NCBI GenBank assembly: GCA_976551045.1
Contig: CDPCPM010000016.1
Coordinates: forward strand, 1,302,001-1,366,000
Direction of reading: 5' to 3'
Length of the DNA stretch: 64,000 nucleotides
Origin: Glaucostegus cemiculus
Taxonomy: Eukaryota
Numbering within the stretch: position 1 is the first letter of the stretch; every line of letters begins with the position of its first letter. Position numbers and translations under genes: made by a program. The notes under the pieces were generated by a model. It saw nothing but the letters and a program-made list of their open reading frames with translations. It was not told the DNA's origin and did not search any database. Of this stretch, positions 1 through 64,000 are shown piece after piece.

Positions 1-31
1 ATTGCTGAATCCATTCACTCCAATAGACTTC
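1..31 (-). other. Possible start of exon 2 of the same gene, truncated by the window edge
   Basis: Acceptor-like catatttgatttcAG|GAAGTC (AG at 33-32), then TGA ATG GAT TCA GCA AT (M-D-S-A-I/M). Too short to identify. Confidence 0.3.
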
Positions 32-2472
32 CTGAAATCAAATATGTAATCCAAAACCACTGGTATAAAAAATTTGAATCATACAATTAGCACACATTGC
101 AGATTTCAACAATATAACTTAGACTAAACTCACATCACCCATTGCTTGCACAATATCTACCTATCAGGACAAGGAAACAAAATTTAATTTCTAACCATCA
201 GCAAACAGGCTGTTATAATGATCAAGCAGTATCCAAACTTACTTCACCCTAAAGATTATTTCTGATTTTTTTTATATAAAGACACAATTATACAATTGTT
301 TGGATTACCTTAACAAGCAAAGTAAGACAAGAAGATGCATTATGATGTAAATTTTATTAGGATAATTCAAACAAGAAAATCCATATTTATGCATTAATAG
401 GAATTAACTTCCCATGGAGTTCACAGTGATGTCACTGTATGAACCCAACTGAGACCAAGAGTTATGACTTATCTCCATGAATCATTATTACAATACAAAA
501 AGTATTTTCAGCAAAACAAACATAGCTCCCAAGATTCACCAAAGAACCACAAAGACAACAATTCTGATTTACGTAGTTTCATTATTATGGTTAAACAATC
601 CATAGCATATCTCAGGGGTATTATCAAACAAAACCTCTGACACCTACACACAAAATTGAAAGTTGGCCAATGATTTAAACATCTTAAAAGGAAAAAGTAG
701 GCAGATAAGGTTACATTGCTGGAACAGATTATAGAAAAAGAATTTAGGAAAAAAGACAAGCTGTTGCTCAACTAGGAGCTAACACAGTTTGTAATAAAAG
801 GTTTAAGGAATTGATGCAAGTTAGGATGCAGACAGCAGAGTGGAAGATGGGAGGCTAATTAAAAGTGGATTGCAAAAATCAAGTCTACAAATAATGGATG
901 GGGAGAAGGATAGAATCATTAGCTTGTGAACGGAGATATGAATTACATTTCATGACTAGATGATAATCAGGTCATCTGTTTCTTGGTCGACAGCATTCAC
1001 AGCAATGACTTTGGAAAACTCTGCTCATCTAATACTGAAAGTCAGACAAGCACCCTGAGAATTTAGTAAGTGTGCAGGGGTCAAGAAAACTGGTGAAGAG
1101 AAGGCACTTGATAGACTTTTCATAATTGTTAAAGGTCAACATTTAAAAAACTGCAAGGGAAGTGTAAAAATAGAAGTGTAAAGACACAAACAATAACAAC
1201 AGATAGGTTTGTCAGACTCGAGAGTAGTTAGTTGCTGGATTACATGAATGCCCTTTGCATGGGTGGTATAGATGGAAGCCACATAGCGTAAATTCAGTTA
1301 AATCAACGGAGTCATTTAGAAGAGTTACAATAAAAGAGATTTCAGACAACTTTTTGAATGCAGTAATTAAATGACTGAAAAAGTACTGTCAAATTCTAAA
1401 AAGGGCAATATTCTTTCACACTAACCTACACTGATATCAATGCATCTATTAACAATGCACTAAAAACTAAAAGTTTAATTCCAGATTTAGTAAGGGCGAA
1501 TAACTTGCAACGCACTACAGTAATGCTATCTGCAGAAATACAACAGCTGAAACCTGCAATAGTCCATTAACCAAATATAAATGCCAGTACATCTGATTTT
1601 CCCCATCTCCTTCCCTCCCTAGTAACCACATATTTGTACTTACATTACATTTCTGCATGCAGCTAGGTAAAGACAGACCAAAACCCAACTACAACTGCTC
1701 CAAAGAACTACAGATCATACATGCACATGCCCCACATGCTCAATTTCACCCCAAATTATTTGGTAATCATGGGGATTCCAATCAGAGAAGAGCACAGCCA
1801 AATATTTGGATACAGTGCAAACTTCCTCGAATCATCACATCTGCAAAGCAGCGGCAGCGTCTTCCCATGCAACATTTGCCCAGATCTTTGAGCCATCATT
1901 AGCCCATTTACAAATCCTTGTTTATTGCAATATCACCGCAGGATCCATGTAACCATATAACAGCGCCGGAGACCAGCTTTGATCTATTCTGCTCATCTCA
2001 GGCAACGAGAAATGCCACTGTGGCAAAACGAGATCAATACATTGCCATCCTTCTTTGCCTGTGCCAAGACCTGCAGCATCGCCAATGTCCTGCAGACTAT
2101 AAATGCGCCCAGAATTAAATCACACTGTTTGGATTCAACCCCGGCAGAAATGGGCAGAAGTTAAGTTTACATAAACACACATAATATTAAGTAAAGGCTG
2201 GAGTGATTGGGTAAGGGGTGGGAAAAACGGGTGCATAATACCACGCAGCTACACTGGGTAACTGGCACGAAGCCATCTCTTCTTATGCGTGCCAAAAGCC
2301 TACTTAATGTACTTTCCCCGGAGTAATTTCTGCAATAATTTCCAGCTAGCACAGCTCAAAAATAAAACGGCTTGCTCCGGTTCTCCTCACACAACGCCTT
2401 ATAATCACTACTTTCCTTCCCACTCCAGGGATGGAGCAGAGGAGTAGGGTGGACGAGGAGAAAACCCCTTAC

Positions 2473-2700
2473 CTGCGACTGTTTATTTCTCCCTGAAGTC
2501 TCCCGTTGAACCCGGCGGCGCCCTATGGATCTAGTTTCCCATATATTCGCGTGCCCCACACATTAGTTTCCTCCGGGCTGGTGGCTAACGGTGCTGCGCT
2601 CCGGCTCTGCACCCCTCCCAAGTCGCTCCACCAGAAACTGTGCGCGATCCCGCACCGGGAATCCGCCTCGCCCGCATCCTCATTGGACGAGGCGCCGCGT
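2473..2700 (-). other. Putative non-coding first exon of an unidentified gene (5' boundary approximate)
   Basis: Strong donor CAG|GTAAGG on the minus strand (plus CCTTACCTG 2467-2475) just downstream of the CpG island. The only ATG in it is closed at once (ATG GGA AAC TAG). Confidence 0.6.
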
Positions 2701-2830
2701 GATTGACAGCCGGCGCGGTCGCGGGAACTGTAGTCACAGAAAGAGGCAGCTGGCAGCACATGAGCTCAGTCAAGAACGACGCCCCCTCGCCTTTCGCTGC
2801 TCCGGGAGGCGGTGGGTAGGACGTCATTAT
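2480..2830. promoter_or_regulatory. CpG-island promoter, probably of a minus-strand gene (possibly bidirectional)
   Basis: Only CpG-dense stretch in the window. Contains GGGAACTGTAGTC at ~2723-2735 (reverse complement GACTACAGTTCCC, the ACTACAnnTCCC ZNF143/THAP11-associated motif), ATTGG (CCAAT box) ~2682, TGATTGACAG (Pbx-Prep decamer) 2700-2709, GACGTCA (CRE-like) ~2820 and GC boxes. Confidence 0.85.
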
Positions 2831-3011
2831 GGATGCACCAATAGTGCCTCCCCTCCCCTCCCACCTTCCCTAGTTATCGGATGTTCTTCTGCAATCATGT
2901 AGGTCAGAACTAAACGTGTTAATAGGCAATACTGACATTTTGTGGAAGTGTTTTTCATTTTGCAAAGAGCAAAGATCCTGTTCAGAGTGGCTGCTTTTGC
3001 AGACTCCTTGG

Positions 3012-3030
3012 CAGCACCATCTTGTGGCAA
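3012..3030 (-). promoter_or_regulatory. CTCF-like site
   Basis: Minus strand reads TTGCCACAAGATGGTGCTG, close to the CCASYAGRKGGCRS consensus, next to the promoter. Confidence 0.55.
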
Positions 3031-4399
3031 CAGCATGCACGAACAGTTTTATTGATAATGACATTTGGTGAGAATGATTTATGTTTGCAGTACTGTTGTT
3101 CTCAATCTACCTTTAATTGGCTGATATGAGTACTGTTATTTGAAAGGGCGAACACATTTTTTTTAAATCTGATAAAATGACATAGACCTGAAATGTTAAC
3201 TTAATCCTTTTGCAATCTCTGTAGTTGCTCTCTACTGAATATTTACAGCATTTATTTAAATTTTCATTTCATACCTCCCTCCTGTGTTTTCTTTCCAACA
3301 GATTAAACATTTTTCCACCGAAGTGTAAAATGTAAAAGACACCATTTTAGCCACAATGAAGTTGCTTTTGTAAACTTTTATCATCGCAGTAGGGTTTCAA
3401 CAATAAAAACGGTACACATGCATAAAATACAGAGCAATGTTGTGGAGTGAAATGCTAATCTCAACTAAAATAAAAAAAATCTCTGAATTATATCAAAACA
3501 CTTTAAACGTTCTCTTCTTTGAGAGTAATCCTATTATCCATAAGTCGGATTTGTACCTTAGTTCCATGCATCCATTCCTGAGCGAATGGAGTTTTAATTA
3601 CCAAATGCCCCCATTTGTGCGATGTACTGTAGCCACATTAATCATCTCTCTAGTACATAGCACAGCCCACCGCTGTGGGTTTCAACCCTGATGCTGAATC
3701 TGATTAGTGCACAACATCTGGGTCGGCTTTGCTCTATGTACCCTGGACTAGACTGGAGCTCTGATCCCATTTTGGCTTTGTTCTGTTTGATGTATTGCAT
3801 TTTGGTTCTGCTTTCATGACAATCCTTCCAGTTAGGCACTGTGATTAGTTAACGAAAGGTAGCAGGTTTCTGTCTGTACCTTCTTGCAATTTCAAGTCCA
3901 ATATTATTTTTTGCCTGCTGGAATTCAGTTGCAGCGTCAGAATCAGTAATACTGTTTCAGGGGATGTTCAGAACTTTTGCAGATGCTTAAATCCCTTGTG
4001 AAAATACAGAATACTTCGTGCAAATCTCCCAATTCCAAAACTATCATCTCTACTTTTATTTTTATTGAATGAATTTGTGAGGTTTGGCATACTACCAAAA
4101 TAAGTTTTCATGCGTTTCAGAGAGCAGTGCCCTCTTATATTATTTATCACATACAAAAGAAAAATCAATTGCCATACCACAACCCACAGAGTCATGAAAA
4201 AGTATAGTTGTCAGGGCAAAAATATTTGGAACACAGCATGAAAAAGTAATTTTCTCTATATCTTAAATTCAAACATTATTTATATTTTTATATAAATTCC
4301 TATGTCCAAATTTATAATACAGATCGATGTGATCAGCCACTTCCACAACAGAAACAACCGAGAGCCCCGTGGTATTTGCAAAATATCACAATCTCCAAT

Positions 4400-4830
4400 C
4401 CTCTTCTCCCCTCAAGTCTTTGAACACACTGTAGTCTCCCAACTTTGTTCCCTAGCCATGGGCTCCACCCGAAGGTACAGATAGAACCCAGCTATTTTTA
4501 ACATTCCACCTTAAAAATGACCTGAAATTGATCTAGATATCTACCCCATGACGATCCTTGCTATCATCAAACTGCTTATTTCAATTTTCTTAACGTTGCC
4601 AGACTCCACTCTTGTCATCTGTCATTGAAGCCCTCTAAATGTGCACTTCCGTTTGACTGCCTGGTTCTACGCTCTAAAACTGACCTCTTCCAAAACTCTG
4701 GCTGTCCATGTCCTAACTCAAATCAAATTCTGTCCACCCATTAGCCCTGTGCTTGCTCGCCTACTTTGGGTCACAGTCAGCAAACCTCAAATTTTAAATT
4801 TTCATCCTTGCTTTAAAATCTTCACTTGCT
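4400..4830 (+). mobile_element. L2-type LINE ORF2 C-terminal remnant
   Basis: Translated pieces (..LAVHVLTQIKFCPPISPVLARLLWVTV.. and ..FKIFILALKSS) resemble the L2 motif QNSAARILT..PITPVLADLHWLPV..FKILIL. Confidence 0.6.
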
Positions 4831-4869
4831 TTCTTGCATTCTTGCTTTCACTTGGAAGAAAATGTGGAC

Positions 4870-6105
4870 GGGTGGATTAGTAATTTGCAGACGATACAAA
4901 GATTGGTGGCATTGTGGACAGCGTAGAAGATTGCCAAAGGATACAATGGGATATAGATCATTTGCAGGAATGGGCCGTAGTATAGCGGTTAGCGTAAAGC
5001 TTTACAGCGCCAGCGACGGAGGTTCAAATCCGGCCACTGTCTGTAAGGAGTTTTTACGTTCTCCCCATGTCTGCATGGGTTTCCTCGAGTGCTCTAGTTT
5101 CCGCCCTCTTTCCAAAGACATATGGGTTAGTAAGTTGTGGGCATGCTATGTTGGTGCCGGAAGTGTGACAACACTTGCAGGTTGCCTCCAGATGACTCGA
5201 CGCAAAAGATGCATTTCACTGTATGTTTCAATGTACACGTGACTAATAAAGACATCTTATAAAAACAAAGGTAAATGGAGCTTAATCCGGCCAAGTGTGA
5301 CGTGTTGCACTTTGGGAGATCAGATATAAAAGGACAGTACACAGTTAATGGCAAGACCCTTAACACTGTTGATATATAGAAGAATCTTGGGGTCCAAGTC
5401 CATAGCTCCCTGAAAGTGACTACACAGGTTGATAGGGTGGTAAAGAAGGCATATGGCATACTTGCCTTTATTAGTTAAGGCACTGAGTTCAAAAGTCAGG
5501 AAGTTATGTTGCAGATTTATAAAACTCTAGTTATGGCACATCTGGTGTATTGCATTCAATTCTGGGCACCCCTTTATAGGAAGGATGTGGAGGCTTTGGA
5601 GAGGGTACAGAAGAGGTTTACCAGAATGCTGCCTAGATTAGAGGGTATGAGCTATAAGGAAAGGTTGGACAAACTTGGGGTTGTTTTCTCTGGAATGGCA
5701 GAGGCTGAGGGGATACCTGATAGAAGTTTATAAGATTATGAGAGGCATAGATAGGGTAGACAGCCGGTATCTTTTTTGCAGGGTCAAAATTTTTAATATC
5801 AGAGATCATGCAAGGGCATGCTTTAAAGGTGAGAGGGGGTAAGTTCAAAGGAGATGTGTGGGGCAAGTTTTTAAACACAGAGAGTGGTGGGTGCCTGGAA
5901 TGTGCTGCCAGGGGAGGCAAATATGATAGAGGCATTTAAGAGACTCTTAGATAGGCACATGAATATGCAGAGAATAGAAGGATATGGATATTGTGTGGGC
6001 AGAAGGGATTAGTTTAATTAAGCCTCTAATTACTAGTTCAGTTCAACACAAGATCGTGGGCCGAAGGGCCTGTCCCTGTGCTGTACCATTCTATCTTCTA
6101 TGTTC
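4870..6105 (+). mobile_element. CR1 LINE 3' portion (RT C-terminus and 3' UTR), interrupted by a SINE
   Basis: Peptide LQIYKTLVMAHLVYCIQFWAPLYRKDVEALERVQKRFTRMLP; CR1 3' hairpin GGGCCGAAGGGCCTGT followed by a (TTCTA)-type tail; frameshifts. Confidence 0.92.
4972..5260 (+). mobile_element. tRNA-derived SINE inserted in CR1
   Basis: A box TAGTATAGCGG, B box GGTTCAAATCC, central domain GGGTTTCCTC..GTGCTC..GTTTCC, AATAAA and tail. Confidence 0.88.
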
Positions 6106-6188
6106 CTTCCATTGTCTCAGCCCTGCATTTTTCTGGAATCTCTTACAATGCTATAATACAGAGATATCACAGCTTCTCTATTTCAGGC

Positions 6189-6349
6189 CTTATGAAATTT
6201 ATGTGAAAAATGTAAATAAATAATAACAAATTTTAGTTTCAACTTATATTTTTTGTTGCATGCAGAGATGTAGCTTCACATTACAGAAAATTTGCAATAA
6301 AGACCAGTTTCTAGGAACACAACCTCCCATAACATGGGGGTTGCCTGTA
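6189..6349 (+). mobile_element. Tigger/pogo-like DNA transposon end
   Basis: Ends ..CTAGGAACACAACCTCCCATAACATGGGGGTTGCCTG|TA; homologous to copies at 8090-8290, 9620-9782 and ~20600-20665. Confidence 0.55.
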
Positions 6350-6589
6350 TTACTATGGGTTACATTTCAGAAGTAGTTCATAAACTTCGACGACAAGAAA
6401 GGCAACATCTAAGTGCAAGTTTTCTTTTTGTAATGCTGTGATTATACCACTTTGCCAGTGTAGAGCAAATCTGGAAAATATATGTAGTGTGATATACTGT
6501 TATAAACAATATTTATACAATGGACATAAACATTTATTTTACAAATCTTGACAAGGAAGTGTGTGCTGAATTGATCTCTCTCATATTGT

Positions 6590-7570
6590 GTACCGGGAGT
6601 CTTGGTGTAGCTCAGGGGTCATTGCTGGGCCCATTGTTTGTCATCTATATGAATGATTTGGATAAGAATGTACAAGACATGGTTAGTAGGTTTACAAATG
6701 ACAGTGAAATAGTTGGTATTGTGGACAGCAAACAAGGTTATCAAAATTGAGAGCAATTTTGATCAGCTAGGTAAGTGGCAAATGTTGGTTAATTCAGATA
6801 AGTGCGAGGTGTTGCATTTTGGAAAGTCAAATCAAGGTAGGACTTCCACAATGAGTGGCAGGGCCTTGGGGAGTGTTGTGGAACAGAGGGACTTTGGAGT
6901 ACATGTTTCCCTGAAAGTAGAGTCACTGCTAGACAGGGTGGAGAAAAAGGCTTTTGACATGCTGACCTTCATCAGTCATGGCATTGAGTATAGAAGTTGG
7001 GAAATCACAGTGTGGTTATACAGGACTTTGGTGAGGCCGCACTTGGAGTATTGTGTTCAGTATTGGTCCCCCTGCAATATGAAAGATGTTGTTAAACTGG
7101 AAAGAGGACAGAAACGACTTATAAGGATGTTGCCAAGTCTTGAGGGACTGAGGCCTCAGGAGAGGTTGGACTGGCTAGGATTTTATTCCTTGGAGCGTAG
7201 GCAACTGAGAGGTGTTCTTAGAGAGGTGTATAAGATCATAAGGGACATGGATAGAGTGAATGCACTCAGTCTTTCTCCCAGGGTTAGAGAATCAAGAACT
7301 GGAGGGCATAGGTTTACGGTGAGAGGGGAAAGATTTAATAGGAATTTGAGGGGCAACTTTTCACACAAAGGGTGGTATGAACGTGGAATGAGCTGCCAAA
7401 AGAAGTGGTTGATTCAGGTACAATAACAACTTTTAAGAGATAGTTAGATAGGTAGATGGATTGGAAAGGTTTTGAAGGTTATGAGCCTAATGCTGGCAAA
7501 TGGGACTATCTTGGCCGACTTGGACCAATTGGGCCGAAGGGCCTGTTTCTGTGTGGTATAACTCTATGAA
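6590..7570 (+). mobile_element. CR1 LINE 3' portion (degenerate RT)
   Basis: GVAQGSLLGPLFVIYMNDLD..FTND motif and ORF 6713-7426 (LYRTLVRPHLEYCVQYWSP..); terminal GGGCCGAAGGGCCTGTTTC..ACTCTATGA. Confidence 0.93.
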
Positions 7571-7769
7571 TCAAAATCAAAATGTGGTTTTTGAGATAAC
7601 TCTGTTTGGAGGATGGGGTGAATAACTAAACCTAGGTATTGGGATGTTAAAAGAAAATGTTTTATTAAATTACTTTGTTAGGATACTGCTATACTCAGTG
7701 CACACTGTAGCTACATTATAGTGGTAGTGGAATGAATGCATGTTTAAGTTGTTGAATGAGAAGGATCAC

Positions 7770-8430
7770 ACATGAAAACATACAACTTAGAAGCAAGAGC
7801 AAGCTACTTGGCTCATCAGTAAGACAACAGCTGATCTGATGAGAACTTCAACTATGCATTACTAGCTACCCCTAGTAACCTTTCACCACCTTGCATATCA
7901 AGAATTGATCTACTTCTGCCATAAAACTATTCAAAGGCTCTGCTTCCACTGCCCCTTTTGAAGAAGAGAGTTCCAAAGACCATTGAATATCTGAGAACTT
8001 TTTTTTCCCTTATCTCTGTCTTAAATGGGCAACCCCCTATTTTTAAACAGTTGCCCCTAGTTCTAAATTTTCCACGTATTTTTTCATAATACAGGTGACC
8101 TCCGCGTAACATGGGCTTGCGTTCCTAGAAAACAGTCTGTATCGAGATTTTCTGTGACTTTGCATATGTAATGAAATACAAATCAAGAAAAATAAATGGT
8201 TTTTTTTCACATAAATTTCGTAAGAGCAAAAATCTCATATTTTTTGGTAGTGATTTGTGAATTCTGTAGGGGTACAATTCCCTCATACTGATCCGGTCTA
8301 ATAACACCAAGGTCATCTGTGTACTTTTTCACGTTTTCCCCAAATGACATTCCATTTGCTAGATCTTTGCCCACTCAGTTAACCTACCCATATCCCTGAG
8401 CAGCCACCTCACGTCCTCTTCACAATTTCA
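7770..8430 (-). mobile_element. Old CR1 3' fragments, interrupted by a transposon end
   Basis: Minus peptide FRTRGNCLKIGGCPFKTEIREK is typical of the CR1 ORF2 end; CR1-like sequence resumes at ~8310-8430. Confidence 0.65.
8090..8290 (-). mobile_element. Tigger/pogo-like transposon end (opposite orientation)
   Basis: TA|CAGGTGACCTCCGCGTAACATGGG..GTTCCTAGAAAA is the reverse complement of the 6189-6349 and 9620-9782 ends. Confidence 0.55.
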
Positions 8431-9395
8431 GATGATTGGCCTCTGACAACAACTTACTTCCTTTGTGCGGCCAGTAGTGAGCTTAACCATGCTGCTCGTG
8501 GGCTATTTATTTATTTACTTATTATCACTGACTAATTAATGTAATGTTTGTTCAAATGCTAACCCAATGACAAGGCAGCTAGATACACTATCTGGTTCCA
8601 TATTTTATTCCTATGTTGTGCATTTTAATAAAATATCTGGACAAAGTGGCCTTTCTTCTGATTCTTTCTAGATGGACCAGCTTTTGAGGCCAATACTATT
8701 ACCTTACAGGGAAAAAAGAATTCAATATAATTCAAGCAAGACACTTTTGCAGCGCAGTCAAATATGTATTCTTTTCAACACAGCCTTCCACCTGTTCATT
8801 TCTTTGCATTCCTCCACAGACATCTATACAGTACACCAGAAACAACATTTAATGTGCCCACATTTGTTCAACCAGTAGTTTTAGCTATAGGTATAATTAT
8901 GGAATCTCCCGCCCACACACCTCTTCATCTATTCACTGAATTACACTTAAGATCGCCCACAGTCACACATTTGAAATGCAAATGCATTGTCACAGGTACG
9001 CTATCATACATTTAATTATAATCTATGCAAGAAGATAAATTTTGACACAATTGAAGAAGTTACTGCATAAATCACAGATCATATTAATGTTTTGTACTGC
9101 AATAGAAAATCAATACACTTTCAATCCCATGCCTTATAATAGTTTCAAACGTCAATAGTAATATTTATCTGTAATGGTAAAAATCTGTCAATATGTATTA
9201 GTCCTATTAATAGTATGACTAATATTCTTTGCTTAAGGAGGTCCTCCTATCTTTAGCAAACAAACGGGAACATAAAATTAGAATTCAACTCAATTTATAC
9301 TTTGTTTCCTTATAATTCAATGAGATATTTGCTGACAATTTGAGTGCAAAATACTAATTTTCTGAATTTTAACCTAACAGTCAGCAAATGTGCAC

Positions 9396-9782
9396 TACAG
9401 GTCCTTCCCAAATTACAAGTGCCCAACTTATGTACAGCCTATTCATGTGAATGAGTGTTTGGGAGATCAGTGGGATGGATTTGTCATCTGCTGCAGGGCA
9501 GCAGGCATCTTCTGCCACGTAGGAACTCAGTTCGGGGCAATATCTGAATGGTTGAGTTTAATCCCTGGCTTAGCTGCACGTTCACAAACCACTGCCTAGA
9601 AATTTAAGATACGGAATAATAGTCGCTCTCACAGAATTTATGTGAAAAAAGAGTAAATAAAAAGCACAGTATTTTTTTCAACTCATGTTTCTTGATTCAC
9701 GTGGCTTTGTGTTTTACAGAAAACCGTGATACAGCCCATGTTCCAGGAACACAATGCCCCCATAACTCAGGGGTAATCTGTA
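9396..9782. mobile_element. Tigger/pogo-like MITE
   Basis: Starts TA|CAGGTCCTTCCCAAATTACAA and ends GGGGTAATCTG|TA, giving TA target duplications and CAG..CTG termini. Confidence 0.5.
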
Positions 9783-12189
9783 CTTAGTAATGGAACGACT
9801 TTTACTGTAAAGGATATATCATACAGAAATCATAAAATGTTGATCTGAGGACAAAGTGAGAACTGGAGGAAAGCATGGCAGTACCAGATAAACATGACAT
9901 TGATATGTTCTTTCAGTCTGACATCAATGAGTGTGCAGTCATTCCTGTCCCAGCCTTTTCAACACTGCCAACCACCATAAAGCAATAAATATTACTGATT
10001 ACTTCTTCTGATGATTTACAGGAAAAGGCATATCCAACATGCCCTCTCCTAGCATGTACAATTAACAACTTTCATATAAATGTGAAAAGCCTTGATAGAT
10101 TCAAAGGAAAAGAACAGATAAATTACCTGAAGTAGATGTTCTTTACTTTCTGCTGAGAGAGGGTGGAAGGAGATTTGTTACCCACTGTCAGTTATCATAA
10201 GGAAGTAGCGGTACATTAAGCAGGCAATTTTCCAATTTGGTATCATATTCAAAAAGAATAATGTAAACACAAATAATGATAAGCTCAATAGTTTTACTTT
10301 CATTTCCAGAGATATAATGAAATTGATTTTTAAGTGTAAATTTGAAGAACATCTCAAATATTGTTAGCTAGTAAACAAAAGTCAACAGGATTCTGTTACA
10401 CAAGACCCTGTCACTGTAATCTTCACAATGCCTCTGAAGGAATGAATAACCTTATGTCTTCCCATAAACTGCCAATTGGTATCTCGTGTATCATTTTCCT
10501 TTTGGGTTATAATGTTATCCAGTTGCAATTTGTACAAGCTCCTAATAAACTCAACAAATTTAAAAGTGCGTCAGATGAACCTTCGATCTGCATTCATTTT
10601 GTTCCTTTGTTGACTGGGCCTCGACTTTCATCTGGGTTTAGATCTGATTTAATCCCATTTTGCAAAAATGTTTCTTAGGATAATTTATGAATTCACCATT
10701 TCATAGATAACCTTCTTAATAAGTGAATAACAATGGTCTTGCACAATTACCCATTGAATATATTCATTTTGATTCTTTGATGTCAATTAGGCTTCAGCTG
10801 GCTCTTTCAGCTATGTCAGAATCCTTCCTGCACATTATCTTTGATCATATTTTGTAAAGCTGAAGAACATTAATTAGGATGACAATTTGTAAATTTAATA
10901 TCCCCAGTGTTTTGCCCGTTCCCTAATGACTTCAACCCCATAATAATAAAACTCAAACATTAAGCATCTCTTAATTGGCTGTCTCCCTCAAACATTACAC
11001 AATGAGTCAATACACTAAATGGGCGCCCAGAATATCACACTGATTCTGGAGACAAAACAGTTGTAGTTGCCTTCAAAGCACATATTTAAATAGGTGTTCC
11101 TGATCACGCTGTAACCAATGTGGCCCCTGAAATGCAAGTGGTGTTCCCCAATCTATCAACTGCATTCTCACCAATCCATGTTATGGAAACATGTATAATG
11201 GCAGAACAACCCATACTGCTTGAGAACAATGATTGTTACTTCAGGCTGTCACTTCTTTAAGCACTCTGTCCTGTAACTAACTGCTCTCTAGGTTGCAACA
11301 AAATCTTGTAGAAGCTTCCAGTAAGGCAGTCTGTGAAGAGCCCTTGAATAATAACACATGCTTTGAACTTTGCATGATCTAGCTATATTCTGCCATGGAC
11401 TTAGTGGTTAAGAAACCACTGAGCTCATGTACTTTCAACTGGCAATGAGAATAGTGAAGAATCACACCATTAAATGTTACAAAGAAGATATCAAATGACT
11501 TTGTCACTGTATGTGTCATGAGTTTGAACTCACCATTAATCACAAGTCTGAGGTGCTGGCTTGGGTAAGAGAAAGAGAAAAGGGTAGTGAATGAAAACTT
11601 AAGGGCAGATAAAAAAGTCAGGCCTATAATTGTCAAAGTGGGAGGCAATTCACAACTCCTCAGAAATTGAGGAAGGACAATATTCAGGCATGGGATTATG
11701 GGAATGCTTTGCGAGCCAACATAAACCTGATGGGACAAATGGCTTCCTTCTATGTTGTGAGAAATATGGGAAATGCTGACCTAAAATTTTCCAAGCAACT
11801 TTGAATAAGATGATGCAGGGATCCAACATTGTTTGGAACATTCTGTTTGTAACAGCCATGGAGGGAGACAAACATTAGGCACTTGAGGAAGTGCTTAGAA
11901 GATAGTACCACCCTCCCTAAATATTACTGAGCTCGGATTGCTTCCAGGTATGATCCAATATTATGCTAGAGATCAACCTGACTGCTACAACATTTGCATC
12001 ACTCAGGAGCTAAGGTGTGCCACAATGGTGGGATAAGGACCAACAAAAATGTGTAATCGGTGCTAGAAGAGCCTCAGCAGTGAATCATTATTGGTGCATT
12101 ATGATACCCACTGAACTGGTTACAATACTTCCATTTATGGAGTTGGAGCAGTGATTAGCCACATCATGGACAGCAGGCCTGAGAAGGCT

Positions 12190-12720
12190 ATTACACACCC
12201 TGCCTCTCCCTGGACAAGACAGCTATCAAGTTTCCTTGGTCTTCATCTTTTACTCCACCAGTCTCTGAACCCAAACATATCATCCTCCGCCATTTCCACC
12301 AGCTCCAACATGAATACCACCACCATCATCTTCCCCTTTCCCCTCCTTTCTGCTTTCCACAGAGACCTCTCTCTTCATCTTTTCCCACCCACCTCTCCCT
12401 GTTCTCTGCAACTGTAGGAGGTATAACATGTCTCTACACCTCCTCCCTTACCACCATCCAGGGACCTTTACATCACTTCAAGGCAGAAATTCATCTGCAC
12501 CTCTTCCAACCTGGCCTATTGCATTCAGTGCTCACAATGTGGCCTCCTCTACTTTGGAGAAACCACGCTTGGTTTCTCCAGTGTTTTGTCCCCAACGGCA
12601 CTCTTGAGCTTCCAGTTGCATGTCACTTTAACTCTCCTTTCCACTCTCACACAATCCTGTCTGCCTTCAGTCTTCTCCATTGCCAGAGAGAGGCCAAGAG
12701 CAAACTGGAAAAACACATAA
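12190..12720 (+). mobile_element. Penelope-like element fragment (GIY-YIG endonuclease region)
   Basis: Translates FICTSSNLAYCIQCSQCGLLYFGET (GIY-YIG with CxxC) and LPVACHFNSPFHSH. Confidence 0.85.
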
Positions 12721-13959
12721 TTGGTTGTGACAAATGATTGTTACTTTCTGGTTGCTACCACTTTAGTGAGAGTATCATGTGACTAACTGCCCTCTGGGTT
12801 GCAACGATATTTTGTAGAAGATTCCACGGTTAGTCTCTTGACAAAACACACACACCTTGCACTCCACATCACATGTGTCCATTAGTGGGATTCATTAGAA
12901 GTTGAGAACATACACTTCAAGGAGACCATTGGGTTGCTTATCAGAGAAAGAAGAGTTGAATACGATTTACAAGTCACAGAATCACACATATAGTAATTGT
13001 AACCCTTGTGATGCAAACCAACATTATCAAATCATTTTACTTAAGATCACTACCTTGCAGTCTGACAATGACAAGAGCAAAGTAGTGAGTCATTTGTTTT
13101 ATTTAGCCATTGAAGTCACATTTTTACTCTCAGGCACCTGCTGAGTCTGCTAGTAATAATGGAAGAGTCACTTAAACTCAAATAGACACTTTATTCTAAT
13201 ATTCTTCATTCAGTTTGCAAGTTCCATGTTCACCACCAGATGTACCTCTGCCAATTTATTATCAATGAATACAGAAGAAAAAGTAATTTTGAAAATTCAA
13301 CAATTCACTATTAATTTGCTCCGTTGGAATGTGGATGTCACAGGAATACTTTGGCAAATCTGTCAGAATACAATTTGACATTGCTGTATGATATGCCAGG
13401 ATACAACTTCTGGGGTTTAATCAATTTCATTGGATGTGGGATTAAACAAGATCTATGAAAAGCTTGTGAGGATCTTTGTCATTTTAGTTGTCATGCTTCT
13501 GCTTTTAGAATTGTTGATTTTATACCCAAATACTTGGAATATTCTTTATACCAAAAACATGTGTTATTTTTAGCTTGTGTTTTGCATTTTTATAAAGAAC
13601 AATAGCAAATTTAAATTGGATAAGTTTTGTGGGAAAATGGTTTAAAAATATAGATATCCTGCAGATCAACGTGGACTTCTGAAATCTGTTTTGTGAACTA
13701 TCCTGCCAAATATCAATTCAGATCCAAAATATTATTTCAGATAAGGTAACCTGCCAAGTGGAGATATTTAACTTTTGTTGTATTTTCACAAATTGTTACT
13801 TAGAACATAGTCAAAAGAACATGAAATACTGTTCCTGGAGAGTTTCCCTCTGATCTCAATTGATTTCCCTGATGCTCCTGGCAACCTTGACCAAGTTTGG
13901 CATTCCACTAGGTGTTTAGTTTTGGAGATTCTAAAGAAGGATTTTATTTATTTTTGGCA

Positions 13960-15400
13960 CAAGACTCTGCAGATACTGAAATCTGGAGCAAAAAAAACCC
14001 AATCTGCCAGAAGGACTCAGTGCAGCATCTGTGGCAGTAAAGAAATTGTCAATTGTTTTGGGTCGAGGTACTGCATCAGGACTGAGAATAGAGAGGGAAG
14101 GTAGCGGTATAAAGAGGAGAGGGGAGGGGTGAGACAGGGGTTGGTAGGTGATAGGTGGACTGAAGAGGGGTGAAGGGTGATGGGCTGAAGGAGCCAGGTG
14201 GGAGAGGGAGAGGGATGGGTTTGGGAGTCAGAGAATGGCGGATGATCTGTGAAGACATAAAGGCTACGAGTGCTGAAATCTGTTTGCAATGGCCAACCTG
14301 ACCTCCTGGTTGCTTGCCATTTCTATTCCCCTTCCCATTCCCACACTTACCTGTCCATCCTCAGCAGTCTTCACAACCAGGGTGAGACCCAACAAAAACT
14401 AGAAGAGCAATGCCCCATATTCCACCTTGGTGGTCTCCAACCCAATGGTATGAACATTGAATTTTCCACTTTCTGGTAACATGCAACCCCAGTGTTCCCC
14501 TGCCTCTTCTTCTGATCCACCTCCAGTCCTCCAATTTTTGTTCCCTTTCCCATAACCTCACCACCCTCACAAGCCTCCTCTTACCCATTTTCATCCCCCT
14601 CCCCTTTCTGGTTCCATCTAACTACTACCTACACACTTCACTCATTATATTCCCTCCCACATCTGGTTCCATCTGCCCTTCATCTCTCCCTTAATGGTTC
14701 CTTTTGGTATTGGTATTGGTATTGGTTTATTATTGTCATTTGTATCGAGGTACAGTGAAAAACTTGTCTTGCATACTGTTCATACAGGCCAATTCATTTC
14801 ACAGTGCAGTTACAATGAGTTAGTACAGAGTGCATTGAGGTAGTACAGGTAAGCAATAACAGTACAGAGTAAAGTGTCACAGCTACAGAGAAACTGCAGT
14901 GCAATAAGGTGCAAGGTCACAAGGTAGATTGTGAGGTCAGAGTTAATTTCATTATATAAGGGAACCATTCAATAGTCTTATCACAGTGGGGTAGAAGCTG
15001 TCCTTAAGCCTGGTGGTACATACCTTCATTACTTCTCAGATTATTGGACATAGCCTCTGTGACCCAGTTTATGACCCTCCAACCTCTGTTTCCACCTTCA
15101 CCCTCCCCTTCACCTCCCTGGCTCAATCTGCCTTTTTTTCCCTGTGTCTGCTTCCACCTCTCACCCTCCTGCCTCTGTCTCCCAACACCACCCCTCCCCC
15201 TCACCCACCCATCTCCTTCTGCCCATCGTCCCTCACCCCTCCTCAGTTGACCTATCACCTACTAGCTCCTGTCTCACCCCTTCCGCCTCTCCTCTTTATA
15301 TCGGCTATCTTCTCTCTCCACTCTCAGTCCTAATGCAGGGTCTCAACCCAAAACATTGATAATTCCTTTCCTCCCACAGATGCTACTTGACCCACTGAGC
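13960..15400 (+). mobile_element. Penelope-like element with inverted terminal pLTR copies, interrupted by Rex1
   Basis: 13960-14280 is a minus-oriented pLTR. 14285-14700 is the plus-strand EN end (PDLLVACHFYSPSHSH..LEEQCPIFHLGGLQPNGMNIEFS) and a pyrimidine tract, resuming 15040-15400 with a plus pLTR. Confidence 0.8.
14703..15030 (-). mobile_element. Rex1/Babar LINE 3' end
   Basis: (TTGGTA)n tail, then TTTATTATTGTCA..GAGGTACAGTGAAAA, matching the 3' UTR of the long Rex1 copy at 43.0-44.7 kb. Confidence 0.85.
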
Positions 15401-15971
15401 AGACTTTAAAAAATTATTTGATGTTAAATGGCTTTCTTTCCTACAATTGGTCTCAGTGTGTAATTATTGTGATTTTTTAATCAAATTTTAAGTGTCTTCT
15501 GTGCAAACAGGAATCTGTATAGTAATGAGAACCTAGAGGTTTCTGCTGAAGAGAAATCCGTTACAACTCGCATGCACATCGGACCAAATGTGTAATTAAA
15601 ACCACACACATTGCTGAATGTGATTGAACCAGTGTGCTGCATATTATGATACAAGGAGCTTCACTAATCACGTTTTGTGAAACCGTATTATCTGCCTAAT
15701 TGAGAAGAAAGAAAAAATATATCATACAAACAGTCTTCTGCCTTCTCTGTCCTACAGTAGTCTGGTAGATGTGGTTGAATTTAATTGGCAATCACCTCCT
15801 GTAATCTTGTGTGGGTGAGTCCATATGTGTATGACTCACAACTAACACATCAACATGAGCAACCAGATTCAAATTTGTACTCGGGTGTCAAAGGCTGATT
15901 GCATGCCTTAGAATAGAAAAAGTGTATCATATTCTCAATGGTCTCAAAGTGTGCAGTCATTCTAAGAACTC

Positions 15972-15977
15972 TGTGTG

Positions 15978-16009
<32 letters not shown>

Positions 16010-16012
16010 TGT
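15972..16012. repeat. Compound microsatellite (TG)n(TGCG)n
   Basis: Directly visible. Confidence 0.95.
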
Positions 16013-17789
16013 AGAAAGTATAAATATGAGCGTACCTCTATGAACGGTACATACCTTGTGGTATGACTTTTAATACATTGTTGTAGCAGTCACTGCTGTT
16101 TGATGAGTATTGACCATCTTCAAACAGTGATGTTTTGTTGGTAACTCTGCCCTTGTTACTTGCCTTGGTGAACAGCTGATATTGATGGTTATCAGTAATT
16201 TCCGAAGACAAATGGTTTGCAGGTTATTGCACTGGAATTTGCTAGCTAATGCCAGAGTTCAGAATGTAACTGCTGCCATTTCCCTGTTTAAGCAGTAGTT
16301 TGTCTGGAATGTTCATATAGACACTGTCAGATACATAAATCCTGGACTGATTGACAGACAAAGAAGTTTGAATCCATAAGTTTTAATACATGGAGTCTGA
16401 CAGCAGAGTCCGTCATTACAGTGTGGGTAATTGCTTCTTGGATCCTACTTGCGGTTAAAGCCCTTTTCCTTACCATTGTACTTGCTTAAAACCTGCTTAG
16501 AATCTGTCACTTCATTAACTTTTAGCCATTCTGATGAAAGCCCATCAACCTGAAATGTTAGCTTTGCTTTGCTCTCTGCAGATGACAGCCAGATCCATTA
16601 ATCATTTCCAGTAGTTTCTGCTTCAGATTTTCAGCAGCTGGAATATTTTGCTCTTTTGTTTTTAATTTTGTTGCTGAGCAGTCTGACATAACAGCTGGAC
16701 GGACCCCCATGGCTTCCATTCCTACAGACATTGTTGCTTCTTGCTCTTTACTATCTCTCCTACTGACCCTTTTGCCAATGGCTTAACTGCTTTCCTTGTC
16801 TTTTGAGATTATCATCACCCTTTGGGATATTTTTTGTGCCGTGGAGTGGAGCAATGTGAATGCAGTTCAGAGTCAACTTCAGAGCACAGCTCAGTCCATC
16901 ACTATTTGTGATTTCTTTAAAGAAAATTGCATTGAAATTCATTCCTGGTCGCTTGCTAAGTGGCGGGATCAGCATATTATACTCTGACTGAAATTCATTT
17001 CGTATGTGTGTGTTTAGCACCACCTAGTCTATTTCCTCCACCATTTTATAAATGACTCAACCTGACATTGAACAGAATGGTTTTTTTTTTGCTTTCTAAT
17101 GTCTCTTCAGCTGTAAATTGAGAAATATTACCGATGTCTTCTGCAATATTCTGAAGGAGCCAGAGGCAAAGAAGCTCACAATCATCTTAACAATTTCAGG
17201 CAATGCTGCCCTGGCCCTGCTGCAATTGTGTCTGCAACATCTGGCAGATCCAAGTCACCCCTGCTTATTGAAGCAGAGTTTTCCCAAACATTACTCTTCA
17301 CTGACAGATACACAGTGAAACTGCCTTGTGAATAAAATTTGTGGATAGGGCTTTCTGATGGTACCTGCTCTCCCTCCTCCCTCTTCTGGGGGCTGTTGCC
17401 CTTGTTTGTGGCCCTCTATCATATTGATGGATTAGAGGGAATGGCCATCAATGCAGGATCACATGGGTTAAGTTGGTGAGTAATTGCAAGATGCAGTCCT
17501 CATCCGTAACATCCTCTGGAGACTTTAGAAACTTTTAGCTGTCTTGCAAATGGCAAACAAGCCTTTAGGGATCCCTTTAAATTTCACAGGTAGGTAAACT
17601 GCTTGAGCCAACTGCTGGAGCACTTTGTAAAATCAGGTATTGACAAGGTCAACCAAATCTCCACACACCCAGTGTGCCAAAGTGGCGGACATACTATCAC
17701 CCCAATGAATCTGCCAGATACACAGTGACAGAAAAGCCAATCTGGTAAATGTTTTAATTCATTTGTGTTTTTTTAACTGGCGATATAAA

Positions 17790-17915
17790 GATGTGATGTA
17801 GTATATGTGTGCTCTGAATATGGTAAATGGGATAGTGTAGATGGTGACCTGATGGTCAGCATGGACCTGGTGGGCCAAAGAGCCTGTTTCTCTGCTGTAT
17901 AACTATAACTCTACT
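17790..17915 (+). mobile_element. CR1-type 3' tail fragment
   Basis: GCATGGACCTGGTGGGCCAAAGAGCCTGTTTCTCTGCTGTATAACT. Confidence 0.65.
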
Positions 17916-18809
17916 TGTTCGGATTAAAAACTGTGAACCCAAAAAGCTGGGATTTTCCAGCATGCCCGAGTGGAAAATACCGCTGGTTTAATTTTTTGGT
18001 TATCAAGATTGATTTTGTATTGAACTCAGAATTTAGCCATTCATTTCAATGACAAGAGTTCTAAGCACAGGGATTCATTTTTGAAACAGGATCTTGCTAT
18101 ATTGCTGTTCACATTTTATGCACTCCGTATTTTTTATTTCCAACAGACAACCTGTCAGAATGTATGAGTCAGCCTGGGTAGAGTTGTTCATAAAAGTGAA
18201 GCAGCTCAAGCAGGCCTCCAACGTAATTGGTTCCATGAGTGGAATTAGCTGAATTGGGTGCACATGCCAATTCCCACAAGGAAACCATCCAATAGAACCA
18301 CAGCTGTCACTCAGAAACACTGAAACAGCTGCAAGGGTTGAGAGAGCTGCCTTTTTACGGCCCAGGAGCAATTTTCATCTCCCTCACAATTGTTGCAAAT
18401 TTCAAAAGAACATTCTTTGTCCGCTGCTCAGCTCAGGCCCACTGAATTCTGTTCTCAAGTGGGCCTTAATCATGGCTAGTGATCCCGCCTGAAGCTTTAT
18501 TTCAGTATGTAAGTTGGGTACTATACAGGCTTTAAGACTCTAAGGCTATTTTTATGAGTACTAGTACCGCATTCAGTGCTACCCCACAGAGTGTTGTTTG
18601 TTGTAGTACCCTTGGTCCTGGAGTCCAACCACTCGTAGGTAAATACCCACCTAAATTTTCTACTTGTGCTTTGTGTGATCCCTTGTCCTCCTAACTCATG
18701 GGTACTGGGAACTTGGTTCGAATCCCTGCCCTTCCTGTTGCTGTGCGCTGCTAAGCTGAGAACCAGGAGTAAAACCCTAAACTCCCACCCTCCCCTGGTC
18801 CTCGGATCA

Positions 18810-19474
18810 CCAGTCCTGGGCCCAGCATATAAATGTAATCACAAAGATGCATGTGTGCCTCTACTTTCTTTGAAGCTCAAGGAGATTTGGCATCCACCAA
18901 ACACTAACTTCTACAGATGCTTTGTTGAAAGTATGCTGACTGGGTGCATCATGGCCTAGTATGGCAATTCCAATGCACAGGATTGCAAGAGGCCGCAGAG
19001 AGTAGTAGATACAGCCTGGTCCATCATGGGCACAGCCCTTTTCACTACTGACAGCATCTATAGGTGAGGCCCTGTCTCAGGATGGTGGCATCCATTATCC
19101 CCACCATCTGGGTCATGTTCTCTTCTTGCTGCTACCATTGAGCAGGACGTACAGAAGCCTGAAGTCCCACACCACCAACTACTTTCCTACAACTATCAGG
19201 TTCTTGAACTGACCTGCATGACCCTAATCCTACCTCATCAATGGAACACTGTGGGCCACCTCTTGAACTACTATGGACTGGTCTCTGTGGGATTATTTTT
19301 GCACTATTGTTCTGCAAGGTCATTTTTCTTCTCTGTCTTTTGTAACATGAATAATTCATGGATAATTTATGTTCTGTGTGTTGTCTGAATCCATGGGCCT
19401 GTGATGCTGCTGCAGGCAAGTTTTTCATTGTACATGAACCTCACCGTACTTGTGTACATGAGAATAAACTCGAG
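18810..19474 (+). mobile_element. Rex1/Babar LINE 3' portion
   Basis: NFYRCFVESMLTGCIMA motif and 3' UTR ending AATAAAC; its (TTGAC)n tail is displaced to ~19957-19969 by a later insertion. Confidence 0.85.
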
Positions 19475-19944
19475 AAACAAAGGACTACAGATGCTGGAAT
19501 CTAGATGTAAAACACTATGATGCTGGAGGAACTCAGCAGGCCAGGCAGCAACCCTGGAGAAAAGCAGGCGGTAAATGTTTAGGGTCAGGACCCTTCTTCA
19601 GGACTGAAGATAGGAAAAGGGAAGCCAATCATCTTCCTGTGCCCACCACAGCTCCCTCTCTTGTCCACCTATCACTGGTCTATTTTTCCTGGGGAGGCGG
19701 GGTGGGCACAGGGAGATGATAAATAGATGTAGCTAAGAGATAGTGATAGGCAGGTGTGGGGGAGGAGGAGCAGATCCTCTGGGGGTTGGGTAAAAGGTAA
19801 GAAGAGAAGGGAAAAAAGGGGCTAGAAAAGGGGAGAAGAGAAGAAGCATGGTGGGGGAGTGGGGTTTGTGGGGAAGGAGGGGTGGGGATTACCTAAAGTG
19901 GGAGAATTCAATATTGATGCCGTTAGGCTGCAAGGTTCCAAGAC
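19475..19944 (-). mobile_element. PLE-derived element with 12-bp target-site duplication
   Basis: Flanked by AATAAACTCGAG at 19463-19474 and 19945-19956; carries the degenerate hammerhead CAGTC-CTGAAGA-AGGGTC-CT-GACCC-TAAA on the minus strand. Confidence 0.8.
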
Positions 19945-22114
19945 AATAAACTCGAGTTGACTTGACTTGCTACCAGTGAATGCCCATGGCTCGATGTGGA
20001 GAACCTGCCAATAAAGGCTGGTGTTGGGCAGGCTGGGGCGAGCAATGTGACCACTCAGTGCTGAGGTGTGGGACACAGCTCTGGATCCTGGCTGGCATGG
20101 TGAGTGTGGGCAGAACTGGGGATTGGCAGCTCCTGCTCCCTGTGTGGACAGACTGCCCAGATCCTGTGGTCTCTTTCAGCAGTTGGATGTTATAGAAGTT
20201 GCTGTTTCCCCTCATCACTTTGGCTAAAATCTCCAGGCTGGGGAGAGCAGTCTATCAAGGCAAAGAAAGGGGGAGGCAGCAGCTTCCATCACATCCAACA
20301 GTAGGTGAAGAGGGAGATGTGCAGTCTGTCAACACATGGAGCAGGTGCTGCCGGTGCCCAGCAATGACCCACACTCATTGTTTTGGCCAGGTTACAGTGC
20401 TGAGCCCCACATCTTCGCCTCACCGCTCAGTGTGGCCCACAGAACACCAGCCCTCACAAGCAGTCTCTCCAACAAGCTTTGGGCAACTAGTGGAAGGGTA
20501 GGGTTAGTGCCAGCTTCCCCAGCAAGCCAGCTTTCTGGAACAGCAGCACTGTTGGTAACATATTTCTCTCTCTATTCTATTATATAGTGACAACTTTTAA
20601 CACTGATTTCATGAGTGGTCTCGTTCCTGGAACACATCCCTAGTGCTAAGCAAGGTACCAGTGTACCCACATCTGAAACACACACATGACACCAGATGTT
20701 GAGCAGCCTGACCAAAAACCTTGGAAGAAAACAATGGCACGCCACGCAAAAACAGTTCAGCTTATAACCTAAAGTGATTTATAGGAGGAAAATGACCCAT
20801 TCAAAAATCAGTCCTCATAACACCTCTTCCCTTCCCACTCACCACCTTTCATCCACCTGCATGGAATGGGCACCAGGCGGGAACCATTCAAGTGTTGCCC
20901 CTTTCCTATTGGTGATCTGTTTGACCTCAGTGAACTCCTCTGACCAATGCCATCAACTCCTCCATGGGCAGTCACAAGGTGTAAGAATGTCACAGATTCT
21001 GTTGAAGACACCACAAGCTCCTATTGATGCTACAATGGGAAAGAAAGGATCTACCGTCTAACATTTTTCAGAAATAACACTGCAGGCTCCTACTTTACAT
21101 CTGCAAATAAAAACAGAAAGTACAGGTCAGGCAGCATCAATGGAGAGAGAAACTGGTCAGTGTTATGTTTGTTCTTCATCCAAGAAACAGATCCTGCAGA
21201 ACTGCAGAACTAGCTGCTATGCCCACACATAGGTACATAGGCTTCATAAAATCTTCAATTAATCCCCACGACCACAAAGCAGCTGAAATTCAGTGGAAGT
21301 CTTGGCAGCAGACATACATCTCCAGATTTTCATCTGAAGCCCTCGGAGCAATGTGGGTGCAATATATTTCCTTTGCAGAGAGCAGCAGGTATTGGGGGAA
21401 TCTAACACTGCAGGATCTCAAGAGTCCAGGGTGAGAGATTAGGAGACTGAAGGGAAGGTTTCTTTTTAAATCAAATTTGTTTACAATATTATTTTCAATT
21501 AATTGTGTTTGTAGTTAAGTATTTATTTTTTTTAAATAATAATTTACTTTAATTTTAATATCTCATAAATGTTTGAGTGTCTGAAACATTTAAAAACTAT
21601 TGGAAATCCCTTTTAGCTTTATACCGAGCAATTCCAGAGTGGTAGGGGCAGGAAGGTTGGGGGTGTCAAATAGTTTCCAAACTATTTATGGATGATCAGT
21701 AAAACATAATATAACTATTTATTCCCTGCAGCTCCAAATGAGCAAGAAGATCCAAAAGGTGGTCCTCGGTTTTTGTCTCACTCAATGCACAGTTGTCCGG
21801 CCCTTTGAGCAATTTCTAAAGCTGACTGTAGGTTCTTTTACACAGATTAAGATGACAAGTAACAAGTTTGGAGTTTCTAATGAATCACCTGATGCAAAGG
21901 GCAATCACCTGTCAACTAATAGCAGTGGCTAATACAACTTTGTATCAAATGTCGTAACATATTGCACACAGAGTTCTTAAAAGTATATCCACATTAAAAA
22001 TATACTGCAGTGACTCCTACCAATTGCTATGAGATTTTGCAAGGTAATGAAAATATCTTTTTCACTCTTGGATTTGATAACTTTTTGGCCATGCTCATTA
22101 CCCAAGGGTGAATA

Positions 22115-22505
22115 TTCTGTCTACACTTCTCATTGCCTCAGTAAAGCAGCCAACATAATCAAAGACCCCAGCTACCCTGGACTGAAAGCATGTACCACCA
22201 GGGTCAAGGGCAGTTATTATCCTGCTGTTATAAAACTATTTGAACTGCCCTCTAGTAAGATACGATGGACTCTTGACCGCACAATCTACATCATTATGGC
22301 CTTGCACCTTACTGTCAGCCTGCACTGCACTTTCTCTGTGGCTGTTACACTTTATTCTGTGTTCTGTTATTGTTTTCTCTTGTACTGCCTCCATGTACTG
22401 TTGTAATAAAGTGATCTCTATGGATGGCATTCAAACCAAGTTTTTCACTGTACCACAGTACACGTGACAATAATAAATCAAACTAGCAATTTACAAATTT
22501 ACCAA
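22115..22505 (+). mobile_element. Rex1/Babar 3' fragment
   Basis: YTSHCLSKAANIIKDPSYPG..TTRVKGSYYPAVIK and 3' UTR ending GTGACAATAATAAA. Confidence 0.85.
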
Positions 22506-22539
22506 CATTTTAATGTTTCAAAGATCTTTCATCAGTACA

Positions 22540-22970
22540 GATCATTTGACCTCATGCAAGATTATTGACTTGAAATGTTATCTCCATGTCTCCCTCTCTA
22601 TCGATGCTGCCTGATCTGTTGAGCATTTCCAGTATTTTCTGTGTTTATTTCAGATTTCCAGTGCCTTCAGTATTTTCCCCTTCATCTCAATGCTTTGTTG
22701 TTTCTTTACCTGTCCTGTTACCATTCCCTTTGCCTCAGATGATCATCATTTCTTTTAGCTCCTCTTTGATGCTACCCCCCCAACCTTCCTCTGTCTGCCT
22801 CTGTACTTGCTTCAAACCCACTACATTACTAACTTCTATTGACTCTGATGAAAGGCCATCAACCTGAAATGTTAGCTTTGCTTTCCTCTCTGCAGATGAC
22901 AGCCAGATCCATTGATCATTTCCAGCAGTTTATGTTTTAGTTTTTCAGCAGCTGGAATATTTTGCTCTAT
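22540..22970 (+). mobile_element. Tandem PLE pLTR units with minimal hammerhead motif
   Basis: Two successive ..TGAAATGTTA..GATG(CTGCC/ACAGCC)..CATTTCCAG units about 300 nt apart; CTGATGA 22845-22851 followed by AGG/CCT stem and GAAA. Confidence 0.7.
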
Positions 22971-23973
22971 TACTCTAAATTTTATTGCTGAACAACCTGA
23001 ACTTACACCTGGAGGTACTCCTGTGCCTGTCATTCCTAGAGTCATTGTTGCTTTTCCCTCTTTACCATCTCTGCTAGTGACCTTGTTGCCAACGGATCAA
23101 CTGCTTTCTTTGCCCTTTGGATTTGTTTCATGCTGTGGAGGGGAGCAATGTGAATGCAGTTCAGAGTCAACTTCAGAGCTCAGCTTAATCCCTTGCCATT
23201 TATGATTTCTTTAAAGAAAATTGCCTTGAAATTCATTCCTGGTTGGCCACTAAGTGGTGGGATCAACATATTATACTCTGACTCTGAAATTCATCCCATG
23301 TATAACACGTTTAGTGCCAACTAAGGAGTTTAATTTCTGGGCAAATGTCTGTTTCTTCCAGTTGCATACATATGACTCAACCTAACACCAAGCAGGAAGA
23401 ATATCTGTATATATCTCTTTACAGGCTTAGTTGACAAGAGCAGTAATAAAAATGAAGAGTTAGGTAAAATATGGGATTGGTTCCAGAAATAAAGATGGAA
23501 AAATGCAGGACAGATCAGGCAGGACTTGAGTGTGAAGAGTTGAAAATCAATTCATCAGAACAATTATGTTTTATCAGGCCAATTACCTCCCCTCACTTCT
23601 GACCCGAAACATTAACCCTCATTCTCACTCCACAGCTGTTGCCTGACCTATTGATTTTACCCAGCACTTTCTGTTTCTGTTTCAGATATCTGGCATTAGC
23701 AGTATTAAATGTTCCAGAACTAGACTGAAAATAATGATAGGGATGAGAAGATAAAAGACTGTAATCTCCTGGTAGATTGTGATGGTAATAGTGAATGGAA
23801 GGAGAATGTCAAGGACCCTATGTCCAGGGACATTGCTGTCGTCACATAAGGAAAGAACTTAATTTCTCCACTCTGCCTAATTCACCAATGTTGCCAGAGT
23901 GGTGTCTGAGCATTGGGGGTTGTGGGAAAGAGGGAGGGGGAAGGTGCGGACTAACTTCCACAACCGTCCCTTT

Positions 23974-24263
23974 AGATAATATATCCTTATTGGTCACATG
24001 CACATGGAAACACAGTGAAATGCATCTTTTGCATAGAGTGTTCTGGGGGCAGCCCACAAGTGTAGCCATGCTCCCGGCACCTACATAGCACTGCCAACAA
24101 CTTACTAACCCGTACGTCTTTGGAACATGGGAGGAAACCAGAGCACCCAGAGGAAACCCACGCAGACACGGGGAGAACGTACAAACTCCTTACAGACAGC
24201 AGCCGGAATTGAACCTGGGTCACTGGCGTGTAAAGCATTATGCTAACCGCTACACTACCGTCC
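23974..24263 (-). mobile_element. tRNA-derived SINE (same family as 4972-5260)
   Basis: Minus strand GGACGGTAGTGTAGCGGTTAGC..GGTTCAATTCCGG (A and B boxes). Confidence 0.9.
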
Positions 24264-24694
24264 TGGTTTTAATTTTTGCTGGCTACTTTGAACTGCTACT
24301 TTCCACAGCTGAATTGAAGCCCCACATCTAGTAATGAGCCCAGCCACAGCAAAGTTAACTGGCCACGTAATCACGTTAATCAGATTGCAGCAATAATTTT
24401 GTGTGCTGTGAATCAATGTGGCTGGAGTTAATCACACATCACATTTCCAGAGGCCATTTTCCAGCACTGTTCAATGTAGCCTCTACTGTTTTTCCATGCC
24501 TCTTACAATTTACATTGTGTGGTGTATTCCTTGCTTCCTTCCTTCCCTGGTCCAGCTGCTCCCTTCACTCTGATCCTGTCATCTGAAGTGTAAAAGACAT
24601 CTTCACTTAACATGTCTGGCAAAGATTGACTTAATTGAAAAGAAAGCATGAATGTTGACCTCTGGCATTTGCAGGGGCACTCTCCTGATCCTGA

Positions 24695-24860
24695 CAAAGT
24701 CAAAGTCGAGTTTATTGTCATATGCACAAGTACATGTATGCACAGGTGCGATAAAAACTTAATTGCATCACAGGAACGTAGCATCAGATAAGCAGCAGTC
24801 ACAAGAAAATCAAACATTAACTATACACAAGTTTTACAAAAAAGGACAAATTTAGAATAA
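24695..24860 (-). mobile_element. Rex1-type 3' tail fragment
   Basis: (CAAAGT)n followed by GAGTTTATTGTCATATGCACAAG. Confidence 0.7.
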
Positions 24861-25934
24861 AAAAAGTCAGAACTGGTCCAATACTGCTCCCTTGTTCTAG
24901 CCCCTCACACACCCATGGACAAAGTTTGTTGATGAATAGATCCCTCTTTCCATTGCAGCATGTCCAGACTTTCTCCATTATATTAATTCAATGTGTCTCT
25001 TAAATTCCCTCCCTTGTTCCCAATAAGTTCCAGTGATATCACTTTGCACTGTCTTATCTTGAAATCACTACACTACTGTCATTGCAACATTCTCAAACTA
25101 GAATAGTGTGTAGCATTCAGCCCAAGGCCCATTTTGGGCCTGAGGGATGGTTTTAATTAACCCTGGCTCAGTAATAGATGGGCTATAGTCAACCACACCT
25201 CTCCTGCTCACAATTAACTGCAGGAGCAGTTTGGTCCCCAAATCTGGTTCCCCACCAGTTAGGTCCTGTGGAGAGTGGGTCTGACCACTGTAATGCTAGC
25301 CTTACTCCCAGATTTGCTTTAACAACCAGGAAAACTGTACCCTCAGCTTAATGACCATCAAATGATTTTGAATCTTTGTGAACAACAAATTACACAAAAA
25401 ATTAATAATTAATCATATTACTAAAACAGAAAAGCAATTGACAAATGAAAAACAATAAAAAAACATAAAATAATATAAAATCCCTTGGAAATACTTAGAA
25501 ATTATATAGATTTAAGTTAAACAATTAAAGAACATTTACATCATTTTACTCAAAGAATGTATATTACCTGAAACCTAGCCATCTCTCCTGGAGCTTTTCT
25601 TCTCTATTGAACTTAACGGATCTTCTGAACCTGAGTTCAGTGGGCAGATTTTTCAGATACCAGTCAGGAAATGGCAGGACATTGACACTCCCTGCATGAT
25701 TACATGAGTCTAGTGTCAGAGCATGGTGGGAATGACAGTGGTTAGGACTATATAGTGGCCCCAGGATATCTGTGTTTATGTGGGCAGCCCTTTGGATTGT
25801 CAATCTGACCTCTTCCTCATAGACTTGTACATTGCTTACCTAAGATCTTAAAATCTATTACAATCTTACGTCATTCAATATTTGCACTCAGCATTGAGAT
25901 ATTGAGAATGAGATTCTAGAGGACTTTCAGTACA

Positions 25935-26370
25935 AACGAAAAGGACACTGGAAGAACTCAGCAGATCAAGCAGCACCTGTGGAGGGAAAAGTTGTATGTT
26001 GACATTTTGGGTCAAGACCCTGCATCAGGACTGAGAGGGAACAGGAAAGATTGCCAGAATATTATAGTATGAGGGGGTGGGATCGAGGCTGGTAGGTGGT
26101 GATGATGGGCAGATGTAACCAGGCAGGGGAAGTGGGAGGATTGAGGCTGGTAGATGATGGGTGGATCCAGATGGGGAGGGGGTGATGGACAGATCGAACC
26201 TGGAGGGGGGCGGGGGGAGGGACTGGATGGGAAAGGTGAACAAAGGGAGAAAAAAGCTATGAGGACAAATGAGGTGCATGGGAGAACACTGGGGGTGTGG
26301 GTTACGTGGAATTGAAAAATTAATTGCTCATACCATTGGGTTGTAAACTACCCAAGTAGAATATGAACAG
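25935..26370 (-). mobile_element. PLE 3' end/pLTR with hammerhead-like motif
   Basis: Minus CAGTC-CTGATGC-AGGGTC-TT-GACCC-AAAA-TGTC; purine tract on the plus strand; LGSLQPNGMS-type EN end at ~26330-26355. Confidence 0.8.
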
Positions 26371-27149
26371 CTAATTTCAGTACAATTTTGAAAGGACATC
26401 TTGTTGGCTTCATTTAGGGAAGAGAGAAGTGCAAAAGTGTATAATTCAAGTAAAAATAACTGGGAGGTTTCTTTGAATGTTATGTCTGTGACTGAGGATC
26501 CGTTTACAATACTGCAGGCTAAATTACACAGAGCCCTATAACTAATATATTTCAATTAATTTTTACATCATATCAATATGGTGAAATGGATGTAAGTGGA
26601 GTTAAGAATTTGTACCCCCCTATTAAAGCTAATGAAAGGAGTAGGTACTTGTCTTGACATGAAAGTATGTTTTGACAATGAGAAATATTTGTCAGTGTGT
26701 TCCATTTGTAGTATGTCTCCCAAAAATCTGGCTTTAAATTAACCAAGTTTCAATGGGTCAGAAACTCTGTTATATGACAGTGATTTTCCACTTTAGTAAA
26801 TACATCATGCAGCATTTGAAATTCTAACTGGCACCTACACTTGTGTGAAAATCTAGTGGAAGCAGTAGTTTGAGCCCATATGGATAATATCAATCCTTGC
26901 ACAACTCCTTTTGATCCTTTCCTCTGAAACTGTATTATTTGTCTGGTTAGGGAACAATTCAAATCCCAGACAGCAAAGGGTTTTTTAAAAAATATTTCCA
27001 TGTACGACACACCTTCACTATTTAGGGCCTAATTGACCACTTTTACCATTGTTGGGGAGTCACTTGCTCTTTACATGCACCTCTGAGCCATCAATTACCT
27101 GAAAGGCACCTGAAAGGACAAGAGTGATAGGGTCAATGCTGTCTCCACA

Positions 27150-27480
27150 AGATGCTCCAAAGCCAGGTTAAGTGAACTAATGTCATTATACCCTTCCAGG
27201 CCAACATAGACAGCACCGATCCCACAGTTACTCCATGGGCTGGGCTACTTTAACATGCTCAACGCTAGACTCCCAAAACATGCACTCCACTCCAAGCTCT
27301 GTCAGGGAGATAGATTACTAGAGGAACAGAGGAAAAGACTGACGAATATTCTTAAATCACCCTTAAGCAGATGTACCTCCTGCCCTGCCACTGACAAAAT
27401 CTGCAGGTCCCACATTGGCCTCATCAGCTGCCATCATCCCACAGAACTGGAGTCATCGTCGGCCTGAAGTGAAGAGAACT
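27150..27480 (+). mobile_element. RTE LINE 3' remnant with internal deletion
   Basis: RLPKHALHSKLCQG..QRKRLTNILK and KICRSHIGLIS are typical RTE ORF C-terminal motifs. Confidence 0.75.
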
Positions 27481-27654
27481 GTGGTGTGACAAGAATGGAC
27501 TGGAATGTCAATCTTATTCAGCACAAGTCATTTCTCCACAGATAACTTCATTGCTGTGGTTGTTTCTATGGTGTTCCTGCTGGTTGTGCTGTGTGTTACG
27601 GGCTACAAGAGAGGGTAAAAACAGATCATCATGCTACAGGGTACTGAAGGAGGA

Positions 27655-30210
27655 ACATAAAACAGAACAGTACAGCACTGGACAGGCCATTCAGCCCATG
27701 ATGATGTGCCGATCTTGATGCCGATTTATACTAATGTCTTCCTTCTATATATCATCCTTATCCCTCCATTCCTTTCATATTCATGTGTCTATCTAAAAGT
27801 CTCAAACTCCACCAAACCGCCTTCTTCCACTACTACCCCTGGTAACTCATTCCAGGCACTTTCCACTCTGTGTAGAAAAAGCTTGCCCCTCACATCACCT
27901 TTAAACTTCCCTACCTCTAACCTTAAAAGCATGTCCTCTGCTGTTTAACATTTCTATCCTGGGGAATAGATTCTGACTGTCTACCCTATCTATGCTTCTC
28001 ATAATTTTAAAAACCTCTATCAGGTCTCCCCTCAGCCTCCGATGATCTAAGGAAAACAACCCAAGTTTGTCCAACCTGTCCAGAAAGTTCATACCCTCTA
28101 ATCCAGGCAACATCTTGGTAAACCCCTTCTGCACCCTCTCCACAGTCTCCACATTCATCCTATAATGGGGCAACCAGAACTGCACACAATACTCCAAGTA
28201 TGGTCTGAGTAAATTTTTATATAAACTGCAGCATGACTTCCTTAATCTTATACTCAACACCCCTACCAATGAAGGCAAACATTCCACATGCCTTCCTTAC
28301 CACCTTATCCACTTGCGTAGCCACTTTCAGTGAACTATGGACCTGGACCCCAAGATCCCTCTGCACCTCAATGCTATTAAGGGCCTACCATTAAATGTAT
28401 ACTTTCACCTTTCATTTGACCTCCTAAAGTGCAACACCTCACGCTTGCCCTGATTAAACTCCATCTGCCACGTCTCTGCCCACATCTGTAACTGATCCAT
28501 ATCTGGCTGTATTCTTTGATAATCTTTTACTCTCTGCACAACTCCACCAATCTTGGTGTCATCCAGACTTTCATCCAAATCATTGATATAAACAGAGGTC
28601 CCAGCACTAATCCTTGTGGAACACCACTGCTTATGGATCTCTAGCCAGGATAACAGCCTTCCACCCTTATTTTCTGTCTTCTATGGTCAAGCCAGTTCTG
28701 AATCCAAACATTGTCCACCTATCTTTTCCTCCACCTCTTGGTGGCTATTGGGAGACCTATAGTATAATCCCTTCAGCGTAATTGCACCAGTCCTATTTCT
28801 GAGCTCCACACAATTGCTTCTGTGGATGAGCCGTCCAGTGTGTCCCCTCTGAGTACTGATGTGACATCCTCCCTTTTTAGTAGTGCAATCCCCTCCACCT
28901 CTTTTAGCCCCCATTCATGTCTAAAACAATGAAACCCAAGAATGTTGTGTAGCCAGTCTTGTCTCTCACACAACCAAGACAAGACAGGATTTCTTTATTA
29001 GTCACATGTACATTGAACCACACAGTGAAATGCATCTTCTGCATAGTGGTCTGGGGGGCAGCCCGCAAGTGTCGCTACGCCTCTGGCGCCAACATAGCCT
29101 GTGCGCAATATTCTAACTCATACGTACATGTACTGATCCAGGGTCTAAGTTCATCCTCCTTATCCATAATACTCCTAACATTGAAATAAACACATTTTAG
29201 CCCATCAGACCCACCATGTTTATTAGCCTGTCCCTTGCTGTCCTTCCTTTCAATCTTACTTGTCATACCACATTTCTTGCCCTCAACCCTAGCCCCCTCT
29301 TGCCCTGCTGCTGTGATTCCCATCCCCTGCCACTCCAGTTTAAACCCTCCCAAGCAGCACGAGTAAACCTCCAGGCAAGGACATTGGTTACCCTCCAGTT
29401 CAGGTGCAAACTGTCTTGTACAGCTCCGACCTGCCCTGGAAGAGAGCAAAATAATCCATAAATCTGAAGCACGCCCTCCTGCACCAGCTCCTTAGCCACA
29501 TATTGAACTGCACTATGCATCTACTTCTCACCTCACTAGTAAGTGGCACGGGTAGTAATCCTGAGATTACACCCCTGGAAGTCGTGCTTTTTAACTTTCT
29601 ACTGAGCTCCCTAAAATCATTTTGCAGGAACACATCCCTACTCTGCCCATGTCATTGGTACTAAATGGACCACGACCTCTGGCTGCTGATCCTCTCCTCT
29701 CAGAATGTCCTGTACCTGTTGCAGGACATCCTTGACCGTGGCTCCAGTCAGGGAGCATACCATCCTGGAGTCTCAACTGTGACTACCTCACTAAAACTCT
29801 CATCTATTGATATTTTCAGATGATCCTGAATAGATCCAGCTCCTTGACCTGGTCTGTCAGGAGCTGTAGCTGGGTTTCACTTCCCACAGATGTCGTCATC
29901 AGGGAGACCATGAGGTTCCCTGACTTCCCACATCTTGCAGGAGGAGCATTCCACTGCACTGACTGCCATTTTATCGACACTGTCAAAGGTCAGGGATTAA
30001 CAGGGAAATAAAAGCCCTATCTGATTCTTACCTACTCCTCACCTGTGCCTCCATACCAAAACCTCTCTCATCAAAACCTCAACACCCCACTCCAACACTG
30101 ACCCACTCTCCCAATGGCTGCTCCAAAATGGCCACTCAGCTTGTCTCTCCATTTTTATTGGCTAACGTGTGTGTCAACTCAGCCAATCAGAAACAACTTT
30201 TTAAAAACTG
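27655..30210 (-). mobile_element. Internally deleted CR1 retaining 5' UTR, ORF1 (SGNH esterase region), endonuclease start and RT 3' end
   Basis: ORF1 FRELSRKLKSTTSRGVISGLLPVP..FNMWLRSWCRR and LHLNWR; EN start LKCVYFNVRSIMDKEDELRPWIS and GLYYRSPNS; RT end LYKNLLRPYLEYCVQFWLPHYR. Many stops and frameshifts. Confidence 0.9.
28976..29128 (-). mobile_element. 5'-truncated SINE inserted in the CR1 endonuclease region
   Basis: Matches the 3' half of the SINE at 4972-5260 (GTTGGCGCCAGAGGCGTAGCGACACTTGCGGGCTGCCCC on the minus strand). Confidence 0.8.
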
Positions 30211-32457
30211 CTGTCTCCTCCCCTCTGCTGCTCTGGCTGGTGCAACTGGAGAAAACTGGAGGAGTGGAGAATGGTTCATTACGTGGACTCTCTGGGAATC
30301 TACAGGAAACCACAATCCTACGTCCAACCCTTCAAGTAGCAATGTCTGCAGAGGCCAGGTTTTCAGAGTCAGGGACGGATATTTGTGATCGTCTGCAGGC
30401 AAAATTTTGACTACAATCCATACCTGGACTGCACTTCCAGAGATAAAAACCACTGTCATCTTGAATTTTCTAGTCTCTGGCACATTCCAGTTGCCTGCAG
30501 CCAATCTGTGCCATATTGCAAATTTTATGTTTTTGGTAAACTAATGCAATCGCTGAAGTTCTCTATACAAGAAAAGAGCAGTTCACCTCCTCCTCCTTAA
30601 TGGAGACCTTCAGTCACAAATGGCACAAGGTTTTCAAAGTTTACAGACTTCCCAAAGATCCAGGGAATGATAAATCACAAACACATTGTTCTTCAAGCTT
30701 CTGGTTATCCCGCATCTCTGTATAAATCACAAGGCCTCTCAGACCCTGGCTATCCAGCTTCCCTGCAGTGTGCCCAGGTCTGCGCTGACTTATTCCTGAC
30801 ACTTTCCTCTCTGGCTTTCTCCTTTTATACTCTTTTCAATTCTTTTTGTTGTTGAGGTTGGGTAGGGATGCTGGGAATGGGCTGGAGTGGTCCTTCTTGC
30901 TCCTTGGGTATAAAGCCAACACTGTTCCTTTCAACAACATCCACTGGCAAATTGAGATTGCTGCCGATAAATCTGGGAGCTTGCTCCCTACCCACATGAG
31001 GCATCCATGTATATACAATGCTCCTGTTCCAGTTATAGCATACTTTACTATCCAGGTCCCCTTTTAGAGTTGGAGCACTAACATCAATTAGTTCAGGAGT
31101 AATTTTACAGGGATGTGCTATTCATTTGAAACAACCTCTTTCATTGCAGTATAATATGCTGTAAGTTTTAAATACCAACTTTTGTTCGAGATAGCAACCA
31201 AAAGCAGGACAAACTAGCTCCACTTTAGCCCATGCAGTTAAAGACAGCTACTTTTTAGGTTTAGTAAGAGCTGGTCTATCTTTTAAATGAATCGTGAGGG
31301 CAAATGAAAACATGAAACTAAAGAACGAGAAGATACCATGCAGCATTACCAATTTATCTGATTCTCGATTGCACCCAGGTCATTTAAGGTTTGAAATGTG
31401 TATTCCCTGAGATTATAGAGAAAATATCTAAAAGACTGATTCCCCCTTGACATCTTTACCTTTAGCCTATTGACTTTCACTGACAATATTTACTTCATGT
31501 GCAACTGGTACATTACTATTCATTTGTATCAGTCCATACCTGTGGGCCTACAGCAGTCCTGAGCTTTGGTTTTTGAAGCAAGCAAGCCACAGCACAAAAA
31601 CAAAATTCAAAGCTTGCAAGAGAACGATTTTGTCTGCCCTATCAATGAGTAGGCACCTGATTTTGTATGTTATCCTAGCAGACAAATTTCCAATGTCTAC
31701 AAAAGTTACAGTGAATTTTCATTTGGAAGGATTACCCTGGAGGAAGGTGGATGAATCACCTCCTGAAATTTAGTTCAACAGACCAGAGTCAGCTCCCTGC
31801 CACAACCTCAGCTGAAGCTGTGTGAGCAAATGCCTGCAGAGTTAGTGATGCTGCATCAGATTCAGATGCTTTGGGAAAGCTGGAGTGAAGTGTTCTTTAC
31901 GTTGATCAAATTCTTTGCCATAATTTTTCAGAGGTCAGGAAAAGGTTATCCTCTGGAATTCAAATAAAATTTGAAATAAGTGGGCATAAGATTCTTTGCA
32001 GCTGCCACAGTGTAGTCTGCATGAGCCTCTTACTGGAGTTTAACCAGTCACCTAATAAATAATACACAAAAAGCACCAAAAGTGACCTGCCACAATAATA
32101 TTAAAACATAAATCATGTTATTGTAGGGAACCAGTACCAAAACCTAAATCAAATTCCTTACATATTGACCTAAAACAGTCAGAGACAATCAAACTGAGCT
32201 GCCTTGAAGTAGTCTTCAAATGAAAATTTGGTCTACAGACACATTCACTTCAGTTAGTGCCACATATTTCTTAGTAATGCTTCTAAAGTTTCAGAAAAAA
32301 TCAGCATGTATTTTTACTGAAATAAAAGGCATCTGGGAGAAAGTGATTCTGAATAAAGACTGCTTTACCTAAGACAATTAATGGTGCAAAGCTGAATGTC
32401 ACAGATTTTAATTCTGAATTTATACACTGTGCATGGTATTGCTGAGCAAGTAACAAG

Positions 32458-32476
32458 TGACCAGCAGATGGCAGTC
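32458..32476 (+). promoter_or_regulatory. CTCF site
   Basis: TGACCAGCAGATGGCAGTC is a near-perfect match to the CTCF core, in unique sequence. Confidence 0.7.
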
Positions 32477-33677
32477 ACTACCAGTTAAGTACATGATCAT
32501 GAATGACAAAGTTAAGGATTTCATAGCAGCTGAGAAATTCTCCTTTCATTATACCCTGCAATCTGCAGTGTTGGAGCAGTGGATTCATTCAGTATGAAAG
32601 AAGAAAATGTTTTTTGTGGGCTTGGTAAACTTGCATTTTTGAGGTCATGATAAAGCAAGTTGATTTTTTCCGATTAGTTTTAGTGCAGTGCAATTGGAAA
32701 TTTACTGTGGTTTATGGAAAAAGCATGAAACTAGATAGTTTTTTCAAAGAGTGTCAAATGGCCTTGTTCTGTACTGTCAGAATCCAGGGGCTGAAAGTAA
32801 AATGAAGGGAGCTTCACAAGTAAAGCAGAAATCAGCTAAGTATCCAGATTTGTGATGCGTAAACAACCTATAGCTCTGAAGCCAAATGAACTCCATTGCA
32901 CCAAATGATTTTATCTTCAGAGTTTGGGGTCTCCATAGTGAGTGACAGTATATGATTTCCATACAAATGGCTCAACCCCAATGATTTAAAGGGTCAGTGC
33001 ATAAATGGAAATGGATAGAGATGAAAGGCATGCTCTAGATTCACCAATGTATTACTGGGATTATTACTGATCAAACTGAGCATGCCATGTATGGGAGGTG
33101 GAAGCTGAGCAGGCATGTTCAGAGGTTTAGAAGCTTGCAGGTTTTCAATGCTACATAAAAAATGGTTTAATGTCCCAGCAGATTAAGAAAAGTGAGTGCA
33201 TTTGGTGATTCAATAACACACTCTGGTGAAAATTGCTGATTGTCCCTCTTTTATTTTTACAAACTCTTCTCTATCACATCTCTCCTTCCACCCACTCAGT
33301 TCTTACACCTGATCAACTCCTATCTTTCCCCATTACATCTCCCCATTTATCCATCCACCATTGATACTCACCCCAGTCCCTGTGCAATGCAATGCGTATG
33401 TGTCGTTGTCATTCTTACTGCATGCACTGCCTCTGTTACATGAATGTATTACTTTCTCTCACTCACAGATCCGTGTAGAAGATATCACAAAGTCCAAGAG
33501 GAAGAGGAAGAGGCAAGGCTACAGATGCAGAGGGAGATGCCCTAGAGATGGGTGTTATATTTACATCTGTTCCACTTAGAAATGAGGAGATAACAAGTAG
33601 CTGGTAACAAACGTACAAATATTTCTGAAATGGCAAGCATGCTGACTTTATTTTATCAGCGCCTGAACCATAACAAG

Positions 33678-33990
33678 TCATGGAGCCATATAGCACGGAA
33701 AGGCCTTCAGCCTTCAAACACAGCCTTTACACTGATCTTATTGTATTCTTCCAACATTCCCATTATCTCCACCACTTCCACCACTCACCTACACACCAGA
33801 AGCAATTTACATTGGCCAACTATCCCGCCTACATGCACATTTTTGGGGAATCTAGAGCACCCAAAGGAAACAAAGGTGATCACAGGGACGACGTGCAAAC
33901 TCCACACAGACAACGGCAGAGCTCAGGATTGAGCCCAGGTCTCTAGAGCTGTGGAACAACAGATCTACTACCTGTGCCACTGTGCTTCCC
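33678..33990 (-). mobile_element. HE1-like SINE (tRNA head with CR1-derived tail)
   Basis: Minus head GGCACAGGTAGTAG..GGCTCAATCCTGA..GTGTGGAGTTTGCACGT; CR1-type tail GAAGGCCTTTCCGTGCTATATGGCTCCATGA. Confidence 0.75.
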
Positions 33991-35959
33991 TGATTGAGTA
34001 TGTTGATTGTCAAGGTTGTGACTTTGTTGCAATCGAATCATAGACCTTTTCTCAGTGCCTTTATATGCGACTTCACTCAGTCACTCAGTCTGAAATGCTA
34101 ATGAGATTAATATGCCATTGTGGTCAAAGCCCGCTGATCCAGTGAAGGTTCACTTCAGCAAACTTAATTAATCAACGTAAGCGCCTCATGAAAATCCTAT
34201 TACTGGTGATGTTAACCACTAACTTTATTATTTTCATTGTCTAAAATGTAATCACATATTTCCCTTATCACTGACAGTTTGATGTGTAGCAGTTTATATT
34301 AAACAATGCTGCATCCATTAATAACAATTTATTGATCATATTTAATGATGAAGTCACATTTAGAACCTATCATAATTTGCACATCCTGTGTTTTCCTCAA
34401 TATCCTCTGGGTTTAATATGATGCGAATGTGGATGTTTATTTTTGCACAGCCTGTTAGCCATAAAACATGTTGCATTAAGCACGCTGGCAATTTAAGGTG
34501 AGATACAGTAAGTATTCAGGTTAATCTGTGTTGACCAGCATGCCATTTAAGAAGACTGAAGATTAAATTGAACCTTATGAGAACAAATATAGAACAACAT
34601 TCAGATCATATTGCCAGATATTTTGGCAAATAATCTAGAAATTAGATTCCACAGCACCCAATTTATAAATGCTAAAGTTCCTACACGGCAGGCAATTTGC
34701 ATATCAAGTGCGGCTTCATGCATGATCCAGTCACAAAGCTGATGGTCCTTTATCTAAATGTTTAAATGTTCTTCTTTTACATGCATTTTGGATACTGGGC
34801 TATACACAAGTGATTTAGCGGAGTTCTTACTTGCATTCTTTATAAAGCCTATCAAGCAAGTTAATAATGTAGGTGAAATTTATGATTATCTTTTTAATGT
34901 GCTAACAGCAATACAAGTTTTGGTTGCTTGAGCTTTGTACGTGCACTTATTAATATGTTATACAAAATGAATTCAGATTTAAAATCATTTAATTAGGTTC
35001 TAAATGTAAATCATCCTGATACAATGAAAGTATTCGTCACATTTGCCCTCATGGTAAATATCTTATTGAGGTAGAAGAAGCATTACTTTGCCAGTGTAAA
35101 TTTAAAGCAGGAGTACCAAGGCAACAACATAATTTTATCTGGTAGTAAATTCATTTCAGTTTCTTGTATTTAGGTCCCCCGTCTATGGATAATACTATAT
35201 CAAATTTAATAACAAGCATTGTCACTGGGATAAAATGCTTTTCATTGGTGTCTAGTTTTAGTGTGCAATAGGTGGCACAGTCGCCTTAAGCAAACAACAC
35301 CTTGAATGTGCTTCTAAAGCTTTCAGTTCATTCTCAACAAGCTTATTTAATTCTTCTGTGAAAATGTTTTTCCCTATAACCTATCCTGAAAGAGGCTGCA
35401 CTTTCGGGGAAAAGTGGTCAAACTTTTCTTTTTGTCCACATGAGAATTGATCATCTTTATTGCAAAACTACATTTGATGTTATTTACGTAACTGCCCTAT
35501 ATGTTTGGAAGCAAAGGAAAATTTGTTTGCTGAATCTTTTCACAGATTTTGTGATCTCATAACAGTGTGCACACATCATGATATTGCCACTTCCACATCG
35601 CTAATTCAAAATGAATGAATTTGTTTTGCTTTCCTACTATAGGGTAATAATCCATGCAGTAGCAAAAAAGCAATTTGAAACCTGGCACTGAAGCAAATTA
35701 CAGGGTTTTTTATAGCACCCGTGCCAATGATGTTTTAACAGCAGTGCTGGCAAACTGCTGTTTACATCCTAGCATTTGATGCAGGTTTTTGTATGTGATT
35801 CCCTGCATTGCAATTAAATAATCTCAGCTGTACGTGTGGTGTGAGCTGCCAAAAGGAGACTCACTGATTCCTGACGATGAAAGAGGGAGATTAAGGGGTG
35901 AGTTGTTTCTGAGAGATAATTAGTAACACATCGAGCATCATGGGCCCCAAAACTTCAAA

Positions 35960-36130
35960 TGTCACATCGCAATGAAGAACAGGGATGGGCAGGAGATGAT
36001 CGATCTGGTAGTGGCATGTTTGAAGTGGTGGAAATTATGGAGGATGGTCTATCAAATGTGGAGGCTGCAGGGTGGAAAGTGAGGAAGAAGGGAATCCTAC
36101 CTTTGATCTTAAAGATGCAGGTTGTTGCAG
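35960..36130 (-). mobile_element. PLE coding fragment
   Basis: RIPFFLTFHPAA.. resembles the PLE linker (RVPLVLTFHP). Confidence 0.6.
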
Positions 36131-36769
36131 TCATTGAAGTGAATGGAGATACACATGAGTAAGCCATGTGGACCAAATGAACTGTGGTGATGAGAATGTG
36201 TGAAGAGGAATGTAAGGCGATGGAGAGGCTTGCAGAATATAAACACTGGGACAAACTAATTGGGCCAAATAGCTTACTTATGTGCTGTAGCCCTGTGCAA
36301 CGTTATTATAATAACTATGACAGTGTCAACAAGCAGGGTGACAGGTAATAATTAAACTAATTTTGAATCTCGGCAGAACCTCTTATTTTGTTGAGGTACT
36401 GCAGTATGTGTGCTTGGCTGATTGCCAGCAGCAGCGGCAAACTGTAATGAGCCATTAAAAGTCTCTGCATATATTTCTGGAAACTTTTCCACCTGCAGAA
36501 GTTGGTGAGTCTTTTATAAGTCAGTAGTCTTGACATGTTGAGAGTAGATCACTGTCAGTCGTGTTAAGATTGCTTGCTTCTGTCTGAAGCAGGGTCTCCC
36601 CAACCACTTTAATATCAGGGCTGGAATTATTGCCATACACACAGAGGCAGCTTAGGTCATTGTCTTAGGTGTCTGGTCGAACCAGCACTATTTTCCAAAT
36701 ACAACCACTCTTAAAAGTGCAGAAAATATTTTAAAGGATTTTATTTGCATAAATGCAGAAGCTACATTT

Positions 36770-36900
36770 ATGCGAAATAAAAACAGAAAATGTTGGAAGC
36801 ACTCAGCAGGTCGGGCAGCGTCTGTGGAGAGAGAGACAGAGTTAACTTTTGAGGTTGAAAACCTTTCATCAGAACTGGGAAAGACTGAAAACAAATTAGT
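36770..36900 (-). mobile_element. Solo PLE pLTR with degenerate hammerhead
   Basis: Minus AGTT-CTGATGA-A-AGGTT-TTC-AACCT-CAAAA-GTT-AACT at ~36840-36876. Confidence 0.75.
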
Positions 36901-37159
36901 TTCATGTGACTAAATAAATTTAAATAAAATTACCCATCAGAGCGTATGCACAAAGGTATTGTAAACAGATAACATACCCTGATCAAGTGATTTGAAAGTA
37001 ATGACCATGATGTTTGTCCAAAGAGTGGAAGATTGATCAGGCTGTATAACCGGCTTCCCCTCCAATTTAGCTGGGTTTACATCATTACCTGAAGTTGAAA
37101 TTAATCCCATATTAAAATTATTTCACTCCACAGACCATTCCAATAAAAAGTAACATATT

Positions 37160-37745
37160 TGCAATGGAATGGAATTGGAATTGGTTTATTGTTGTCATTT
37201 GCACCGAGGTACAGTATAAAACTTGTCTTGCATACCGTTCGTACAGATCAATTCATTACACAGTGCATTGAGATAGAACAAAGTAATACAATAACAGAAT
37301 GCAGAATAAAGTGTCACAGCTGCAGGGAAATTGCAGTGCAGGTAGGCAATAAGGTGCAAGATTATAACGATGTAGATTTTGTGAGTGGCATAGAAGCCAT
37401 TGGGTCACCTATAATGGATCACCATATCATAGGTTGGCTGTTGACAGAATGAATTGTATTGAATAAAGCACATACCACCAGGCTCAAGGACAGCTTTATC
37501 TTGCTGTTATAAGGCTATTGAACGGTCCCCTAGTGTGATAGGATGGACTCTTGATCTCACAATCTATCTTGTTATGGCTTTGCACCTTAATTTCTACCTA
37601 TACTGTACTTTCTCTGTAACTGTATCGTCTTCCCTTATACTACCTTAACGTACTGATGTGAAGAAATGATCTGTATGGATGGCATGTAAAACAAAGTTTT
37701 TCACTGTAGCTTGGTACATGTGACAATAATAAACCAATTTATCAA
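37160..37745. mobile_element. Two Rex1 3' fragments in opposite orientation
   Basis: Minus copy 37160-37380 and plus copy ~37465-37745, with tails pointing outward. Confidence 0.8.
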
Positions 37746-38424
37746 TCTGATGAGCCAGTTGCACCAATCAGGTTATATTGCTCAGAAACTATCAGCTGGT
37801 CCAGTTCCATTAACACTCAGGAAGCATCTGCTCCTGCACAGATCCACCTGATCTGCTGCTTTATCATTCCAGAAAATGTGAAGGTTTTATCCTGGTTCTC
37901 CATGCTCTGGAACCTTATAATACATTTGAAGACCATCGGAAGAGAATTTGGCCAGGCAGCAGCCTGAAATTGAAAATCAAAAAGACTGCAGATGTTGGAA
38001 ATCTGAAGTAAAAACAAAATGCTGGAAACACTCAGCAGGTCAGGCAACATTTATGAAAAAAGAAACAAAGACTGATCTGTTGAGTGTTCCCAATATTTTC
38101 TGTTTTTAATATGGCTCCTTGAAATTGCTCTGCCAGTCAGTGAGATTGAGGTCAACCTGTAATCTCTCATCATCCAGCCATTTTTGCTCCGTGCCCTCTG
38201 ATACCCATAAGTCTACTAATGTCACTGTTAAAATTATTGCCCCAGTTGTACTCGAAATTCCTAAGCTTCTAGTACATGTCCCATATGAGTCCCGTGGATG
38301 CAGTTATCTTCTGTGGCTGCGCAGCTCCTGATGTCCCCTGGGCCTGGCTGCTGTGGTCATGTCAGGGTACAGAGCAGTCCTAGAGTGGCAACTGTTTATC
38401 AGAGGCTGTTAGAAACAGATAATT

Positions 38425-39012
38425 TTTACCTTGTACTACCTCATGCACTTTGTACTACCTCAATGCACTGTGTAATGAATTGATCTGTACGAACGGTATG
38501 CAAGAAAAGTTTTTCACTGTACCTTGGTACGAGTGACAATAATAAACCAATACCAATACCAAGTGCATTTAATGAATTGCAAAAAAAGTGAAAATAAAAA
38601 CAATTAAAAGTAAATAATAAATTTAGTTAAATTCTAATAAACCATCAAGTCAAGTCAAGTCTCTTATCACATGCACAAGTACGGTGAGGTCCCTATACAA
38701 CGAAAAACTTCCTTGCAGCAGCAGCACAGGCACATAGATTCTGGCAACAACACACAGAACTTTGGTTGTACATAAATTAGAGATAAGTTGTACAAAGCAG
38801 TGAAGAAAAAAGACTGTGCAAAACAAGATATTAGTGTAAAAATCCCACTATCAGTGACAAGTCCATGGTAGTGCAAGGGGTAGTCTGTAGTGTTTCATTG
38901 CTGAGGTAGGATTAGGGTTGCGCAGGTTGGTTCAAAAACCTGATGGTTGTAGGAAAGTAGCTGTTCCTGAACCTGGTGGTGTGGGACTTCAGGCTTCTAT
39001 ACCTCCTGCCCT
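38425..39012. mobile_element. Two Rex1-type 3' fragments (plus 38425-38562 with (CCAATA)n tail; minus 38645-39012 with (CAAGT)n tail)
   Basis: Characteristic tails and 3' UTRs shared with other copies in the window. Confidence 0.8.
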
Positions 39013-39549
39013 TTATGATCCTGTAATCATCTGTAATGAAACAGCTGCTATAAAGCTGAAATATAAACAGAAAATGTCAGAAATACTTGCTACCAATCTT
39101 TGAGTCATTGGGAAAATTGGGTATACATCTCTCCATTGTGATAATAAGTATTTGAGGACCTGGCAAAGATTATTGAGAGGCACCATTAGACATTTACAAT
39201 ATTCATATCTTTTGGGGGTTAAATCCAAAGACCCCAGAAATGGAGATATGGAACACCAATAGACAATTAACCTGCAACTGATGATGACTACTAAATAAAT
39301 GAGGGTGATATGAAACGTACCACTGTTAGTTGTGAGCCCTCAGTGGGAGAGATTATTGATCTGTAAGTATGCCAGCTTTCTTATTTCAGTGACAGTAATG
39401 TCCAGCTGATGCTAACAAAGCTTTTGATTGTTTGGCCACATCCAGAAGGGCACACTGTGAATGGATAGCTGTTGGTGAAGCTAGCCTGTGCTGCTTACAG
39501 TTAGTACTCATTCTTAAAGGGGAGGTGTATTGTGTCTGTACAGGGTGCT

Positions 39550-41480
39550 TGCTGGTGGTCAGACAAGAAAAGAATTTGACCTGGGAAACAGTGAAGATAT
39601 GTACATTGTGGGAGAGGGCAGAGAGACACTGGAGACCCTGGTAAAGGAGAGATATCCTGCATCCACAGGGGGTCTGAAGGCCATCTAGACATGTGGTCAG
39701 AATGGAAGGGGGTCTGACTAGCCTGGTCAACAAAAGTTGTAAAGTCTCAGGGAAGTGCATTCAGTACCAGAGAAGTTCAGTGGCTTCATATGCAGAGATC
39801 ATACATAGTGTTGTATCAATCCAACTGCACCATTGTCCTCTGGCACTGATCAATAGTCTACAGTCCTATTACTCACTGATCAACAATGTCTCTTACTGGG
39901 GGCTCACACTCAACATTCATCTGCCTCATTTTGCCTCACACGCTTAGCACTGCTGTAAGCCTCCTGCTCACATCTCAGTGCACACTACTCATCCATGGCA
40001 GAGGCATTACCCACACACAGGGCCCACTGTCAGGGTTGTTGTCAGGCTGGACAAAGCAGCTTGTGGGTGAAGGCAGCAGCACCTGAACAGTGAGGTTCAA
40101 GTGAGCCTGTGCATCCTAACCTCCATGGAGGAGATGGTACTGTCATTGTCAGGATATCCAGTGTGAGGATGATCCTGGTGTCGGAACTGCAACTTTTGAA
40201 GGTGCTGGTATCCAATTCTCTTTCTTATATTCCAACCCACGCCCCCCCCCCCCCCCTTCAGCTCACAATCTAATTTACAAGCCTCAGATGTCTTTAATTG
40301 ATTTCACACTCCCAGGCACAGGGTCAGAGGAGACTGCATGTTATTTAGAGGATAGCACAGAGTAAGGGAGAATCTGCAAATGTGAGTACCAGGCATGAGT
40401 GAAGTGTGGCCAGGGCAGGGGCAAGGATAGTACAGATGCCAGCTCACTGGAGGGAGCAGTTCATAGCTGCTGTGGAAGACTCAAGTAGGGAGTTGGGAAG
40501 GCCAAGTCGTGGAAAAGACTGAGGGATATAGATAACTAAGCACTTGGTGCACTGGGAAACCCACCAGGAAGCCTGTGCTCAATGTCAGAAAGCACAGAGT
40601 ATCACACAGCCCTGAGAGCCCTTCCAGTACAGAAACTCAGTTCGTACACTTCTGGACCCATCTGTGCTGCAGCTCTCATTACAGCATCACAGCAGTCACT
40701 CAGCAGCTGATGGTCACCTTGTAATCTCAGGTTGTTGCCATTCTGGTTGGACAATGTGCAGAGTGACTTTCAGGAGTCACAGCACCTGGGCAATATGTCC
40801 TCCAGCAGATTGCCTGGGTTGCTGATGGGCTGCCTTCTTGGTCCAGAGCTGCTCCAGGTTGCTGCCCAAAGCCATTGTTACAAAGTCAACTTTCCTGAAG
40901 GTGGCAACATTACCTCAGCCCCTGAGGAAAGCACCAGGTAGGAACACACATATGAGTGAAACCACACAGGAGACAGGATAAAGGTGATGTTTGTGTGCTT
41001 TCATTTATAAATCTGGCTTGCGTTGTTCATTTGGTGTAATCCATGAAGGTAAACACCTACACCAATGGATAAGCTGTCACTGTGGTAGTCACTGACAGCT
41101 GAAGGGTAAGGAGTAGGGCTGGGGGTGAGGGGAGGAGTTGTGGTCTCTGCATCACACAGATGATCATTCCAAGCAGGAAGAAGCGGCGTCTTTTGCTTCC
41201 TCCTTCTCCCTCCTCCTCTTCCTGCTCTTCCTCCTGTTCCTGATGCCCAGCTGCTTTGCTCATAGTTGTTGAAAGCTGTCCCCTCTGACAGAGAGATTGC
41301 ACACACAAGCTGAAAGCCTTAGTGATCTCCTTAAAACAAAACTGGCAGCAAACAGCAAGGTGTAACCTGGCCCAGAATGGAAGGAGCCGGAGGCATTTTA
41401 GGTTTACTTCCATGGTCATTGTGATGATCACTGGCACTTTGGTCCTTGATATGCATTGAGGCTGCAGGAGGTGTTAGGTT
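39550..41480. mobile_element. Probable PIF/Harbinger fossil: Myb/SANT-like ORF (+) and convergent transposase C-terminus (-)
   Basis: Plus ~39620-39790 reads LETLV..RDILHPQGV*RPSRHVVR..LVNKSCKVSGKCIQYQR/KF. Minus ~41150-41450 gives ..QSLCQRGQL..QEQEEEQEEEEG, an acidic tail like that following the CCxLHN motif. Heavily degraded. Confidence 0.5.
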
Positions 41481-41780
41481 TCATTGAGGACTTCCTTATT
41501 AAATCTCGATTGCCACACTTTCTCAATGAAGTTCAAATAAGCAAGTTGCTCTTGCACAAGCTGGGCAAGTATAGTTTTGCACTGTGAGTCCTTTTCACTT
41601 TCCTCATTCCTCATCCCTCTTTATATCTGTCTGCACATTCTCCCAGCTGCACTGTATTTCAAGGGGAGTGCTAACAGATACACACACTCTGAGAGTGACT
41701 GGCTTGCGGGGAAGTCAGTAAAAAGTCCTTTAATGCCTGTGATAACAGTCCCTGCAGACCTTTTCGGCACAAAGCAGAAA

Positions 41781-42311
41781 GTCGTCGTTGTCGTCATGGC
41801 TATCCCTCAAGGTTGAGGATGCTGGTCTTTGTTCCGGTCATCTATTTATGGGCTCTCAAGTGGCTTATGCTTTCATGCTGGTTCTTGACTAGGAGCTTCT
41901 AGGCATCATATTGACTGCTCCCGTCACCCTCCTCCAATCACCAAAAGACTTGAGAAGCAGCCCACAAAGCGAAGACGCCTGTGCATATATTTGTTTAATG
42001 TGTACTTGATGTTGGACTACAAAAAGCACAAGATGCCTCACAAATCAACCAACTGATTCCAATGGCATGGAAACCACGACGATTGGAGCTGATGGATTTG
42101 TTGCAGCCTGCATCCACCTTCATAGCCATTGAGGTCAAAGTGACTTCGTCCGCCTTTTCCTTGGTTGGATTGTTCTTTGTTAAGGACCTCACCATCGAAC
42201 TTATTGCCACGGGTGACCCTACCAGGAGCATAGCTCCTGACGGCATCGCTCTCAGGATCTCAGGACCACACAAGCTTCTCCACCATGACAAGGTGACAAT
42301 CCACAGAGAAG
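41781..42311 (-). mobile_element. Short non-autonomous RTE-derived element (RTE-type 5' UTR joined to 3' stem-loop and (GAC)n tail)
   Basis: 5' end resembles the Expander/Rex3/BovB-type RTE 5' UTR (CACCTTGTCATGGTGGAG..GGTAGGGTCACCC), recalled from family knowledge. 3' end is ATCCTCAA-CC-TTGAGGGAT hairpin plus GACGACAACGACGAC. No EN/RT coding sequence recognised between them. Confidence 0.8.
42167..42311 (-). ncRNA. HDV-like ribozyme fold (this copy possibly impaired)
   Basis: P1 CTTCTCT/GGAGAAG; P2 GGATTGTC/GA(A)CAATCC; P3 ACC/GGT; 7-nt L3 TTGTCAT; J4/2 CAAA; ~95-nt P4 region containing the hairpin CAGGAGC-TAT-GCTCCTG. Confidence 0.7.
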
Positions 42312-42984
42312 ATAACTAAAGTAACCAGGAAATATTTGTAGATTTATAGCAACAGCCAGAACCAATCAACCAGCATCTAATTGGTAAGACATGGATGATC
42401 TCTTTAAATCACATAAATTTTGGCCACTTCATGTTAAATGAATTCTTGCAGAGGCACCTTTCACTCCTCAGAAATGGAATGGAAGCAATGGAAGCAAATC
42501 ATCCTTGATTCTGAGGTACTGGTGAAGAAGAAGAATTCTGGTGGGCGAAAGTTTCCAGCTGCTGAATACGTGTTCATACATGCAAGGTTAAACAAGGGCA
42601 TTGGCTGTAACATTCAGCACCAAAGTGGCAATGCTGTTGTAAAATCAATGCTGTGCACAGATTATGGTCAGGATCGCTGCCCTCGGCATGAACTGGCAGA
42701 TGTTCACTGTACATATACCAATGACCTCACCAATATATTGCCCAACTAACTCAGTCTAAAGATGCATTATACTTTGGACCTCTCAAGGGTAAAGTGGCAG
42801 CTAAAAGAAAAATATCAATGATGCCATTTACTTACCATCAATTTTCCATCACCAACAACTCTGTTAATCAAACTAAAAGGATTGTTTTCAATTCCATGAT
42901 CTTTAAGTTTAATTGAAGCCTCAGACATGGAATATTATTGAATATCTTCCAGAAGTTAAGCTAATTTTCCTTGCATAGATATTT

Positions 42985-44700
42985 AGCGGCATCACCAACG
43001 ACAGTGCATCCCTTCTGACAAGCTTAACGCATTCTATGCACCTTTTGAACAGAAGGGGATTGGAATGTCACAACCCACCCAGATAGCCTCCAATGTACTT
43101 GAACCCACAGTCATTGTTGTAGATGTGAGATCGTTCTTCTGGAGAGTGAACTCTCGGAAAGCATCTGGCCCAGATGGTGTCTCTGGCTGTGTCCTTAGAT
43201 CCTGTGCAGATCAGCTGTCAGGGGTATTTGCAGACATTTTAACCTCTCCCTGCCTCAATCTGAGGTTCCATCCTGCTTTAAGAAGACCACTATCGTCCCA
43301 GTACTTAAAAAAAAAACAAGGTAACATGTCTTAATGACTACCGCCCAGTGGCACTGACATCCACCATCACGAAGTGTTTTGAGAGGCTGGTCAAGGTACG
43401 CATTAACTTCAGCCTCCCAGACAATCTCGACCCACTGCAATTCACCTACCACTGAAACACCTCCTTGGCCCTACACTCGTCTCTGGAGCATCTGGACAGT
43501 AAAGGCACTTGCGTTAGACTATTGTTTATTGCCAACAGCTCCGCCTTCAATGCTATAATTCCAAGCAAATTCATCTCCAAACTCCTAGGTCTGGGACTCA
43601 GCACCTCCCTTTGCAACTGGATCCTTGACTTCCTGACCAACAGGCTGCAGTCAGTAAGGATAGGCAGCAACACCTCCGCCATGATTATTCTCAACACTAG
43701 TGCCCCACAAGGCTGCGTCCTCAGCCCCCTCTTCTATTCCCTATACACTTACGACTGTGTGGCAGGATTCTGCTCTAACTCCATCTACATGTTTGCAGAT
43801 GATACCACCGTAGTGGGCCAAATCTCAAATAATGATTAGTTGGAGTACAGGAAAGAGATAGAGAGCCTAGTGAAATGGTGTCATGACAACAACCTTTCCT
43901 TTTGTGACAGCAAAACAAAAGAGCTGATCATTGACTTCAGAAAGGGGAGCAGTGTACATGCTCCTATTTAGGTCAACGGTGCTAAGGTCAAAAGGGTTAA
44001 GAGCTTCAAGTTCCTAGGAGTGAACATTACCAATATCTTGTCCTGGTCCAACTATATAGATGCTATGGCCAAGAAAACTCACCACCACCTCCATTTCCTC
44101 AGGAAGCTAAAGAAATTTGGCATGTCTGCTTTGACCCTCACCAATTTTTATTGATGCAGCATTGAAAGCATCCTATCCGGATGCATCACAGCTTGGTATG
44201 GCAACTGCTCCGCCCGTGACCACAAGAAACTGCAGAGAATTGTGGACACAGCTCAGCACATAACAGAAACCAATCTCCCCTCCGTGGACTTCTCATTGCC
44301 TCAGTAAAGCAGGTAACATAATCAAAGACCCCACCCACCCCAGACATTCTCTTTTCTCCCCACTCCCATTGGGCAGAAGATACAAAAGCCTGAAAGTACT
44401 ACCACTAGGCTCAAGGACAGCTTCTATCCCGCTGTTATAAGACTATTGAATGGTCCTAGTATAATAAAGTGGACGCTTGACTTCAAAATCTACTTTGCTA
44501 AGGCCTCGCTCCTGACTATCTACCTGCACTGCACTTTCTCTGTAACAGTAACACTTTATTTTGCATTCTGTTATTGTTTTATCTTTCACTACCTCAATGC
44601 ACTGTTGTAATGAAATAATCTGTATGAATGGTATGCAAAACAATTTTTTTTCACTGTACCTCAGTACATGTGACAATAATAAACCAATTTACCAATTTTT
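42985..44700 (+). mobile_element. Rex1/Babar LINE, 5'-truncated, RT pseudogene
   Basis: [65 protein letters not shown]; stops and frameshifts; 3' UTR ending AATAAACCAATTTACCAATTT. Confidence 0.95.
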
Positions 44701-45644
44701 CTCTGTGTGCCACTGTGTTTCCTTCCTTAAAGAAGTCATTTAGCTTTATTGGACATGATGTTGACAGATGCACATTCACACATTCTAACCCATTCAAAGT
44801 TCTCCAGTGTTCAGTCTCTCTGTCCTTATGGGTTTGATGAATTTCCCTACCTGAGATTAACAGATCTACAACTTTTTTTGAAATATTTGCAAGATTTCAA
44901 TCTTAAGGATTGATTCCTGAGCCAAGAGAGTTTTGTAGATTATGGTGAAGGTATATGCAGTTTCCTTGCCTACATGCTGTCATACCCTGTGCGTGGTCTG
45001 AGGGATTTGACAGTCCTTGACGCCATACGGTTTACATAATAATGTTCTCATGCTTGCAGTAACCAATATCATTGCATAATATTCCAGGTCTGAAGACAAT
45101 GGAATTCAGTATCCTATCGAGGTAATCAATATACAGCTCAATCACTGTGCTGAAAAGTCATTGACCCTAACAGCTTGGAATAGGTTCTCTTGCATGGACT
45201 GAGATTCTAACCTTCTTGTTCAACACAATGAAACAAATTATGGACCTTAACCCACAGTATTGGTCACTTCTTTTGTCCATATTCAGATAATCAATATAGT
45301 TAGAACTTATTTTGTTGACCTTAATCAAGAAAAAAAATCACCAATAAGGGACCTTCTTCAACATTATTCTAAAATTGGCTGATCAGTGGTAAAAGAATTA
45401 AACCTCTGGGAGAATTTTAATTTTCCTATCCCTTCCTCCAGATTACCTCATCAGCTCCTCTGCAAAGAGTCTTACTCGAGAACCAGGCCACATCACCTGG
45501 GAGATCATATGACTGAAATCATGAGTTGATTTCCCATGGAGTTCACCAATGTGTAATGTTTCCCAGACATTTAGAAACAGTTGGCACCTAGGAATTTGTC
45601 CATTGTTAGTTATGGTAAATAGGAATATAGTAGAAGCTGTGTTG

Positions 45645-46810
45645 TAAAAACAGAAAATTCTGGAGTTACTGGTCAGACAGCATCTGTGGAGAGAAACAGA
45701 ATTAATGTTACAAATCGACAACCTTTCATCAGAACTAGAAAAATGAGAAAACAAATGTGTTTTGCACTGCAGAGGGAGGAGTGGAGAGAATAGAGGGAAT
45801 GTCTGTGAAAGGGTAGAGGGGAAATAAATCCAGATGCCACAGATGTTATTGGATCTGTCTATGAGAGGGTGATGAACGCTTGTTAACCACAGCTGATCTG
45901 TCTGGAGGAGGTGTATATATGGAGGGAAATGAATAAGGGCAGAAGAGAGGAAAAAGCAAACAATGCTGGAACTGTGAGGTGTAAAATGCAGTAGTTGCTA
46001 GAAATTTTGAAATGAAAAGAATGCTGGAAGTACCCAGAAGATCAGGCAGCATCTGCGGACTGGGGGTATCTGAGCTAATGTTACATTTTGATGATCTTAG
46101 ATGACCAGTTCTGACACAAAAAGGAAAGCTGAGATTACCTCAGATCATTAAATTCATTATTAAGTCCCTCAAGCTGTGAAGTGTCCAGATGGGAGGTGAG
46201 GTGTTGCTTCTGAGCTTACACTGGGCTTTTCTAGAATAATGCAGGAGGCCCAAAGACAGAGAGGTGAGAATGAAAGCGGGATGGAGAAATAAACTGATAG
46301 GCACGTGGAAGATTACCCCTGGATAATGGGCGAATGTACTCTGCAAAGCGTCAACCTATCTGCATTTGCTTTCTTGCCTACTGGGGAGAGAATGTCCTGA
46401 ACGCTGAATGCTATATACCAAATTGGAGGAAGTGCAGGTGAATCACTGCTTCACCTGAAAGGACTGTTTGATTTCCTGAAGGGTGGGAAGGGACAGTAAA
46501 AAGGGCAGGTGTTGCATCTATTGTGTATGCATGAGTGAGTGCCATGAGAAGAAGACTCACTGTTGATGGAGATGGAAGAGCAGATCTGGGTATTACAGGT
46601 TCCTTCTGAACCCTGAAAGGGTAAGGGAAGATGTGTCTGGTGGTGGCATCTTGTTGAAGCTGGCAGAAATTATGGAGGTTACACCCTTGAGTGTGAACGT
46701 TGGTGAGGTGGGTGGTGAGGTCAAGGGGAACCCTATCCTTGCTCTGGGTGGAAGGAGAAGAGGTGAGAACAGAACTGTGGGCAATGAAGCATTCGTGGTT
46801 GAGACATGGC
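45645..46810 (-). mobile_element. Penelope-like element: EN region and two tandem pLTR units
   Basis: Minus FQVKQ*FTCTSSNLVYSIQ (~46400-46460). pLTR units at ~45645-45820 (AGTT-CTGATGA-AAGGTTGTCGATTT-GTAACATT) and ~45985-46115. Confidence 0.8.
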
Positions 46811-47254
46811 TGTGTAATGTATTTAGCTTCTGAAATGTGCTTCCATTGATGTCAATGGAGCAGAGAATTGCACATACAACTGCTGAGAAATGTTTTTGTT
46901 TTAGTGCTAACAACTCTGGATGAATCTAGCCCCTCAGATTCTTAGTAATGCTTAGAAAATTAAACTATATTTGTTAACAAAGGGTTGCATTAATCTTTGA
47001 GGTTTTATGACATTAAGAAAAGTGAGTGCAACCATAACAGGTGTATGAGTAATTTTATATTACTTCTGAGCATGTGCATTTTCTATAGTGTAGAAATGTC
47101 TCTACACTGCCACTTGCATATTTTGATTCTCAGTCGCTTGATCAATTCTGTGGTCCACATGGGATCCAAAGAGAGAAAACAATCTTTTTATTCCACTGAT
47201 CCTAGCTTTTGCATTCAAGCATTATTTGACAGGAATCAGAAATAAAACAATAGC

Positions 47255-47882
47255 GTCATAGAGCACTACCACACAGAAACAGGCCCTTCGGCCCATCTAG
47301 TCCTGGTTTACTGCCTAGTCCCATCTATCTGCACCCGGACCATAGCCCTCCATACCTCTCCCATCCATGTACCTATCAAAACTTTTCTTAAATGTTACAA
47401 TAATTGAACCGGCATCCATCCACCAATTCTGCTGGCAGCTCATTCCACACTTGCACCACCCTCTGAGTGAAGTAGTTCCACCTCAGATTCCCCTTAAATA
47501 TTTCACCTTTCACCCTAAACTTATGACTGCTAGCTCCAGTCTCACCCAACCTGAGGGGAAAAAGCCTGCATGCATTCACCCTATCTATACCCCTCATAAT
47601 TTTGTGTACTTCTATGAGATCTCCCCTCATTCTCCTGCACTCCAGGGAATAAAGTCCTAACCTATTCAACTTTTCCCTATAACTCAGATCCTCAGGTCCC
47701 AGCAACATCCATGTAAATTTTCTCTGCACTTTTTCAAGCTTATTAAGTAAATAAGGTGTAAGTAGGTGACCAGAACTCCACACAATACTCTAAATTTGGC
47801 CTCACCAACGTCTTATACCACTTCAACATAACATCCCAACTCTGTACTCAATGCCCTAATTTATGAAGGCCAATGTGCCAAA
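47255..47882 (-). mobile_element. CR1 LINE 3' portion
   Basis: ORF 47388-47783 (KLEKVQRKFTWMLLG..RRMRGDLIEVHKIMRGIDRV); GGGCCGAAGGGCCTGTTTC hairpin. Confidence 0.92.
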
Positions 47883-49784
47883 ATCATTGAACCTTTTAGC
47901 TTACCATAACATATGTTGTGGAAAGATAGTGTTCAATAGCATTTTATCAATTTGTGTGTTACAATCCTGTTAAAATAATCTTATATATGAATTATTTCAG
48001 TTAGTTGCACTCCCAAGCAAATGTTTTCCCATAGATAGTGAATTACAATCATTCCACACGATGTTTATATTACAATTCTTCAAACCACTTTGCTTATGCA
48101 GCTGTTTATTTTGATTTTATTCTGCATTTTTCATTCTTGATGAATGAACAGAGAAGCAAGTTTACTTTGAAATCTGATCTGAAAAAGTTTGTTCAAATCT
48201 TGAAACTCAAGGAGACAGTAAAATAAGTCAAACTTCTTAAAACCTGACAGAGATCATTAATCAGATCCAGCTTCACAGACCTCTATTCTGACTATTAGAG
48301 GACAGGACTAATCACGGATACATTTTAGGCCATTAGATTTATTATTTAGCCGAACATCAAATAATAGTGATCTGAAGAAACCCTGAAAATTCAGGAAACT
48401 CACTTTCATATTTTGCTAATTTCTGACTTGAGCATCCAAGCTAACATCTTTCATTATTTAAATTTGTTGGAATGAATAGATAGCTATAACGTCAGACAGT
48501 CTGTTTTGGAAAAATAGATAGTATACAGATTTGGTGCTTTGTAGTATGAAGGCTGGGAGTTGATCTTGTGTTCTGTTATCTTTGTTTATTACATCAGTCT
48601 TTGTTCACCTGTTCCCTTCCACATGAGTCTTTGGGTATCCTCAACCAAATGATATTATTATTTCTTAAAAATGACAGCTTGCATTTTGCTGAAATAGGGA
48701 ATCTCTTGATGTAATTGTAAATTAGATTTTTCCTTGCAGCGATTCACTGGAATTGTAAACTTACAATGGATGAGAGAGGATAAGGGGGGGGGGGGGGGGG
48801 GGTGGTTACATTGAACATATGTGCTTACTTTTTCTTGACAGGTCATTAGGTTAGGAAAAGAATCACAATGATTCCTTTCCCTCCATGCCAAATTAAGGCA
48901 TGTAGCTCTATTAAATAAAATATACTACTGCATTGTAAAATTCCCAATGTAATATATGTTAGGTTAGCTGCATTACCTAATATGGAGATAGTACTGATTG
49001 TGTCAGTGCACTTGGTGTAGCTATCAGTTCTGGAAAATGTTTCCAATATTACTCAGCACTTGGCATGTGTAACTCTTCTGCGATTTCATCTAATTATTTT
49101 ACTCCTTGAGATCTATTCCCTGACTGCTAATCACTGGACATTAAACCTGTAGAGGCACAATATATTAATTTGGTGGAAGTGTAAAGCTAGTTTTTAGGTT
49201 ATGGGAGAACATCAACAGCCATGAATAATTTAACATAGTAGTAAGGAGGTTGTTAGTTAGCTGGTCAGTGTCTCTGTAGCTTTGCTCAGTGGAGACTGGA
49301 AGTTAACTTCTCGGGATGAACTAGCGATTAAAGTTTTTCCAATCAGATAGGACATATACAGTAAACTTACATCATTGATTAATCACAGCCATTTAAGAGA
49401 CACAGAAAAGTTAAACAGCATTTTAAGCCAATGTCACTGCAAATAATGAGATGCTGTTAAGGATGTGACAGAGTCGATTTTCACGTACCTGATTAAGTCA
49501 GTTCCAATGTAAGGGAAATCTTTCTAGAATGATAATGTGCTGATAGCACATAATTATTTTGATTAAATACTCACGCATAATTATTCACAGCTCCCTGGCA
49601 ACCGGAATGAAAAAAATGTGTGTTGCTGAATCTTAGAGCTGAGGACAGTTCAATGGAAAATGGCATTGTGGGAAGGCAAACATTTGGAATTTGGAAAGGC
49701 TCAGTGTGCAGTTCAGTCCTTTGACAGTTCTTTCCATTGCAGCATACTTAGAGGGAATGAGCTGGTGAAAAAAATTTGACTGAA

Positions 49785-50680
49785 ACACCACAGATGCTGG
49801 AAATCCAAAACAAAAACAGAAGGCATTCAGCAGTCCCAATGGCTCACAGGTAGTGCTATTCCCTTACATCTTCAGTCACCCTGGTTGAATCCTATTCCTC
49901 AGTGCTGCCAGTGTGAAGTTTACATGTTCTCCCCGACACCAAGTGGGTTTCCCCTGGGCGCTCTTTTTTCTTCCACTTCTTAAAGAGGTGCTGGTTGGTA
50001 GGTTACTTGACTACTAATTTACGCCTAGTGAAGTGGGTGGGTGGAGGATCAGGACGGAGCTGATGGACATGTGAGAGAGATAGTTCACTGGTACATAAGT
50101 GGGGGAATGGGATATCTCTGAGGGCTGCCATAGACTCACTGGGCTGAATGGCCTCTTTTTATGCTCTATGAGAACATGAAATATACTGTGAGGTCAAGCA
50201 GCATTTGAGGGGAGAGAAACAGAGATGACATTTCAGATCAACAACCTTTCAAAGCTGCAAAACTGAGAACACAAGCATATATTGGGCTGTAGAGTGGGGG
50301 AGGGTGGAGAGTGGAGAGAACAGAGGCAATGTCTGTGATAGGATGGAGAACAAAATTGTCAAGAAAACAATTACTTTAAAAACCCAAACTACTTTATATT
50401 CTCACCACAGATGTGGTTGTAGCTCCTGGTTTCAGTTTGTTTCTTGTATTTCTTTTCCACATTTAACTGGTGTTTTCTACAATAATTCTTAACTTGTCAA
50501 CTTCGTTCTCCACCCTATCAATGATATTGCCTCTATTATTTCCACCTCATGCCCTCTCTCTGCAACTCTTGTCTCCTTATTTTTCACTTCTGATCAAGAC
50601 TCCTTAATCTGGCAATTCAACTCTGTTTCCCTCTGTTGATGGAGCTGCTGGATGCTCCCAGGATTTTCTGTTTCAGTCAG
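49785..50680. mobile_element. Inverted PLE pLTR pair with an HE1-like SINE (~49840-50175, +) inserted in the left arm
   Basis: Left arm CAGATGCTGGAAATCC.. resumes after the SINE as AGGTCAAGCAGCAT..GAGAGAAACAGAG; the right arm (~50490-50680) is in the opposite orientation. Confidence 0.65.
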
Positions 50681-51807
50681 CAACTTGACCTTAGCTGCTT
50701 TGTTTAACAGGTATTGTAGTAGGTATAAGGTGCTGTGCAGTAGCTTTTCTTTGTGAAGCTCAGTTCCATTGACAGTTCAGGTAATGATGACCATTAATCA
50801 TTTTGGCTTGCTGCTTCCTATACAATACTATCAGAAACATAAACATGGTGATTGCAGTTCTTTATCCAGCATTATCACGAGTCAAGCATTCAAATAGGAA
50901 AGTTATTTGTATCACAGGGTCTCTCCCTTGAGTTTCATTGAGATTGAGTCCCCTTGCATCCATTAGTCTGTCAAGGATGTGTACACCATTGCCAGCATGG
51001 TGGAAGTGATGGGTATAGTTATCATTAAGCTTTACATTCTTCTGATTTTCTTCCTTGCATGTGAATTTCCTCTGAGAGCCACAAGGATAAGCAATTAATG
51101 TCTTCCTTTGAAAATTAAAAAAAGCTGCAGGTGCTAGAAATCTGCATAAAAACAGGAAGTGCTGGAAATATTCAGCAGTCAGGCAGCATCTGGGGAAAGA
51201 GTAAGGTCAATGACCCTCATCTCTCTGCAGACACTGCCTGACGTAGTATTTCCAGCAACTTCTGTTTTTATTTCAAGTATTTCATTTTGTTTGGAGAAAG
51301 ATTAGAGCTGGGAGAAGCATGTATTTTTAGTCACATTTCTATTGTACACCTCACTCACAAGGAAATATCACAAAACACTTTACAAAAGGGAAAATGGAGA
51401 AGGACAGTGTGGAAAGATGAAGGCAGAGGAAAAGGAGTGAATTTTGGCAGGATTCCTAAAAGTGAAACTGAGGCAATATCATCCTGGGTCTAGCCTGCTA
51501 CCTGTAATTGCTAGCTTTGGTAGCCCACTTCCAACACTAACCTGTTGCAGATGTGGAGGACCAATTGTGCTGACTCCCTGTATTTGTGAAGCATGCCTCA
51601 AAGCAGGCTAGCTTGCCAGTGGCAACTAGGCCTCGGGCTTTAGATCTCCGGCAAGCCGCAATGCCTTGATGGTTTTTGACTGTACACTGCTGTCTAAAAA
51701 CTCTTCAAGTTAATTTAAATAATTAAAGAATAAAATAAACATTATTAAAAAAGAAATTAATGAAAAGCACCCTAATGCACGATTAATTAAATAACATTAA
51801 TAAAAGA

Positions 51808-51948
51808 AATTGGTAATTGGTTTACTATTGTCACATGGATAGTGAAAACCTTTGTTTTGAATGCCAACAATACAGATCATTTCAAAACATAAGTACATTA
51901 AGGCAGTACAAGGGGAAGAGCAATAATAAAATGCAGAATAAAGTGTAA
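51808..51948 (-). mobile_element. Rex1 3' tail fragment
   Basis: AATTGGTAATTGGTTTACTATTGTCACATG. Confidence 0.75.
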
Positions 51949-52117
51949 ACATAGGCTGCACTTATCTTTTAACCTAGAGTTGGTGACCCCATTAAAATAA
52001 ATGGATATGCACTTCTTAATGATGGCCGTGAGTGATGTAAAGCCGAGGGACTTGTCTGTCTCTGCTCAGTTGCCCAGTGCCAGTATCTAAAGCTGTGTCC
52101 AAGGGCAGAGCAGGAAG

Positions 52118-52740
52118 TCATAGAGCCATTGAGTCCTACAGCACAGAAATGGATCCTTCACCCCACCACATCCATGCTGACTGTTTTGCCTATTTACACT
52201 GATCTCATTTGCCCACATTAGGACCATGTTGCCTATTCAAGTGCCCATCTAAAAGCCTCTTAAACATAGTGATTGTACATGACTTCACCACCTCAGGAGA
52301 GAGGTGCCTGTTTAAATACCTCTTGGTGATTGTAGGGGAGATGAAAGAAATTAGGAGGAAGCTAAATCATACCCTTGATAGGCAAGATTACAGAGAATCC
52401 CAAGGCGCTCTATAAGTATATTAGGAACAAGAGGGTAGCCAGAGAAAGAGTGGGTTCCCTTACTGACTAAGGGGTAATCTGTGTGTGGAGCCAGGGAATG
52501 TATGCAACGTCTTAAATGAATACTTCTCCTCTGTATTCACCAAGAATAAGGTCATGGAAGATAGGGAGTTCAGGGAGGGGTACTGTTGAAATTCTGGAGC
52601 ATGGCAGTATTAAGATGGTGAAGGTATTAGATGTTTCAAGAGCCAGATGAGATCTATCCTAAGTTGCTAAGGGCTGCAAGAGAGGAGACTGCTAGGGTCC
52701 TGACAGACATTTTTGCATCTTCATCAGCCATAGGTGAAGT
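52118..52740. mobile_element. CR1 fragments (minus 3' end ~52118-52295; plus internal ORF2 ~52330-52740)
   Basis: CR1 tail on the minus strand; PDEIYPKLLRAAREETARVLTDIFASS and LNEYFSSVFTK on the plus strand. Confidence 0.8.
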
Positions 52741-52829
52741 CATTTTAGGTTACCATGGCTACAATGGAAACTGCTTCTTGAAGACTCAGACACATTTTCT
52801 TTCGACCCTATTCTCCTGTCTTCATGACT

Positions 52830-53555
52830 TCACCTAAATAACCTAAAATTGGAAAAGTCAATGTCCATGCCTCTGTAACAACACCTCAAATTCCACCTGG
52901 TTAGTTTACAACCCAACAGCAAGAACACTGAGTTTTCCAGTTTTAGGTAACACTCCTCTCCGGTGTTTTTTTCCCCCTTCCCTCTCCTCTCTCTCCTTCC
53001 AATCCTCCTCCCATTTTTGTCCCCTTTCCCACCACACTCCCTCCAGCCCCCCCCATCAGCCATCTTCATCCCCGTCCCCCTCCTGGTTCCATCCCCCCAC
53101 TACACACATTAGTTCACCCACAGGCTTTCTCCCCTCTCCCCCTACTCCCCCTCCCCTATCTAGTCGATCTGCATCCTTCGTGTTCCTGTTTAACCCCCCC
53201 CAACCTGCACACTCTCCTCCTCCCACCTCACTCCATCTGCCTCTCTTTTTGTTTTTCTCTCCGTCTGCTTCCATTTATCATTTACCTTCCACTGTCTCCC
53301 AACTCTATCCACCCTCCTCTCCCATTATCTTTCACCCCTCCTCGTCCACCTATCACCTCAGGCTCCTGTCTCGCTAACCACTCCCCCCGCCCTACTCTTT
53401 ATACTGGCCATTTCCCCTCTCCAGACTCAGTCCTGATGCATCGACTGAAATGTTAGCGATTCCTTTTCTCCTACAGATGCTGCTCGACCGCTGAGATCCT
53501 TCAACAGATTGTTTGCTTTTCCAGATTCCAGCATCAGCATCTTGTGTCTCCAGAA
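52830..53555 (+). mobile_element. PLE 3' end with pLTR and small 5' inversion
   Basis: Inverted piece 52830-52878, then FHLVSLQPNSKNTEFSSFR*, a long pyrimidine tract and a deleted hammerhead CAGTC-CTGATGCA-TCGACT-GAAA-TGTT. Confidence 0.8.
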
Positions 53556-53842
53556 TCATCTCAGAAGCCCTTTGCCCAGGCCATAATTTGGTTATCTCTG
53601 GTATTAAGGAGTAGGAGCCTTGAGCTCAGACACACAGATCACTAAAAGCAGCAACAGATACAGAATTCTGGGCTTCATTTCTGGGGAGATAGAGTCAAAG
53701 ACCAGAAAAGACCAGGCTTACAGTACAGTGAGAAACATTGGTCTCCATATTATATAAAGCATGCAGAAGTATAAAGGAAATAGGAGAGAAAATTATACGA
53801 GAAGTTATAAATAAATCTTCTGATAACTAATCTTAAAAGGTA

Positions 53843-54130
53843 GGGCAGGCACGGTAGTGCAGCGGTTAGCATAACACTATTACAGCATCAGTCACCAGGA
53901 TTCAATTCCGGCCGCTGTCTGTGAGGAGTTTGTATATTCTCTCTGTGTCTGCATGGGTTTCCTCAGGGTGCTCCAGTTTCCTCCCACGTTCCAAACATGT
54001 ACGGGTTAGGAAGTTGTGGGCATGCCATGTTGGCGCCGGAAGTGTGGCGACACTTGTGGACTACTGCCAGATGAATTTTACTGTGTGTTTCGATGTAAAT
54101 GTGACTAATAAAGATACCTTATCTTATCTT
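53843..54130 (+). mobile_element. tRNA-derived SINE (same family as 4972-5260)
   Basis: GGCACGGTAGTGCAGCGGTTAGC, GATTCAATTCCGG, (ATCTT)n tail. Confidence 0.9.
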
Positions 54131-56091
54131 TCATGCTGTAAGGTGCTATGGGAGCGCACAGAAAATACAGGGGCTCCAAATGGGAGCACATCATCATCAA
54201 GAGTACTTAGAGATGGGTATTAATGAATGACATTGTGAGTGATGCCAACATCCCCTGAGCAAAGAAAACATTTGTGGCAGGACACTTTAGCTACTGGAGC
54301 CAGTTAGCAAAGTGCCCTCACAAAGTAATATCATTCACCAGTGCTCTCATGTCATTGTACCTAACTTTTGATAATACTGCTGCAAGAATGAACACAAGAC
54401 CCATGATGGTCATATTAGATAAATGCATTTATTGTAAGATAATCATATACTACATAGTGTAGTCATATTTATCATAGGTTAAGCTTATATATCCTTGAAT
54501 GACCATTAGCATCATAAGATGTCCATTTATACCAGAGGATAACCACATGTATGACAGGATGACCATACATATCACTGAGCAATCATACAGATCATAAGAT
54601 AAACAAATACATTTTCGTACAGTATTGCTAAATCAAAATGTTAATCAATTTATGTGAATTATATAATAGTTATATTCTGTAATATTGTAAAACTCCAATA
54701 GTTCGGCACTCTCAGGACTTTGGTGATGCTGGATTAGCTGTTTCCCAGACTATCAGATGTTTCTGCTATTATGCCTCAACATGTTATTATTTCACTTTTT
54801 TTTTGCATGTCATGCAGTGGTATACCCTTTTCAGTGATCCCATTGAATCTAAAATGACTGGAAAATAGATCCTAGTGAGCTTCAGCTTGTAAGTTACATC
54901 TTTTCAAAATAAGAATTAATCAGCATTTTGATTCACTAATACTATACTGAAATATACTTGTTTATCTTATGAGATGTGTGGTTTTCTGGTGATGTATATG
55001 GTCATCCTGTGATACATATGATTAGCCTGTGATGTTCCTGAGCTCCACTGTTCCCAACATCAGCTGCGGTTGCACAACCAGGCCACATTCGAGACACCAG
55101 AGCTTCACTCCAGACACCAAGATCACACTCCGGACAAATGAGTGAGCCACATGGCAAACCACCGAGGCTTCTAAACAATTGCATAGCAAATAATTGGATT
55201 TTCATTGAAATTTACAGTGTATGAAGAGGTTATAAATAACTTCTGTGTATTTCCCATTGAGTAACACTGATAATGATGACTTGACTGGTGGATAGATTTG
55301 GGGAGCATTTTAATTCAATACAAATATAGATTTTTGAGAAAAAAAATGGAGTGCAATTAAGTGAACCAATAAGTCAGTTTGTTCTGTATTGACTGCTCTT
55401 GGTATTGAGTTAGTCACCGGATTCCAAGAACCATGAATAATTCACTCTGACCTCAGTACTGATACCATAATCATTGTGGGAAGCCTTTGTGGGATGATTA
55501 CTTTATTTAATAGCCAGCATTATGGACGTATTCTGCTTTGAGAAATTGATGTTGCATAAATTAAATGGCAAGTAATCTAACCAGTCTCAAACAAAATCCA
55601 ATGCAGACTATGAAGATAGCAAATGCAGTCTAAGTATTTTGAAAGGATACATGAATTGTTATAAATTTTTAACCATAATAAAAACAATTTCAACTGTGCA
55701 TTTCTAAAATAAAAATCAAAGCAAAAATGTTTGGGAATGTTCTTTAAAGTTTTTATTTGAACCCAGAAGTAGCTTTGTAATAGGATAAATTAACAAAAAA
55801 TATAAGTGTTTCGTCTAGTAGTCAGTAAAAGTCAATGTTAATTAAAAAGATAACATAATCAAATCTATGAAGTAGTTTATAAATTATGACCTAGAAACTG
55901 AATTGAGTACTTGCACCTAAAAATTAGGGTAGGAAAGACTGCCAGATTTTCCTCTGGAAGTGTGCTTTTCACCTGATTGGAGCAGAGCAAATAAAATTTG
56001 TCCTGTACCCAGGTCTGAAGCAGACACCGGGTGTGAAAAATATCTCTGTTAAAAAAATCTGTGTACTTGGACATAATACACAGTCTTCACT

Positions 56092-57350
56092 GTGTACAGT
56101 TTTGGCTGTCCTGCTAGAGGAAGGACATCATTAAACTAGAAAGAGTGCAGAGAAGATTTATGAGCATACTGACAGTACTTGAGGGCCTGAGTAATAAGGA
56201 GATGTTGGGCAGGCTAGCACTATATTCCTTGGAATGGAGGAGATTGAGTGGTGACCTTATAGCGGCATATAAAATCATGAGGTGCACAGACAGGGTGAAC
56301 GCACATCGTCTTTTTCCCAGAAAAGGGGAACTAAAAACTGGAGAGCATAGGTTTAAGGTGAGTGACGAAAGATTTAAAAGGTACCTGACGGGCACCCTCT
56401 TCACACAGAGGGTGGTGTATATATGGAATGAGCTGCCAAAGAAAATGGTTGAGGCAGGTACATTAAATTCCTTGGTGTTAACATATCAATTGAACTGTCC
56501 TGGGCCCAGCACATGGATGCAATCACAAGGAAGGCGCACCAGCATCTTTACTTTCTTTGGAGGTTAAAGAGGTTGGGTTTGTCACTAAACACTCTAACAA
56601 ACTTCTACAAATGTACTGTTGGAAGTATCCTGACTGGTTGCATCATGGTCTGCTGCGGCAATTCAAGTGCACAGGAACATAAGAAGCTGCAGAGATTAGT
56701 GAACTCAGCCCCATACATCACTGGCACATCCCCCCTCACCATCGGAAGTATCTACATGAAGTATTGCCTCAGCAAAGATCCCCACCATCCTGGCCATGCC
56801 ATCTTCTCGCAGCTACCAGTGGGCAGGAGGTACTGAAGTCTGAAGCTCTACACCCCACCAAGTTCAAGAACAGATATTTCCCATCAATCATTCAGTTCTT
56901 GTACAAACCTATACAACCCAAATCATTATCTCAGTATAGTAACACTTTGACCACTTTGCACTACATTGGACTTAATTTTTTTGTTGTTCTAATTGTATTC
57001 TTTCATGTTTTATGTTTTCCTTGTGAATGCTGTTTATATGATGCTACCTGCCTGTGATGTTGCTGCAAGTAGGTTTTTCATTGCACCTGTGCCTACATGT
57101 ACTTTGCATATGGCAATAAATTTGACTTTGAACAGAATAACAACATTAAAAAAAAGGGATAAGTGCAAGGATAGGAGTGGTTTAGAGGTACAGTATATGG
57201 AGTATACACCATATACAGTATACAGTATACACCATATACAGTATATGGAGCAAAAGCAGGCAAATGGGACCAGCTTGGTGGGCTCCAGGGTCAGCATGGA
57301 TGAGTTGGGCTGAAAGGCCTGTTTCCATGGTATATTACTCTATGGCTATG
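56092..57350 (+). mobile_element. CR1 3' portion with a nested Rex1 3' fragment (~56466-57130)
   Basis: CR1 peptide RRLSGDLIAAYKIMR..FTQRVVYIWNELP switches to Rex1 (KAHQHLYFLWRLK..NFYKCTVGSILTGCI); CR1 resumes at ~57135 to its terminal hairpin. Confidence 0.9.
57189..57250. repeat. Short tandem expansion inside the CR1 3' UTR
   Basis: Reiterated CAGTATA / TACACCATATA units bounded by CAGTATATGGAG on both sides. Confidence 0.8.
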
Positions 57351-60300
57351 CCTTTAAGTCTCAACTAAGGAAAAGCATTTGAAAGTATGCATCACAATTG
57401 CAGACAACCTTATGCCCATTTAACCTGGTGCAGTAAGTAGACAACATTCAGACTTCTTGTTCAGTACCTTGATTTCAGACTCACAGAGCCTCAAACTCAT
57501 GACCTCAACTCAATACCAGTTACGAGCCCTTCTTCCAGTGTTGATCCTGAGTTGGCTCCATGACAATGGGATCTGAGATCCAATACCTGGGCAGCTGCAA
57601 GCATGACTATACTGGCCCAGGTTATTTATTCTTCACTCCAATCCACCCCTCAATAGGACTGCAGATGGTTTTGTACATTCTAAACTGCACATTATACCGA
57701 GAGTGAAAGCCATTTACTGGGAAAATGAGAACAGGTCAAACAATTTTTATGAAACAACAATAGAGCAAATCAGATGAATTAAAGCAATAGACAAAAGATA
57801 AAATGGTGGCATAATCCAGCAGTTCTGTTTCCATAAATAGAGTGCACGCAATTAAATTAAGCTTTTGTGAGACTAAATAGCTGAATATTTTCAATTAGCA
57901 TACCAAAGTTGGAAGGATAAAGGACTAAGGCCACACTGTAATTAAAATTTCTACTCAATTTTTCAAGGTTCCAATTTCTGACTATGCATTCACAATAGGT
58001 CCAGAGACGTTATTCATTCCTTTATTCAAAGAAAAATAACTCCTTGTTTATGCAATGTAAAATCATTGTAAGATTGCATGAATTGATTAAAAAACAATTA
58101 TTTCCATTTCAGCCTACAGCAAAATCAAATATTTAACTGATGTCAAGCAAGTCACCGAGATACTGACAGTGAAAAGGATATCTTATTGATTTGGACCTAA
58201 GAATGGCACTACAAACACTGAATACTGATGTGAGAGAGGCATGTGGGAGGACTTGGATTACTGCACTGTGGTGCTGGAGCCTGAAGGATTTTGAATAAGT
58301 GCCCATCCTTCAAACTAAGCTGCATTGTGTATTGGTGAATAGAGGGAAGCCGAATCAAGAAAAAAAAGTGGGTGTCACAAATTGTGAAAATACTGGAGAA
58401 AATTCTTGTGAAACCTGAAGGGGAATTCAGAACAATCTGTATTGTTCACCCGAGGCAGGTGTTCAGCATCGTGGCATTGATAAAATGGGTTTAATGATAA
58501 TATGGTGGGGTAGAAAAGCCTGTGCTTGATTTGTTCCTGCACTCAGACCTCTTGGGTGCTTTGATTATTCTTAAAAAATAAAAATTTAACATGACTCCCA
58601 TGGTTTATAAAGGCAAGACTCCTATATGTGTTTTTTTTTTAGATGCTTAAAATGCATACAGATCTCATTGAAACAAGGCTTCTTCCATTATTTCTAGAGC
58701 TATCTCCAAACTGATTGAAGGTGGTTGGGGTTTATGTCACTGATTGGTGGCAGCCTGAGCTCTTCTTAAAATAGGGGTGGTGCTGCTATAAAAAAGAGAA
58801 TGATGTGGGTTTTTTTGAGCAAACTCAGTACATAGACACAATGTGGAACCAAAATTGATCAGTGATTTTGTCAGGCTACAAGCACCATTGGTGCCACTGA
58901 TTGACAGCTGACCAATGGGAGATCAGGAATAGCAGGAATATAAGCTCCTTTAGGAAGGGAAAACCCTAACAACCAATACACTTTGAAGGCTTTTCTTAAT
59001 GGCAGACAAATATGAAGTGAGAGAGCACTGATGCTCTGGACGTTTTTGCAGAGGTGATTGGCAGAAAAGGGAATGATGAACTCCCCTCCATAGCAAAGGT
59101 GTTAGAATGGGACAAAGCAACAACAAGTGGTGCCCTTGACTACAGTGCAGGAGGAGTTTTGGGGAATGGTCTTGTCGTCACCAGCTCTGTCCAGCAAACA
59201 CAGCCATGTTTTGCTCCATTGCTCCAAATACCAGACCCTGCTCCCAATACTCTCCTCATTATCACTGGCTCTAATACACAACAGTGCTCTAGACACTCTC
59301 CTCATGATCACTGGTCCTATTGCCAGACTGTGCTCCTGACGTTTTCCCCATTCACTCTGGTCCTAATGCCAAACTCTGCTCTGAAACTCTCCTCACAATC
59401 TCTGGTCCTAATTGGTCAGAATTGGTAGCCATCAGTTAGAACAGGTAGACAGAATGCATTATAGAGATTGAAACAAGCAACTTATTGGGAGGATAGGAAA
59501 ATTAAGAGTTCTAGCTTCTATCCATGAGCAACATCTTTGAGATCAACTGCATCATGCAAAGTGTTACAAGAAATCGTGAAATTAATGTTAGCATTGAGAA
59601 ACTGGCTTCTGTTGCATTGGGAATCTTCTCTCCTTTCTCTTTCTTTTTATGGAGGGAAAACAATCTCCCAAAGTGGAATAATGATGATTTGGAGCTTATG
59701 CAGATCATTTGATTGCCAAGTTATCTTTCAGAACCATTACCTGCAGGCTATCCTGCTGTGTTTTAATTTGTTCCAAAGGCTACTCTTCACACAAATTAAG
59801 GCATCCCTGTTAAGTTATAATCGTCTTCTTTGTCTCCCACTGTTTTCTGTTCCTGGATTTTAAATGCAACAGCTTTGAATCACTACAGCACAACTGGATT
59901 TTTATTGAACTTCAAAATAATTTCTTCTTATTATGAAAACAACCTTTGATGAATGCCTTGCCAACATAATTAAGTAGTTTTATATGTGTTAATTGTGCTT
60001 CAGCAGACATCCGTGTTCAGCCATTAACAACTATTTGTCTATCTAGCAGCTAAAGGGGCTATCAACTGGTTAATATTAATTTTCTACTCAAGCATTTAAC
60101 CTTTTCACTCTCATTATTCATACAATGTAAATTATTGGGCATTTATTTTGAAATTAAAACTTTTTTCCTCCCTTCATGCTTTAACTTTGTCTCTTTTTTA
60201 CTATTTGATGCATGGTTACAAATGGATGGGTCAGTTCATTGTTGCTAGTGGGTTCCTAGTGGGCCTACCTGTCCACTACTTCACACAATTCTTAACACGC

Positions 60301-60520
60301 TGACTCAGGCAGTGAGCATCAAGGTGCTGCTTCGCTTTAAAGAGTCTCACAACCACGTTCAATCTGCCAGAATCACTTGATGAACTGGGACTAAGAACTT
60401 TTCCAAGAATCTTTTCCTTCCACCTTGGCTGGTGAGATAATTGTAACAACATTAATGATGCCTTGGCTGGGATTTGCAACCTCAGTGAAGATCAGAGGCT
60501 GAAGCTGGGATCTGCATCGT

Positions 60521-60864
60521 GTCATGGAGTCATACAGTACGGAAACTGACCCGTCAGCCCACCGTCCATGCCAATGACTTACTTTCACTGAATCTGCACT
60601 AATTCATTTTATTCTCTTACATTGTCATCAGCTCTGCCAGATTCCACCATTCACCTACTCACTAGAGACAGTTTATAGTGGCCAATTAACCTACTAGCCG
60701 TACCTCTTAGGGATATGAGCGGAAACTGATATACCTAGAGGAAACCCGTGTAGTCACAGGTAGAACATGAAAACTCCACACAGACAGTGCTGGAGCTCAG
60801 GATTGAACCCAGGTTGCTGGAGCTGTGAGGTAGCAGCTCTACTAGTTGCACCACTGTACCACCC
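60521..60864 (-). mobile_element. HE1-like SINE
   Basis: Minus GGTGGTACAGTGGTGCAACTAGTAGAGC..GGTTCAATCCTGA..GTGTGGAGTTT; CR1-type tail ..GTACTGTATGACTCCATGAC. Confidence 0.82.
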
Positions 60865-61084
60865 AATGTAAGAGTATAATGTGTGAATCACTGGCAGACC
60901 ACATTGGGTATTTGCTGCTTGAGTCAACATCAGCTTGCATGTTGCTATTTCCTACTACACTATCTTACTTAAGTTGGAAATTCTACAACAGCGACACTGC
61001 ACTGGCAGTGCAAGTTTAGTTTTATGTGGCTAATGTGGTTGTGTCCCCGTCAATGAGGAGTTTCCATCCATCGTTGATCGGAGG

Positions 61085-61540
61085 CATGGAAATTATGATA
61101 AGCTTTTATAAATCACGCACTAAGCCTCAGTAGATGTATTGTGCCCAGTTCCGTCCACCATACTTCTAACATTTTTGCCATACATTGACAAGTGTCTTTA
61201 ATGGAGTGAGAGGGCAGATGTACGCTGCTGGAATTGTTCTCCTCAGAGCAGAGGACAGAAGTCTGAACGAGTAAGATGATAACCAGAGGCCTGAATGGCC
61301 TTCTTCTCTGTCATGTAAGTGTTGTGTGTCATGACGTTTTACCTGTCTCATTGTCTTTGTCTTCCTCGCCACAGTGGGAAGGTTCTTTGAACATACTGAG
61401 AAAATGTTGGCCATTCAGTCCATCATATCTGTGACTGCTCTTTAAAAGATCTGTCCAGTTAGCTCCATTACCATGTTCATTCCCCATAACCTTACTTTTA
61501 CTCTCTTCCCTTTTCAAGTATTTCTCCATTTTCCTCATTT
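61085..61540. mobile_element. Old CR1 fragments
   Basis: LYKSRTKPQ*MYCAQFRPPY-like piece, plus tails GGCCTGAATGGCCTTCTTCT (+) and a minus tail at ~61385-61530. Confidence 0.55.
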
Positions 61541-63859
61541 CAGTCCTAAAAATAATCCATGAGCGACAAATATGTCACAGAGATAGGAAGGCTAAATCGA
61601 TGTATGAAAACCAATTCAAATCATTATACCTGTCCACAAACTCCTTCACTAATACCAATGCACATTTTATCAGAAAAACTTCATACTGTGAATGTTTAAA
61701 AAAGGGGCAGATAATAAAAGCAAACAAGAATTTGGAGGAATAGAAAAATAATTTCATACAGTTGGAATGAATGTGTGCATCAATTTTATGTCAGAATACA
61801 TTGAGTGTTTAATTGGTAGATGTGCTTGGCCTTTTATACTGACATGTTTCAAAGTGTTGAGAGAAAGCACAGGCTTTCATCCAAAGGTTTCATTTTACTT
61901 ACAATGACTTTTAAAAAAAAATCCTGGCATTTACTTAGATCATGCTGAAATGTGAAAAGATAAATTCAGGTGAAAAGTACAAAGAACTGAATATTTTAAA
62001 GACCAAAACATTTCACTAAAACAAAATTCCAATAATGTAGAACTCTATAAACTATAAAACTTTGCCTTGAGAAAGCAAAGATATAAAATGGTAACTAATG
62101 AGGAATGGAAGAAGTTCCGAGGTCTATGAAAGGTTTTAGTTCAACTGCCGAGTTCAAATAAGTAGGCAGGTGAGGGTTGGAGATAATTTGCTAACTCCAC
62201 AGGAAATGTTAAAATAAGATTCCAGTCCTGGCCTGGCCTGTTATTAAACTGAAGAAATAAGGAATTGCTGTGTCACCAATTCAATTACCCAAGCTTGATA
62301 AATGCGGCACTGATAGTCATCAGTCCACAGGATAGGTCAGTAATGCTGGTACTGTTGCCATGGTTCACCATAATGTGAAGGTCTACTGAAGGAGAGAATT
62401 AATTACATGAAGATATAAGATGAATGTTTCATTTGGCCAAATAATGAAATAATTGTGCAAGTATAAACAAACTTGATGTCAATAGGATCTTGTGCTTACA
62501 AATCTCTGTACATTTTTACTATGGTTGCTTGAAGCAAATGAATGAAGGTAGAGAACATTTTATTTGTAAAGGGTTGTTTCTGGTTAGAAACTTTCTCTAT
62601 TCTTTAATAAACTGTAAAGTAGCAGCAAATCTTGATCCAAACAAGCTGGTCAGTATTTTCCACTGCATTATGCATTATACGAAGTTTTATTACAGCAAGA
62701 ACATAATATTTTAAGGCATCTCTAACTAAATCTTGAAAATATCATCAGCTTTGAGTTCCTATTAAATTTATAATTTGCAGGATTTACTGTCTGAAAACCA
62801 CGTGAGCTTGTCTCTAGTAGTTTAATGTTAGTAAATGAGCATTATGACTCAAACCAAGGGCTAATAATTCTAACCAATTTAGTTACAGATATCCAGCATC
62901 TGATGTTTTCTTGGCTGCAGTTAACTCTAATCTCTTTCACAGGCAAATGCATCGAGAGATTCCCTGTGATGTCCTATCACACGTTATAACCTGTGCATTA
63001 ATGTGAAATCACGTGTCAAGGGTGGGTGGGTAGGCAGCATGATGTGTTCAATGGCAATGAAGATTGGTTTCTCTGCCAGTCTTTGTGCTGCACGTTAACC
63101 TGATGTGTATTGAAAATGCAAATGCAAGACAGGATTGGGAATTTGTTATAGCAGAGATATCCTTCGCATCAGGTCAGTAAAAAGGTCACCGGTCCAATTT
63201 ATGAATTAATTTGATTCTAGTAACTGCATAAGGAATAAAATCAGATGAAAATAACAGCTATTTTTATTCTTTAATAAACACCTTGACTATTACAATCACT
63301 TCCTCAGTCTAACAAAACTTAATTTTAATAGCAATAAATAAATTTCTTTCTTTCTGGGAATCAGACAAGTTCTAGCATAATAATTGGAGTTCCATTAAAT
63401 GAAATACTTGTGTCTTTCAGAGATTGGTTTTGAGGCTTCATTAAGATAGCTGGCTAATCCACCTTGAGTTTGAAGATTTAACCCAACTGCATGTGCCAGC
63501 TTCTCAAAATAGCAGCACACCACTTAATTCATAGCCCACACTCATTTTACATTGCATTAAATCAATAGACTTAAAAACCAGGTGGCAGATGTCCAATCCA
63601 AATTCACCTCCTTCCTCTTGAGGAGGTTAGGTTAACACAGTAAACTCAGGTGCTGTCTACTTAAATATGTTTCAGTTTGTTTTCTTTTAGTTCAACATTT
63701 CCAATGTATTCTCCAGAAAAATGTCACTGGAGTTAATACAACCTAAGAAGTGGTTCTTAAAGCCCAAGGTGCAGAACAGACTCCAAGTTAAATCATTATC
63801 TTAGGACTAAACAATACATGAACTTACTCCCAATCTACAGTGTTCAAGATGCATACTTC

Positions 63860-63945
63860 ACTGATCGATGAAATGTTAACTCTGTTTCTCCCTTCACAGA
63901 CATTGCCTGACCTGCTGAATATTTCTAGCATTTTCTGTCCTTATC
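63860..63945 (+). mobile_element. PLE pLTR remnant
   Basis: GAAATGTTAACTCTGTTTCTC..CACAGA..TGCCTGACCTGCTGA..TTTCTAGCATTTTCTG. Confidence 0.7.
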
Positions 63946-64000
63946 GTACACAGTACTTAAGCAGATTTGGAAGCAAACGGTTGCTCATGTAATTCTAAGA

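Follow-up and report, generated by a model that had tools for sequence, protein, structure and literature searches.

An internally deleted RTE derivative with an HDV-like 5' fold in Glaucostegus cemiculus, and the deletion variants around it

The element and its surroundings

We analyzed a 64,000-nucleotide stretch of the Glaucostegus cemiculus genome (contig CDPCPM010000016.1, positions 1,302,001 to 1,366,000; hereafter the window), in which an earlier note, made from the letters alone, had described a non-coding RTE derivative headed by an HDV-like ribozyme fold. The element is real and was correctly described, and the interpretation given there is supported in outline. On the minus strand it consists of nt 1-453 and the last 82 nt of L091, a 3,865-bp APE-RT-zinc-finger LINE of the same genome; the alignment (85% identity) placed element nt 1-444 on L091 1-453 and nt 443-527 on L091 3784-3865. 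The coordinates proposed for P1, P2, P3, L3 and J4/2 were all confirmed pair by pair (Table 1). P1 is formed by C-G, U-A, U-A, C-G, U-A, C-G and U-G, that is, six Watson-Crick pairs and one U-G, P2 has 8 pairs and the single bulge at A42174, and P3 (ACC/GGT) has the pairs A-U, C-G and C-G. A single P1.1 pair is possible, G42289-C42274 (G23-C38), and C42179 (C133) is followed by AAA in J4/2. The base of P4, which had been said to pair poorly, was found to pair at nt 45-49/124-128 with one U-U, and these pairs covary across families.

Table 1. Features of the element, in coordinates of the window
Feature	Position	Strand	Remark
Whole element: bipartite non-autonomous RTE derivative, junction subfamily 'A'	41781..42311	-	parent 1-453 joined to 3784-3865
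P1 5' strand; +1 = C42311	42305..42311	-	predicted cleavage site immediately 5' of C42311
P2 5' strand	42295..42302	-	
P3 and 7-nt L3 loop	42282..42294	-	G42289 = predicted P1.1 base; A42286 = G25-equivalent, mutated from G
P1 3' strand (G37 = 42275) and C38 (42274)	42274..42281	-	C38 = predicted P1.1 partner
P4 domain; basal helix 42267-42263/42188-42184	42180..42273	-	basal helix and inner hairpins covary across RTE families
J4/2: catalytic-position C42179 (C133) and A78-equivalent	42176..42179	-	C in 58/60 family copies
P2 3' strand, one bulged A (A42174)	42167..42175	-	
Retained 5' UTR module, parent nt 146-362, predicted hairpins	41963..42166	-	last hairpin ends at the breakpoints' lower bound
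Dispensable 5' UTR segment, parent nt 363-455	41870..41962	-	missing in most sibling subfamilies
Deletion junction, CA microhomology (2 nt)	41868..41869	-	~3,330 bp of parent gone
Last 8 codons of parent ORF and stop (C2H2 zinc finger tail)	41842..41868	-	
3' UTR	41796..41841	-	5-bp hairpin at 41818-41805
(GAC)n microsatellite tail, five GAC/AAC units	41781..41795	-	

The element was said to have no recognisable ORF. This held for intact protein-coding ORFs, none of which is present, and failed in that the 8 terminal codons and stop of the parent ORF are kept, as its only remnant, and that an 83-codon ATG frame at 42246-41995 (-), within the 5' UTR, remains open in the window copy. We rejected this frame as a genuine ORF1, since it had no support in the atlas search (recognition 1155, best 0.86) and its ATG was not conserved in the alignment of heads described below. 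The proposed 3' stem-loop and (GAC)n tail fared unequally: the tail is present, and the stem-loop is a 5-bp hairpin with a stability like that of shuffled sequences (z -0.6 to -0.7). The 3' UTR is likely to have been the recognition site for the parent protein. A Pol III head was absent, as claimed; no tRNA was found at the 5 loci scanned, and there was no A/B-box regex match and no Rfam small-RNA match, which ruled out a classical SINE with a tRNA, 7SL or 5S head. The Rfam scan gave no HDV or CPEB3 match in the region of the window either, even at E<=10, and no ribozyme family at 8 related loci. No convincing TSD flanks the window copy, the best candidate being a 6-mer with 1 mismatch.

The window is rich in other dispersed repeats. 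An RT fragment of another LINE lies at 43456-43836 (+), 1.1 kb from the element, and an ALKBH8_N-like match at 56453-56833 (+) is probably a LINE end. Apart from these two matches, the 26 of 36 long frames of the window that were scanned contained no host exon.

Copies, parent LINE and deletion junctions

A DNA search of the same genome (2.85 Gb) gave 1170 candidates, and the 40 scored were all near full-length with 82-86% identity. In the 30 top copies, conservation begins abruptly at +1, which agrees with the claim that the element starts exactly at the ribozyme pattern, and ends in the GAC tail. TSDs of at least 10 bp flank 21 of these 30 copies and the flanks are unrelated to each other, so an R2-like site-specific insertion in 28S rDNA was ruled out. 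Pattern searches allowing at most 1 mismatch found the head 431 times and the exact junction of the window copy 45 times, with 0 matches for the reversed control in both cases; the expectation that many copies share this junction was thus borne out. We sampled 60 heads (L255-L314), the first 60 of 100 listed among the 431, all of them exact matches and the window copy included. The family majority has a P1 of 7/7 Watson-Crick pairs, which is intact in 47/60 copies, and has U20, C24 and G25 all present in L3. C occupies +1 in 24/30 top copies and 52/60 sampled heads, and A the A78 position in 57/60. In 23/60 copies none of the core features has been lost. Non-CpG divergence was 4.3% and half of the CpGs had decayed (n=56 copies), and the family is therefore old; the window copy differs from the family majority by 5.2% at non-CpG positions and has a private 12-nt deletion near element nt 152. 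We did not accept purifying selection on the core within the family, for which the difference (3.7% versus 4.9% non-CpG divergence, p 0.03) was weak and lay near the search motif. When a second head type was sought by means of a pattern with a G variant of P3, the same genome gave 5 matches, 4 of which belonged to the same family.

We also noted that G is rare just before +1 (4/60; binomial p 0.004 at 20%). In L1TcRz, P1.1 can be disrupted when a G at -1 lengthens P1 (PMC3185411), and such a G could here extend P1 onto C38; a target-site preference is the simpler cause of its rarity.

The 3' end of the family reads as the end of a C2H2 finger, and by walking upstream from it we reached copies that encode RT and also L091, an autonomous-type RTE that shares both ends, as the earlier note had foreseen. 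L091 is flanked by a 14-bp TSD and combines the same head with a decayed APE-RT-zinc-finger frame; it starts at the same C as the window element, directly after the TSD. Pfam detected RVT_1 (E 3e-28), with Exo_endo_phos_2 and C2H2 weaker and below the cut-off. At least 5 other fetched loci span the parent from nt 1 to its end or nearly so, some of them segmental duplicates. Several of the long copies (L115, L117, L118, L120, L121, L124, L125, L311 and L312) share flanks (contigs C530, C364, C293 and C43), and counts of long copies are inflated for this reason. The upstream walk also brought up the motif LLYASETW, which we take to mark RTE. Homologues of the L091 protein are mostly single APE+RT proteins of ~1,050 aa (1,000-1,100) on ~4-kb contigs, with no clade label among their names or in the ESM Atlas results. 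Among the Repbase entries seen in the supplement of Kojima 2018 (PMC5786205), RTE-3_Crp nt 24-155 and RTE-7_PM nt 41-154 resemble family nt 21-150 at ~85-90%, as judged by eye, and the same J4/2 is seen, also by eye, in BovB, RTE-3_MD and RTE1-N1_LA. From this head homology to named RTEs and from the single APE-RT ORF, we assign the parent to the RTE clade. With 70% of the query aligned, the RT of L091 is 76% identical to a protein from a crustacean; with a head like those of crocodile and lamprey RTEs in Repbase, horizontal transfer of the parent is possible.

Short bipartite copies made up 52 of the 60 sampled heads and long copies (3.16 kb) only 2. The eight heads for which BLAST found no 3' end within 4 kb were these two, five that stop at nt 144-362, and L310. 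L285 and L309 stop at nt 359-362, and three heads stop at nt 144-258 with no 3' end found, L257 at nt 144, where the fold ends. By our own grouping, the 52 bipartite copies have ~29 different junctions, of which 21 were seen once and eight recur 2-7 times, together accounting for 31 copies. Their 5' break lies at nt 363-386 in 38 copies and at nt 430-456 in 14, with none lower, so that at least ~363 nt of the 5' end are kept, far beyond the 145-nt ribozyme; 47-165 nt of the 3' part are kept. L310, in which nt ~299 is joined to a ~20-nt tail, falls below the ~363 bound and, like the three heads that stop at nt 144-258, counts against it. A hairpin predicted at nt 342-362, which closes a structured region (fold z-scores of -3.9 for nt 200-300 and -2.1 for nt 146-365), ends where the lower bound lies. 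We rejected pairing between the 5' UTR and the 3' end as the cause of the breakpoint cluster, because no window of long-range pairing scored below z -1.6.

At many junctions the two parts meet bluntly or are separated by 1-4 untemplated bases, and junctions with untemplated bases recur at unrelated loci. L284 and L314 share a three-part structure of nt 1-427, a 37-nt internal piece of the ORF (parent ~2038-2074) and the 3' end. A private G in the 3' UTR was present in 15/21 type-A copies and in 1/41 long copies (27 with C, 12 uncalled). Because untemplated bases, a three-part junction and a private 3' UTR substitution all recur, several junctions, that of the window copy included, were amplified: they are found at unrelated loci with TSDs. 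The locus is one of a swarm of deletion subfamilies and not a member of the single non-autonomous family that had been proposed.

Contigs of four other organisms, from four studies (X1, X2, X3 and X5), have joints of nt ~349-369 to a 3' part, with little cover of element nt 368-453 and with different 3' partners. The breakpoint cluster is accordingly not private to this genome. In a search of sequencing runs, no RNA run containing the element was listed and all shares were below 0.1.

The HDV-like fold in distant RTE heads

Covariation within the family is of little use because its divergence is mostly post-insertion decay. In a metagenome scan whose pattern fixed P3, L3 and the bases after P1 (C38) and left P1 and P2 free, at least 103 loci were matched. 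A P4-J4/2 profile, used to sort the matches into homologous heads and rejects, recognized 71 of the 104 metagenome matches listed and 0 of the 11 viral matches that served as a negative control; about eleven further heads with a short or cut P4 lie within the reject set. Same-strand similarity to the parent ORF was found for 9 of the 37 heads with at least 700 nt downstream, as against 0 of 31 rejects. L3, G22 and C38, and likewise the single flipped G-C of P1.1, were fixed by the search pattern and their invariance is not evidence.

The first classification, based on the motif, contained 39 unique heads. Of these, 24 reached 6 or more of 7 Watson-Crick pairs in P2 (shuffle mean 3.8, maximum 10) and 22 had 7/7 in P1 (shuffle mean 7.7, maximum 15), both tests being inflated by the relatedness of the sequences. 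The first base of P1 was C in 19 of the 22 perfect helices. Over all 71 heads, G37 was present in 62, P1 fell short of 7/7 in 38, and 30 were without a P2 3' strand of 6 Watson-Crick matches. When P2 was located by complementarity alone (41 heads), a C stood six bases before it in 29 and an A occupied the A78 position in 34. We then aligned 38 heads, chosen for a GAC.AA J4/2, with the window element and L091 by MAFFT, blind to structure (alignment A1). In A1, 16 of 19 pairs change on both sides, as do 8/8 pairs of P2, and the covariation score was 0.45 compared with 0.10-0.20 for slid partners. Ranked by MI-APC over 8,048 pairs, P4 took ranks 1-3, 5 and 6 and P2 ranks 4-174 (best 4, 7 and 10), and the ranking of P2 and the P4 base held with 18 representatives of <80% identity. 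The P1 pairs ranked 478-7250 in this fixed-register alignment, since the length of J1/2 shifts their register. RNAalifold independently recovered P2, P3 and the P4 base. The outer pair of P3 varies among A-U, G-U and G-C, within the range that the search pattern allowed. Nested minimum-energy folding does not recover P1, which is uninformative because the fold is a pseudoknot. The comparison of distant RTE heads supports an HDV-like fold in which P2 and P4 covary strongly and P1 more weakly, and the helix covariation anticipated by the earlier note was thus seen between families.

Three metagenome heads (L156, L198 and L234) have a perfect P1 and a very short P4 and represent natural minimal folds. 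At L148:802-985, two heads lie in tandem, 158 nt apart, recalling the SIDER2 double signature.

HDV, CPEB3 and R2 ribozymes have a G at +1 that is paired to U or C at position 37, and this family has C1-G37 rather than G at +1. The C at +1 and the reduction of P1.1 to one flipped G-C pair had been noticed before as atypical points; the C is present, the G-C pair is a candidate P1.1, and both are read as ancestral features of the lineage, with the active L1TcRz as precedent, and not as damage. L1TcRz, whose P1.1 is a single pair, cuts just before C1 and is also functional in the non-autonomous NARTc (PMC3185411). The trypanosomatid ribozymes differ from HDV and R2 in the orientation of the P1 G-C and in the P1.1 bases, and earlier HDV-like descriptors were judged too restrictive (PMC4035085). 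With these precedents, C1-G37 and a one-pair P1.1 do not argue against activity. The window copy itself carries the changes G26A (at the G25-equivalent), C7U, C129U and G131A. The A at the G25-equivalent was correctly put down to CpG decay, as G is found in 48/60 copies. The same G-to-A change in L3 abolished cleavage in Nasonia R2 and did not fully do so in HDV (PMC3774820), and by this analogy G25A is likely to have crippled the ribozyme of the window copy. The suspicion that this copy may be inactive is strengthened by G25A together with C7U, and it is likely dead.

Origin, mobilisation and known relatives

We consider, with a probability of about 0.75, that the window holds an old, decayed copy of an internally deleted RTE derivative, whose HDV-like 5' fold likely self-cleaved at C+1 and which would have been copied in trans by the parent protein. 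Parent and derivative share both ends, and recurring junctions were amplified at unrelated loci with TSDs. The derivatives would have arisen repeatedly, each time reverse transcription, having started from the 3' tail and covered 50-165 nt, switched to the 5' UTR; such template jumps during target-primed reverse transcription would have landed mostly at nt 363-377. Pol II transcripts, from read-through or from an internal promoter, may then have been trimmed to +1 by C75-type self-cleavage. The parent APE-RT protein presumably recognized the final ~50 nt and depended on the structured first 362 nt, within which nt 146-362 may have been needed as a promoter or protein-binding module, or may mark a jump hot spot. 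The family is probably extinct.

The sharp 5' end is equally expected if an RNA polymerase II promoter inside the 5' UTR fixed +1, with a fold that was non-catalytic or slow and served mainly for protection or protein binding. Such a promoter would need downstream sequence, and all 52 bipartite copies indeed retain at least 363 nt, well past the 145-nt fold; Pr77 of L1Tc, moreover, is a promoter that starts at +1 as well as a ribozyme (PMC3185411), and the first pair and P1.1 of the family are unlike those of HDV and R2. We nevertheless regard this alternative as rather unlikely, because the catalytic-position C and N-A-A occur in 29/41 distant heads that were found by P2 complementarity alone, P2 and P4 covary, and a C1 with one-pair P1.1 geometry is catalytically active in trypanosomatids, which by analogy would suit a ribozyme here. 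Less probable again, and to our minds distinctly improbable, is that the short copies were never self-propagating and that each came fresh from full-length RNA by a hot-spot jump, so that repeated junctions are recurrent accidents. The diversity of junctions (~29 among 52 copies, 21 of them single), the tailless ends of L285 and L309 at nt 359-362, which hint at a mechanistic hot spot, and the joints at nt ~349-369 with different partners in four other organisms would all fit fresh jumps. They have to be set against the eight junctions found 2-7 times each among the 60 loci, some with untemplated bases and one made of three parts, against the type A private substitution that nearly all long copies lack, and against the excess of short over long copies among intact heads (52 versus 2 of 60). 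A one-off genomic deletion in a LINE copy with a chance pseudoknot pattern could be suspected from the missing TSD of the window copy and the missing Rfam match. The 45 junction copies, the 1170 genome candidates, the TSDs in 21/30 relatives and the cross-family covariation refute it, and we assign it a negligible probability.

We also entertain, only tentatively and as the less probable outcome, a wider claim that goes beyond our preferred reading of a derivative mobilised in trans. BovB-related RTEs across many animal groups might carry an active, undescribed HDV-like subtype (C1-G37, flipped G22-C38, long branched P4) that is missed by Rfam and by G1 descriptors, and the deletion series might define nt 146-362 as a second essential module in cis and a ~50-nt 3' site for trans-mobilisation.

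The earlier note had named R2 as the precedent for short derivatives and had not named RTE; bipartite RTE derivatives and their link to a ribozyme had already been published. According to Kojima 2018, the bipartite non-autonomous LINEs that RTE, Ingi, Vingi and R2 give rise to have in most cases retained the true 5' end, and a 5' self-cleaving ribozyme was proposed there as a cause of this retention (PMC5786205). Bipartite RTE derivatives have been called common (PMC7245038), and HDV-like ribozymes in RTEs have been reviewed (PMC6765202). Like the window element, RTE1-N1_LA, RTESINE1/2, MAR4_MD, WALLSI3 and the Bov-A unit have RTE 5' and 3' ends and no ORF, no small-RNA head and a microsatellite tail, and the head of RTE1-N1_LA (397 bp) is homologous to that of our family (PMC5786205). 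Unlike those elements, the present ones derive from another RTE family in another host, coexist as ~29 junction variants, and have measured lower bounds for the retained sequence, ~363 nt on the 5' side and ~47 nt on the 3' side. The consulted sections of PMC5786205 contain neither a fold nor covariation, and our literature search, with Ruminski 2011, Repbase and most subscription papers outside its scope, found no fold or test of a BovB-type head. The junction series is useful as a natural deletion map.

L1TcRz/NARTc, RIME and SIDER resemble the family in having an HDV-like fold at +1 of a LINE and of a short derivative (PMC3185411, PMC4035085). L1TcRz also shares C1 at +1 and has a single-pair P1.1 like the one predicted here, and the effect of a G at -1 implies a C38 partner (PMC3185411). 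It differs in that it belongs to the Ingi clade and is a 77-nt ribozyme with a short P4 and proven activity, whereas our family belongs to the RTE clade and has a predicted ribozyme with a ~95-nt branched P4. R2 SIDEs and R2 ribozymes are comparable in their internal-deletion derivatives, their HDV-like heads and the importance of the L3 G (PMC5786205; PMC3774820). R2, however, is specific to 28S rDNA and uses a restriction-like endonuclease, whereas copies of the present family are dispersed and flanked by 10-14-bp TSDs, and their parent is of the APE type. The RTE ribozymes of Ruminski et al. 2011, as cited in PMC5786205 and PMC6765202, are likewise HDV-like, lie at the 5' end and were proposed to release the element from co-transcripts.

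The covariation suggests that the 5' end common to BovB-like RTEs adopts an HDV-like fold similar in type to that of L1Tc. The fold bears on the question, raised by Kojima, why only RTE, Ingi/Vingi and R2 spawn bipartite derivatives (PMC5786205). With the ~29 natural deletions, the cis-sequence that mobilised RNAs retained can be delimited to ~363 nt from the 5' end and ~47 nt from the 3' end. This map is of practical interest because RTE-1_MD is under development as a two-RNA gene-insertion system whose template carries cognate UTRs (PMC13708176). The tRNA-headed RTE SINEs (Bov-tA, AfroSINE and SINE2-1_EC) are also mobilised by RTE and have a Pol III head, in contrast to the window element, which is headless in this sense and keeps the whole fold; the body of SINE2-1_EC, as given in the supplement of PMC5786205, aligns with P4-J4/2 of this type of head.
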